Shown here piece after piece: positions 1 through 64,000 of a DNA stretch of 64,000 bases. This stretch comes from Amoebophrya sp. A120 (taxonomy: Eukaryota > Protista > Dinoflagellata), in NCBI GenBank assembly GCA_905178155.1, contig CAJINV010000001.1, positions 8,569,642 through 8,633,641 on the forward strand. The letters are read 5' to 3'. The notes under the pieces are model-generated. The model saw only the letters and a program-made list of their open reading frames with translations. It searched no databases and was not told the DNA's origin. Numbering within the stretch: the stretch's first letter is position 1; each line of letters begins with the position of its first letter. The translations under genes and the position numbers were made by a program.

Positions 1-405
1 GCGGGGCGTCACGCGCAGGCGCCGCGCATGGCGCGGGGTGTTCTCCTGCTTCCTTCCCCCGTTCACTGGCGCCCGCCCGCTGCCGCGCTTTGCCTTTGCG
101 TTGTCGGGCCTAAGGCCTGCAACCTCGGGCGCGCTTCCAATGCGGGCGGGGTCCTCGCGCTCGCACAACGACGGGAACCACGGGCGCCAAGACGCTCCGC
201 CTTGGTTCTTTCAACAAGAAGTGGCGCAGATGCTTGGCCCCGCCCTGCTTCAGAAACCCTTTCCCTTGCCCATCCTCTGGCGTTTTTCTTTCCCCCCTGT
301 CCACTCGTTCACCCTCCCACTACGCGACATAAGCTGCGGCCTTGTAGATGTTTTTGGAGAAGCTGCAGCTATTTTCCAAGCGAAAAACGAAAATCAAAAC
401 ACCAG

Positions 406-951
406 GCACCTGCTTCTGCAAGGACTGGTGGGACGGAAAGAACTCAAAATACTGCCTCCCGGTCATCGGAGACTTTAAGAACCATGGCGAGGCCACGCGC
501 GATCTTGAGGAGTTTAAGGCCAACAACTGCGGCAAGTTCTACACGGACGAGGAGTGTCTGGAAGAGTATCCGACGATGCAATCCTTAGTAGACAAAGTGC
601 AGGGAGAGATCCAGGTATGATGATTCTTGACAGCTGAATTTGTACGACGCGTAATGCACCACGAGTGCGAGGCTTTGTGGTTGTGTTATCGACGATGATT
701 TTGGTGAAATATTAAAAAAAAAAAAATTGAATTCACAGTGTCTCTCCGGCGGCCCATATCTCCCGGACAACTCATGCAATCTGGGAGACGGCGACGGTAA
801 GTACATAGATTACTGCTTGCGATCCGGCGGCCACAAATCCGAGGACACCTTCTCCGCAAAGGGGCTGTCGCCGGAGGGTAGTGCGTCCGGGAATGCCCTG
901 TCGCTTGGCTTCTGGATTGCGGGAGCGGTGGCGGCGTTGCTGCTCTTGTGA
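406..951 (+). CDS. 3' exons of a small Cys-rich surface protein with a hydrophobic C-terminus (possible GPI anchor); 5' end not resolved
   Basis: Exon ~406-614 (TCFCKDWWDG...VQGEIQ), GT-AG intron 615-738 in phase 0, exon 739-951 (CLSGGPY...SLGFWIAGAVAALLLL*). Confidence 0.55.
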
Positions 952-1816
952 GCTCTTCGTCGCGCATGTTAGTCTGGTTTTTCCTACTAGTCGGAATAGA
1001 TGGGAGGCCAGAAGTCTTACTGTCAGAAGTCTTACTCAAACGTTAGCATATCAATCAACGCTAAAATGCGCTGTAGTACACTAGGAGATTGATCTTAGAA
1101 GGTTGTAGTTGAGATTTCAAACACCAAAGAAGTTTTTTTCAGAGTTGGCCAGGATATCCGTCCTGGTTTCAACGCTAGCTTCTGAGTCTGTGAATTCACT
1201 TCTGCGAACAGTTGTAAAAGTAAAGACAAACGAAAGTCATAGTGCAAGCCAAGGTTAACTTCAAATACTGCTCAGAGTCGTGCTCACCAGGGTTCGGCAG
1301 CAGCGATAAAGAATTGATGAAGCAAGTAACTAGAAAACTCACTCCTGAAAGAAAGGAGAGACGCCGGACGTCCGATGTGCGGCCATGATACGGTGTTATG
1401 TACGTTGACCAGTTCTACTAGTCCACTAATATTTGAGCCCGTGACTCACCGGGGCCACGATCTTCATATTGAATGTTTTTTTAATTCGAAGGTTTTACTT
1501 TTTTGGAAGTGCCTTGCCGAGCTGCCGTGTCGACGCGAATGAAAGTGCGACGAAAATTGATGTGATTAAGATCTTGCACCGCTCCTCGTCTAATTCTGGG
1601 TCTTAGCAGGACAGGTACTTACAAATGCGAATCGCCAGTAGAAGCACGGTCATACTATTTAAACTATTTCGTTCAATGTGTTTAGGAGTCACACAACATA
1701 TCATATCGCTATTCGGATTTGCTTTATGGACATTCCTCTTTCATTGTGATTGTTAGTCTTACTTTCACTCCGCGCCTGAAAAGACTCTTACGTCGTTGTT
1801 TGAACAACGATAAACC

Positions 1817-2800
1817 ATGGCAGCGCTCGAGCTGGACGCCGACACTCTGCCGACCCCGGCGGACTTTTTATGCCCGATTCTTCACGATATCATGGAAGAC
1901 CCAGTGTGCACAGTGGATGGCCAGTCGTACAGTAGAAGTGCGATTGCTGAGTGGTTCCGTATGGGTCACGGCACGTCGCCAGTAACTGGCGCTCAGCTTC
2001 CTTCTTTAGCTTTGACGCCCAACATTGCGCTGCGCAAAGCGATAGCGACGTATTTGGACGAGCGACCGGAAATTGTGCAGAGGAAGCTGGAAGAAGTGGG
2101 GTTGATTGAAGCAGTGAAGTTGTTCGAGGCCGAACAAGCAAGTCGTGAAGAGAAGAACTCGAAGCGTGTGCGGGAGCTCGAAAGCGAAAACTTGGCGCTT
2201 CGTGCGCAACTCAATGCTGTGCGCAACATCGTAAATGGCGGCGGTAGTACTGGTTCTGCGCATCCCGGAGGCTGCTCCGCAAATATTTTTAGTTCGAGAG
2301 GCTGCAATCAAATCACGCACGCGAGCGGGGGCAGAACTGCGGCAAAAAATGAATTTGACTTCGTCGTCCCGAATATTGCACTGTATCGCGCTGGGGACTA
2401 CATGTGGTCGGAGTCTTTCTATTCCGAAGATCCGCCCCACAGGTACAGGCATCGTGCCACGGTCAGTTATTACGAGTATGGGGTACCGAAATCGTACGTG
2501 AAGGTTTTTTCTGAGTGCTTGACTCTTCCGACTAGGAATCCCAAAAAATGCACCGTCATTTTGCTAAAACGAAAACGCGGTAATGAAGTAGAAGGTTCAA
2601 CGAAGGCCGAGTGTGATGGTTATTACGAAAAAAACCGGTATCGTCATTTTTACGGTAAAACTGTTGACATCGAAAGTTGGGAGCGTACTCACGCTGAGTC
2701 ATTCCATTTTTGTCAATTGCATTGGTTTGACTCGTACTTGCCGCCGGAGTGGATCAACAACGAGTTAGAAAAGACTATTCGCATCCGTGTCTCTTTCTGA
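1817..2800 (+). CDS. U-box E3 ubiquitin ligase with coiled coil and possible MATH-like C-terminal domain
   Basis: U-box signature PADFLCPILHDIMEDPVCTVDGQSYSRSAIAEWF...TSPVTG..L...LTPNIALRKAI; coiled coil VRELESENLALRAQL; beta-rich C-terminus starting FDFVVPNI. Confidence 0.85.
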   Translation: MAALELDADTLPTPADFLCPILHDIMEDPVCTVDGQSYSRSAIAEWFRMGHGTSPVTGAQLPSLALTPNIALRKAIATYLDERPEIVQRKLEEVGLIEAVKLFEAEQASREEKNSKRVRELESENLALRAQLNAVRNIVNGGGSTGSAHPGGCSANIFSSRGCNQITHASGGRTAAKNEFDFVVPNIALYRAGDYMWSESFYSEDPPHRYRHRATVSYYEYGVPKSYVKVFSECLTLPTRNPKKCTVILLKRKRGNEVEGSTKAECDGYYEKNRYRHFYGKTVDIESWERTHAESFHFCQLHWFDSYLPPEWINNELEKTIRIRVSF

Positions 2801-3441
2801 TAGATCGGATTTTGAACAAGAGATAATCAACGCGATCGAGGACCCATTCTGATCTGTCTCCTCATTTCCGATTAAGTAGAAACAGATGAGAAGCGATGGA
2901 AAATGCTTGATGAGGATGATGAAAAGCTTTTGTGGAATGGGATTGGCGGAGTATTTTAATGAAAACATCTCCCGTCTACGACGGAATACTTCCGAGTGCC
3001 ACCTAGTTAGGTCTCTGCAACTGCACGACCGGATTCTCACAATCGACACCCCCATAGCAGCATAGATGTTCTATTGAGGTGAGGTCTTACTCCTGTGCGT
3101 CGGTCGCCAAGATTCCTATCTCTACCGAGATGTTGTTCACCATGGCGGCAAGAAATTTACTTCGGTGTCGGTCTCGTTTTAGAATATTTTTTGAGCGAGT
3201 AGTTGTTGCGAGTGTTCAGATACAATTACAAAGTATCGGTAGCGGTAATCTACACCGCCGGTCCATTCTGTGTGAACTTTTTTGTTTTCATGCACAAACA
3301 TCGAACAGACACAGATCCTGACACAGCCCCAGTTGTACCACCAGAATTACTACTCATTTTCACTTTTTTATTTGCAGTCGGAAAAATTGACTTCGTGTAT
3401 CGAAAATCTGCCGACTCGTACTTACGTTTGCGTGTTGCATC

Positions 3442-5520
3442 ATGTCGCCACCAAGCAAAGACTCCAGTCGAAGTAGCACTAAAACTTCCGCCACTATCCC
3501 TCTCATCTTTCTCGATTTGACCGGAACTCCCCACACTATCAATGTCGATCCAACCGTCGCACCTTCCTTTGAAAAGCTTCGGCAGCTAGTGGCCCGGCGC
3601 TGGAAGGTTCCGGACCACCTTGTTGCCATTCAGCATTTGAATTACGACACTGCGGCTGTGCGGGAAGATTACCATGTCTTGACGCCATCGAAAGATCCAA
3701 AGCAGGACGAGCTGAAGAGGAAAAAAGGCGACGCCCGGATCGACTTCGATGCGATTCGAAGTGCGGCTTATCCCGAAAGCAATGGGCATTTCCGAGTCAT
3801 CGTCAAGCAAGTAGATCCCTTTTATCCGGTGAAATTGTACGACAGCGACGACGAGGAGAGCGCATATGTCGTCCCTCCCAAAGCGAAGCCCTTGACCGAA
3901 ACAGATATCGGCGAGAGTCCGCAGCGGGGCAGTGGCGACCACGAACTGGCATGGCTCTTGTCGAACAGTTTTGTCCGCGGGAAGGAGTTTCTCCACCTGT
4001 ACCCAAACTGGGCAGAGAGTCTCACGTTCCTCTGCTACTTGCTCAGAAACCCGCGGAACAAGCCGGAAATCGCGAAAACCCGGCTAGCCGCTGCGCTCGT
4101 TGATTCCGCGCCGAACAAGTCGAATCTGTTCGACTCGTCACTGCTGAGTACTCCTGGGAATTTGAACAATGCCAATTCAGCAGTCGTTGTCTCCACTGCA
4201 GGAGGCCCGGCGGCGCAGCAACCTCGGCGTGCCTCCGGGTCGCTTCTCGGGGTTGAGAAGCGGTTGAGTGCGAAGTTTGGTAATGACCCGGCGGAAGCGA
4301 CAATATCCGACACGTCGATTTTTCTCCGCATGTACGAGATCTACGCACCGACGGTGCTCGTGGCCGTGCTCAGCAACCCGCTGTTCCGGCAGTACAACTG
4401 GAACGTGAGGGCTTTGGGGTCCCGGGAGCCGAGCAAGCAGTTGCTGGTCCGGTCGTTTGGCGTGGCAGAGAGCGGGAAGACCAGGTACGGCAAGCACGTC
4501 AGTCAGGAGGAGCGGGGGGACATTTTACTCACTCTCGTGAAGAACTGCGCGATGAAGAGCCCCGCTACCGTTCTCAACTATTGCGCGTTGCCCAGCGAAA
4601 AGTTTCTCGCGTACAAAAACCCGCACGACCCGAACAGCCGCACCCGGGAGCTGGCGATCCCGCGGAGCACGCTGGCGCCCTTGTTTGAGTTGAAGTTCCT
4701 TTGGCCGGTGGTCCACCTGCTATTAACAAAGCGCGAGGATTGCGTCCAAGTGCGGACGCTGTTCGCCCCGGATTTGTTCGCGGGCTGGTCCCCGTTCTGC
4801 GCCTGTCTGTGTCGAGGAGATAGTCAGCTGAGGCTGCGGATGATGGCCTTTCTGAAGAAGCACGGGCCCCTGCAGCTGCGGAGCACCACAGCGAATTTCT
4901 GGGCCAAGGTGGAGGCGTTCGCAAAAGACCTCTTCGACCAGGTGCAACAGGAGCTCCGAGAAAGGGCGGACGTCACGAAGGAGATTCCGCTCGACATGCC
5001 GGATTTCGCGCTGGAAAAGACAGATGGTGGTGGTGGTGCCATCAATTTGTCGCGAGAAGTTTCCTCCGAGGTGTCGACCACGCGCCCGGCGTCGCCAGGG
5101 GAGCAGGAAGTGACCGAGGGCGGCGTCGAGAACAATAGTACTGCAAAAGGAATAATCGGCGAGGAAACCGAAGCAGTAGAGAAGAATGAAGAACAGGCTG
5201 TAGTAGAGCTGCAAGGAGCTGCTGAAAATGAATGTCTTTCCGATGAAGACGAGCCAGAGGAAGTGCAGCAAAATCGGCTGACCGGAAAATGGTGGTCGAG
5301 CCGGCGCATGCCAGCGTTGGATTTTGGGGCCTGCGACCGCGGGTCCTATGTGCGAGATAAGGAAGGCTACAATTTGGAGATGTCCCGCGATGAGGGCGTG
5401 TGGCAGATTGTCAGCTTCCGGCTGTGGATTTCTCTCGCGTACTTGTGGCAGCCAAAGCCGGAAAAAAGACCAATCACATTCAGGTCCCTCTTAGCGATGG
5501 AGGTTTCGGACTCGGATTGA
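3442..5520 (+). CDS. Hypothetical protein (692 aa), possible N-terminal ubiquitin-like fold
   Basis: Long intronless ORF with GC3-rich codons; N-terminal LIFLDLTGTPHTINVDP...KLRQLVARRWKVP loosely resembles a UBL domain. Confidence 0.7.
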   Translation: MSPPSKDSSRSSTKTSATIPLIFLDLTGTPHTINVDPTVAPSFEKLRQLVARRWKVPDHLVAIQHLNYDTAAVREDYHVLTPSKDPKQDELKRKKGDARIDFDAIRSAAYPESNGHFRVIVKQVDPFYPVKLYDSDDEESAYVVPPKAKPLTETDIGESPQRGSGDHELAWLLSNSFVRGKEFLHLYPNWAESLTFLCYLLRNPRNKPEIAKTRLAAALVDSAPNKSNLFDSSLLSTPGNLNNANSAVVVSTAGGPAAQQPRRASGSLLGVEKRLSAKFGNDPAEATISDTSIFLRMYEIYAPTVLVAVLSNPLFRQYNWNVRALGSREPSKQLLVRSFGVAESGKTRYGKHVSQEERGDILLTLVKNCAMKSPATVLNYCALPSEKFLAYKNPHDPNSRTRELAIPRSTLAPLFELKFLWPVVHLLLTKREDCVQVRTLFAPDLFAGWSPFCACLCRGDSQLRLRMMAFLKKHGPLQLRSTTANFWAKVEAFAKDLFDQVQQELRERADVTKEIPLDMPDFALEKTDGGGGAINLSREVSSEVSTTRPASPGEQEVTEGGVENNSTAKGIIGEETEAVEKNEEQAVVELQGAAENECLSDEDEPEEVQQNRLTGKWWSSRRMPALDFGACDRGSYVRDKEGYNLEMSRDEGVWQIVSFRLWISLAYLWQPKPEKRPITFRSLLAMEVSDSD

Positions 5521-6849
5521 GCAGTAGATTGAATTGGTCGTTTTTTCTATGAGCGTTTGTAATGTAAGTATACGGTTTGATATCCGCATTCCGCAGTCGC
5601 AATCCCCATTCTCACTATACATTTAGAATTATAATTCCAAAATGTCTGGGCCGACGAGACGTGTAGTCCGCGGCCCAAGTTATGTGTAAAGAAAAAGCTA
5701 CCCAGAAAAACACTGTATCTGCTCCCATGCAGCGAGAGTACAAAAGCAACAAGATCCTACCACCAAGACCGCGTATTATACCCGTTCCACGGTCAAGAAT
5801 ATTTCAGTTTGCGACAAAAGAAATATATTGCCTTTTGACACCGCGTTACTGACATGTTCCGTTCAGCTTGCACACATCGAAATCAGTTCCTGTTCGCTTC
5901 TGAATCCAGGAGGAAATAAAACTGTTTCTGTACGGCAAGCGCGGCAGTTCGAAAGTCGTCGTGGTTTGTTTTGCTTTTTTTCATGTGCACTCTCAACCTT
6001 TGTGGAAATTTTTCATTCCACCGAGGCGGGACCCTTACGGGCGAATTCGCCTCTACCCAGCGAGGGAGCATTGTGACTATTAGTCTGCAAAAAGAGTAAG
6101 GTATTTTTTTTTCTAAGCCAACTTCTGACAAAGACTGACTCTGACAAACGTAAAACATCTGCTATATGGCCGGCGTGGGAGTTAGGGGTGCCTGACTTTT
6201 GCGCTGAGCCCGCCGAGCGTGACGACGTCGCTGGAGCACCCTTAAGGTTCAAGCACGCCAACCCCTTCGGCTCCGACAGCTCTTTTGTATATTACGTTTC
6301 CGCTGCTCCGTCAGTGTGCTACGTACTCAGAAAAAAGTGCGTGTCCATGCCGTGCTGGTTCGTAAGTTACGTAGATCGACATGACAAGGCTCGTCCGCGG
6401 AGTCTTGCTTGAGTTGTTAACTTCCTTCTCGCCTACCTGCCTTGCCTTCTGGCACCGAACTGGAAACCGTTTGGACGCTGAGACCGCGCACTACGATGGT
6501 GCACGGTGGAAGTGCATCACTTGCCCAAGCTTCCGCGTTTCTCCGGTTGGAGAAAGATTTTCGGAGTTCCAGTAGAGCACGGAACTGCCGTACGAGATGC
6601 GAAGCGCTCCGGATGAGAAAATGAAGAACACGACGCGACCACGCTGTGGCATTCGCGCACACTATCTCATCTGCTCTTCGTGGATGCCTGAGCTTTTTTG
6701 TATCGCGTTGATTCTAGAAGTAGATACGACAGGCCTTCTTGTTGCGCCACCTAGGTACAAGTAATAGTCGTTAGCCCGAGTCGGAGCCATTATCAAAAGA
6801 AATTATCTTTTCTGCAACGAAGACGAGCTCTCTGATTGCGCATTAACCT

Positions 6850-9800
6850 TATCACAGGTACTGACTGTCTTTTTCATCTAACGAAGAAGAACCGGCTCTC
6901 CTATTCCTGGTATTGAGATTACCTTGTTCTTCTCCCTTGTTTTTGTATTATGATTCTGCCACTACTGATTTGTTAACGTTCAAGGACACTGAAAAAAGGC
7001 AGACCAGCTCTTCCGCAGGAATCTTATCAGTAGAAGCGCCGTCATGTTGGTACGTGCATGCTGTGAATGTAACTAATCTGCTGAAGTTCGCCTTTTCTCT
7101 CGGAAATTCAAATTTGAACAAGTGCAGCTACACGAGCGACCAGAGCGCGCTGGACTCGTACCACTGCGAGCTGGAAACCTGGACTCCGCGCATCCGGCCG
7201 CACACGAGTGACCTCTTTTTGCTTACGATCGGAAGATGCCGCGTCGCGCGCTACGTGCCCACTTTCCTGTCCTACCTCCTGCCGTCGCAGTACGAAGCCG
7301 CTGCGCAGTTGCTGTGGCATGGCGGCGCTTCCTTTGATACTCGGGATGACGCACAGACTCTACACCTAACAAAGTGGAGGGACGACTACACCGCCACGAG
7401 CGAAAGCGCTAACCGGAGGTGCGCGAGGTACGGGAGAGAGTTCTGAGCTACGTTTCTGCTGCTGGTCTGCACGAGAATCGGAGAAAGTCAAAAGGAAAAG
7501 CACGGGCTTGTAAGACTACTTTCATCGCCTCCCATGCCTACGCAGTAACGGAGTCTGCTTATCACGACACTAATGACAGGTGGCACAACGGCAGTGGCAG
7601 GGCCAGGAGCTACGACGTTTGTTTTGTCACCACTGTACCATACACGTGGAGGGCCGACGCGTTTAAAGTGCCCGGCTACAAGATTGGAAGGGACACAGGT
7701 GGACAGACGCGGTCGCGCATCACCATTTCCCTACGTTGTATAGCTGTCTACGTGCTCTAATCATTGATGCTTGGATTTATTCTCTATCTCGATCGCTATC
7801 TTGATAAACAGTTCGAGGCCGTCCTTGTCGTGTTCGTTTTACAAGTAAAGGACAAAGCTAAATTTGGTAGCCAGCCGGCTCTACGTCTTACAACTGACAC
7901 CAAAACAGAAAAAAGCCCGAGCTGTTTTTTTCGTGTTGATTTCGGTACAGGTACGGACTACAGCCTGGATCATTCAGCGAAGCACGGCCCTCCCTGGTAT
8001 TGCTCTTCTAGCCTGCACTACGCGGAGATCGGGAGCGCGGACTTTTTCCATGCGTCGCTCAAGAACATTGGAGCAGCGAGCTCTTTCGCAGGAGTCCAAT
8101 CTGTGGACGGTATTCGGTCACATTATCTTGGCTACTATTGGTGGACGCGTGACCATTTTTCTATCTGAGTTGTTCTAGGTGCAGCAAAAGCAAATCTCTG
8201 TGAAGCCTCGTGGTGCTACCTCCGAGGGACAACGAAGAGCCCATGTCATCTTATCAAACAAAGTGGGTCATCGTCATCGCTTTTGCAACTGCTTACGCAA
8301 TAACCTCATCGCAGTCACTGGCCGTCTTTTTCATCCGGTCACGAAGAACCGGCTTTCCTATCCGTGGTATCGAAATTGTTTTGGCCGCCTTGCTCTCCCA
8401 GCGAAGACCTGGCATTATGATGCTCTAACGACTTTGTCAAAGGACACTGAAACAAGAGCAGCCGCCAGCCCTTCCGCATGAGGCAAATCAATAGTGTAGA
8501 AGCGCCGATATGGTGTGGTGTGCAAGCTGTGAATGCAATGAAGTAAATCGCTAAAGTTCGCCTTTTCTCTTGGAAATCGGAATAGGTGCAGCTGCATGAG
8601 CGACCAGGAGGCGCTGGAATCATACCACTGCGAGCTGGAAGCCTGGACATCGCGCACCCGGCGCCACACGAATGCCCTCTTCTTTATCACGGTCGGGGGT
8701 GGACGCCGCTTCGCGCACTACAACGTTTCTAGATTCCTGCCCTACCTCGTCCCGCCGTGGCAGTACGAAACCGCTGCGCTGTTGAATTGTCACGCCGGCG
8801 CCGCCTTTCGTACTGGACAGGACATGATGCAGACGCCGACGCTGACAAAGTGGATGGACAGCACCACTGTGAGCGAGAGCGCTAGTAGGATTTTTGCGAG
8901 GTACAGAGGAAGTTTCTTAGTGACGTTTCTCCTGATGAGCTTTCCGGGAACTGGACATGAAAATCAGAAAGAAAAGCGCGATCTGGTAGAGGTGATGTGC
9001 CTGCTGGGGAAGAAGTAGTGTAGGACTCCCCTCACAATATTACTCACAGGCTGGAGCCAAAGGATGGCAAGAGCAGCGACGTTTTCTATGTCGACGGAGA
9101 GCGTGTTTATGTACCGCTACCAGTGCCAGACACACGGCAGAGAAAAAGCGTCGATGCGCTCTCTCACGAGCTACGCAAAAATGCCACGGACCAAAACAAG
9201 CGGACACGTTTTCCAGTTGGTGTTTGGTCACACGGAGTTAAGCACCCAAGTACTAATTCTACCTACTACGTCTACGGAGTTTGACCGTCTTCCGGTGCAT
9301 GTGCATTCTTTCATCTGGCGACGAGTCAAAAATGTTGAAGAAAGTAAAACCGCAACTCCCTTTGCAATTTGATTTGAGTTTGACCCTTCGCTATTACAGG
9401 GGCCGATCGGCTATTTCACCAAACGACTAGGGCTGGCCACCTTCTCTGGATATGGTCCGCCACGTTTCCGCACCGCTTGCGTTTCGAGTGCCATCCCGTA
9501 GACGACCTACTGGCGAACGTGCTGGACAGCTGTCGCTTCGGCTTCTCAAAGCACCTGGCCGGCCACTGTCGGGAGGAGTTCAGCAAAGATTGGCAGCACT
9601 GCAGCTGGGGCATTATTTGTGAAACAAAAATTTGGACTAGAGGCCTTGCGAAGCCGGCGCATGTCTATAGTCGCTGCATTTTGCACCTCGCGGAGATTAC
9701 ACCACCAGAAGACCCGGCTTTTTTTGGTTCTGGGACCGAAGAAAATAACGGCTCCGCCACGGTGTGCATGGTACTTAGTTTTAGATGCTGACTTAGTTAT

Positions 9801-10065
9801 GAGCTATTCGCGCTCGCGACTACCTTGTGCCCGTAGATAAAAGCAAGATAGTGCCCATTTCAGAAGTCATTTGATTTTCAGGATGAGAGCCTCAACTTTT
9901 GCCCTACCTGCCCACAAAAATCTACAGCAAGTGGGCCTCACTAACGACAAAGCGACAGCTTGCGAAAGAGTGTGGATCGTGCTTGCTGCTGTGGTTTTCC
10001 TCCTCGCTGTGGTGCTCGGCGGACGCCGCAACCAAAAAAGACTAGACTGTCGGAGCCGGCCTCGT
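6850..10065 (+). pseudogene. Degenerate, tandemly duplicated paralog of the 3' exons of the kringle-domain membrane protein gene at 28.3-35.7 kb
   Basis: 7120-7430 (SYTSDQ..YHCE..HTSDLFLLTIG..LSYLLPSQYE..TLHLTKWRDDY..SESANRRCARY) and 8585-8905 match 32386-32673 (CYTNDQ..DYCE..HKSDPFFLMVG..LSYLAPSQYE..TLNLTLWKDNYASENLNRSCARY); 9480-9770 (FECHPVDD..RFGFSKHLAGHCREE) matches 33260-33540 (FESDPVDL..RFGLSEHLTGQCREE); TM-like segment near 9970-10020; in-frame stops and frame breaks present. Confidence 0.7.
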
Positions 10066-10105
10066 CATTGCATTGCATTGCATTGCATTGCATTGCATTG
10101 CACTG
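10066..10105. repeat. (CATTG)7 microsatellite plus one variant unit (CACTG)
   Basis: Read directly from the sequence. Confidence 0.95.
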
Positions 10106-10213
10106 CGCGCTAGCCTTTGGCTTGGCTTGCAGCAAGTAGGCGGCCTGCATGACGATAACCGCTGGCGATTCGAGAGTGGACTCAGTTCGGGCGGGGATAC
10201 GTCGAGGAGGAGG

Positions 10214-11344
10214 ATGAGCGAAACGCTGTCGCAGAAAGTTTCGGGCTCCGCCAGCGCGCATGACGAGTCTACGCCTTTGACTTCGATGGCGCAATCTGCA
10301 ATATCTTGGCTCATTGATAACAGCGGATCAACAGAAAAAGAAAACCAAAACCTGGACGACAAGGAGCAAAGGCGGACTACAGAGAGCGCGCCGCCCTCGT
10401 CTGCGACAACTCACCAGACGCGGAAGGAGGAGGGACAGGCAAATGAGCGAGGATCTGACGCCAAAATGAGCAATGACCCGGACCGGCATCCACCAGAACA
10501 AAATACGAGACCGGCCGCGCCGGTTGAGCGGTATCAAGCGGAACAGCTCGCGCGAGGGATACCCGCGGACAAAGCAGCTCTCCCGAATGTCGGAGCGCCT
10601 CCAGGCGGGCAATACGATGCTGACGGCACGCTTTCCCTTTCTGCACTACCTGACGCATCAACACCAAAAAAAGAACAAGGCGCAAGTGGAGGAACGTCCT
10701 TCACTGAGCAAGTTTTCTCGTTCACGCACCCTAGCGCTGAAAAACGAAAAGGGGATGAAGTTGAGACCACGCGCACGCCGCATGATTTTTTTCTGAATCT
10801 CCAGCAGCTATTTCCAGACCCGTGCCTCTTTCAACTTGACACTCCCCTCGGCGCGAGTGTTGCGATAAGCGACATAGAGAAATGCGATAGAGTAGAAGTT
10901 CTCTTCGAAGCACTGAAGCGGTATAGCGTCTACCCAGAAGTGGCGTCTCCGGCAGACGAATTTTTCCGTTTTTATCAACGAGCGCGCTGGGTGGACGCAT
11001 TCGAGCGGCTGGGTTTTCTAGATACTTCTCAATCGGTGGGGACGCCGACGTTGCCAGCGGCGAGTTTTGTAGAGTCTTCTACTACACCTGCTTCTTCCGC
11101 TACTGAAACTACGGATGATGGAGACTCGGAAGTCCTTCAAGGCAATCGACTATTTGCCAAGGATCGCGCCTGCCGGCTCGTGCAGTTCGCGCCAGGGGGT
11201 GTCAAAAAAGAAGATGATAAGGAGCTCCTCCCTCTGATACACAGAATCGAAGACCTCCTACTCTGTGCCGATTTTGCCGTCAATGAAGAATTACGCTTCA
11301 AAGATTTTGGTATACATTTTTTGCCTAGTTTAGTTTTTCCCTAG
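10214..11344 (+). CDS. Hypothetical protein with low-complexity N-terminus
   Basis: Open frame 10073-11344; plausible ATG near 10214 (MSETLSQK); no recognisable domain; may continue or splice further. Confidence 0.5.
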   Translation: MSETLSQKVSGSASAHDESTPLTSMAQSAISWLIDNSGSTEKENQNLDDKEQRRTTESAPPSSATTHQTRKEEGQANERGSDAKMSNDPDRHPPEQNTRPAAPVERYQAEQLARGIPADKAALPNVGAPPGGQYDADGTLSLSALPDASTPKKEQGASGGTSFTEQVFSFTHPSAEKRKGDEVETTRTPHDFFLNLQQLFPDPCLFQLDTPLGASVAISDIEKCDRVEVLFEALKRYSVYPEVASPADEFFRFYQRARWVDAFERLGFLDTSQSVGTPTLPAASFVESSTTPASSATETTDDGDSEVLQGNRLFAKDRACRLVQFAPGGVKKEDDKELLPLIHRIEDLLLCADFAVNEELRFKDFGIHFLPSLVFP

Positions 11345-11349
11345 TCCAG

Positions 11350-14290
11350 TAGAGCTAAGTGCAGTGCATAGCAGTGGAGCAATACGCAGCGAGAACATCG
11401 ATGGCGGGTCGGCGTTGCTTTTGACAAATCCGGCGGTCCGTACCAGACCGGGGGAGGCAGGACGGGAGGCGAATAACACGCGGCACGGTGGCGGAGCGAA
11501 CGCGCCTGAGCTGGGACGGACCGGGGCACGGGGGCGGCGCTACGGACGGCGAGGAACGAAGGAGCTGGACTTGGTCGCATCTGCGCGAACCGACATACCT
11601 CTTTTGAAAATGGTCGCGCAGGTCCGCGCTCGGTTATCAGATCCCCGCGGCCTACCTAGCGCCATGTGCGCAGACGAGTAGACTCAGGATGACAGGCTGC
11701 AGCACCAGGCTGCAGAAATGTTGTTCGTCGTCCGTAGCTGCACTCGTGACGCGCGGAAGGCGACAAGCCTCTCGCTGGCGCAGGGGAAATCCGCAACACA
11801 AGCAGGGAAACACCCGCGGCAGGGAGGCGAAGGCGGGGCGGGCTGCTTGGAAGGAGCGCGCCAGGCAGAGCGCCAGGCACTACCGGGACATGGGGGAGCG
11901 GGCTCGCGGGCCCAGTCTCGACCTATTTCGCTCGGCGCCGGACCACGTCCAGAAGGCACTGGGCTGGGAAAGCACCCCAGTGATGTCGTTGCGATGCACG
12001 AAGCGGCTCAACTTTGCGACCACCCTGACAGGGATCTCCTCGCGGGTGTCTTGCGTGGAGTCAAGACAGCCGGGAACTCCGACCGCTCCTGGGTGGGGCA
12101 ATCAGACCCAAGGATAAGCGAGGTAGACGATCAAGACGCGCAGGACTTTTTGGGTGCGGCCGACGTCATCGGGCGCGGGAGCGGAGCCGACCGGGTGGGG
12201 CCCGAAGCTTCTCCGTGGTGTTCTGGGTGGCGTGAGCGATGTGAGCTCGAAAGGGCTCCGCCGAAAGGCGGGGCGCAGGAGCTTAGTCGCGCAGCCAGGC
12301 CCGGCGCGTCCGAAGGAGGAGGCCAACAGAGGCAGGGAGATAAGAGGCTACCGCGACATGAACAGGGGTGGGCGTCGCGGCTGGTGGAGAGGCCGCACGG
12401 CCGCTGCGCAGCAGCTCGTCGGCGCCGTGCTGGGGTTGGGCGGCTGCGTAGCGGGGGCGCCGGCTTCTGGCATGATGCCAGAGCGGACCGCCCGCGACTT
12501 CGAAAAGCCCTTGCAAGCGTTCGCGGTGTTGGCGCGGTGGGGGAATGTCATTGATTTTTCCGGCCCGGGCCAGAGGGACGGGCAGGCTGAGGCTGGCGAG
12601 TGAGTCGCCCGCGCTGCTTATGGGAAACTGCCACAGCGTCCCAGGGGCCTGCCGGGTGGGCAAATTCGTCTACCGGGCCTACGGGCATGCAGGCGGGGCT
12701 GCCCCACTTTACATCGGCGACGCCTTTCTGTTCTCCGTCATCGCGGAGGCCACGCAGCTTGCCCGGGAGCTGTCTGACGCAATTAATAGCCGACACGCTT
12801 GGACTTCCGCTATTCGCGAAGCCGGCGGGGACCAGTGCAGCCTGGACCGGTTCCCGAGCGGCACCGCTCGCGATTTTGGGAGGGCGCCCGGGATCGGGTA
12901 TGTTTGGACCAGTCGCGCGGCGGGGAAGCCGGCGCGGGTGCGCACCGTGGTGCCGCAGGGCAGGGCCCATCTTGCGGCTGACCGGTGCCCGCAGCTGCTT
13001 GCAGAATGCAAGGCGAAGCGATTGAAAATCAAAACGGTCGAGAAGGCCGCGGGGATTGCCAACGAACTATGTCGCGCGCAACACGACAGGCGCGGAACCG
13101 AGTTCCCTCGCGCCTTGCACCCTTGGGCCGGCGCGACGTATTTTGATAGTCTTGCGGGCCCGCGGGAAATGCGGGCGGCCGTCGAGAAGACGGCCACAAC
13201 TTTGCGCACCATGGTGCGCCACGTCCAGCCGTACCGGATTAGATCTACCAGCGTCGGCGCGCGCTGTCTTTTTGCCGGCGCCCCCACCGGCGGCGGCGGT
13301 GTGCGGCGACACAGGCGCGAGCCTTGGGAGGTAGCGACGCGAGGGGCATTCCTCATTACGCAGGATGGATGGCGCAAGACCTTAAGCTGGACGGCACGTA
13401 GTTGCGAAAGCTGCCAAAGGTTCAAGCACCCGAAACAGCCGCCGCGAACATTGCGCAGCGCACCCTTGGGGCATATGTGAAGCAGCCAATTTGTGTTACG
13501 GGCCGCGGCAGCACAGCGGGGCTGTTCGCATTGATCAAATTGACGCCCCGACAGGGGGCCACCTGCAACGCCGCCAGCGAGCCGGGCGGCACAGCGGGCC
13601 AAGCCGCGGGAGACTCGGCCGCGGTATAGATATTGCAATACGTGCACCAATCCCGCGGGCGGTTAGTTTTTCGCGCAAGAGCCTCCTATCTCGCGCCATT
13701 CAGTTCTGGCACCCTACGCAGCACCACGGCCAGCACTCGGGCCCAGGGGCCCATGAGTTTGTGAAGCAGCAGCTCGATCCGCTGCTGCCGGAAGAAGTCG
13801 CGATGGGCCCTACGTGCGACCGGCGCAAATGTAGGGACCGGGTGTGCTATTGGAAAGCGCGAGCGCCTGCATTGGCGCAGGCACTAACTCGCGATCTACT
13901 GGGCCGAGCACTTTGTATCGTGAGTGCTACAGCACTGGAGGAGGAGGCTATCGCGAACGCCGGCGCCATAGCAGTCGCGTCGCACACGCCGGGCGCGTCA
14001 CGAGGTCCATAAGTTCACGGCCGTCACTACCTCGCCTGCCTAGGGGTGCCGCAAACGCCGCGGCGCCATCAACGGTTTCGGCTTCATCATCGCCATAGTG
14101 TGTTCCTGCTGCGCCGCAGCGCCGGCCGCTTACGGGCACGGGCCCGCGACGTCCTGGCACCAAGGCAAAGGTGACCAGCGGGACAGCTCCGGCGGAGCAG
14201 CACCAGGCTCCGAAGCCTGCCGGAGGGTCGCGGCGACGGACACTTTTCAGCATCAGGCGCCAGGCCTTGGCAGCGCCTGCTGCTCAGCAA
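11350..14290 (+). mobile_element. Decayed DIRS/Ngaro-like (RT + RNase H) retrotransposon relic
   Basis: GC-rich block with frameshifted motifs in pol order: HPDRDLLAGVLRGVKTAG; RDFEKPLQ (RT D..AF.Q-like); GNCHSV..CR and YIGDAF (YIDD-like, 12710-12721); FAGAPTGGG (FTDAS-like, 13271); RGSTAGLFALIK (DNxAA..AL.K-like, 13504); NPAG (NPAD-like, 13649). No intact tyrosine recombinase or termini recognised; boundaries approximate. Confidence 0.6.
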
Positions 14291-15187
14291 GATTTGCTTT
14301 TTTCAGTTGGCGTGGGCTTGGATCTACTGGACACTCCGCCAATGATGAAGGTTGTGCGTGCGAATCGCTTGCGAGTGAAGAAATGAAGTCCATTGTTGTC
14401 ATGCTTTGCGCCCCTGGCGCCCAATCTTCGCGCCCCTTGCTAGTTTGTTCGCCCGGACCCCCGCACTCGTTTTATCATGGTGGCAAGAACTCTCAATCGG
14501 AACAGACACAGGCCATTGCCGTTGCTCAAATTCAACGCCACAGGTTTAGCCGGGGGCCAAGAGCCAAGCGTCGAAGCAGGAATGCCGGAAACAAGGGCGT
14601 CAGATATGCACCGGCCACCGGGTTTCATCTTTCTGCCCTACCCCGGCATCGAGGACAAGTGGGCCGATCAGCTTAAAACCAGAGAGGGCAATGGGCGCGC
14701 CGATAAGAGCTCAGCGAGGCCAACTGAGACGCAGCTTTTTCAACAACGCAGCATGGCCAACCCGTTCAAGATGATTGATTTTCCGATGACGTATGTTGAA
14801 ACCAAACCCGAAGCGTCATCGGTATTGACGTCCATCTGATTTCTGTTTGAGTGCAAAAGTAAGCCATACTATCGGCATTCGTTCAGAGCACTTTTATTCG
14901 GACTATCGTACAACCACTGTCGTAGCATCGTACTTAATAAATAGCCTATAGCGTAGCGCGCGCATATGAATGCAAACACGACGAGGAACGATACAGAAGA
15001 AAGAACGGCGATGATGGATTTTTGATTGCACGCTGTCAGGCTTGTTTGTGAACCCAATACACGCGCAATAATGGAGTGCGCAACTGGTAACACCCCATAC
15101 GTTTGAGGATCGTAACCTCGTGAAAGTTTTCAAATTTATTGTTCACCACGATCACAGGAAACGCCACACGAAGGCAGAAAATGGAAG

Positions 15188-16138
15188 GTGGCTGAGAAGA
15201 TTTTTGCTGCGTTTTCTGGTCGTGAAGAAGAGAACGTAGCTCAGTGGCCACATTTGCTGGTGACGCCGGCGTTGGATGACGGCGCTCTTCTTCAACTGCG
15301 AGATATAGCAGAGGAGAAGTCGCTGAAGCAGAGGAGAAGTCGACCAGGTGCAGAGGGTGAGAGCGGCAGAGGAGAAGTCGCTAGCAGCGTCGTGTGTGTC
15401 CCCGAGTTTGTCGATTACCGCCTCCGTGCAGATTTGCATCCCGGCATCGTATCCGTGTGGGGTCCAGAGGCCAACATAAGAAGAGTCAGGACAAATGCGG
15501 ATTTATTCTCGAGCGTTGCGTCGTCGGCTAGGAACATCGCGTCTACCACCTTCGTGACGAGCTTTGCTTCTGAAGCCATGACATTGCTTTGGTACGGTTT
15601 GGGCGCGAGTGAAGAGCAAAAGGTGGCAGGCGAAATGAACACTATTAGTGCAGCGCTTTCCGATTCTGGCCCAGGACCACCGGATGCTCACGCCTTGAGA
15701 CACAGCGCGGTTCTTCTGCTATCGATGACTATGAGGACGGCGACAAAGTGCCTCGATCGTTTTGTTGGACTTGGACAAAGTGAAGTTGATCGCACACAAC
15801 TATCAGAACAGATCAAGAGCATTCTTGGCCTTAGCGGCGACGGCACTTGTTTCTCAACGCTTCCTACAGACGAATACTCTAACTGGTCTGAGAGCAGCAG
15901 TGGTCTAAGGACTGGATCGCCGCAGCAGCAGTCTCCAGATGGGCCTAGCGAACGGTGGGCGCGTCAGAGTTTGTACCTGCAGAACATGGGAAGTGTGCTG
16001 CATCGCCTCAGCAAGTGGTGCGCTGGGCGACAAGAAGAGGAGATGAAACAAAAAAGAAAATATAACAGCTGGATGGATGATGTTGCGAAGAAAGCCATTA
16101 CTAGCATGAGAGCCGCGGGGACCCCTAGAAAACCCTAG
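15188..16138 (+). CDS. Hypothetical protein (316 aa)
   Basis: Uninterrupted ORF with no recognised domain; start codon uncertain. Confidence 0.5.
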   Translation: MAEKIFAAFSGREEENVAQWPHLLVTPALDDGALLQLRDIAEEKSLKQRRSRPGAEGESGRGEVASSVVCVPEFVDYRLRADLHPGIVSVWGPEANIRRVRTNADLFSSVASSARNIASTTFVTSFASEAMTLLWYGLGASEEQKVAGEMNTISAALSDSGPGPPDAHALRHSAVLLLSMTMRTATKCLDRFVGLGQSEVDRTQLSEQIKSILGLSGDGTCFSTLPTDEYSNWSESSSGLRTGSPQQQSPDGPSERWARQSLYLQNMGSVLHRLSKWCAGRQEEEMKQKRKYNSWMDDVAKKAITSMRAAGTPRKP

Positions 16139-16583
16139 AAGTAGAAACCCTTTTAAAGGGTTTTTTTCTGGTAAATAAGATATCAAAAAGCGAAGCTCTT
16201 GCCGGGCCTTGCGCCGTGGAACTAGAAGTATATAGCGATCACCTAACAACAACAACAAGTGCTCACTGAGTGACGGGATCGCTTCTTGACACGTGCGCCA
16301 GATGAAAAGTACAAGCGTTCTTGAAGATTCTGTTTGTATGTGGTTTTGCGTGTGAGTATCAAAATGTCAACGCCGTTTGAAGTGTGATCGTGTTTTTTCT
16401 CATCATCACTTCACATGATCCCCAACACTTGCACTTTCCAGTTGGGAAGTCGACAAACATACTGTGAAAGCTGGCAAGGCAGAAGACCTCCAGTGAAGCT
16501 CGTTATTCTCCGCAAGGGGGTTCCGCTTTCATCTTGTTTCCGCAAGTCAGGGACTTAGGCCTAGGCGAGCTGGTCAGATCAAG

Positions 16584-19500
16584 ATGAGCCCCGTCCATGC
16601 CATGTGCAGGTCGTTTATTAGCCTGTCCCTGCTCCTTCGCCACACCTCCGGCGCCTCGTGGTTTGGGTTTGAGGACAGTGCGGCGAAGCGCGACGATGGC
16701 TCCCCGCAGCGAAAAGCGCAGGTTCGGGCTTTTTTCCGCGACATGGATGAAGTCAACGAGGGCGTGCCGATGCTCGCCAAAATGGCCAAGATGGAGGAGC
16801 AAGCAGCTGCAGCGGGCCAGCGCGGTTCCTCAGAGGAACAACTGACGAAGTCGGCCGACTCGCTGAGCAGCACGGGGTCGCACGCCAGCACAACCGAGCA
16901 GAAAATTTTGTCGAAGGCCAGTGACATGCTGAAGCAGCGGCACGAGAAGCTCCGGACGCAGGGCGTGGCTTTGCCCGACCACCAGCAGCAGAAGCGGGGT
17001 CTGTTCTGTGCGCACGAGAACACAGCGGCGTGGAAGAAGAGGATGTTCGAGTCCGAAGATGTATACGACGAGAAGCATATCAAATGTAAAAATGTCTGGG
17101 TCTGGAAGAATGCAACTTGTCATGCTAAATCTGAAGCATGCAAAAATCTGTGTTGCATGATTACCAAAAGTCGCCCAGTTTTGACCAAGTCGGGAGGCAG
17201 TTTCTCATGCAGGATAGGCATGAGAAAGATCGCACAGAATCTGTCATGCTAGGTCCTGCATTCCAGACCTCATGGGTCATGGAAAAGCTGCATGACAAAT
17301 CGCGCACTCTTCCAGACCCAGACATTTTTACATTTGATAAAGCAGGCCGAGAAGTTTCTCGGCGCCACGCTCGAGGGCGGACTGCAGGCGGATCTCTACC
17401 CGCACGTAGATTTCTTTCACCTGGTGCACGCCAAAGCCTTCAATTGGCAGGGCCTGGCTTGGAAGATGCCGAAAATCGCTTTCAAAATCCGACACCAGCC
17501 GGGAAGCAAACTGTCCATTAGCAGCGCAACCTCTTCGCCCGGAACAAGTTCCCCCGGCACGACCGCGGCAGCCGACGTCTGCCAGTTTGAGCGAGCACCC
17601 TCCGCAGCGCCAGTGTACGAGTACTTCTCCGGGGTGCAGATGTACCATTTAAAAATGTCAACCAAAGTGGAAGTGGAGGTAGGAATTAGATTTCTTTTGT
17701 CGCTTCTTGTGCTGCATCAAGAGTTGCTTCGCTTCTACTAGAAGGTAGTTCCACGAAATTTTATACAGTGTCTCTTTATAATCTTGATCGTTGTTTCTCT
17801 TCGACAAACCGTCACACTACATATCAGTTTTTCGTCGAAAACGCGGACTCGTTGCAGAAGATGGAGGACGCCGCGTGGAATCTGTACAATCGGGAGTGGG
17901 GCGGCTTCGACTACACGCCTGCGCAGTCGGCGTCTGAAGACCGCCGAGAACAACAACAGCAAAACGCCGACTCTTTTTTCGCCCCCAACCTGGTCGACGA
18001 CGACGACGACGAGCGGCCCGCTGTCACCTCGACCGCCGGCCGCACGCCGACAGAGCGGGGCTTGCTGCACTTTTTCCACGAGGCGGCGAAGCATTTTCTA
18101 CCGCGCGTGGATGAGGACAGCCTGGACTTGATGAGGCGTGCGAGCGACGCGGAGCTGGAGCGGAGCCTTTTAGATGGATTCAGTTCGGCCACGCGGCAGT
18201 TCGCCAGCGCCCTGGCGAAGGACAACAAGGCAACGCCGAACGCGGGCCTGAGCATCGCGAAGTTCGACATTCGGTTCACCGCTCTCACCCCCTTCCCCTA
18301 CAACTCGTGGTTCGACCCGCAGGCGTATCAAATGTAAAAATGTCTGGGTCTGGAAGAATGCAACTTGTGATGCTAACTTTGGATTCTAAAAAAATCTGTA
18401 TTGCATGACCAGCAAGAGGCGCCCAGTTTGTGCTACGCGGGGAGAGCATTTGTCATGCGGGATAGGCATCAGGAACGCCTCTAGAAATATGTGATGCTAG
18501 ATCATGCATTACAGACATCCTGAGTCATGCAAAATATGCATGACCCCACTTTTCCATGCAGGACTTCGGGGACCCCACTTTTCCAAGGTTCTTGGTTGTG
18601 GATGGTTCCTCGAGGTCTGGCTGCGGCGATCTAGTTGGGCGTATTACGTACACCATGCCTGCTGCTGTTGTCGGACTTTCATTTCTGCACGCTTGAGATC
18701 TTCACTATCCTGCTGCTCCTCTAGTTCTACCGGTGAACATCATGGGACTATACCGTTTCCCTGCGGTTTTCGATGTAGAGCGTCGGCGGCCGCCGATGCA
18801 CGTGTAGATGGCGGTGGTGTTGCCCCTGCTGACGTTGATCCGCCCGCACACTGATCTCCTTCGTCCCGTACTACCACTGTCGGGCTCTACTGCTGGTGCG
18901 GATGCGCCTTCATCTCCGAACAGTTACGACTTGGAGTGGTGTGAAGCTCCAGCTGCCTGGGCGAAACTGCGGCTGTCGGCGTGTGGCCACCGGCGTGTGA
19001 TGGTGATTCCGGGGATTTCCTGCGACGTGGCCATTTTCTACGGAAGCTGACCGGCCTGTGTTCCGATTCCTAAATGTCGGCTCCCGAACGTGCCCGCTTC
19101 CGTCGTTTTCGCTTCTCCACCTCGGTTCCTGCATTTTCTCCCCTCCGTCTTACATTCGTGCTCCGGCTCCTGCTCCTCCGTATTCCGCAGAGTTTACTGA
19201 TTCAGATAGAACTTACGTAGTCCACTTCTAATTATTATAAATATATTACTTTACTTTTAGCCCCCGACAGTGGGAAGAAAAAGAGGAATAAGGGAGCGGT
19301 CGGGGCTGACTCACAGAAACCGGGCGCGACGGGAGGTGGCAAGGGCAGCACAGGAGCCGATGCTGACACGGCAGCCTCCGCATCTGCCAGTGCAGCAAAG
19401 AGTCCGGCCGCGGGCTCGAGCTCGTCGTCATCCAACGCTCGACCGCGCCAGGTAGTGGTGAAGAAGTCGGGTGTGGACTTAGGCCGAGTGCTGCGGAGTG

Positions 19501-22500
19501 GATTGTTAATGCAGGGGAAGAAGCTGAATTTCCAATAAAGACGTCAAGATGTGTGCGTGCACGCCGAACTCGACTACCTACTGATGGAAAGTGGCGAGTC
19601 ATGACCTGAGTTTTTTTTTACAAGTTGACAGAGAAGTTTTTTTGTTCGACCATCGGAAACGAAGACTTTAATTCGAACCAGCAACGGGGGCGACGCTCTA
19701 GATCGAAGTGTACGATAGCCAGGAAGTTATACGATCGGGCGCAGGAAACCCGCTGCGGGGGGGGCTTACCAAAAGAAGAAAAAAGAACTATCGCGAATGA
19801 CGGAAGTTGTGTTGTCTCTCTCTCTGCCAAGGAACATATCGATGATTTTTTATCTTTCTGTTGCACTGCAAGACCGAATTCGAATTGTGTGAAGCTGAAG
19901 TTGAAGTTGACGGTCGAGGAGCTTTAGCCCAGACGCAGTGCGACAGACTAGAGGGGCGGGGGTGCTGGAGGCTAGAAAGTTGTTGTTTGTGGTCTAGTTG
20001 ACGTGACGTCGCGGTGAGATTGCCTGCAGCAAGGAGCATTGCAGGAGAGAGACCGGGTTGTTTGAAGTGATTAGACCAGTGACCGGATAAACCTGGTCGG
20101 GCGCGTGGAAGGCCAGCCACGTTGCTTTTTGCAGGCAATCGCATTACTATCGAAAAGAAGAGCTTTTTTGTGAAGATTTCCTACTACACCTGATCACCCA
20201 GCCCAGAATTCCGAGCCTCGCGGTTGGAGGGCCGCGCGGCATACGTGGAAATAACTGGAAGACCGTTTTTTGTGTTCGACGAAGATCTCTGAAGACCCAC
20301 CAAGAGATCAAAGCGAGCCGATTTTGACAATAAGAAGATCGGAGGTTCCTAAAATGTTTACCGCCCCTACACCGTGCCCACCCGCAGAAGCCCCCGCAGC
20401 GGGGAGGAACCTAGCTGCAGGCGGCAGCGATGCCGGGACGGAGGAACCGTCCCGAGTCCGGCGCAGGGTACAAGCAGTACATAAGCTACGAATCGGAACC
20501 CTCAATGTACTCACACTGGGGGAAAGGGGTGACAGCGGAATTAAATCGGTTGAGGCAGAATGCCTACTGCGGGATGCCAGGGCACGTAATTTGGACGTAG
20601 TAGCAACACAAGAAAGCCGGGTGACGGAGTGGATCAACGGGGAAAAGTATGCTGAGTGCGTGCTATATGGGGGCGGGGCGTGGAAAAACGCAGTAGGGGC
20701 GGCAGTCGGAGGACTGTTGTTCTTGATCCGGGCCAACCTGGAGGTGGTGGATTACGATGCCGAACAGTGGGGAAGACGTGGGCGTTTATCCCTTCGCACG
20801 CCGCAAGGTCAGCGGATCCACATCCACGGGTGCTACGCCCCCACCGATGTTGCCGATGCCGGGGCAAAAGATGACTTTTGGAACCGAGTGGAGCAAAAAG
20901 TCTCGGCTCATGGCAACAGGGACATCGTGATCGCCATGGGAGACTGGAATGCGGAGATGGCGGGCGGTCCACAGCGCGAGCTGATTGCCGCCGGTCTCCC
21001 GTACACGGTGGGCCCATGTGGATTGACCTCAGATTTTGCCCGCGAGTCGGACAACTCCGCGCGTCTGCAGGCTTTGGCATCGTCGGCCGAGCTTGTAGAC
21101 ATATCCTCCCTTTTTCAAAAACCGTGGTCGAGGCGGTATACCTTCGAAGGCTCTTGGGCCGGGCGAAGCAGGAGGAAGCGCGAATACGACCGAATTCTCA
21201 TCTCCTGGCGCCACCGGGGCTTCGTGCGAGGCTTTCAAGTGCACGGCAACACCTACACCCATAGCGACCACCGCTTGGTGGTTGCGGAGCTGTGCCTGAG
21301 TGTAGCAAAAAAGCCGAGGAAGCCCGGAGGGGTGAGCAGCTGGATCCGGACGAAGCAGGCTGCTGAGGACACCAGCAAGGAGTTGGAGAAAATCTTCGAT
21401 GTTGGGGTCGTAACAGAGGGGATCGAGTCCGGGGCGAGAAGCACGGACGAGTGGTGGGTGGAGTTTGAAGAAGCTCTGGCTGCCACCATCGACAAATTAA
21501 GCAAAAAGGCGGAGGTGAAACGGGGACCGCGAAAACCCTGGATCACCGAGAAGACATGGGCAAAAATCGAGGAACGACGAAAGGCGATGGAAAAGGGGGG
21601 CCGGGACGCAAAGAAGCGGGTAAGCAGGCTCGGAAGGGCTGTTAGAGCCTGCGTCAAGGAGGACAAGCTCGCCTGGGTCAAGGACAAGCTGGAAGAGCTA
21701 CGCAAGGCCGACAATTCCGGCAACTCCCGTGCGGTTTTCGAGGTTGTCAGGCAGCTGGCAGGCAAGGCCCGGAAGCCAATGCAGGAGCTGCCGGGGCCTC
21801 CGGAAATGTGGACAGCTTTCTGGGGGAAAATTTTCGGCGAGCCCCGCCCCGAACCGGCCGAAGAAGCCAAGAGCACCCTGAGCTACAGAAAGTGCGAAGA
21901 GGCGCTTCTGAAAGAAGACCGACCGCAGTGGTGTGGCAATTGGGAAGTCGCGCCAACCGATTCAGAAATCGACGAAGCCCTGCGCGGGCTGAAGGCGGGC
22001 AAGGCCTTTGCAGGGGTAGCACCGGCGGAGCTTATACGCGACTGCGCACTCGCGCGTGCTGTGGTCGCGTCGCTTGTCCGCCGGGTTTTCCGGGGAGAGG
22101 AAGTCCCCGAAGCCTGGGGGCAGGCGGTGCTCACGATGCTCCACAAAAAGGGCGACAAAAGTCAGGCAAAGAACTACCGGCCGATTGCTTTGCTAACATT
22201 TGGCGAAAAGTTGCTAGGCCTCATAATCCTGAAACGGATAGAAACCGAAGCGGCGGCGACAATCGACAAAAGGCAAAAGGGGTGCACGCGCGGACTCAGC
22301 TGCAGGCATGGGGTCTTCCAGATCCTGCGCGACATGGAAAAATGCAAAAGGGAAGGACGCCGGGCGTACCTCGGCTTCGCCGACTTCCTGAAGGCGTTTG
22401 ACAGTCTCAGCTGGGCGGTCATGTATAAGGTTCTCCGACGCCAGGGGCTGCCTGAATACATCGGCCAAGTCGTGCGCAGCATGTACGATGGCCGCGCTAC

Positions 22501-25500
22501 GGTCTGCATCCGGCTTGCACGGGACCGCTACACCAAGCACATCAAGCAGCGGGCAGGCATAAGGCAGGGCAGTTCGCTGTCCCCGCTTGTGTTTGCCATC
22601 GTTCTTGATTTCGCAATCACGCAGTTTGCTGGGGTGATGGAAAGCGAAAAACGGTGGTCCAGCGCGCAGGCCAGAGGGTTCGCCATGGGGCTGCTTGGGT
22701 TTGTAGACGACCTGGTGGTGAAGACCGGCACCGAGGAAGACGCAAAGTTTGCAGTCCGGGAACTGGCAGGGGCTTGCCGGTTCGTCGGGCTGGAGCTTAA
22801 CGCGGACAAGGGAAAAACCGAGGTGATGGTTGTCAACCAGCCCAGCAGGGACAGAAAAAACGAACACGCGATGACAGAGCGATGCGTCATACCAGAGGAA
22901 GAGGGGGTCGCAACCACCGAGGGCACACTAGTAGAGTGGGACGGGGTGGACTTGCGCAAAGAGTTTAGAGACGCAGCGGCGCAGGTGTGCACCAGGCGCA
23001 TGGGGGACCTGAGCCCAACCCATTTGTTGATATGGGATGACGGCCACTACAATGTGGTAAAGATGAAGGCCTCCGGTTGGGTGATCCTGGACAACGGGAA
23101 GGCCATGCGGCTTACCCGCCTGGGGCGCCGCGAGTACATCCTCGAGAAGCACAACGAACACCGGTGCCCGCGGTGTGGGGATGTGTTGGAGGATGCAAAG
23201 GCGCTGAGGTATCACATCGCGACCGGGTTCTGCAGGAAGGACAAAACGATCCACGAGCAGAGAACCCTCAGGGTGGCGCGGGTGGTCGAGCAAAAGAAAA
23301 AAGCCGAAAAGGAGGCCCCGGGGGTAGAGCCGGTCGACATCTGGCACGACGGTAAACAGATCGCAGCGGTGGCGCGCTTCGTATACCTAGGAACAGAAAT
23401 CGACCGGAACGCAACTACTTCGTCGGAAACCCGGCGGCGTTGTGCCATGGCGCTTAGCGTGGTGCGGTCGCTGTGGAAAATCTGGCGGGACAGGGACATC
23501 CCGAAACACCTGAAGGCCGCGCTGTATCGCTCGCTCTGTATCAGCGTGGCCCTCTACAACGCCGAAACCTGGGCAACCACGGAAGCGGACGAACAGACGC
23601 TGCGAAACTTCCAAAGGCAGGCGCTCAGGTACATCCTCGGCCTGTGGGAGTGGCAGGACGCGCCGCCACGGGCTGAGATGTGTAAGGCGCTGGGGGTGCA
23701 GACCATAGAGACGGAGCTTCGCGAAAAACGAATAGCCTGGATGGCTCACGCCGCAAGAGATCCACACGGGGAAGGGTCTATTACCCGCATCGAGAACGAG
23801 ATACGCGAAAAGACGCGATGGGGAAATCTTGCAGCTGCCGATCTCGACCACTACCGGGTCGAGCTCGGCGACCTGAAGGCGCAAAAACCAACAGGGGCGG
23901 TAGTCCGAGAAATGCTGGCGAAGCGTCGGCCGTATGCTACGGCCCGACGGGAAACGAAAAAGACAGGGCCAGCGCCGGGGCAGCCGTCCAAAAAGGCCAA
24001 GGAAATGCAGGACGAAAGGCGCCAGCGGCTAGCAAAGCAGCGGGAAGAGCAAGCGCAAGCAGCACAGGCCGTCGTAGATGCCTTGTCGGGGAAAAAATGG
24101 AGGCCATCAGATGCCCGGGCAGGTTTTTGGGAACTGGAAGATGACCCGCAGTGGGTTTTTGAGGTGAGCGAGGTCTTCTTCTGTGAAAATACGGGCAGGG
24201 AAGAGGTCAGTGTAGCGGGCATCTGGTTCCAGAAGGAAGATGATGGGACCTACATCCTGCGATAGGAACCCGATCCCGAGTGAAGGAAACAAAGACGATA
24301 GAAATGCACGCACGTCCACGATCCAAGCGACGACTTCAGCCTACAAGAACTACTTTAACTGAAACAGGACAATGCGTTTGAACTGAACTGAACTGAACTT
24401 ATGCGCAGACAGCCGAAGACTTATTTTATTTGCTCGAGGCCTGCGCCCCTCGATCTGCTTTTTACTCTTAATCTATATGCTGGCACCCCGGCCTGCACTC
24501 CGGTATCCAGCTCCAACGACATTTTACCCGGCTGCTGTTATCTCCGCGTCAATCTACTTTACGGGCCTGCTCTCCCGCTTTTCATTTACCCTCTAGCCCC
24601 TGGTGGTTCACCAGATTCGGGCCGGGACTTCTTTACCTAGCGCTGCCGCGACGCACACCGACATGGACGCGTAGTACCTTAATCCTGTCGCACATATCTG
24701 CTTCACCTGTTTCAACCCTACGGGGGGGAGGCCTGCATTCCTCCTTACTAGACACCCTTGTTCCCTACTTCTCGTTTCCGCCGGTCGCGCATGTGCGATG
24801 TTGCCCGCTCGGAGTTTTCTGTTTTCCATGCGACTCCGCAGCTGTGTATAAACCTTTTGGTCATGACATGGTCAGATTTTGCGCATGACTGGGCACACTC
24901 ACATCCGAGATCGCTGGGGCGGGTGGGGGGTCCGAGCCAAAAAAAAAAGGTCTTTGTGGCGTTTTGGTAGTTTAGGTGCAAAATATGCATGACAAACCTG
25001 GTAACCTTCCAGACCCAGACATTTTTACATTTGATAAGGCGCGGCCGGTCCCCCGGGTGGAGTTCGACGAGATCGACATGAGCCCCGTCCTGTTTGTATC
25101 CTGAGTAAAAACGTACCCACACCAGAGTTGTAATGCAGATTTGCAAAGACAGGAAGACTTGTAATGCGCATCCCCATGAGAGCCATTTCCAGTCGTGTTT
25201 TGGAATTTGTGATGCTGTGAACAGGATGAGCAGCTGGATTTGTGATGCGGCTGCACTTGCTAACCTGCACTACACTGCAGAGCTCAACTTGTCATGCGTG
25301 GCTCACAAAACTCCTAGGTTTGTGTTGCAAAATCCTCATCCTAACTCTGGTGTGGGTACGTTTTTACTCAGGATAGTTTGCGAGGGACATGCGGTCCGCA
25401 CTGTCCTTCAACCTGCTGCTCGCCGCCCACAACCTGATCGAGCAGCAGGTGGCCGCGTTCGTAGCGCAGCGGCTGGACAACGCTGCGGTGGAGGAACCGA

Positions 25501-25760
25501 ACCCCATGAACGACCACAGCAGCAGCCACTGGGGGACGGGATTCGTGCTGAAGATGAAAGATGTCGACGGTTCGGACAACGGTTGCACGGGGGGCAGTAG
25601 TACCAGCCGCGCGATGATGCAGACGCCGTGCGATCCTTACGCCGACTCCTCGAGCGGCAGCCACTACTACTTGTCCAGGCTGCACTGCCCCTTGCCCTGT
25701 TGCGGAAGCCGTCGGGGTCCGCAACTGGAGCCGCTGCCGATTGCGACTATCAAGGTGTGA
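16584..25760 (+). CDS. Putative secreted hypothetical protein, split by three introners (one carrying a LINE) and one ordinary intron
   Basis: Signal-peptide-like N-terminus (MCRSFISLSLLLRHTSGA). Frame is continuous after removing each element plus one TSD: VYDEKQAEKFLG (17078-17339), WFDPQARPVPRVEFDEIDMSPVL (18326-25036), VLFARDMRSALSFNLL (25097-25375). A further intron lies at ~17633-17828; 3' end may extend beyond 25760. Confidence 0.75.
17078..17339 (+). mobile_element. Introner family A copy 1 (262 bp, TSD AAGCA)
   Basis: 32-bp TIR TATCAAATGTAAAAATGTCTGGGTCTGGAAGA and its reverse complement at the right end; AAGCA at 17073-17077 and 17340-17344; removal restores the ORF. Confidence 0.95.
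20270..24265 (+). CDS. Non-LTR retrotransposon ORF: APE endonuclease + reverse transcriptase (RTE-like) with an internal C2HC zinc finger
   Basis: APE motifs IGTLNV, DVVATQE, YAPT, MGDWNA, YDRIL, SDH; RT motifs LHKKGD..NYRPIAL, DFLKAFDS, GIRQGSSLSP, FVDD, GLELN..KTE, FVYLG; uninterrupted 1331-aa frame (likely ATG at 20353). Confidence 0.95.
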   Translation: MCSTKISEDPPRDQSEPILTIRRSEVPKMFTAPTPCPPAEAPAAGRNLAAGGSDAGTEEPSRVRRRVQAVHKLRIGTLNVLTLGERGDSGIKSVEAECLLRDARARNLDVVATQESRVTEWINGEKYAECVLYGGGAWKNAVGAAVGGLLFLIRANLEVVDYDAEQWGRRGRLSLRTPQGQRIHIHGCYAPTDVADAGAKDDFWNRVEQKVSAHGNRDIVIAMGDWNAEMAGGPQRELIAAGLPYTVGPCGLTSDFARESDNSARLQALASSAELVDISSLFQKPWSRRYTFEGSWAGRSRRKREYDRILISWRHRGFVRGFQVHGNTYTHSDHRLVVAELCLSVAKKPRKPGGVSSWIRTKQAAEDTSKELEKIFDVGVVTEGIESGARSTDEWWVEFEEALAATIDKLSKKAEVKRGPRKPWITEKTWAKIEERRKAMEKGGRDAKKRVSRLGRAVRACVKEDKLAWVKDKLEELRKADNSGNSRAVFEVVRQLAGKARKPMQELPGPPEMWTAFWGKIFGEPRPEPAEEAKSTLSYRKCEEALLKEDRPQWCGNWEVAPTDSEIDEALRGLKAGKAFAGVAPAELIRDCALARAVVASLVRRVFRGEEVPEAWGQAVLTMLHKKGDKSQAKNYRPIALLTFGEKLLGLIILKRIETEAAATIDKRQKGCTRGLSCRHGVFQILRDMEKCKREGRRAYLGFADFLKAFDSLSWAVMYKVLRRQGLPEYIGQVVRSMYDGRATVCIRLARDRYTKHIKQRAGIRQGSSLSPLVFAIVLDFAITQFAGVMESEKRWSSAQARGFAMGLLGFVDDLVVKTGTEEDAKFAVRELAGACRFVGLELNADKGKTEVMVVNQPSRDRKNEHAMTERCVIPEEEGVATTEGTLVEWDGVDLRKEFRDAAAQVCTRRMGDLSPTHLLIWDDGHYNVVKMKASGWVILDNGKAMRLTRLGRREYILEKHNEHRCPRCGDVLEDAKALRYHIATGFCRKDKTIHEQRTLRVARVVEQKKKAEKEAPGVEPVDIWHDGKQIAAVARFVYLGTEIDRNATTSSETRRRCAMALSVVRSLWKIWRDRDIPKHLKAALYRSLCISVALYNAETWATTEADEQTLRNFQRQALRYILGLWEWQDAPPRAEMCKALGVQTIETELREKRIAWMAHAARDPHGEGSITRIENEIREKTRWGNLAAADLDHYRVELGDLKAQKPTGAVVREMLAKRRPYATARRETKKTGPAPGQPSKKAKEMQDERRQRLAKQREEQAQAAQAVVDALSGKKWRPSDARAGFWELEDDPQWVFEVSEVFFCENTGREEVSVAGIWFQKEDDGTYILR
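24380..24399 (+). repeat. (GAACT)4 short tandem repeat, candidate LINE 3' tail
   Basis: Lies about 115 bp downstream of the RT ORF stop; RTE/L2-type elements often end in short tandem repeats. Confidence 0.6.
25097..25375 (+). mobile_element. Introner family B copy 1 (279 bp, TSD GTTTG)
   Basis: Perfect 33-bp TIR TATCCTGAGTAAAAACGTACCCACACCAGAGTT; GTTTG at 25092-25096 and 25376-25380; removal restores the ORF. Confidence 0.95.
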
Positions 25761-28279
25761 AGACGGGCCGAGTTGCTCCAGTGTTGTACTCCTCAACCAG
25801 AACCAGGCAGCAGCGAAAAATTTTGACCGATGGATCAGTTTTGTCGTATACTAAAGATGAAATACAGTGAATACAGTAGAATTATTCCGTAGTACTACGA
25901 AAACATCGTATTTGTCGACGTTTCACTAAATGAAAAGCCGTCAACATCTCGTAGAGTTTAGATCGAAGTTTGCATATGACTGTGTTTTCGACCGAGCAGC
26001 CGCTTCAGTCGTAGTACGAAAACAGAGTCGATATTCCCTTGCTGTGAATAACAACGAATCCCATTTGACATCCATAGAAAAGTCACGATGTGCCTCTTCT
26101 GCGAAACGATTATGTGCCGAACCAACCATCTACACCTACTTTAGAATAAGAAGATTGACAGCGAAATGTCAACTCAGTAGAGATCGTTCGACGCATGCGT
26201 TGTTCCTGTGTTTCGCATTGACCTGGAGTGCGATGTAAGCTAACGTCACTAAGGACCAAACAGTGCACATGCAACGAAGTGGGAGAGACTGAGAGAAAAA
26301 GAGTGACTCATTAACATGAGATGCACTGTGCAACACAGAAGTACGTAGGCAGCCTCGCCTGCTATCATAAACTAACGTTTTCACCGTTGCATGCAAAATA
26401 AGATAATCAAACAAAAACTCTGGACAGTGTGTAAAAGTGAGCCCAAGTCGATCCCTTTTTTATCTTCCGGTGCAAGATACCCATTGCCATTTATCCATAG
26501 TGGCTATGCGATCTTAAGCAGCTTTTTTTCAAAGCCTACTTTTTGTTTTTTCGGTGTGAAAAAAAATCTCTTGCATGTGATAGATTGTGTGCAGTTTTGT
26601 TCTTATGCGTAAACTCGGATGGTGACCTGCAGTAGCCTCGCTATTGACTTTTGAACGTTTGATGATTTGTGAACATTTTGGAGAACGAGAATTGATTCAC
26701 TGGAGCATTTCGTTTCTTTTGCGTCAGCAGGTTAACATTCATATGTGAAAGCAGCGACTACCAAGAAGTAAAAAGATGCACGTGTTGGTCGAGTTTAACG
26801 TTTTCTGGTCGTTAGTCGGCATGCTTCGGATGTACCGAGAAGATTCTTTTCGTAACGACCGTTGGTCCTACGCCCGCGAGTCGGGGGTGCATATCATCGA
26901 GGGCTCCCAGGTGGAGGAAGAGGATCTTCGCTTGTGGTCCGGGATGTCCGGGGTTTCATCGCCCAGTGGGACGCAGACACTATTGTGTGCAGCGTGACAA
27001 CGACCGATACAGTGGCAGACGAAAGGGCTACATGCAAACGCGACGGAAACGTCCAGGGAACAGGTCTAGTATGGCCTGGGCGAGTGTGGCACGCGCAGAG
27101 GCGGCTGCGACCAACTCTGGGGTGTCAACATCATAAGTAGATGATAGTGCAGTTATCCCACTCGATATTTGAATGTAATACTTTTACTTCAGCGATCTAC
27201 ATCTACTTCAGTGTCAGTGAAGATAGTCACAGTGTCATCGACATGTTCGTAAAAATGTTGCTCACTTCTAAACAAACATTTTCTTGGGTACTCCTGTTTT
27301 GACATTTGGACATTTTAGCCATCGAGAAAAACTCTGAACACGTGCCATCGTTTTGAATGACCAGAGCTCTAGTTTTGTGAATCAAAAATTCTGCACCCCG
27401 GGAGCAGGAGTCAATGACGCTGCGGCCATGGCGGTTTCATGCAGATTCACGTCGTGCTAATGATTGTCGTGCTCATCATATTTGCCGTAGGTTGCGATCG
27501 GAGACGAAAGAGTGAGAAGGGAGGAAGTGGTGCTAGACGAGAGGTTTTTATTCGAGAGAGTGCTAGAGAAGTTTTTATTCGAGAGGGAGGTGGAAGCTAC
27601 TGCTACATGCAACAAAAGTCATGCAACAGAGCGGAGTGGACGAGAGATTTCTTCGATTTCGAGATAGTGTTGCAAATTGAACACGTACTCACTTTGAGTG
27701 CGCACGATGTTTTTTCGTCAAATCGAGATTGGTTTTTCCTCGATGGAGTCGGCGTTGTCGCTGGATTCCTTGAGTTTTCGTATGGCTGATCAACCTTGTG
27801 GCCGGCGTCTTTGGTCTACAACCGTTTCATCAGACAGAAATAAAATCGGAGCAGGCGGTCCTAGTACCGAATTTCCCTTTCGAATTCATCACCCTTGCAT
27901 GAGCATGTTCCTCCCGCCTCCCTCTACTTTCACCACTAAATTTGTTTCGAATTCTTGTGCTCTGCCCTAGTTCACGGATCTTTGTTTGGCATTTTTTTGT
28001 AAGGCCGCAAGACGGCGGCAAGCGAATTTCGACTTCCTTGCACAACTTGAACTGATTTTACCGTCTTTTCGGCACCTCCTTCAAAGCGGAGGCACTACTT
28101 GCTTCTTCTTACCCATTGTACATACGTTTGCGTTCTTTACGACGTCCGCTGTCGGACAGACGTGACTGGGCGTCTTGGCGACAAGTTATAACATTTCTCG
28201 CACAACGAACTGCGAATCCGACCAAGAAACGAGTTGAACCGCCGCGTAGCGATACACCCGGACCACGGAACACGCTTAG

Positions 28280-31200
28280 TCCCGGCTGGACCATGCGATG
28301 AGCAACCATGGAGGCGCGGTCTGGGAGTACAATCCCGTCTGGGCGCCCGACGTGGACCCGGATGCACTGAGGCGGGCCTTCGAGTTTGTGGGGCCGGGAG
28401 AATGTCTGAATCAGGCGGGGGAGTCCCTGACCACCCGCAAGGAACTCTACCACTACGCAAAAACTGCTTCCTACAAGGACTGCATTCAAGCCACGCTAGA
28501 CGAAGAATGGGCAACTGGTAGCATCGCCTTTCGTGTTTTTGTCGTTTTTATTGGGCGTGTTTTATTGTTCCAACTCATTGATAAAATAAAAATTGCAGGT
28601 GCGGTAGCTTCTCTTCTAGCTTCGAAATAAATCACAACAAAAACAACAGGTTTCGCGTACAACAAAGTGCGGCAGATGTGCCGGGTGTACGGGTGGGTAT
28701 ACAAGAAGATCACGGTCCCGCCCTGGACCGCGTTCTCCATGGACAGTGCATCGGCCATCGAGCTCGCGGACAAGAATCCCTCGATCGACTGCTGGCGAAA
28801 ACGGGGCGCGGTAACCTGCGGGTACCCCCTGGGCAGTAACCTGGATCCCAGTCGCCCATGCTGGGAGGGCTCCAGGATCGCCGCGGGAGCGCGCTGCACC
28901 GTCAAATGCCAGAGCGGGTATCTGCCCTGGCCGAAGATAACCACCTGCCGGAAGGAGGGCTACCTCGAGCGCGCCGGGTGCTGGACCATTGCAAACAACA
29001 AGCTGCAGATTGATGTACTTGTTTTCGTGTTTTTTGTAAATACAGTGCGCTGCAGCACTAGCTTTTGTCCACAGATATTTTTACTAGGTCACTCGTCCTC
29101 AGTTGGTTCAATGTGTAGTGTGTGGCTTTTCTTGTTTTCCGTCTGGTTGGTCGTACTACATGGTTGGTGCAGAAAAACCACGGGATGCAAATGGTGCAAC
29201 TAGAAAAGCACAAGTGATTATTACTCTCAGGTGGACCAAAACTCCATGTTTGTGCAAGAGCAGCAGGCCATTCCAGAGCAGTACCAGCTCGACACACGCG
29301 GGAACCCGGATTCGTGGTGGTATTTTTTACATTTGCAAGTGCATCTCGCTTCTACTCTTTGTACCTCGTCTGGCTGAGCAACCTACCGTCAACATGTGAC
29401 AACTCGAGAAATTGTGCTTGCTCACGTCGCATTCGCCGTGCTCGAAAAGGATCCAACATTGTATCAATTTCAGGTATTCCTTCATGGATCCGAATTGGAC
29501 GACCGAGCTCCGTGATATGGACGTGCTGCTGGCCCGTATGCGGCTGAAGTACAAGGTTTCCGAGTTCGACCCGGCGATTAACTATCAAATGCAAAAATGT
29601 CTGGGTCTGGAAGAATCCGAACTTGTGATGCTGCATTTGGATTCCAAAAAAAATCTGTATTGCATGACCAGCACAGGGAAGGCAATTTTGGCTACGCGGA
29701 GAGGGCATTGGCCATGCGGAATAGGCATCGCGAAGCCCTCGAAATAAAGTCTGTGATGCTACGGCATGCATTACAGACATCATGGCCCATGCTAAACGTG
29801 CATGACAAGTTTCAGAATCTTCCAGACCCAGACATTTTTGCATTTGATATTAACGTACCCGCAGCGGATGCCTACGACCGCGAGATCATGCTTCAGAGCC
29901 GTCGAATCGGCGTCCACGAGCCGCTCATCGTGCGCGACAGCATTATGACGCAATTGGACTTGCCAAAGCAGGCCGTTCGGATCACGGGCATCGAGTGGGT
30001 GCGGAACTCTGAACTGCGGCGCGAGCTGCAGGAGATAACAGACGGCGAGGATGGGGCGATTGCAGAAGACGCGCACGACGGTGTCAGAGATTCCCCGATC
30101 GATGAGCAGCTGTCGAGAGCGTCAGAGCTGGAGGTGCTGCACGAAAAGCCAACCGGTCGCGCGCTGATAGAAGAACCAAAAATGGTTGCGAGTTTTGTAG
30201 AACAAGAGCCGACATCACAACCTCTACGATCCGGAGAAGTGACCACGAGTAGGCGCAACCGCGAAGGAGCGAGTCGTCATTCCGCCGCGGAGCAGCACGG
30301 AAAGTCCACGAAAGGAAAGAGGACCACCTCCGCCCATACAACCGAACCAGAGGCCGCATCATCTGCATCTTCAGCTAGGCGCGGCGGTGTTGCTCATTTG
30401 GACGCGTCGTTGCATATGCAGAAGCTTGGGTCGCCCCGCAGTGACGGTGTGGTGTCGCTCGGGCGAGGGTACGAGCAGAGTGCGTCGAGTAGCAGCAGCT
30501 CGTGGCAAGTAGGCAGGCGGAAACTAGATGGTGTGGAGGTGGACGGACACAAATCTTTCGCACGAGGACCTCGCGCATCTGCGTCCTCCTTTTCCCAAAC
30601 GAGCAGTAAAAATGCAGCGACGTCCTCATCGTCATCGTCCGGAAAGAATTCAAGACAGAATCCCTGGAAGGATTTTTCGTATCCAGACAAGTCCCGCACC
30701 TACTACACAAGCACGGCGAAAAAGAAAAAGGAAAAGCACGACGTTCGCACCTCGCCGGCGAGGAAAAGACGGAACAGCGATCCTGTTCGCGAACGACTGC
30801 GCAAACTCGTCCAGCGGCGCGCGCGTAGGAGGTTAGAGGAGCCAGAAAATTATGCGTCTGAACCAAAAGCAGGATCGAAAGAAAGCAGTGCCAGCAACAA
30901 TAAACATGTTGGAAAAGTAGAACAAAGCTCGAAGCAGGAACGCGAGACTGGTGGGCGCCAGAGAGTACGCGTGCCGCCCGACAGAGAATTGCGAAGCGGA
31001 AAAGTAGGCACCAAAACCGGCAATGAAGAACTAGTTCTGCCGGAGGTGCGCAATACGATACCGAACTCGGCCCGGCAGCCATTTTCTCCGCGAGAGCAGG
31101 TGAAGAAGACGTCCAAGCATTCGAAACCACTCCCGATGAAGAATGATGCAAGCCACGAGGACATCGAGCTGATGAGGCAGTTGCTGGAAAGCAAAGAAAG

Positions 31201-34200
31201 CCACGACCAGAAGGATGAAGGCGCGCGAGAGCGGTTGCAAATCGCACGAGAGCAGGATGAATTCGAGAGACTGAATCGGGAAATCGCAGAAAGCCGGCGG
31301 CTCCACGAAATTGAAGAGCCGGATACGCCATCGCTGTCGAGAGGACACGGTCTCGCGCGAGGATGCAACGAGCAAGACATCACTCTGAGTGCCCTGAGCG
31401 GGGGCAAGTGCGCTAGCGAGGAGACAGAGCAAGCATTTTCCCGTTCGTTGCTGGTCGAGAACGGGGTCGAGTTCCTGCTTGAAGACTTCTACGTGGAAAT
31501 TTTGCCGCCGTCCAACCTCCAGTCCAACCAAACGCGGCTCCGGGAGTTCCAGACCGCCCTGCAAACGCGCCTGACCAACGGGCTGCCGCGCGTGACGAAC
31601 ACCATTCTGGAGAACGTCCTGCACCGGCGCAAGACGCTGAAGTCCACGACGCTGAGTCTGGAGGAGTTTTACGGACAGAACTCGCAGCACATCCCCATGC
31701 GCATCTACTACCAACTCGAGGGGAAGTCGCCCGGGTCGCAGTCGGACCACCCGCACCACACCGAGGACCACTTCACAGACGACAGCCTGCTGAAGGCCGA
31801 TTACAGCCACGCGGCGGACGACTTGTCCATTTCGTTTCCGAAGCCCTTCATGCAGGAGTTTTGCCAGGAGAAACTGTCCTTCAACGGCTACCGTGGCTGC
31901 CAGTCCTTCACGCTCGGGGGGTCGCAGTGCCAGTCCTGGGATCGCCAGTGGCCGCGGGCGCACACGTTCTCTCCTGTGTACGACCCGCTCGGGGATCCCT
32001 TCAACAGCAACCCATCCCGCAAAAGCGCCAACCTCTACTCCATCATGCTCCGCAACAACTTTTGCGCAAACCCCGATGGCCGCGAACCCGGGTCGTCGTC
32101 AAAAGTGCTCTACACGAGTGAGGCGATCTGGTACTACTTATTGCGAGAGCTGTGCTTTTTTTGTTTTGTTGACAATGTAAGCATGACACAGACGCTCTTC
32201 ACACCGACTGGCGCACTGTGCTTCCTTCTTGTTAAAAATTTGTGAGTACTACTGAACAACAGTATAAAACAGAGAGTTGCATCACGAGTGGTCGGTTGAC
32301 TGTGGTTCGTGGAGCTGCTGTGAACAAGCGAGTGTCAATATGTTGGATTCTCAAATAAAATTTACGTGCCTTGAAATCCAAACAGGTGCTACACAAACGA
32401 TCAGAACGGTCCGGAATGGGACTACTGCGAGCCGAAGACGCGGAATCCGCCGATCCGCTGCCACAAGAGCGACCCCTTCTTCCTCATGGTCGGGGGTCGG
32501 CGGTTCACAGGCTACATGCACAACTCACTGTCCTACCTCGCACCGTCGCAGTACGAGACCACCGTGCTGATGCGCAACGGCATCGTTCCCTTTCGCGTCG
32601 GCGAAGCCACACTGAACCTGACGCTGTGGAAAGACAACTACGCAAGTGAGAACCTCAACAGAAGCTGTGCGAGGTACAAGCGTACTCTAGAGTGTCACTG
32701 TTTATTTGCGGAGCTGCTGCCCGGGGCTCGGAATCAATTTATTACAGTGTATAAGAAATAGAAAACAAAAAAAATTATAGAGCAATTTTACGTAGCAGTA
32801 GCTAGTACCTCTTATGCCAAAGGTTCGAGGAAAAAAATCCGTTGATAATATTCTACTCAAACTCACAGTTGGGACAGCGACTATAACGGGAGCTTCGACA
32901 TTTTCTGTGTCGACACGGTATCAGACTTGCAGCGGAACGAGGACGTGAAGGCACTCTCTTACGAGATACGCAACGCCACCGACGAGAACAAACGGATACG
33001 ATCGCGCATCTATATTCGGCCACACTGTAAGAAAGTAGTTCTACTTCAACCTACTTACCGACTTTTCAAAGTAACATACAGCATGACCAAGAATGACGAA
33101 ACCAGCGGCATAAGTAAACGAGAATGAGCGCTAGCACTCCTGCTCTTTAGATCGACTTTTAGCGGATTGATACTACAAATACAGGTACCGACCGGTTGTT
33201 TCACCCGACCAAGAACCACCTGCCCTGGATGTCGGGCGTGCGCTACACGTTCCATTTCCGCTTCGAAAGCGATCCCGTCGACCTGCCCACGAACGTCACG
33301 GACAACCGGCGTTTCGGGTTGTCGGAACACCTGACGGGTCAGTGTCGCGAGGAGTGCATGAAGCTGGGCTACTTCAAGTGCGGCGCGTTTGTCACGAAGC
33401 AGTGGCAGGACGGGCTGAACTTCACCGACCCGGAACAGGGGCTCTACAACTGCTACATCTTCCACCCAGAGGACCTCACGAAGGGCTTAGTGTCCATCGG
33501 TGCGGGCACCGATAACAAAAACGACGTCACGACGTGGATGGTAAAGATGTTCGGCGTTTTCTTTAGTTTTACGTATGTGACTTCTGTTCTTTCTTGTGCC
33601 TGTTTGGATGATGGATCTAGAGGCATCCGAGGGCACGCCTATGTATGAGGGAACATGCATCTCTTCAACTGTTGCACTAAACTAAGTAGCACGATGAACT
33701 GAGGACAATGAAAAGAAAAACTTCACACAGACCAAGAACGAGACCGTGTACAGGAGTGCCCGGTGGAACTATACCGAGGCCCCTCCCATCCACCAAAAGC
33801 CAGCGACCGACGACGGAGCGACGTTTTTTGAAAGCATGAAGATCGTGCTGGTCGGTCTGGGGTTCGTACTCGCGGCAGCGGTGATCTACTGGTGCGTGAA
33901 GCGGTATATCCTGAAGAATATGGAGCTTCGCCGTCGGGCCGCGGAAGGGAAGCTGGGCCTGAAGGACGGACTGGGCCTCGGCGGCGCAGGCACCGCGGGA
34001 AGCAACGGTACTCGTTTTTGCAGTGTATGGTCTTTTCTGTGTACAACGAACTTGAGAAAAGTTGTCAGCTGAAATTTTCTTTTTACAACTTCGCGGTGGT
34101 TGTGGTATCATTTGATTTGATTTTGCCCGAATTCTTGTGTGACAACACAACTTTCGACCCAAACTGTCCAGTTCCAACGCTTTCTGTGATGGCTCCGGTG

Positions 34201-35704
34201 ATGCGACGATCCAATGACCCGCGAACCGAGCCGGTTCGGCTGCCCGACCACGTGATCCACATTATCCTGTATAAAAACGTCCCCACACCAGAGTCAAGAT
34301 GGGAAATCTGCAACACAAATCCAAATGTTTTGGGAATCACGCATGACAGTCTTCTCGCTGAATTGTAGTGCTGGTTAGCAAGCACAGCCGCATTACTTAC
34401 AAAGCCGTCCCCTTGTCCTGTTTGCAGCATTACAAATTCCAAAACAGGATTGATTATGCCTCTCTTGGGGATGCGCATTACAAATGTTCCTGTCCTTGCA
34501 ATTCTGCATGACTGACAACTCTGGGGTGGGGACGTTTTTCATCAGGATCCACATGGACGCCGACGAACACCAGCGGGAAAAAGAAGCCCGTCGGGCCGGC
34601 CAGAAGGAGAGCCGCATCGGCAAGAAGTGGCGACCGAAGAGCGGGCCGGGGTCCGACGTACCGTTTGGCACCAATCCCGACCTGTGGCACGCCGGGTTCC
34701 AGGGCCGCGAGAGCCAGTTTCACCCGAGCACAGGCAGCGTCGGCGAGGCCGTTAGCCCTGCGAAGGCCCACTACGAGCGGAAAGTCAGTCCGCAGAAACG
34801 GACCGCTTGGTTGGACGAAACAGCGCCGGACATGATGATTGGTGCCGGCCGCGGCGTCGAGGACGCGGAGAAGCTGCGGCACTACAAGGAGCACCGCATA
34901 AAGAGCACAACCAAGCTAATGCAGCACTGCATGGACGATGATAACTTCGTAGGTGAGCAACAGCAGCACCAGCAGCAACACCAGCATCAGCCCATCCGGG
35001 TGGAGGACATGTCGCCGAGCCGAGCAAATAACGTTGCGGGGGTGAACCGCATAGGTCTGGCGGCAGCTGCGAATCCAGGCGGAATTGTGTTTGACAGCAA
35101 CGTGTTGGCGCACGCCGGCCACCACGACCCGCGCATGCTAGCGTCTCCCGCCCGCATTACGAACCCGAATGCCATTCCGGATAGTACCGGCCAGCTACAG
35201 CTGCAGCCGCGGCAAACCGGGGTCGCCGCCAGCGCCGCCGCGCCGCGGCTGTCCCCCGTGCTCAACAACAATCCCGCCCCCGTTGGACAGGCACGTACGC
35301 GCGCGGGCCAAACACCCACCGCAGCCGCGGGAAGTTGGTACACGAGCGTTGGTGGTGGCGACCAGACCGGTGTCGCGTACCCGCACCAACAAGGCGCATT
35401 TTCTGCCCATAATCGCAACAGTAACGCGGCCAATGCGCCGAGCTCCGTAAGTCCGGTTCGGCGCGCCAGTTTGAACGCGCCGGGATACGATATCAACAAC
35501 GTACGGATTTCGGAACTGGCCCCGAGCATGGGCGCCACACGCGCTGCCCGGTCGGCCTCCGCCGAAAGTCGCTACCTCGCTGCCCCCGGGGACTTCAACG
35601 TCGCGAACGGATCGATGAGAAATGCAGCCCGAGATTCCCGCTATGCGATGCAGCGGGACGCAATGTTTGGATCCGACTTCCTGGGCCGCTCGCAAGACGA
35701 TTGA
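28280..35704 (+). CDS. Large multi-exon single-pass membrane protein with PAN-like, sushi-like and kringle domains and a low-complexity cytoplasmic tail; first exon unresolved
   Basis: Sushi-like GARCTVKCQSGY..TTCRKEG; kringle YRGCQSFTLGGSQCQSWD..H..NNFCANPDG..IW|CYT..WDYC across GT-AG intron 32131-32385; TM IVLVGLGFVLAAAVIYWCV near 33842-33898; GT-AG intron 34008-34171 joins the tail in phase; introners at 29583 and 34263 excise in frame (DPAINVPAADAY; DHVIHMDADEH). Confidence 0.75.
29583..29849 (+). mobile_element. Introner family A copy 3 (267 bp, TSD TTAAC)
   Basis: 32-bp TIRs; TTAAC at 29578-29582 and 29850-29854; removal restores the ORF. Confidence 0.95.
34263..34549 (-). mobile_element. 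Introner family B copy 2 (287 bp, TSD CACAT), inverted relative to B1
   Basis: TATCCTGTATAAAAACGTCCCCACACCAGAGT ... ACTCTGGGGTGGGGACGTTTTTCATCAGGATC; CACAT at 34258-34262 and 34550-34554; interior matches the reverse complement of B1. Confidence 0.92.
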
Positions 35705-36806
35705 ATGCCTGGAGCATGAGGTTGCGCCAGCTGTGTTTATGAAACAACAGTCTAAAAATAACAATACTACTTACCACTTCTATTTGATACGAATACATCA
35801 ACTTCTAGACATCAGATGAAATCAAATTAACAACAAAAATCCAGTGACGGTTATTGGTTGACGTTTGCTAATGCTGTAGCATGACTGCCAGATAGATACT
35901 AAACCTAAAAAATCGATGAAATTTCCTTAGGAGTGCTCTACGCACCACAGGTAGAGAGGGCACGAGAAGTCGAGCAGAACTTGCGACGACTGCCCAACTG
36001 CTAAAAGAACTTTTCTTTGTTTTTATTCGCACAAATTACAATTAGTACTCGCACACGCACGCGCACCTTTCGCTGTTGCTTTTGATTACTCTATCGTTAC
36101 ATTATCGCTTGATCAGAGAAGGGGTTTGATCTTGAGAGCCCTTTCCCTTGGAGCAAAGATGGCTCCTCTTGACTATCATTGTTTTTAACGCTGAATCGGC
36201 TGTGACCTTCACGAAGTGAATGATACTTCGAACAAGATGAACATGAACTGCTCGTTTGTGTTTGATGATAGTTACTATTCGCTTTGAAACAGTCAGTCGC
36301 CGCTGCTGGTGACTTCCATTCCTCGCTACCTCTTTGTTCGCAGGCACAACAAATTTGTTCTATCTACTACGTGCTGGTGGGGGCTTTCTCCGGCACGGTA
36401 TACAAAGGAGCGAGAATAGCAGAAGCAGAATAAGAAAGAGCGCCCACTAGCACAACAAACTGCCTCGACTTTGCCCCCCCTCGTTGGGAGGGATTCTTAT
36501 CCCATGGATTTGTTGGGTGCGGGTCTTCACACTACAAGATGACGATGATGAGAGCGGATTGAAAAGCGTCAAGGTTGGGCTTTTCGGATCTTAGAAAAAT
36601 GGAAAATGGTTGAAAATTTGTGTGGACACACAAAATATTCCAGTGAGTGAGAAGCGAGAGGAGCATACATAGAGCTCTGCGCAGTAGATTATGTAAGAAA
36701 AAGAAATGGCTTTTGCGCTGCCCTTTAAAGGTATCTATATTCTCATGAGGAGGACATTTCACAACTGAGAGGACTGGACAAGGAAATTGCATTCGAAATT
36801 GCAACC

Positions 36807-39800
36807 ATGATGCGTAAAAATCCCGGTGTAAATAAGGGCAAGGTACCGCTCGGAGCGGGTGCCACGAAGTTAATGCGGGATTCAGACAGTGAGCCGTCGA
36901 CGGGGAGGATGTCGCTGGGTCCAGAGCTCACCAAAGGGCTCACCGCGGAAGAAATACGCGAATTGGAAATGAGCATTCGGGAAGATCTGGACGGCTCGAG
37001 GTTCATTTGTCGCCCACCGGGAACAACTTCGTCCGCGCACCATGATAAAAGTAGGAGCTCAACTAGTCCTACCGCCGGCGTTGTGCAGGAGCCCCAGCCT
37101 GCAGAAGCGCACCCGGAGCCGGTGGACCTACCGGCTGTCGTGCCCTCCGCGAGCACTGGTGAGAAACCGCCACTCGCTCTGGACCAGCCGCCGCTGCAGT
37201 ATTCGCAGAGCGCCGGCACCTCCCTCCTGGACGCGACGCCGGCTACGAGCAGCTCCGCAAAACGCTTGTTGGTGAATTTCTACCCTCGGAGCGGGGAGCG
37301 AGACCGGTCCGTGGGAGATCCCAAAAATGCCGGTCAGCAGCAGGACACGCCTCGTGGGAAAGCAAAAACGTCAGCGCCGATACATGTCACTCCAGGCTCG
37401 AAACTCGATCCGCAGCTGTTTCCAAGGTAGGGTCTGTCTCATTTTTTCTCTCGGCTACAGTGGGACCTTCTGGAATTGATGCGTTCTGACCTTTTTGGAC
37501 GTCCCAGGAGATGAGGTCTTTTAAGTGTTTATGCTTTGTTGGCTAGAAATAGAATTCATCTATCTGATAAATTTATACTGATTCCACCGCACAGCGTTTA
37601 ACATTCACAGGGTTTCTGCTTCCTCGAGCAGTGAGGTTGCAAGTACGACGGAAGACGAACACCAGCTCGGCATTGTGGAACAGGCGAAGCGAAAGCTGTC
37701 GTTGAGTTCCTCTTCCAATCAACCCGCAGTTTCCGCCGCAACGCGGGCGAGTCGGTCGGATCTTTTCGCCGCCAGCCGGTCGCTCGCGGACCCACCACCA
37801 CCAGGCAATTCAGCTCGGAGTGTGACGTCTTCGGCTGGCGGGGCGCTGAGCACCGCGACTGGACAGCAAGCAAAGGGCGCGACTGCTGCTACCATGATGA
37901 CGAGTGCTGCAACCACGGTAGCGTTAGCGTACTCGGCCTCGCTACCGGAGCCACGGGTGCTTTCAGAAAAACAAAAAGCTTTAGACCACGATTACAGTGC
38001 GACGTCGGCAAACGGGGGCGATCGACCCACTGTCGCAGACGACGGCACTTTATTAAAGCCCAAGAAAGAACATCACGTGGAGGTTGGTACGGGCCTTTCT
38101 GCTTCCTCCCGGAATTGCTCGAACTCGAATTCGCAGCAAGCGCTCGGGGCAACCTACTACTCGATTTCGACGCCGGTGTGTTCCTCTCCAATCAGGGACT
38201 TCAACAAGGCGGCGCGCAGTCGGACAACTTCTGGTGACGAACCTTGCGTTGAAGACGCAGCGGCTGTCACGGTGACGGCACCGGCGCACGCGGGGAGCGC
38301 ACGACCTTCCGGGGGGTCTTTGACGACTGCAGTAGTTGCGTCTGGCAGCGGGACCAAACCGACAGCCGCCGGGTCGTCGAACCTAAAGGCTACGACCGTT
38401 GGCGGTGGCAGTAGCAGCAGCACGCCCGCATCATCATCGTCCGCGGTAAACTCGAAAAAGAACAAAGCGAACACGGTAGGGTCTCGTGCCGGTACCTCTG
38501 GGCCTTCGCCGCAAGGGCGGCGGCAGCAAGCACCGCCCGCACCGAGAGGCGTCTCGAGCGGGTTTCAGGCGCACAGACCGGGAGCTGCGGGGCTAAAGGA
38601 GAAAAAGCATGGCTCCGCGGGTACGGCCGCTGGACTCCGACCGACACAAGTACACCACCACACAACGCCGCAGCACACGCACCAGCGGACGAAACAGGAG
38701 GAAGGCTGCGTTGCGGAGACCGCGGGGACCGGTTCGGATGGGTCCAGTGCGACGACCGCGGCTGCAGTGGCGGGGCTCCTGGAAAAGGAGCAACTGGCTT
38801 TGCGGAAAAAAACGAGAGAAGAAAATGCTGCCTGGGTCGACATGCTCGCCGATTTATGTACTTGTCGATATGAGTTTCTTCTCTAACTTCTCACACTTTC
38901 TCGTAAATTTCAGAGTTACGATAAAGAGCGCTTCACTTAGTTCACGCTTTTTGAATCAATATGAACTGCGGCCACCCACAACTCGGATGTTTGTTCCTAA
39001 CAGGCACAGAAGTCGCTCAAGTTCGGGAGGAGTGTGCGATGATGAAGACTGCGCATTCGACCTCCGCTGCAGCTGCGTCTGCCCTGCAAAAAGAAGCGGA
39101 ACTGCACTCCCAGACACAGGTGGAAAAGTTGTCTGCGAGGCTCTCCACGGTAAATTCAGTAATTGCAACTTTACAGCTACTTTGTTTTCATCGAGATGAA
39201 AATGCCTTGTTTTACAACTTGTAAAGCAAACATAAATCAATTTGGTTCAGACAAACCCCTCTACTACCTCGAACTGCAGGTGGGTTCCGAGATGGAGGCC
39301 ATCCGGGACGAGTTTTTTGATTCGCAGACGCGGATGCGGTATCAAATGCAAAAATGTCTGGGTCTGGAGACTTGTGATGTCGTGTGGCGTATCATGAGGA
39401 GGCCACAATTGCTGGCTCAGCATGACAAGTTTCTGAGCTTCTAGGTGTTGCCTATTCTGCATGACAAACTACGTTTCTGCATGACAGAAAAGTGGGGCTC
39501 TTTGGTAATGTGCATGACAGATTTAAGAGTCATGCCAGACAAGCGTGACAAACTTGCATTCTTCCAGACCCAGGCATTTTTGCATTTGATATGCGGGAGC
39601 TGAAGGGCGAGATTGAGGTGGACGTCACTCGGCAGAAGGAGCTGCTCAGCGAGAGGATTGACGAGGTGGCAAAGAAGTTCGAGTCGCTGGTGGAGGAGGT
39701 GCGCCAGCAGAAGGACGAGGATATCGAGAAGATGCAGAAGGTAATCACGGTGTCCAGCCGAAAGCAAACCTCCGCCGTGCAGGACGTCAAGAAGCTGGAG

Positions 39801-41742
39801 GCGGACTTGGAGAAGCTGAAGTTGGAGCTGGACAAGCGGTGCAAGCAAGTGGATGTTTCCATGAAAAAGGAGATGCGGTTGCACGCCAAGAAGCTGTGCT
39901 CGGAAGCGCTCAAGTCCTCGCTGTCGTCCAAAAGTGGCGTGGAAACGCCCCCCGCGGACGAGAAAACGGTGGGGGTGCACCTGCCCGACAGTTCTCTGGA
40001 TCGCATTCCCTCGGAAGATTTCGCCACACCCTGTGCGCGCCACGCAGCGCCCCCTCCGACCGTGGAACGGCCCAAGTTTCTGCCAGGTAGTGGTGTTGGA
40101 GAGCGTTTTTGTTCTGTTCATCGGAAACGTTTTTGTGGGAAAATTTTGCTCTGTTACTTTTTTTCATCTATGATTGGTTCGTTGCATTTATTTGATGAAG
40201 TGGTGTTGTCGTGGTTGTCTAATCACCTGCTCCTACTTCTGCAGTGAATTTTTCTGATCCCGAGGTTCTCGACCGAGCAGCGGGACCGCAGTGTCGGTGC
40301 AGCTACAGTCTTCCTCTTCCGACATCGAGGGCAGCTCCAACGCGAATAACAGCACCACCGCGGGTCCGGGTACCAGCAGCGAGAGCGAGCATTTTTTGCC
40401 GCCGCCCGGCAGACTCAGCGAGAGCGTCCTGTCGCAGTACCAGGGAGCGCAAAGCGCCTCGGAGTTGCAGTTGAAACGGCAGATCGCCGCGGAGGTGAAG
40501 AAGCAGCTGGCGCAGGTCGACGAAAAGCAGAAGCGCAAGCACGACGAAACCGCGGTGCTGCTCACGGATTTGGACCGGTCTCTGAAGAAGAACGTGGTCA
40601 GTCTCAGCGCCCGGATCGACCAGATGAGCGAAAAGCAGAAATCGTTGCAGAAACGGGTGAAGTTCCTGGAAGACGCCTCCACGCTGCAGGCCTCACAGGT
40701 CAACCGCGCGTTCGAGGTCGGATTGGCGGACTTCATGCGAAAAATGGAAGACCGCCTGCAGCTCGTCCTCGACACCGCCCAAAGCTACCGCCGTGACAAC
40801 CACAAGGACCTGCAGGAGGTGCGGAAGGAACTCTTCCAGCTGCAGGACGCCTGGGCGTCGCGCTTGGACCTGGTGGAGCACAAAGTCGCGCATCTCAGGT
40901 CGTTTTCCGCCACTGCAAAAGCAGGTGACCCAGCGGAGGAGCACGACGCCCTGGAGGAGGAGGAGGAGAGCGAGAGCGACTCCGATTCGCAGTCGCAAGA
41001 AGTAGCGAAGGACAGCGCGGCGGACCATTTGCGAGACCACGAACAAACACGAGGCGAGTACGGAGCGGCTAGTCCGGACGACCACCGCCCGCGACGCCCA
41101 AGCTACAAGGAGGACACGGTGCCGCCGTTTTCACAGCGCCGCTCTGTGTACAACGCGTACCCAGGTGACAGCGTTTCTGCAGACGCCGTCAACATCTCCC
41201 CGGAAAAGTTGCGTTTCCCGTCCGCGTCTGACGGTGCCGCGCCCGACGTCGTCCAAAAAACGAGCGAGCCCTTCCATACGCCGAGCGACGATGAAGAAGA
41301 CGAAAGTGCGACGGCGGAAGATTCCTTTGGCGAGGTGTCGGAAATCCGCCACGCGGAGGAAGGTGCGTGAGCGTTTCTGGTTGTGAGTGTTGCGTCGTCG
41401 ATTAGACTATAGACATTTTACATATTACATATAGTATGCAAGTAAAAACAAAATACCGTTGAAAAGCCGTACCTTTCGGTTAGCTTATTTTTGGCTTCTT
41501 TCATTCTCGTCGTTGACGCATCATTTTTCCAAATGTCAGGCACCGCCGACAGCTCCCCGATGCTGCCCGAACAAGCGGATCCCGGCCAGTATCAGAACTC
41601 GCGAAAGGCAAGCGAGAGGAGACCGCCAGGCGAGATGAACAGGGCGGTGGGTGCAGGTCCGAAAGTCACGGGCTCTCTCCGCTCAGAGCCCGTTGCCATG
41701 CGCGGAGGCCATGATACAACTGGAGGCCGCAGGTCGCAGTGA
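36807..41742 (+). CDS. Multi-exon low-complexity / coiled-coil hypothetical protein
   Basis: Chain of + ORFs (36807-37425, ~37683-38857, ~39004-39149, 39251-39339, 39597-40086, ~40244-41362, ~41539-41742) separated by AT-richer GT..AG segments; introner A4 excises in frame (SQTRMRELKGEIE); exon joins only partly verified. Confidence 0.6.
39340..39591 (-). mobile_element. Introner family A copy 4 (252 bp, TSD TGCGG), inverted orientation
   Basis: TIRs at both ends; TGCGG at 39335-39339 and 39592-39596; reverse complement of the right end reads GGAAGAATGCAAGTTTGTCACGC, like the left end of copies 1-3. Confidence 0.93.
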
Positions 41743-42648
41743 TTCGCGTCGGGGCTTCCTCAGCAGTCGCATCGAGCCAGCCGTGCTTTGCTGTATTTTC
41801 CAGGCCGTCTTGACCGCTAGAGTGACCGGAGTGTCTGGTGGCCGTGGCGTCGGACGCATTATGCCCCGCAAGCAACAGTGCTGGCAGAGAACTGTTGTAA
41901 GTAGTAGCGTTATCTCAACCTGTATGATGATGATGATGAGGGAAATCTACGAACCAGTTCTACAAGGAGCTACGTGAGCCGCGACTTCGAAATGAACGTG
42001 TACCAAACGATTACGATTTAACAACAAGTCATCGCATGCTAGTGGAAAGATTTCCACCTGAGCAATGGATTACAAACGTACCCAGAGAATGGACATAGAG
42101 ATTGATCAAGCTTTGATACCTCTGTATGTGAAGACAGATGTCGCTGAAGAAAATGAAGTCATCCTGATCTCGCAATGAAACCAATATCCCAGTTGCGCTT
42201 TTCCCTTTACAAAATGCCTAAATGAAGATGGTCTCCGTCTCTTTGCATAAAGCGAAACTGAATGCATCTCCTCATCCGCAGGAGGGTAAATCTCAAATCC
42301 AGTCGCCGCACCCTGCAACATGGTTTCAACCTCGTCTGTGTTAGGTTTTAACGATGGTGCACGGAGGCACTGCCGCTGAACTACAACTGAGAGTCATAGC
42401 ACCAGCAACGTATGATAAGTTGTAATAGCACGTGTCTAAATCAGAGATCAGTAGTTTCCGTGTTGAAGATTCTCTCGCTTGAGTCGACCTGGCCAGCACT
42501 GACTTGCTTGTGCGTGCTGTTGTCAATTAATAACTCGAACTCCATTCTTCACACCCACCTCACAGTAGCCAAAGACTGGAGTGCTGCAGAGTCGGATATA
42601 GACAGTCGTCAGTGTTGATTGCTGGAGTGCAACGACTGAAAATAACTA

Positions 42649-42928
42649 TATCCTGAGTAAAAACGTCCCCACACCATAGTCAAGATGGAGAATCGGCTAG
42701 ACAAGTCCGCAAGTTTTGTCTGTTTTGCATGACAAATTTGGACTCGTAGTGTAGTACTGTTTGAGGTAGTTCAGCAGCATCACAGAGCTAGTATATCGTG
42801 CTGATTGGAGCATGACAAATTCCAAAACACGACCAGAAAATGCTTCTCATGGGGCTCCGCATGAGAAACATTTTCAGCATGCAGATTTGCATCACAACTA
42901 TGGGGGGGGGACGTTTTTAAATACGATA
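42649..42928 (-). mobile_element. Introner family B copy 3 (280 bp, TSD AACTA), apparently outside a + strand exon
   Basis: TATCCTGAGTAAAAACGTCCCCACACCATAGT ... ACTATGGGGGGGGGACGTTTTTAAATACGATA; AACTA at 42644-42648 and 42929-42933. Confidence 0.88.
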
Positions 42929-43289
42929 AACTATCTGATAAAGCTAGCACCCGCTACGGTTAATTTTTTGAAAAGCCCAGAAGTGGGTGCGTATAATACT
43001 TAACATTTTCAAAAGATTCTCAACACATTTATTGCGGCTTTTGCGCTGCTTGTACTAGTACTTGTACACCTCTGCAGCTACCGTCTGGAGGACAAAGACA
43101 CTCAAGACGACCCGCTTCGGCTTTGCAGTTCGGGTGTCTGGCGTTCTCGACGTGTACAAACTTTTCCTTTGACCCGCGTAGCGGATCGAATTGAAATCTC
43201 AAACACGCTCGGCGTAATCCTCACCACAAGAGACATTTTATTTGCCGCTTCCACCCGAGCCCGACGCGCAACGACAAGACAGCTTCCCC

Positions 43290-45287
43290 ATGGTTTCCCA
43301 ACGTCAGGACACGGTAATCAAGAATTCTTTCGGGGCCGCAGGAAATAGTACTAAAGCAGCGTCGGCGACGTCCTCGTCCTCCAGCCGCCCGACGACCGCC
43401 AGCGCGATCTCTTCCCTGGCCGCACCCGGCATGCGGGTCCGGGTTTTTCCCTACCAGGCCCAGGACCTGGCGCAGGTCCCGGGGGTGAACGAAAACGAGG
43501 AGGCGCCCTTTTTCGTATCAAATGCAAAAATGTCTGGGTCTGGAAGAGTCACCAGGGTTTGCCATGCACATTTTGCAGGACCCGTGAGGTCTGTGATGCA
43601 GGTCCTAGCATCACAATTTTGTTGAGGGCCTCTTGATGCTTATCACGCATGAGAAATGCCCTCTCCGCGTGCCAAGGGGACTCTTCTTGCTGCTCATGCA
43701 ACACAGATATTGTTAGAATCCGCGGACAGCATTACAAGCTCCAATCTTCCAGACCCAGACACTTTTACATTTGATATTTCGGGCTGCTGAGCAAGTCCGC
43801 GGACCAGCAGTTCCAGACCGACGCCGCCCCGAACTTTGTGTTCGACGCCCCGCAAACCAAGGCCGCGCAGAACGACCAGTGGCTGGCGCGGCGGGTGGGC
43901 AACGAGCTGCACCTGTTCCCGGCTAAGGGAACCTTTTCCTTCCTGAAGCGGGTCCAGACCGACCGGGACCTCCAGACCGCCATGGACCGCATGAAGGCCC
44001 GCGACAAGCTCCCCGTCCAGGACCGGAAGGAGTGGGAAGCCTCGAGGGCAACCAAGGTATGGATTTGCATAGGTTTTAGTTTACAGTTGCACTATCTTGT
44101 GAACGAAGGAACAACTCAAACTTTCATCCGCTTCAGTAGAAATAAACGCAAAGAGGCGACTAGAGATTGACGACATTCGACATGATCTGTGTGAAAAAAG
44201 CGTTTTCCTTAATCGTAATCTTATATCCTCAGCCCTCGGCCACGACCGAGATTGATCTTGCTGGCGCGACCAAGCGGCCGTACGTGCGAACGGGCTGCGA
44301 GGAGCTGGACGAGGAGAATCAGTACCTGCAGTCGTTGGAGGACCCCAGCACCCGGGCGGAGCAGAAGTTCGGCAAGGAGGACCCGCAGTTCCGGAAGAAG
44401 CGCAAGCTAATGGAGGAGCGCATCCTGGCGCGCAAGCTGGACGCGGCGGGCAGCGTGCCGGAGACCGCGCACGAGGCCAACTTTCTGAAGCACACTGAGG
44501 ACAACGAGTTTGATTGGGACGCCGAGGAAAACGACCGGTTTTCGGACGACGAAGGGAACGACGGCGGCGAGGACGAAAACGCGGCCGCGGAACTGCACCC
44601 CGGGGACAACACGCTCGCCGACGAGGAAATGTTCGAAAAGGACGACAAATACAACGCGGGGGAGGGAAACGGTATAGAAAAATCCAGCAGTGCAGCTGCT
44701 TTTTAGATATTGATGTTGCAGCAGTACTTGGATGAAATACTTCTAAAACATGTATGAAAATGGAAATGCACAGAACCAAGGGAGTGGTTCTGCCTTTCCC
44801 ATCTTATAGATAGGCATACGCAACTGATGAAATAAACGACGGGTCGCATAATTAGTACCACTTTGCCGAGACGTTTTTGTACACAACCGAAATGAAATGT
44901 ATGTACGCACCGCATGTATGAATAATGCTGATCTTCCTACTTACAGCGGTGACCCGGCTGGATCAAATGATCAAAGAAGAGAAGGACTCGGAGAAGGCGG
45001 TCGACCAGGTCGGTGGCAGTGACGGCCCTGTCCGGAAGATGGACCAGGTGGCAGCGGCTGCTCCGGTAGACAGCAAACCGCTAACGATCGCGGAGCAGAT
45101 CGCCAAGCTCTTCGAGAAGTCGAATGTCGTTGGCATTGGCGAGATCATGAAGGCCCTGGGCATCGACGGAAAAACCGCGAAAACCTCTCCCAAATGGCGA
45201 CAGACCCTGGACCACTTGAAGGCAAACTACACCGGCTCCAAAAATGCCAGCGGCGGCTTTGTCTTCATCAAAAAAACTTCCAAGTGA
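43290..45287 (+). CDS. Hypothetical nuclear protein, possibly a divergent TFIIF alpha subunit (RAP74/Tfg1-like)
   Basis: Exons 43290-43515, 43782-44056, 44233-44671 and 44947-45287 join in frame; beta-rich QWLARRVGNELHLFPAKGTFSF, acidic EFDWDAEENDRFSDDEG and a C-terminal ~65-aa winged-helix-like segment; gene model is solid, identity is tentative. Confidence 0.5.
43516..43776 (-). mobile_element. Introner family A copy 5 (261 bp, TSD TTTCG), inverted orientation
   Basis: TIRs at both ends; TTTCG at 43511-43515 and 43777-43781; removal gives EAPFFGLLSKSADQQF in frame. Confidence 0.94.
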
Positions 45288-46437
45288 AGAACTACATTAT
45301 ATTTTCTCCACTGACTCCCCGTTCGACAGGAAACGCCGCGTCTGTGGCAGTCATTCTCACAAAGAACAGCTTTCATCCATCTACTTCGGAGGAGCGTGCG
45401 TTCTGGATCTGCGGGGTCTGGGACAGACAGAGACATGATTCCGCTGACGAAGAAGTTAGAAAAAAGACCGGCAGTTTTTTTCGCGGTAGATGTTCTTGCA
45501 GTGTCATCTCGCATCGTTTGTATTTGTAGTGTTGAAAAGGATCAGGATGTCAATTGCCATTACGTGCTGGCTCTCCTGGCCCGGACGCGGACTGGAGCAC
45601 TTCGTTCTTATTTTTTCAAGTATCGGCATCAAAAAACTCCCCTCTTCGATGGGTACGTAAACGCAAAACCATCAAGTTCCAGTTTTGGACGGCAACTCGC
45701 GTTGTTGGTGTGTTATTCTCAACAATTCCATTGTGCTCTTCGTGATCGTTTACCAAATTCTGGAATTTCGTTTGAGTGATAATTTGATTGCCGCTCGATG
45801 CAAACTTCCTTTGCTTGAAAAGTGCCTCGAAGTAGATAGTTTCGTGACTTTTTCGTCGACGTAAAAAAATGCAGCAAAACTCTGACGGGACAAGGTAGTG
45901 ACAGCATGCAGCATGGCTTCGCTCTCTTGAAATCTTTGCTATTCTGAAGTCGACTTTTACTTGCTCAAAACGACAAAACATACATGAGAAAATCCTTAGG
46001 TCTTTGATTCGTGATTGTGTATGAAAGTTTTTTTTTTCCGGGCGTAGTTGCGACATATTTTAAGAGTCTTTTTGTAACCAAAGCTGCCCGTTTGTCGCAC
46101 CTTAGATTTTTTGAACAACGAATAGTCCAACGACCAATGACCTTCCGATAGTTCTGTGTGCACCAGCAGCCTTAACGCCGGACAGTGCACCAGCAACAGC
46201 ACAAGAACCCCGGCGTCACTGCTCCTAGACGGTGCTACTGCCCCAGGTCGTCCCCGCGACTAGATGGGTAACGGCGCATGCCGGGGTACGACGAGCAGCC
46301 GCGTGGCAGTGCGCGCTCCTGGACGAGCGGCGCCTCCGCGGCCGAGGTCCAAGGAAGGCCGACAAGCTGACGCAACGGAACGGAATGGCGACAACACTTT
46401 TTCTCCAAGCAAGCCACGCAACGCGCACGATGGCACT

Positions 46438-49400
46438 ATGTCTGCGGTGTCGCAGGGGGGCGCCGCGGCCGCGGCAGTGGAGTTGTTCCACGCACTGGAC
46501 ACGAAGGGCGAACGGCGGAATGGCCTGCCCGCACTGGACGTGCGAGAAGTGATCGCGTTTCTCGCCCGGCAGGGGCTATTTCTGCACATCGACATGCGGC
46601 TGCACCCGATGTTTGTGTTTCTCGTGGAGGACCAGGGCCTCGATGCCGAGTGGCTGTGGCGGTTCTGCGAGTACTGCTCGAAAAACGGTGGCAGCGGTGT
46701 CAGCGACACCAGCGATCCACCAGACCACGAGTTCCACCTCCTCGTCGCAAATTACGACTCGTTTGACGAGGAGGACCTGCTGCTCCAGGAGGAGGAGTTC
46801 ACCGCGATGGTGCAGGTGTGCCTGGCCACCGTCCGCCAGGCCGTGCACGGGCAGATGGCCGTGCGGAACTTCGGGCGGCTGAAGAAGGTCGTGTCGGAAA
46901 TCCACGAACTCGTCAGGCAGAACGAGAAAGGGGAGAACGCGAGCTACATCCCGCAGCTCAGCGAGCAGAACGTGCCCTGGAACCAGTTTGCGATCTCGCT
47001 GACCACAATCGACGGCCAGCACTGCTCCGTGGGCGACTCGCTGAACTCCTTCGCCATCCAAAGCTGTTCGAAACCCATCTCCTTTCTCTGCGCGTTGCGC
47101 CAGTTTGGCGTCGACTACACCAGCAACGCGGTGGGTGTGGAGGCGAGCGGCCGCCCCTTCAACGAGGTGTGTCTGAAGCAGAAGGAGCCCGGGCGCGAGA
47201 TCCCGCACAACCCCTGCATCAACGCCGGCGCGATCTGCACCGTGTCTATGGTGTACCCCGAATTAGAGGAGTCGGACCGCCTGCTGCAGCTCCTGGAGGT
47301 GTGGCGGTCGCTGAGTCGGGGTTTGCGGCCGGTCCAGTGCGACGATCTTGCGGGGAAGACGGTCCCCTACGGTCCCTTCGATTACGAGGAAAACTGCAAA
47401 CCCTCCGTGGAAATGAATTCGAAAACAAAGGCGTCTAGTACCTCCCTCGGGAGCCCTGGGAGTGAGATGTGTCCGGGGGAGTTGCGGCGAAATTCCGGCT
47501 GCGCGAGTACCGGGAACTTGCTGCAGCGCCAGGGGACCGTCGCCGATATCGTTCCGCGGTCGCTGCTGCAGCGACAGCCGATCCACGACGATCGCGACGA
47601 GGACGACGAGGACGAGGCTGCGGAGCAGGAACTCGCCGACGCCGTTGTGCAGAAACAGATGGAGGCACACGTGCGCGCCTGCAAGAAGTCGATGGAAAAG
47701 AACACGCGTTTCAAGAAGCAAAATTCCTTCCGAGCCGGCGCCCAAAACACAGCTGCCGGCGGTGGTGGCGGGGAGGGGTCGCTGAGCCCCAAGCACTGCA
47801 CCGGCCGCGGCGGCCGGCGGTTCTCGGACGCCAGTGACAAAAGTTTCGCGCTGCAGAGTGAGTGCACGACGGAGAACGGAGACTGGTCGGGAGACAACAT
47901 GCATTTTGCGCGCTCGGCCTCGTCGGTCAAGGAAAAATCTCTCTACGGGGATCCGGAAAAGATTTTCAAGAAGAACCGCGTCGAGTGCCTGACCGCCTCG
48001 GATATGCACATTAATCGGGCGATGTATGAGTCGGAGAGTCTCACCGCCAACGGCAACTGGTGTTTGGCGCACCTGATGGTCGCGCGGAACAGTTTCCCGC
48101 CGTGCTTTCACGCCAAGGGCGAGGCGCTGGTGAAGCGGCACAACCAGCGAAGGCAAGAAATGTTGGAATTCGCTGCACACTTGAAAACCGTGAACAGTCC
48201 GCCGAGGCGGCGAAACGGCGGTAGGCACGCATGCCTCGAAGAAGAGGACGAGGACGAAGAGGTTCTCGTCGTGGCGAAATCCACGAAGCATTGGATTACC
48301 GAGTCCACCGCCCCGGTTTCGGCCACGGAGCTGGCGCTGAAGGAGACTCTGGAAACCTACTTCCAGGCCTGCAGCATCATGAGCAACAACCGGCTGATGA
48401 GCACGATGGCGGCCACGCTGGCGAACTGCGGGCGCAATGTGTACACCGGCACGTTGTGCTTCGGCCGCAAGGAGATTTCGCAGGTGCTCCCGATCATGAT
48501 TACGGCGGGAATGTACGACTACAGCGGTCAGTGGTCCTTCGACGTCGGGGTTCCGGCCAAATCCGGGGTCGGTGGCTGCGTGTACATGGTGATTCCGGGG
48601 TTGTGCGGCATTTCGGTGTTCAGCCCGCGGTTGGACCAGAACGGGAACTCCGTCCGCGGAGTCGACGCCTGCACGCGGCTCTCGGAGGCTTTGAATTTGA
48701 ACACGTTGTCTTCGCTCCAGCCGCCGGTCGCGAATAAGGCAAAGCAGGACAATAGTAACGGCAAATTGCACGTGCTCGATGAGCTGGCGTTCGACCCGCG
48801 GCGGGGTACGGACCCGGTGGAGGAACAGGTGGCGCGCGTGTTGAAAACCGCCGCGTGGGGCGACGTGCAGGAACTGACCCGGCTGTTCAAGGCGGGGGTG
48901 GATTTCAGTGCGGGCGACTACGATCAGCGGACGGCGCTGCACGTTGCCGCGGCGGAGGGCCACGCGAACATTGTGCACTTTTTGCTGCTCGTGTTGAAGC
49001 CGGAGCAGCAGACCAGCCTGGACCGCTGGGGGCAAAGTCCAGCAGACGGGGTGGCGAACCGCCGGGTGGCACGCATCCTGGAGAAGGCGCACGTCTTTCC
49101 GCAGAACCCGGTGTTGCCCGATCTGCACGAAAACGGGATGACGGAAGCCTACACGTATCCACAGGAAATAAATTTCCCGTACTACGTACTTGTACGAATG
49201 CGGTAATATCTACATGACCAAGCGTTCCATCCTCCAATCCTATTTAGCATGACAGGTCCGTCGTAGGCTCCGAGTTAGCGAAATTTGTAGTGCATTTACA
49301 CTTTGTACGTGTACAGGAACTTTGTCTTGCATAACACGCACCTGGAGTTTTCTGACGAGGAACTGCCGATTCTGTGGACCGCCTCGCGGGAAGAAGAATC

Positions 49401-50182
49401 CAGTCTGGACGAATTGATCATGTTCAATGCGCGGCACGGCCCGGATATGCAAGGAAAAAACTGTGTGAGTGTAGCTCTGTGCTGCAAGCGATGCAAGACT
49501 TGTCAGGCTTGACATGCATCATAGGCTAGTTTCATACGCGCTCTTTTCACGTATCAACGAACTGCGTCATGCCAGACAGATTTGTCACGCTGTTTCCCCA
49601 AAAGAGTTACACTAACACAGTTTCTTTTCTGGATACCGGAAAAGCTAGTCTTGGGTGCGGACTACGATAAGCGCACCTGCTTTCATCTCGCGGTCAGCTG
49701 CAGGGCGCTTAAGAATGTCAGGTAGTATGCTGTCATTTTGTTCGATGAATTCGAAAATACTACTTACACGCACTGTGATTTTTGTGGTGTTTGCCATGTG
49801 GGAAAAGTAAAGAAAGGAAAACTTGAGCTCGAAAATCATCACCTGTGCAGGGCGAGCGGGTGCATGCGCGTCAAGGTTGTAAGGATGTTAATACCGGCCT
49901 GAGTAAATAGGGCAGAACCAAATGTTACCATTAAACTAAACTAAATTTTGAAACAGGTACCTTTTAGTGCAGGCAAGAAAGTGCAACGCCTTGAGCGCCA
50001 TGCTTCAGTTCCGGGACCGTATGGGCGGCACAGGTCTGTCGGATTTGGAGCGGGAAAGTGCAAAGGAAAGTGAGCAGTTGCCGGAGTGTCAGGCCATTTG
50101 GGAACTCTTACGCCAGGAGATCGAAGATGCGAGCAACAGCTGTAGCCAGCAACCCAGTCGCCAAAGCAGCAAAAACCTCTAG
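46438..50182 (+). CDS. GLS: Glutaminase (GLS-type) with C-terminal ankyrin repeats
   Basis: GENASYIPQL, catalytic IQSCSKP (SxxK), HNPCINAGAI, MAATLANCG, AGMYDYSGQWSFDVGVPAKSGVGG, FSPRLDQNGNSVRG; ankyrin GDYDQRTALHVAAAEGH and, after removing introner C, GADYDKRTCFHLAVS; introns at 49155-49316 and ~49722-49950; start codon uncertain (46264 or 46438). Confidence 0.92.
49446..49635. mobile_element. Introner family C (190 bp, TSD CCGGA), imperfect TIRs
   Basis: Left TATGCAAGGAAAAAACTGTGTGAGTGTAGCTCT versus reverse-complemented right end TATCCAGAAAAGAAACTGTGTTAGTGTAACTCT (26/33 identical); CCGGA at 49441-49445 and 49636-49640; removal gives RHGPEKLVLGADYDKRT. Confidence 0.88.
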
Positions 50183-51300
50183 GATTTTTTCAATTGTAAC
50201 AAAATAAAGTTGCCACGATGATGTGTCACTATGAATGTATAATGAATTACAATTGCCCTTCGACGTCAGCACTCGAGTACTAGGCGTTGGTTGTTGCCAC
50301 TTTTCGAATTCATCCGTTTCGTTCGTGTGAGTGGTTACGATGTACGCAATAGTGCGGCAATTTCAAAATAATCTTAATCGTGTAGATAAAGTAGATACCA
50401 AACCGGTGGAAATATTTTCATTGCAGGACTGCGTTTGCAGTCTAAGTAATTCTCGTCGTGAGCTTCTATCGTGTATAAATTGCTTTTTCTCCTTCTGCGA
50501 TTCTGTTGGCTTTGCGCCCGCATGTTGTGGAAGTCCCTTCGCGGTTATTTGGCTAAGGCGCGAGCAGCTAAATGTCTTTCAAGTGATTACCCGCTTTGAT
50601 TCTGCGACACAGTAGAGCTACTTTGACAACACCATCGTTGTTTCAGCTTTGAGCAATCTGACAAGTTTCAAACCGAATGAATTTCCTTCTCGTTGTAGAA
50701 TTTTTCAGATTTCATTTTCAGTTCGAGAACTTTTACATTGGATGAGACCTGTTTTTTGCTTCGGATAGTTGGACAATCAGTTTTTTTCAATCCGTCGCCT
50801 TTGCCATCCAAGGAGTAAATCGTTTTTACGGTAAGGTTCCGGGTTATCATGACGATTCGTTTTTCCGTGATGAAGGCAACTAACACAAAATGGCTAAAAT
50901 GTTATTCGTAATTCCGATGTTCATCTACACACGGCGATCTTCATGACATTGGATAGTCGGTCGAAAATGGAAATTGGATCAAGCAATAGCAAAAATAATG
51001 GAAAAATGGGCCTTATGACAGATCAATAAAAGTAGGGTATCAAAGTTGACAGGAGCATCATGAAAATCTAAGACAGTGATGCTCTGATGATGGTCCCAAA
51101 AAACAAGTGTACGACACATTGACTGTATTGAAACAGGACCTCATCGAGCGACGCGCATTGAAATATTTTTTGTGATAGCAATTTGGACACTACCCACACA
51201 CACGCTTTTGGTGCCCTTCGAGCATCTGTGTCTTTAGTTCTCTTATTTTCTCTTACTTTCTCTTCCTTTAGATAGCCTTTTTCCCCCTCCCCCCGACAAG

Positions 51301-52573
51301 ATGGCGAACGAAAGCGCGAAGTTTATGAAGAATGCCTACATAGGCTGGACCAACACGGTGGGGTTGCACTACGGCCATGACTACGACCCGGAGCAGGTTC
51401 GGAAGAAGGACTACGAGCACAAGCTGCGGCTGAAAAAGATGAAATTGTACAAGAAGGAGATGATCGAGATCAGTATGATCATCCCCTTCACCTTCATCTG
51501 CACCACCTGCGGCGAGTTTAATTACATAGGTACGATTTTTTTTTTTTTATCATTAAGTACGTTCTTTATCTTTTGCTTTCCTCCCTTCATCTTCCCATTG
51601 CTCTGTCCTGTGGTCGGAAGTAGTGGGCCTGGAACTGATTTACCCCAAAACATCAAAATGAAATTCAGGTAAGAAACTTCGCATGGAGATGGAGGCTATA
51701 CGAGGGCGGATAGAGTGCGGACTCCAGGTGTACCGATTCTACGCCAAATGTCCGAATTGCCACGCGCGGTTCACCTTTCGAACCGACCCGGCCACGCAGG
51801 GGTACACGCTGGAAAGCGGCGGAAAACGTACCTACGAGCACGGGCAGGACGTGGCCGCGGGGGAGGAGTTGCTGGAAAAAAACGAAAAAGAAGCGGCACA
51901 GGAATCCGATTTGAAGCGGATCGAGCAGGCCGCCGCCCAGGCCGCCGACGAGATGCAAATGTACAACGCACTGGAGGAAACCATGGCCATCCAGCGGCGG
52001 GGCGGCCGGGACCGCGACGCGGTGATTTCCCGGGCGCTCGAAGCTTTGGACTTCCTCTACTTCGCCGCACAGGAGCAGGCAGAGGCGGAGGAACAGCAAG
52101 CGGCCGCCATGGATTTCGAACAGTACCTGGAATTCATGCAGCTGCAGCGCGACGAGGCCCGGGAGGCGCGGCGCGAAAGAATAGACTGGGAGCTGGGCGG
52201 CGGGGCGACTGGCGAAGGTTGTTCCGCGAAGTCGGCAGCACAGCTAGGCGTGAAGTCGGACATGTTCCGCCAAACCGTGGGGCCGGCACTAGCGGAGTCC
52301 GCGGCACAGATGAAAAAGAACAAGACAGAAAACAGAAGCGACACGGGGATGTTCGGCAACAAAGCGGACCAAGTAGAGGAAAAGCCGCAGCTACGGGACA
52401 TCCGGCAAAAGCCAAAATTCCAGCGCAAAAAGCAACCTGGTCTTGGAGCTGGAAGCAGCGGAATAGCAGCAGCGGCGAGGGATCGAAGTCCGAAGAGGGA
52501 TGCTGCAGTAGGAGCTCCACCAGCGAAGCAGCCCGCTGGAATATCAGGCTACAGTGACTCCAGCGATGGGTAA
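51301..52573 (+). CDS. YJU2: Splicing factor YJU2/CWC16 (CCDC94/CCDC130 family)
   Basis: MIIPFTFICTTCGEFNYIG|KK...GLQVYRFYAKCPNCHARFTFRTDP..QGYTLESG (two CxxC pairs); GT-AG intron 51530-51668; helical and low-complexity C-terminus. Confidence 0.88.
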
Positions 52574-53550
52574 CGGATACTGGCTAAGTTGTCCCCACAG
52601 CGTTTCGGTTCTTCGTGTTTCTGTCCAAAGAATCGAAGGACCAAAAGCCTGAACTGGTGAGTAGGGCGAACTGAGGCCGCTGGGTAAGCCGAGATGGCTG
52701 GTGTTGAACACGCAAAGTGCTAGCCGCTGTCCGGCCAACGCTACCGCGTAGCTGGGGCGGACTGATCGATCCAGATAAAAGCGACGAACGAAAAAAGTGA
52801 GATGATGTTCGGAAAAGCGACCTTCAAAAAAGCGACACGATGTATCAAGCAAAGTAAAAATGTAATGCTCGATAACAGCTGCAGCTTTGGCCACAGCCTT
52901 GGGGAAGTGACTATGCAGTGTTCGATCTCACGCGATCAATTCTTCACTTGCAATTGCAAGATTTATCGTCACACATCTTGTTGTAAATGTTGATGTATCT
53001 TTTGTTCTTCCTAGAAGTGCGTGACCAATCTACTTTTCTTGGTCTGCTGTCGGTGAGTATGCAACGTCGATGCTTCCTGTCCCTCGTCCTCCGGCACTAG
53101 GGAAAATGATTTATGACGTGATTATGAATCTTGCTCTTGCACAGAAAGAGAAACAAGAAATCAACTTCAACGGACAAAAAGCAGATCATAAGTGATACAG
53201 TAGATTCCCAAGAATGAAGGCCGTTTTGACACGACTGCTCTGACTTGTGAAAGTCATGTCTTCGAGAGGATCTACGCGCCCTAGCGACGGGAACACCACT
53301 GAAGGTATCTAACGTCTACTGCAGAAACGATCTACTTCACATCATTTTGCACCTCGCTTGGCTTTTCATTCGCAACAGGGCCTGTAGTATTTTAATTTTT
53401 GGAATTTACCGTGCCAAACTGAAAGTTGTACAGTCAAATTGGCCACTCAAGTATTTCATCTGTTTCTACCTCGAGTACTGTGTTGACAAACACAGGGAAC
53501 AAAAAGCAACAATGTTTGTCTTATCCCCTGGAGACACTTAGAATGAAAGC

Positions 53551-56500
53551 ATGGGGTCAGACGAGGTGGTCGACGTGAGAGGTGTGGGGTCTCCGCCTCC
53601 CTCCTCCTCAACCGACGCGAAATCTTCCACAGGTGATCAGTACTTCAGCGACGATGGGGGCCGGGACTCGTCCGTGTACGGTGCTGCCACCTTTACCCCG
53701 GACCAGTACTACTCCGATGGGGGCGAGAGTTTCCAATCGTTCTATTCCGGCCGCGACTCCGGGGAGTGGGACGACGCGCGGCTACCGTCCGCGACTACCT
53801 CGCAGCCGGAGGAGGGGCGAGAGCAGGCGGGGTCTGCTGCTGTAATAGAAGAAGACGAGGACCCGAGCGCACCGCCACCCGAGGAGGTGTCCGGCGGGTT
53901 CCGCGCAGTGGCGGCCACGCATGCTTTCCGAGCAGAGGAACTACCTGCGAGTAATACCCATGCGGCGATCAACATCGAGAGCGCGCATGATCAAACGCGT
54001 AGTGCAGGTTCGAAGGAAACTACGCGAATATTATCCGAAGAGACGAAAATAATAACACCGGTCCAAGCAGTAGGTGAAGTTGAAGAGACTGCACCCGCAT
54101 CTGCAGTGCCGGACAGCAACGTCGGTGCGGAACGAGCAGAACCGGACAGGAATACTCATCCGGCTGCTGAAGCGCGTGAAGAGCCGCAGGGAAACAAGCG
54201 AAAGAAGAAAAACAAAAACAAAAAGTCCAAAGAGTCACCGCAAGTGGAGCCAAAAAAGGGTGCTGATCCGCCAGTGGAGCCACCTATTTTGGCTGCGGAT
54301 TTGGACACCACTCCGGCGCAGAATGTGCCCGAGACGAGAGAACCGGCACTCGCGAATGGAAACGCTCATGCACCAGAAAATGCGCGAGTGGATGAATCGC
54401 AGGATCTCAATCAGACACAACCCCCTCCGGTGCAAACCTCACAGTTACCCGAAGAACCATCAGTGCCACCAGTGACGACGAGTAAAACGAACAAGTCCAA
54501 GGAAAGCACGGCCGCCAGCCGGAGTAAGATGGTTGTCGGTGAGGTGAAGAACAATTCGCCGGGTGCGAGCCCCAGCTCCTCTGTCGATCCCGAGCGTCGT
54601 CCGGAAACGTCGGCCACCGCAAGCGCCAAGAGTTCCAAGGAGCGCGTGGTCAAGCCCGCCTTTGCGGTGATACGCGACCACGACGAGCATGATGAGCACG
54701 ACGGTCCGGAGTCGGAGCTGGACGGCTCCGTGCGTACGCCGGTTTGGGCGGCCGGGAGTGCGGAAGAACCCATGCAGGCCCCTGAGCAACTACCGACAGC
54801 ACGAGACAGTAATTACAATCCAGTTGCCTACAACAGCGACTCTGACGACGATGTCGTGGTTGCGCAGCCCGCGGGGCAAAACCCGAACTACAGGCGCGCC
54901 GCCAGCGACGAAGAGGACGAGCAGGAGGTTGTGAATAACAACTTTGGTCAACAGCGCGAACCACGGAACATCAAAGTTCCCGCGTCTGTCCCTCTCGCCG
55001 ACCCACAGGACAGCTCCTATGTGAAGCTGGAGATCAGCAACGCAGAGGCGTCGAAGTCTAGCAGCAGTGTGGAGGACCCGGATTTGGTGAAAGTGGAACA
55101 CATTGCACCAGGACCGGCCATCTCGACGTCGCAGTTTGCGGATTCATCAACATCGCAGCCACAAGCGACCTCCCCCGACGACGAGAGTCGGGGAAGAACG
55201 CCTCTCGAGCCGACGAGCAGCGGCAGCGCATCCTCCTCGTCGTCGTCGTCATGGCGCGGCAAGAAAATATGGCGGCACAGTGAGAAGGCCAGGCACCTGG
55301 GTGAGACGGACGAGATGGCCCGCTGGTGGAAGCACCGGAACCACGTGTTCGTGTTCACGTTTTCGGGAAAGCCAGTCTACACCAGGTACGGCAACGACGA
55401 GGAAATAACGCAATTTGGCGTGCTGCAGGTGATCGCCGCCAAGATGGCGGCTTTCTTCCACCAGAGCAACGGGAAGGACGTGTTGCGGAGCATCACAACG
55501 ACGCAGCGCCGGTTCGTGTTTCTGGAAAAGGGGCCGCTGATCATGGTGTGCATCACCGGCCACCTCACGCTCGCGCACCAGGCGCTCGAGCACCTGCTCA
55601 GCCGCGTGTACCTCCAGTTCGTCACCATTGTCACCTCCACGGTGGAGCGCCAACTCATGCAGCGCCCAAACCTGGACATCCGAAACCTGCTCTCGGGCAC
55701 GCAGCACGTCATCGGAAATCTCGTGCGCTGGGGCTTCAACGACATGCTGCTGCAAGTGGAAGGTAAGAATCACTTGTATAAGAAAGTACAAAGTGCTGGA
55801 AGGTGTAGTAAGTTGGACTCGATGAAAAGCTTCTAGATGGACTTCTTCGTGGAGGAGACATGAACGAAATAAAGCGTACCGCAACAGATCCATCTTTTTT
55901 GTTCCACAAACGGACGACAAGATTCGGGTTCGGAATTTCGCTCACGTTGGCAGAGACAGGCGCAGGGCTTTGTTTCTTCGTGCAAGAGCTTATGATAATG
56001 AAATCATATGTCATACTCCCTTTAGGTATCGAGCCGCTCCCACTCGACCCGGCCAACCGCAACGTGGTCACGGAGGCTCTGCGCGGCGTGCGCAAGATTC
56101 CGAACCTTCTCCTGGCTTGCGTGATCGCCGGCCACCGCGTGGTTTCCCTCGTGACCAACCGGCAGACCAAGCAGAGCGCGTCGGGTTCCTCGTCGATAAA
56201 ACGGGATTTGGTGTGCGTGATCAATTACATCCTGTCCTCCAACTCCCTGAAGGGGTCGGAGTCCTGGACCCCGATTTGCCTGCCCTCCGTATCTATCAAA
56301 TGCAAAAATGTCTGGGTCTGGAAGAGTCGGGACTTGTCATGCACATTTTGCATGACCCGTGAGCTCTGTGATGCTGGTGCTAGCATCACAGATTTTTTGA
56401 GAGCTGCTCGATGCTAATTACGCATGAGAAATGCCCTCTCCGCGTGCCAAGAGCTGACTCTTCTTGCTGCTCATGCAACACAGATATTGTTAGAATCCGC

Positions 56501-57355
56501 AGACAGCATTACAAGTTCTTTCTTCCAGACCCAGACATTTTTGCATTTGATAGTATCCGACCGCGCGTTCACGTACGCGTACATTGGGTACGTGCCCAAG
56601 ACGGAGGTGTGCCAGATCTTCTTTTCCTACGACAACGCCGGGCCGCAGTTCATGGCGATCTCCAGTGCGGCGCGGAAAATCACACAGCAGCTGCGGGACA
56701 CCAAGGTGCTGGAGGCCATTGAGGAGGCCATGGCCGGGTGCCCGATCCTCATCTCCAGCAGCTTCCGCCACATGCACCTCGCCCCCTCCTACTTGTCGCA
56801 CTCCTTCCAGGGGCAGCTGGCCTGGCTGCTCGACAACGTCATCCACGGCTGCTACTTCCTCGAGGTACGAATATTATATCAAACCGGATTTGTTAATTGA
56901 TGCTTTTCATTTGTGTATTTGTTCTGTCTTCAGGTGGCAATGTGAAGGTTAAGTGGCTGTGTTTTTCTCGTAGAGCAGTGCTTGAAGCACTGCGCGTGCT
57001 GTTGGCTCTACCACTACTTATGGAAATGTTAAGTATCTCCTTACACCGTCTTGTGAAACTACATACCTTTCAGGCCTCGCAGCAGTATTTCACGAGTGCA
57101 GTCCGGGAGCCCTACGACCCCAAGTACATTTTTCGCAACTACTCCAAGTGTTCGGAACTGATGCTGCACTGCGCACGACCCAGCCAGATCTGCGTGGCCA
57201 CTGACAGCGAGTGTTTCTATGTGTGGCTGCAGCAAGATTTCCGGATGTTCCTGACCGTTCCCCGCGGGATCAGCACTTCGGTGATCGGGCAGTTTTACCA
57301 GTGGGTTCAGACGCAGGAACTTTTCATCTTTCTCGGCAACACCCCAACTTGGTAG
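53551..57355 (+). CDS. MON1: Vacuolar fusion protein MON1/SAND (Rab7 GEF subunit) with a long disordered N-terminus
   Basis: HVFVFTFSGKPVYTRYG, FVFLEKGPL, RPNLDIRNLLSGT, SESWTPICLP|SVSDRAFTYAYIGY; exons 53551-55762, 56026-56293, 56558-56864, 57074-57355. Confidence 0.9.
56294..56552 (-). mobile_element. Introner family A copy 6 (259 bp, TSD GTATC), inverted orientation, very similar to copy 5
   Basis: Perfect 32-bp TIRs; GTATC at 56289-56293 and 56553-56557; removal restores the conserved MON1 segment. Confidence 0.95.
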
Positions 57356-58257
57356 CACGGAGGGACGAGTTACAGCTACAGGCAGGTTTCGGAAAAGCCG
57401 CGCCGGTGAGTTGTAATACATAGTACCTCCCCAGGACGACACCTTGGCGACTCCTACCTAGCATTTTTTCTCCACCTGAAAGAATGACGTGTGTCATTTC
57501 TTGCATGAGATTATTTCCTTCTATTCGCGACATTACATGCCTCCATATTAGCATAGGACTCACCTTTCAACAGCGACCGCTTATGAATGAGAAAAGAATG
57601 GAATCAATAAAAAGAAACGCCTTCAAGCTATGTTTCTGTGAATGTGGTATGAGAATGCCCAGGTGTTCATCTCGGAACTTGTATTTGCATTTCGCGTTCA
57701 AGAATATGAATAGCGAAGTCACGAAGAACAAAATAGAAGAATGAGAATTTTAGTCGATGCTCGGTCGTGTACAACACCATAATAAAACCTTATGCCAGGA
57801 TCAAGCTTTCAGAAAAGGAAAGACACTGTCGGTCTCAGTCTCTCTTTAGCTGCCCTAGCCACGCAGTCGCACTACCACTTTGCAGAAAGAGGAAGGTGCC
57901 AGGGAGTTGTAAAAGTGCCACAAATCTTGATCTGCTTTACCCATTTCGGAATAGTGCTGAAGACATGATAATGATGATGAATACTGGAACAGGATCCCCA
58001 GGCGATGTGGATACTTCGATGCCACCACGCCCACCTCTAAAATTACTACCACTGGAAATTCCTGAGGTGGATGAATCTACAACTACATCTAATTCTATGC
58101 AAGAGTCAGAGCCGGTGCGTGGTACGCTATGATGTGCATGTGTAGAGTCGTTAATCTCAATGAAACGTCTATGCGCAGAGCCACGTCGTCTGGTCTTTGT
58201 GTGCGCCGCACCTCTCTGTCTAGTTCTTTAGATAGCTCGCGCGTTGACTAAGCAAGA

Positions 58258-60051
58258 ATGAGTCGAAACTCCGCCAGTTCGCATGCAAATGGTAGCGCCG
58301 CCGCTGGAGGTGGCAGCACGGATGTTGCGAACTCGTCCGATACGACAATCCGACAGACCTTGCAGGAGCGCATGGTGAGGCAGAAAGAAAAGGAGTCTCT
58401 GTTGCAGCAGCAGCCGTCTATTGCCGAGAAGATCATGACCAAAAGCAAAAACGAAATTTTGGAGGAGTCGTATGGCGTCGCGATTCCGCGCCGGAGGTCG
58501 TCGGCTGCTGGCAACAGTGCAAGTAGAAGTGCGGGCTCCATAGTAGAAATGCAGGAGTGGCCGACAGAGCTCGCGCGACTCGATAAGCTGGAAGTAGATC
58601 CAGATGAAGCTGCGCAGGAGATTATAACAAGTAAAAATTACGGAAGCAGTTCTCCCTCTCTGATTCATAGTGTTCCTGGTAGCACGAGACTAACGACGGG
58701 CAGCGCCTTGCGAACGTCCACTGGCCGGCTGAAGACGCGTATCAGCTATGCGCCCTACGGCAACTGGGTTTGTCCCAATAGGTTACGAAAGCCACCGGAC
58801 TGGGATCCGGACTCAACCGATATCTACGTACCGAGAAACCAATATGAGTATGACGTGTGGAACCTGGCACTGCGAGCCGATCCGTGGATATTCCTGTTCT
58901 TTTCAGTCGCCTACTTCGCGCTGCCTTACATGATGTACGAGAAACTGTGGTTGGGAATATTAAGGAAAGACTTTACAACGAGAACAAGCTACTTGGCGTG
59001 GTTTTTTTCAAACGATGGGGCGGCATCAAATAGCGATTACGCCGCGCAAGCGCTGCGCTCGCAATACGATTTCGACGGTGAGTATTTCACGGGGGAGAAG
59101 CGTGCGATACTGGCTGAAATCTCCGAGTTCGTGACACCCCAGCGATGCTGTCTCGCGGCGTTCTGTTTCTACCTGCTCCTGTGGGGGTTTGCCAAGATGG
59201 TGGCGATTCCCTTTCCGCACATGGGCAGCAGTAACCTCGCCGCGTGGGGGAAGGGTGGCAGGATAATCTTCTTTACGAAGCACGGGCAACTTTTCCAGCT
59301 GGTGCACTACGGAGTGATGGTGCTTGCGTTCACGGCATTGAAATTTCGTTTTGCCGAAAGCTGGACGTCGGACACTCTGCGCTGGGGCATCTCTAGCACT
59401 TCGCAGACACGACCGTGGGCACAGGCGGGGTTCTTCGCAGACGCGTTTGACACCACGCTCCTTTTTGTGCTTCGGACCAGTGCGCAAATGTCGTTTTTCA
59501 CCGCCACGATGGGGTCCGCCGTGACCATTCTGTATGCGCTGCTGGTGGTGCCCGACGCCGGCTTCCAATTTGATTGCAAGCGGTACGACGAAGACTTCGG
59601 ATTTCCGCTGCGCAGGCTGCAAGACCAGAGTCACAACGTGCTGCTCGTCCTGGGCCTAATTGAAGTCACGGTGTTGCAACCTGGGACCAATTGGCTGCAG
59701 GTGTCGGGGGACGCGTCGTCAGCCGCGTGGTACGAGCCGACGCCGATGAAAAAACTCGCGAAGATGGGTGACGGCGTCCCGAAGTTCTACTTTCTGGTGC
59801 TGTGTGTTTTCTACCAGTGCTTCTACTTTGTGGGCATTGTGGCGCCGAATTACTGGGACACAGGCAACTGGCCATACGGCATTCTACGAAAAGTTGCCGG
59901 CCTCGGAATCGTCAAGGGCTGGGTTCCCTTTTTGCTCGGCGTTGGGATGTTTTGCTACACCTTGTTTCTCATTTTGGTCTTCGTTTTCCACGAGAGCGTT
60001 TTGCCGCACGTGATCACCCTCTGGCGGTCCTGGGCTGGAGCTTTGGTATAG
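58258..60051 (+). CDS. Multi-pass membrane protein, FAR-17a/AIG1-like C-terminal region
   Basis: About 7-8 hydrophobic helices; IIFFTKHGQLFQ (Thr), SHNVLLVLGLIE (His...Glu) and TGNWPYGIL resemble AIG1/ADTRP motifs; a possible upstream exon lies near 57966-58115. Confidence 0.6.
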   Translation: MSRNSASSHANGSAAAGGGSTDVANSSDTTIRQTLQERMVRQKEKESLLQQQPSIAEKIMTKSKNEILEESYGVAIPRRRSSAAGNSASRSAGSIVEMQEWPTELARLDKLEVDPDEAAQEIITSKNYGSSSPSLIHSVPGSTRLTTGSALRTSTGRLKTRISYAPYGNWVCPNRLRKPPDWDPDSTDIYVPRNQYEYDVWNLALRADPWIFLFFSVAYFALPYMMYEKLWLGILRKDFTTRTSYLAWFFSNDGAASNSDYAAQALRSQYDFDGEYFTGEKRAILAEISEFVTPQRCCLAAFCFYLLLWGFAKMVAIPFPHMGSSNLAAWGKGGRIIFFTKHGQLFQLVHYGVMVLAFTALKFRFAESWTSDTLRWGISSTSQTRPWAQAGFFADAFDTTLLFVLRTSAQMSFFTATMGSAVTILYALLVVPDAGFQFDCKRYDEDFGFPLRRLQDQSHNVLLVLGLIEVTVLQPGTNWLQVSGDASSAAWYEPTPMKKLAKMGDGVPKFYFLVLCVFYQCFYFVGIVAPNYWDTGNWPYGILRKVAGLGIVKGWVPFLLGVGMFCYTLFLILVFVFHESVLPHVITLWRSWAGALV

Positions 60052-61039
60052 CGCAGCTCGAACCGTCACCTACTTTGATGTCGACGTGATGAAAGAACAA
60101 GTAGTGTATGTTGTCAGAAAAATTGGTATATGTATACATGAAATCTCTCGCTATCGCTTACCCTATTCCCGTACTTGAATTGTAAAACATGAGCATGTAT
60201 GAACATCAATTTATTACCCGGATATCATTAATTTGAAACTAAGGAAAAGGATACGGAAAAAATACAAGCCGGACGACGCCCAATTGCTTTTGCCGGACTC
60301 CGGCGCGCGCCGCCGCGTTTGGTATCTCACAAGCGTTTTGGTTTTCCTTCCCCTACGCCTATTGAATGAAGAAATGACTATAGAGATTTCAGGTGTTGCA
60401 TTTTGTAATCGGGCAGCTGACTCTCCGAATATGCAATCCTGACTGGAGGTGAAAAATCACGGTTTCTTCATAATCGCAAGCGAGTTTCGGATTTGATGTC
60501 ATTGTGTATCAAAGCATTGAAATTGTTTCTGACCCGCACGCTTTTGAACCTGTTTCTGTATGATTTCCATTTGCCAGACAAATTTTCATATCGAACTGCA
60601 TTTCCAGCAGCGATCAATCGATTTCGAAAGGAAGCGTTAGTGGGGGTTCCGCTTCCGTTTCCCTTTCCTGAGTGCCCATGCCTACCGATCGTCGTGTGGA
60701 GATCGAAGCTGTCCTGATTTCCAATGACGGTGTTGTGTCCTTCATGATTTTCGGTATGTGAAGCAGAATGCACAAGTGTGATCCGATCGTGTGATGTGAT
60801 TCGTGTTATGTTTAGATCCACAATCTCTCGTTTTCTTTTGTTGTTTGCTCATTTATTTCTTTGCCCCGCACAAATCGTCGGTCAAGAAAAGTTTGTTTGA
60901 GTTTTCGTGAAGATGTGTGTTTCATCAGTTGAATTCGATTCCGTTTGCTCTTTGGTTTCCACCATATTTTCTGTCGTATGTATGTCTTAGCAGGATTACG
61001 GGTTTGCGTGCACTTGATTTCTGGAGCGCATTGCAAAAA

Positions 61040-64000
61040 ATGGCGGCAGAAATGAAGTATTTGGAAATCGGTGGTGGCCGAACCGCCATCACTGCGTCGT
61101 CAAGCAGTTATGAGCCACAAGCGAGAACGAGCAGCACGGCATGCTCGACGCAGCCACACCGTAAGGATAAAAGTGAAGATTCAAACAGCGCAATGATTGG
61201 CAATCACAATGGCTGTTCCAGAACCTCTTCGAGCGCAGAGTTCGAACTGTCGACCCTCGGCACTGAGCGAGCTTCTCGATCGTTTTCTGACGCTCATCGC
61301 CGCGGCAGGATAAAAAGGAGGCAAAAAAGTTGTGCCGCATCACGAAAAGCGCGGCGGCGCAGGCCAAGGCGGAGACCGGGGATAGAAATTTCAGATGGAA
61401 ACAACCACTACATCCGTGTGACTTCCTCCTCCTCGCCCCCACCTACCGCGACGACCAGAAACAAGACGCTGTGGCAGCGGACCTTCGCACTGTGTGCCTT
61501 GCTGCACCAGGTGAGCAACGCGCCAGGAGGTACTATTTCGTTGGTGAACGCGCAGGGCCTGCTGCAGCACGCTATGTGCCTGGACGAGCCCTTCGAGCCG
61601 CGGGCGGGGAATGCGACGCCTCGGCAGGTGGTGGAGCGGTGCGCCAAGTTGCTGGTAATGGACAATGAGTATAACTACGAAGACCCCGAGGTGCAGTACT
61701 GCAGCGGCGTCGTGCAGCTGTGGGCCGACCACGGCATGGCCCGGCGCGACCAGTGCTTCGTCGACTTCTGCTACCACCAGGTTTGCCTCATGTCGCTCAT
61801 CTTCTACGCCCTGTACTTCTTCCGCGTGGACGAGATCAACGAGGACATGTCGCTGTGCAGCCAGTCGTTCCTGCCCTTCGTCGCCGCGGTGGCGCTGATC
61901 CACGACATGGGCGCGCACATCAAGACCCGGAAGGTCGCGCGGGAGCAAAACCTGCCGGAGGACCAAGTGCCCAAGATCTCGGGGCAGGAAATCACGGGCG
62001 AGGAGAGTCGCGAGCTGCTGCAGGAGTTCTACCTACCCGAGGAGGAGTGGTCGGTCACGCACGTGGACATTCGCGATATGCTCGACAGCCGCAAGGCCAC
62101 CTGTCAGCGCCTGCGCCAGCGCCAAATGCGCGCGCAGCAACTCGTGTACGCAGAGAAGTTCGCGCTCAGTGCCGTCGGGAGCAGGAGGTCTAGTAGTCCC
62201 GCGGCGGGGGGGAAGATAGTTGGAGGTAAAGCAGAAGATAAGCTGCAACATCAGCTGAGCCTCGCCGGGACCACCGGCCCGAATCAGTCGCCATTGCAGG
62301 CGATCATGTCGGCGCAACATCCGCTAAAGATACCGGAACACGATGCCGCGCAGCGCGTGGCGCACTACGAGTGGATGCAGTGGGATGGCACCAACGCCAA
62401 TCCGGACGTCACGCTAAAGTACCGACGGCCGCGCAGCGATACGCCACCACCTTTGAAGGTCGGAATCTTACTCGGGGTGTCGAATGCCGAGGAGGTGCTG
62501 AAGCGGTATCAGCCGATCATCAATCTGTGGCGCTGCTACGCGAACTACCACCAAATCGAGTTTGTCACGCCAACAGACGACTACAACTTGAAGGCACATT
62601 TTCGCGCCGCAAACTGGTTTCGGTGGTATTCTTGATCCGAGGATCTTGTTTCGTACAAAAGGTCTCGTCGCGGAGTTGTCGTTTTCCTTGGATGCGTTGT
62701 ACTAGGGCCGAAAAATATAGTGGCAAACTGTGAGTGTGTGGACTTGGAGCGCTGTTCTTTCGGTAAACTTTTGAAAAAAAGTTTAAATAAAGTTCTGGCT
62801 GTACAAATTGTGTCAAGAAGCAGTTTCTCCATTAAATTTCAGGTACATGGCCGATCAGTTTCTGGAGCAGTATGATTGGCTGATTCTGGTCGACCCTGAC
62901 CAGTACATTGTCCCGGAGTGCTGGGGTCCGGACCGGTTTTCTTTTCTCTTCGACATTCTGCTAAAAACCGACAAGCACATTGTGATGCGGGACATTTTCC
63001 CGCCCCAGACGCTGAACAACGGCGTCACCATGCTGCGCAACAGCCCGCAGGGCCGGGCGTTCCTGAATTTGCTGCTCGAAAAGATCAGCTGGATCCAAAC
63101 CTTCCAGCACGACCAGGGCGCGTTCGATGAAACCGTGCTGGAAGTTGTCGGTGTGGTCGAACGAGCGCTGGCCCGAGCTGCGGCAGAAATCGACGCCGCT
63201 GCAGCGACGATTTCTCCAGCAGACGGTGACAGCAGTATGAAAAACGGTGGAGACGTCGAAACAAACAGCACGGAAGATGATAGCAACTCATCAGAGTTTG
63301 TCCCCTTCGCAAAACTGCCTGACGTCGACCCCTGGTTTCGCGGGAACGATTTGCGTAGCTTCGACCCCAACTTTTACGACAGCATCTGCATGCCCTGGCT
63401 GTTCCCGGACTCCAACGGCGCCCACCAGATCGCGGCCTACTCCATGTGCTGGTGGCAAAACCTCAAAGAATTCGCGGGTAAGTACTTACTAGCAAAATGT
63501 TGACTTTGCTTTTTCTGCTGTTGTGGTTGGGCATGCAGATTGATACATCTGCTTCTCGCTGCAGGCAATGCATGAACGCTGAACTCCTGAGCAGGAGAAT
63601 ATTGTAAACGGAAAATAAGAGGAAGATGATTATCATCATATATTTTAAGAACGAACGAATGAATCGACACGGGGACAGAGAACGTTCAACAACAATCCAG
63701 GGCCGTCTGGCAACCGAAGTAGCAAAATTGTGGAATTCATCGATCCCCGGTACGTTGATATGAATCACGTGGTCGGGTGGCGACGTCTCGAGGAGCCGGC
63801 GCTCCTGTACCACTTTGCGGGGCCGGGGAAGAACTTCGATGACATTCTGGAGAACTTTGGCCTGGAGCGCCACGTGACGGCGGACTGTCGCCGCGTCCAC
63901 GATTTTGTCGAGACGAAAATGGCGGAAAAAACCTGCGTCGCCGGCAATCAGGCGGTGAACGATATCCACCGGTTCTGTCCACCGCCTCTAGTGGTCTGCT
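61040..64000 (+). CDS. Glycosyltransferase, GT34 (GMA12/MNN10-like); runs off the window end
   Basis: LWRCYANYHQIEF, W|YMADQFLEQYDWLILVDPD (DxD), LNNGVTMLRNS, HDQGAF, LLYHFAG; GT-AG introns 62626-62842 and ~63478-63700. Confidence 0.8.

Follow-up and report, generated by a model that had tools for sequence, protein, structure and literature searches.

The introners of Amoebophrya A120 are described, in the available part of Farhat et al. 2021 (PMC7789003), as elements of about 250 bases with inverted repeats and 3-5 base border repeats that are removed from the mRNA. They make up 17% of the A120 assembly, with coding DNA at 40.6%, from which we compute that introners are about 29% of the non-coding A120 DNA. 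The same part of that paper counts 97 identical introner pairs in A120, lists annotated introns of up to 35 kb (Table 1; type not stated), has U1 undetected in Amoebophrya, and describes no nested case like the one presented here. Gozashti et al. 2025 (PMC12130899) ascribe A120 introners to non-LTR and LTR retrotransposons, and report for A120 also a TIR-flanked family with retro-like ORFs. The TIR motif and the repeat X motif of this work, and the word 'Amoebophrya', have 0 matches in the available supplementary file 3 of that paper, and the family may stand in its other files.

As for LINEs, RTE elements integrate without fixed sites, and the bovine Bov-B carries a (CTGAA)3-5 tail (PMC13295347). 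Target-specific LINEs that strike other transposons are known, repeat-targeting being a survival strategy, and the known APE-type elements with a specific target are members of the Tx1 and R1 clades (PMC4640811).

Here we analyze a window of 64,000 nucleotides (the whole stretch of DNA presented above), in which one introner, copy 2 of a family that we name A, contains a LINE. Copy 2 begins with TAT and has an A-run ten bases in, as do the A120 families in the available part of PMC7789003; it differs from the introners reported there by its 31-bp perfect TIR (vs. 8-20) and by its 6.7 kb with a retroelement inside. In contrast with the introners of Gozashti et al., its TIR element and its LINE are separate layers with their own duplications, and the LINE does not set the intron.

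A host gene spliced precisely across 6.7 kb

The host gene has five exons, with two family A introners, one family B introner and one canonical intron between them:

16584-17077, plus strand: host exon 1, starting at Met (X5 record 9, P0155 match)
17078-17339, unstranded: family A introner copy 1, 262 bp, duplication AAGCA, spliced out, without a GT/GC..AG register (X5 record 9)
17345-17678, plus strand: host exon 2 (X5 record 9, P0155 match)
17679-17827, plus strand: canonical GT-AG intron, 149 bp, missing from the RNA-type contig
17828-18325, plus strand: host exon 3, with the left AGGCG at its end, 18321-18325 (X5 record 9, P0155 match)
18326-18544, unstranded: introner copy 2, left part, TIR 18326-18356 (TIR and family alignment)
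24994-25036, unstranded: introner copy 2, right part, TIR 25006-25036, followed by the right AGGCG, 25037-25041 (TIR and family alignment)
25042-25096, plus strand: host exon 4, 55 bases (length accounting in X5 record 9, P0155 match)
25097-25375, unstranded: family B introner, duplication GTTTG, spliced out (X5 record 9)
25381-25760, plus strand: host exon 5, through the stop codon (X5 record 9, P0155 match)

The host gene is spliced precisely across copy 2 and its insert. The RNA-type contig X5 record 9 has 2051 letters, which is the length of the five-exon model; it shows 0 differences across its four listed pieces (for exon 1, over 16667-17072), lacks four introns including the GT-AG one, and extends 3′ to 26133. 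We infer exon 4 in this contig from its length, which comes to exactly 2051 once the 55 letters outside the listed pieces are counted. The protein of the five-exon model has 586 aa, is identical to the public Amoebophrya-genus protein P0155, and gives no Pfam family at cut-off in a profile search; its frame reads WFDPQ-ARPVPRVEF across copy 2. Thus the transcript join of 18325 to 25042 that an earlier note on this sequence had proposed to look for is found, and P0155 follows the same exon model.

How far can these data be trusted? X4 and X5 come from one sample, whose RNA nature is a guess of read classification only, and the DNA run X1 may itself underlie the assembly. X1 has an unbroken contig across the GT-AG intron, which gives no sign of a processed DNA copy. 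Two X4 contigs, with 0 differences, lie at 24289-24459 and 24631-24799, both single-copy in X1, and therefore the X4/X5 sample carries the insert. The raw RNA runs X9 and X10 are uninformative for this locus, since of their 177 and 4 matched reads, 174 and 4 are only 90-95% alike, and nearly all are partial.

The layers that the earlier note had proposed, a LINE insert in an introner in an exon, are borne out. The two 31-bp TIRs of copy 2 are 100% complementary at a distance of 6.7 kb, the AGGCG duplication stands outside them, and a 17-bp direct repeat (18528-18544 and 24977-24993) brackets an insert of 6432 bp (18545-24976). Removing the insert in silico rebuilds an introner of 262 bp, the length of copy 1 as anticipated. 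The rebuilt element is colinear with all five further copies of family A in the window, and over its left 219 bases it shares 78-82% identity with four of them. All six copies in the window have a 5-bp duplication, and the summed depth of this repeated family is very high in X1. None of the other five copies is interrupted.

A GT/GC..AG splice register is absent in 7/8 introner elements, and copy 2 alone reads GC..AG. We consider pairing of the 31-bp TIRs the most likely route by which copy 2 is removed, and regard it as rather unlikely that copy 2 leaves through its GC..AG register instead. Of the earlier proposal of TIR-defined splicing over 6.7 kb, the precise splicing is therefore observed, and the role of the TIRs is our deduction, with GC..AG there as well.

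The composite insert and its retrotransposon core

The insert is a composite, not a simple LINE, a feature missing from the earlier note; the APE-RT element that the earlier note had recognized is there, inside an inner unit of 6329 bp flanked by a repeat that we name X:

18528-18544, plus strand: 17-bp duplication, left copy (direct repeat)
18545-18558, plus strand: 14-base filler, self-templated
18559-18618, plus strand: repeat X core, 60 bases, multi-copy, its 3′ end being the left AGGTCT, 18613-18618 (0 differences to X4 record 9)
18619-24947, plus strand: inner poly(A)-ended unit, 6329 bp, interior single-copy (X1 depth, duplication)
19209-19275, plus strand: candidate 5′ boundary zone of the RTE-like core (purine change-point 19256-19275)
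20354-24265, plus strand: APE-RT ORF, single, intact, 1303 aa (ORF and motifs)
24379-24399, plus strand: (TGAAC)4 tail, 134 bases past the stop (tandem repeat, 4.2 units)
24709-24947, plus strand: multi-copy 3′ segment with A-run, 24939-24948 (X1 depth)
24948-24953, plus strand: 6-bp duplication AGGTCT, right copy (direct repeat)
24954-24976, plus strand: 23 bases continuing repeat X (match to X loose ends)
24977-24993, plus strand: 17-bp duplication, right copy; X copies too have its first 3-4 bases at this place, a microhomology (direct repeat)

The direct flanks of the 6329-bp unit are repeat X, 60 and 23 bases, and not introner DNA. In two independent X copies, the continuation of the core finds its best match among 12820 positions at 24954, with 16/23 each, as against 5/23 and 6/23 for the own continuation. 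The X core has a summed depth in X1 of about 9-10 single copies, forms a hairpin on the plus strand (z -2.8; 2/200 shuffles), and has uninterrupted copies in both runs. In the filler, 18542-18556 repeats 18571-18585, so that 12 bases come from the insert itself and 3 are microhomology to the target end.

Interior depth in X1 is 44-51 in 14 of 17 bins, the same as in the flanks, and there is one full-length copy in X1 among the matches listed. The 3′ segment is different: depth over 24709-24842 is 128 in X1, which corresponds to about 3 identical copies, and its A-run has variants shorter by 1 and by 3. Contigs of relatives end and branch at (TGAAC)n. No duplication marking the RTE-like core rises above chance, including the candidate 7-bp repeat GAACTTA (19209, 24395).

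To which clade does the core belong? It looks RTE-like, not Tx1-like, judging from its sequence features. The ORF has no internal stop and carries APE and RT motifs (RVT_1 E 1e-21 in a Pfam scan; Exo_endo_phos E 0.004, under its cut-off), among them LYNAETW and RIAWMAH, which we take to be RTE-like. Tx1 elements have a second ORF and, at the C-terminus, a zinc motif. Here there is no ORF1: frames upstream of the ORF matched no Pfam family at cut-off and none of 154 RT proteins in tblastn, and zf-RVT is absent both in the ORF and in 20/20 relatives scanned. With RTE/Bov-B (PMC13295347, PMC6007223) the insert shares the lone APE-RT ORF, the lack of ORF1 and a tail repeating Bov-B's five-base unit; it differs in its 1303-aa ORF, its Cys/His insertion and the 539 bases plus poly(A) past the tail. 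With Tx1/R1 (PMC4640811) it shares the APE endonuclease and the position inside another repeat, and it differs in lacking ORF1 and zf-RVT and in having one full-length copy among the matches listed. The analogy to Tx1-type targeting drawn by the earlier note is thus not upheld for this single-ORF, RTE-like core.

The Cys/His motif lies at aa 938-960, in an insertion of ~170 aa that follows the RT. The closest relatives are Amoebophrya proteins (74% for P0001; 44-55% for P0003-P0005), a cluster atlas returned APE-RT clusters only, and metagenome loci (best 80 of 343) are only 23-35% identical, with no blastn match to the element. A 28-base X-core pattern found 0 stretches in metagenomes, Rfam gave 2 matches, both far under cut-off, and we found no literature on DUF6451 as a clade marker. 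Three further candidates were dropped: a decayed LINE on the minus strand of the pyrimidine-rich flanks (tblastn with 154 RT proteins showed no second LINE relic in the window, best E 0.005 outside the ORF), a likeness of the A-run's reverse strand to a spliced leader, and an HDV-like ribozyme at the insert 5′ end (a 4-bp P1 by eye).

How the insert came to lie in the introner

Our preferred reading, to which we give a probability of roughly 0.55, is that the composite was carried into the family A introner by one TPRT event, likely without preference for introners. An RTE-like LINE, residing elsewhere within a copy of repeat X, would have been extended at its 3′ end as far as a poly(A) site, and at its 5′ end as well. 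Read-through RNA, carrying 60 bases of X upstream and 23 downstream, may then have primed at the introner through the 3-4 bases of microhomology; reverse transcription would have run until it reached the foot of the X hairpin, and a join by the self-templated 14-base filler would have left the 17-bp duplication. The insertion would be tolerated with intact intron ends, the transcript losing all 6716 bases; it survives because those ends are untouched.

The duplication, filler and microhomology are TPRT-like marks, and 17 bp is within the TPRT size range (PMC6007223). Several observations sit less well with this reading. The donor locus is not found in X1, and the RTE Tn-TA signature is unseen at the 17-bp site, where the duplication starts with T and no T run stands 10 bases upstream. 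The two other identical 3′ segments both start at 24709, and independent 5′ truncations are rarely alike. At least one other locus runs from the A-run into X letters, which suits X targeting too. Among the matches listed, three rows carry the 17-bp motif twice on one contig, and are possible introner-motif junctions; we do not count these ambiguous rows as junctions, as read-placing makes short chance chains (X4 record 10, for instance, is non-colinear).

Could the layers have been added stepwise? An X piece would have entered the introner with the 17-bp duplication, and then a poly(A) retroposon specific for the hairpin foot would have entered X with the 6-bp one, the RTE core being aboard or arriving later. 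We hold this to be possible although improbable. The inner unit lies exactly at the 3′ foot of the conserved hairpin, the A-run variants that lack 1 and 3 bases continue into X letters and so imply at least one more locus with the junction, X core and 3′ segment both have ~8-10 copies' depth, and specific LINEs that hit transposons are known (PMC4640811). Yet the known APE-type specific elements are Tx1 and R1 and not RTE, both runs contain uninterrupted X copies, the extra junctions could derive from the intron RNA of this locus, and three events would be needed in one 262-bp element.

The earlier note favored a LINE whose endonuclease recognizes the internal palindrome of the introner, and which uses introners as a safe harbour. 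We find this doubtful, at about one chance in ten: the 17-bp duplication does cover 17/21 palindrome bases, in one of the two copies with perfect arms, the site is harmless, and three ambiguous contig rows contain the 17-bp motif. That overlap stands; conservation of the palindrome does not, its arms being 8/8 in two of the six family A copies, 7/8, 6/8 and 5/8 in three and lost in one, and in an element of 262 bp, a 17-bp duplication would touch any one stretch of 21 bp by chance ~15% of the time. Moreover, the poly(A) unit adjoins repeat X directly, relatives stop and branch at (TGAAC)n, only 1/41 X1 contigs crosses an end of 18521-25000, and the other five family A copies in the window are whole. 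No second copy inside an introner appears among the matches listed (12/30 loose-end rows, 16/58 piece rows). With an introner base rate of ~29%, a single nested case needs no targeting, and with one full-length copy listed, X flanks and an RTE-like core the targeting proposal fails to find support; the introner is likely a passive shelter for the insert. It is equally doubtful that excised intron RNA, made by the host promoter, may template new copies priming on introner motifs.

Slightly less credible still is repair at the DNA level, in which 6.4 kb copied from a donor, with no RNA step, would have filled a staggered break in the palindrome: both insert ends are inside repeat X and are not element ends, both junctions have microhomology, there is a templated filler, and the outer 3′ end has no tail, against which stand the clean 17-bp duplication in the TPRT range (PMC6007223), a patch consisting of the whole unit plus short flanks, as RNA would be, and the donor that was not found.

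Very improbable, finally, is splicing that does not cross the insert, by a chimeric assembly or by RNA of an insert-free allele: no contig bridging either insert junction is among the matches listed, and X5 record 11 (146 letters, depth 3.3) is exact to 18421-18527 and ends before the 17-bp repeat, as empty-site introner RNA would, but the exact duplications are nested, both flanks belong to one gene, insert and flanks have equal depth in X1, X4 holds exact insert DNA, and, given the identical introner pairs of A120 (PMC7789003, available part) and the up to ~13 copies' depth in X1 that share the rarest diagnostic letter, X5 record 11 may be a twin introner.

A natural experiment in intron removal

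Transposons nested in introns are ordinary in general. In copy 2, foreign same-strand DNA that includes a poly(A) run has made an introner 25 times as long, yet its removal is still exact to the base, and there is no mis-pairing between its TIRs and the identical ones of the neighbouring copy. Because copy 2 is removed intact at 6.7 kb, its removal suggests a process that is defined by the ends and tolerant of length, and copy 2 is thereby a natural experiment on the mechanism of non-canonical intron removal in Amoebophrya. If introner targeting were true after all, we would have a LINE parasitising a transposon that itself makes introns, and this in a clade that is not known to be target-specific. 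More generally, introners create neutral landing space inside exons.

The interrupted introner and its sequence setting

Both families of terminal inverted repeats (TIRs), A and B, match the introner elements of Farhat et al. in their TAT start, A-run and short direct repeats (PMC7789003, in excerpt). The same excerpts put introner elements at 17% of the A120 assembly, with 97 identical introner pairs; the two recognised families make up 4.2% of the window.

Family A and B introners and parts of the interrupted copy (family B orientation varies by copy, each with TAT start and 5-bp duplications)
17078-17339, family A introner
18326-25036, interrupted family A copy
18528-18544 and 24977-24993, 17-bp direct repeat
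18559-18618, core of the multi-copy repeat X
18619-24947, poly(A)-ended inner unit
25097-25375, family B introner
34263-34549, family B introner
42649-about 42930, family B introner

A further repeat occupies 6832-7232 and 8289-8696 (73-80% alike, spacing ~1460 bases), with a weaker third copy at 32371-32493.

The earlier note described a LINE nested in an introner within an exon, and all of its coordinates for the nested element are borne out on re-check. The introner TIRs, at 6.7 kb spacing, are 31 bp long and perfect, with an AGGCG duplication on both sides, and the host reading frame continues after joining (WFDPQ-ARPVPRVEF). The 6432-bp insert is bordered by the 17-bp direct repeat; deleting it with one repeat copy leaves a 262-bp element that aligns end to end with the other five family A copies; over the left 219 bases, identity to four of the five is 78-82%. 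The APE-RT ORF (20354-24265) is intact, with 1303 aa open and both APE and RT motifs.

Splicing of the host transcript

The earlier note also proposed that the element is still spliced out. A 2051-letter contig, record 9 of X5 (a run classed as RNA by an automated guess), contains 16667-17072, 17340-17676, 17826-18320 and 25376-26133, all with 0 differences; the third and fourth pieces are separated by 55 unlisted letters. A five-exon model that includes 25037-25091 adds up to 2051 and has an open frame of 558 codons. We take this contig to be cDNA-like because it is missing a GT-AG intron that X1, the DNA run, retains without a break. The 586-aa host-gene model matches the public Amoebophrya protein P0155 exactly; this support is not fully independent, since an annotation may rest on similar data. 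The insert is present in the sample, because X4, a run from the same sample as X5 and likewise RNA by automated guess, has two exact contigs within single-copy insert DNA. X5 record 11, which matches 18421-18527 and ends before the 17-bp repeat, points the other way; it reads as an empty-site introner, whose source may be a twin elsewhere, an insert-free allele or a template jump. Even so, it is very probable that the host transcript joins its exons across the 6.4-kb insert.

The host protein (16584-25760) has a hydrophobic N-terminus; it has no Pfam family at cut-off, and a protein search returned just its own record.

The TIR duplex of the interrupted copy is predicted at -50.5 kcal/mol, whereas the strongest competing pairings within the intron reach -21.9 and -24.7. 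Removal across the 6.7 kb is probably defined by the TIRs. The introners at 17078-17339 and 25097-25375 have no canonical register yet are removed precisely from the same gene, so the introner family does not need GT-AG. Among eight elements checked on both strands, the interrupted copy alone has a GC..AG register within its duplication (18323-25038), neither GT..AG nor GC..AG being found in the other seven; this may account for the tolerance of a 6.4-kb insert here. Annotated A120 introns reach 35 kb (PMC7789003, in excerpt), so length alone is no record. The TIRs of the two family A introners in this transcript are interchangeable (-50.5 kcal/mol in all pairings), yet the X5 contig has no exon skipping, which suggests first-come, co-transcriptional pairing.

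Composite structure and origin of the insert

Interior depth is 44-51 in 14 of 17 bins, similar to the flanks and with long exact contigs; depth in X1 is a rough guide, and the assembly may itself derive from X1. The three deeper bins contain one relative, at ~88-91% in the RT region. Both insert ends are multi-copy. The 60 bases of the repeat X core recur in other sequence contexts, with depths adding up to ~9-10 single copies, 0 differences over 57-60 bases and variable flanks; the core forms a predicted hairpin on the + strand, including G-U pairs, and occurs in one RNA-type contig. Its continuations in one X1 and one X4 contig find their best match among 12820 positions at 24954-24976 (16/23 each; 14/16 and 13/16 over the first 16 letters), as opposed to 5/23 and 6/23, no match, from 18619 onward. 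AGGTCT stands at 18613-18618 and again at 24948-24953, directly after the A-run. These continuations and the AGGTCT on both sides place a 6329-bp poly(A)-ended unit within a piece of repeat X, all within the introner. At the outer left junction stand 14 filler bases that copy part of the insert, and at the outer right one, judged against other X copies, there are 3-4 bases of microhomology.

The inner unit holds a (TGAAC)4 array 134 bases past the ORF stop; relatives' contigs match 24355-24398 and end there, and composition shifts at 24398-24426 and 19256-19275. The segment 24709-24842 has about three identical copies, the other two departing from the window at a shared position; in diverged relatives the matching stretches are 24713-24748 and 24782-24836. 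The segment may be a 3' end common to a second retroposon family. At 19221-19538, a 105-codon Ala/Ser/Gly-rich open frame, preceded by an AT-rich stretch ending TTTTAG, may be either an exon that was captured or the remnant of an ORF1.

The nested layers, duplications, intact ORF and spliced product are demonstrated. For their origin we favour one event of target-primed reverse transcription (TPRT) that would have carried a read-through chimera into the introner (probability about 0.55). Stepwise nesting, with repeat X as the target, is a less likely alternative. Variants whose A-run lacks 1 or 3 bases continue to align into the X letters, which places a poly(A)-X junction at one or more further loci; this fits independent hits on X or copies of read-through RNA, and the introner is not involved.

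Targeting of introners by the LINE, as the earlier note proposed, is unlikely. X1 yields no second full-length copy; 41 of its contigs align to 18521-25000, with 16 partial fits and one past an end, and among the matches listed (12 loose-end rows out of 30 and 16 piece rows out of 58) none has a flank at 18545 or 24976. Three X1 rows carry the 17-bp motif twice per contig and could be junctions of other copies; they are most simply tandem-motif introners, because short pieces get chained in contig alignment. Introners are ~29% of non-coding DNA, as computed from published figures (PMC7789003, in excerpt), so one nested case is expected anyway. The duplicated site does overlap the introner palindrome, an overlap expected by chance in ~15% of cases; the palindrome is only partly conserved, being perfect in just two of six family A copies.

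DNA repair copying as the source of the insert is quite improbable. An artefact or insert-free allele, record 11 notwithstanding, is very improbable.

Affinity and novelty of the element

The closest proteins to the ORF are from Amoebophrya (P0001, 74%; P0003, 44%). The element has one ORF and no ORF1, zf-RVT has no match in the ORF or in any of 20 relatives, and the tail of bovine Bov-B has the same five-base unit as (TGAAC)4 (PMC13295347, in excerpt); these features point to the RTE group, and we file the element as RTE-like. The 17-bp site does not show the RTE insertion signature, as excerpted from PMC6007223. Reports of target-specific APE elements concern Tx1 and R1 (PMC4640811, in excerpt). 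A Cys/His motif (23165-23233, ORF aa 938-960) lies in a ~170-aa insertion between the RT and C-terminal motifs, which is common to Amoebophrya and some marine metagenome relatives.

Transposons nested in introns are commonplace. The literature searched, which takes in few subscription papers, holds no report of a LINE nested in an introner. Retrotransposon-derived introners in A120 are already reported (PMC12130899, in excerpt); supplementary file 3 of its 14 has no match, and the remaining files may bear on novelty. What is new is a documented introner stretched 25-fold yet precisely spliced, together with a layered chimeric retroelement.
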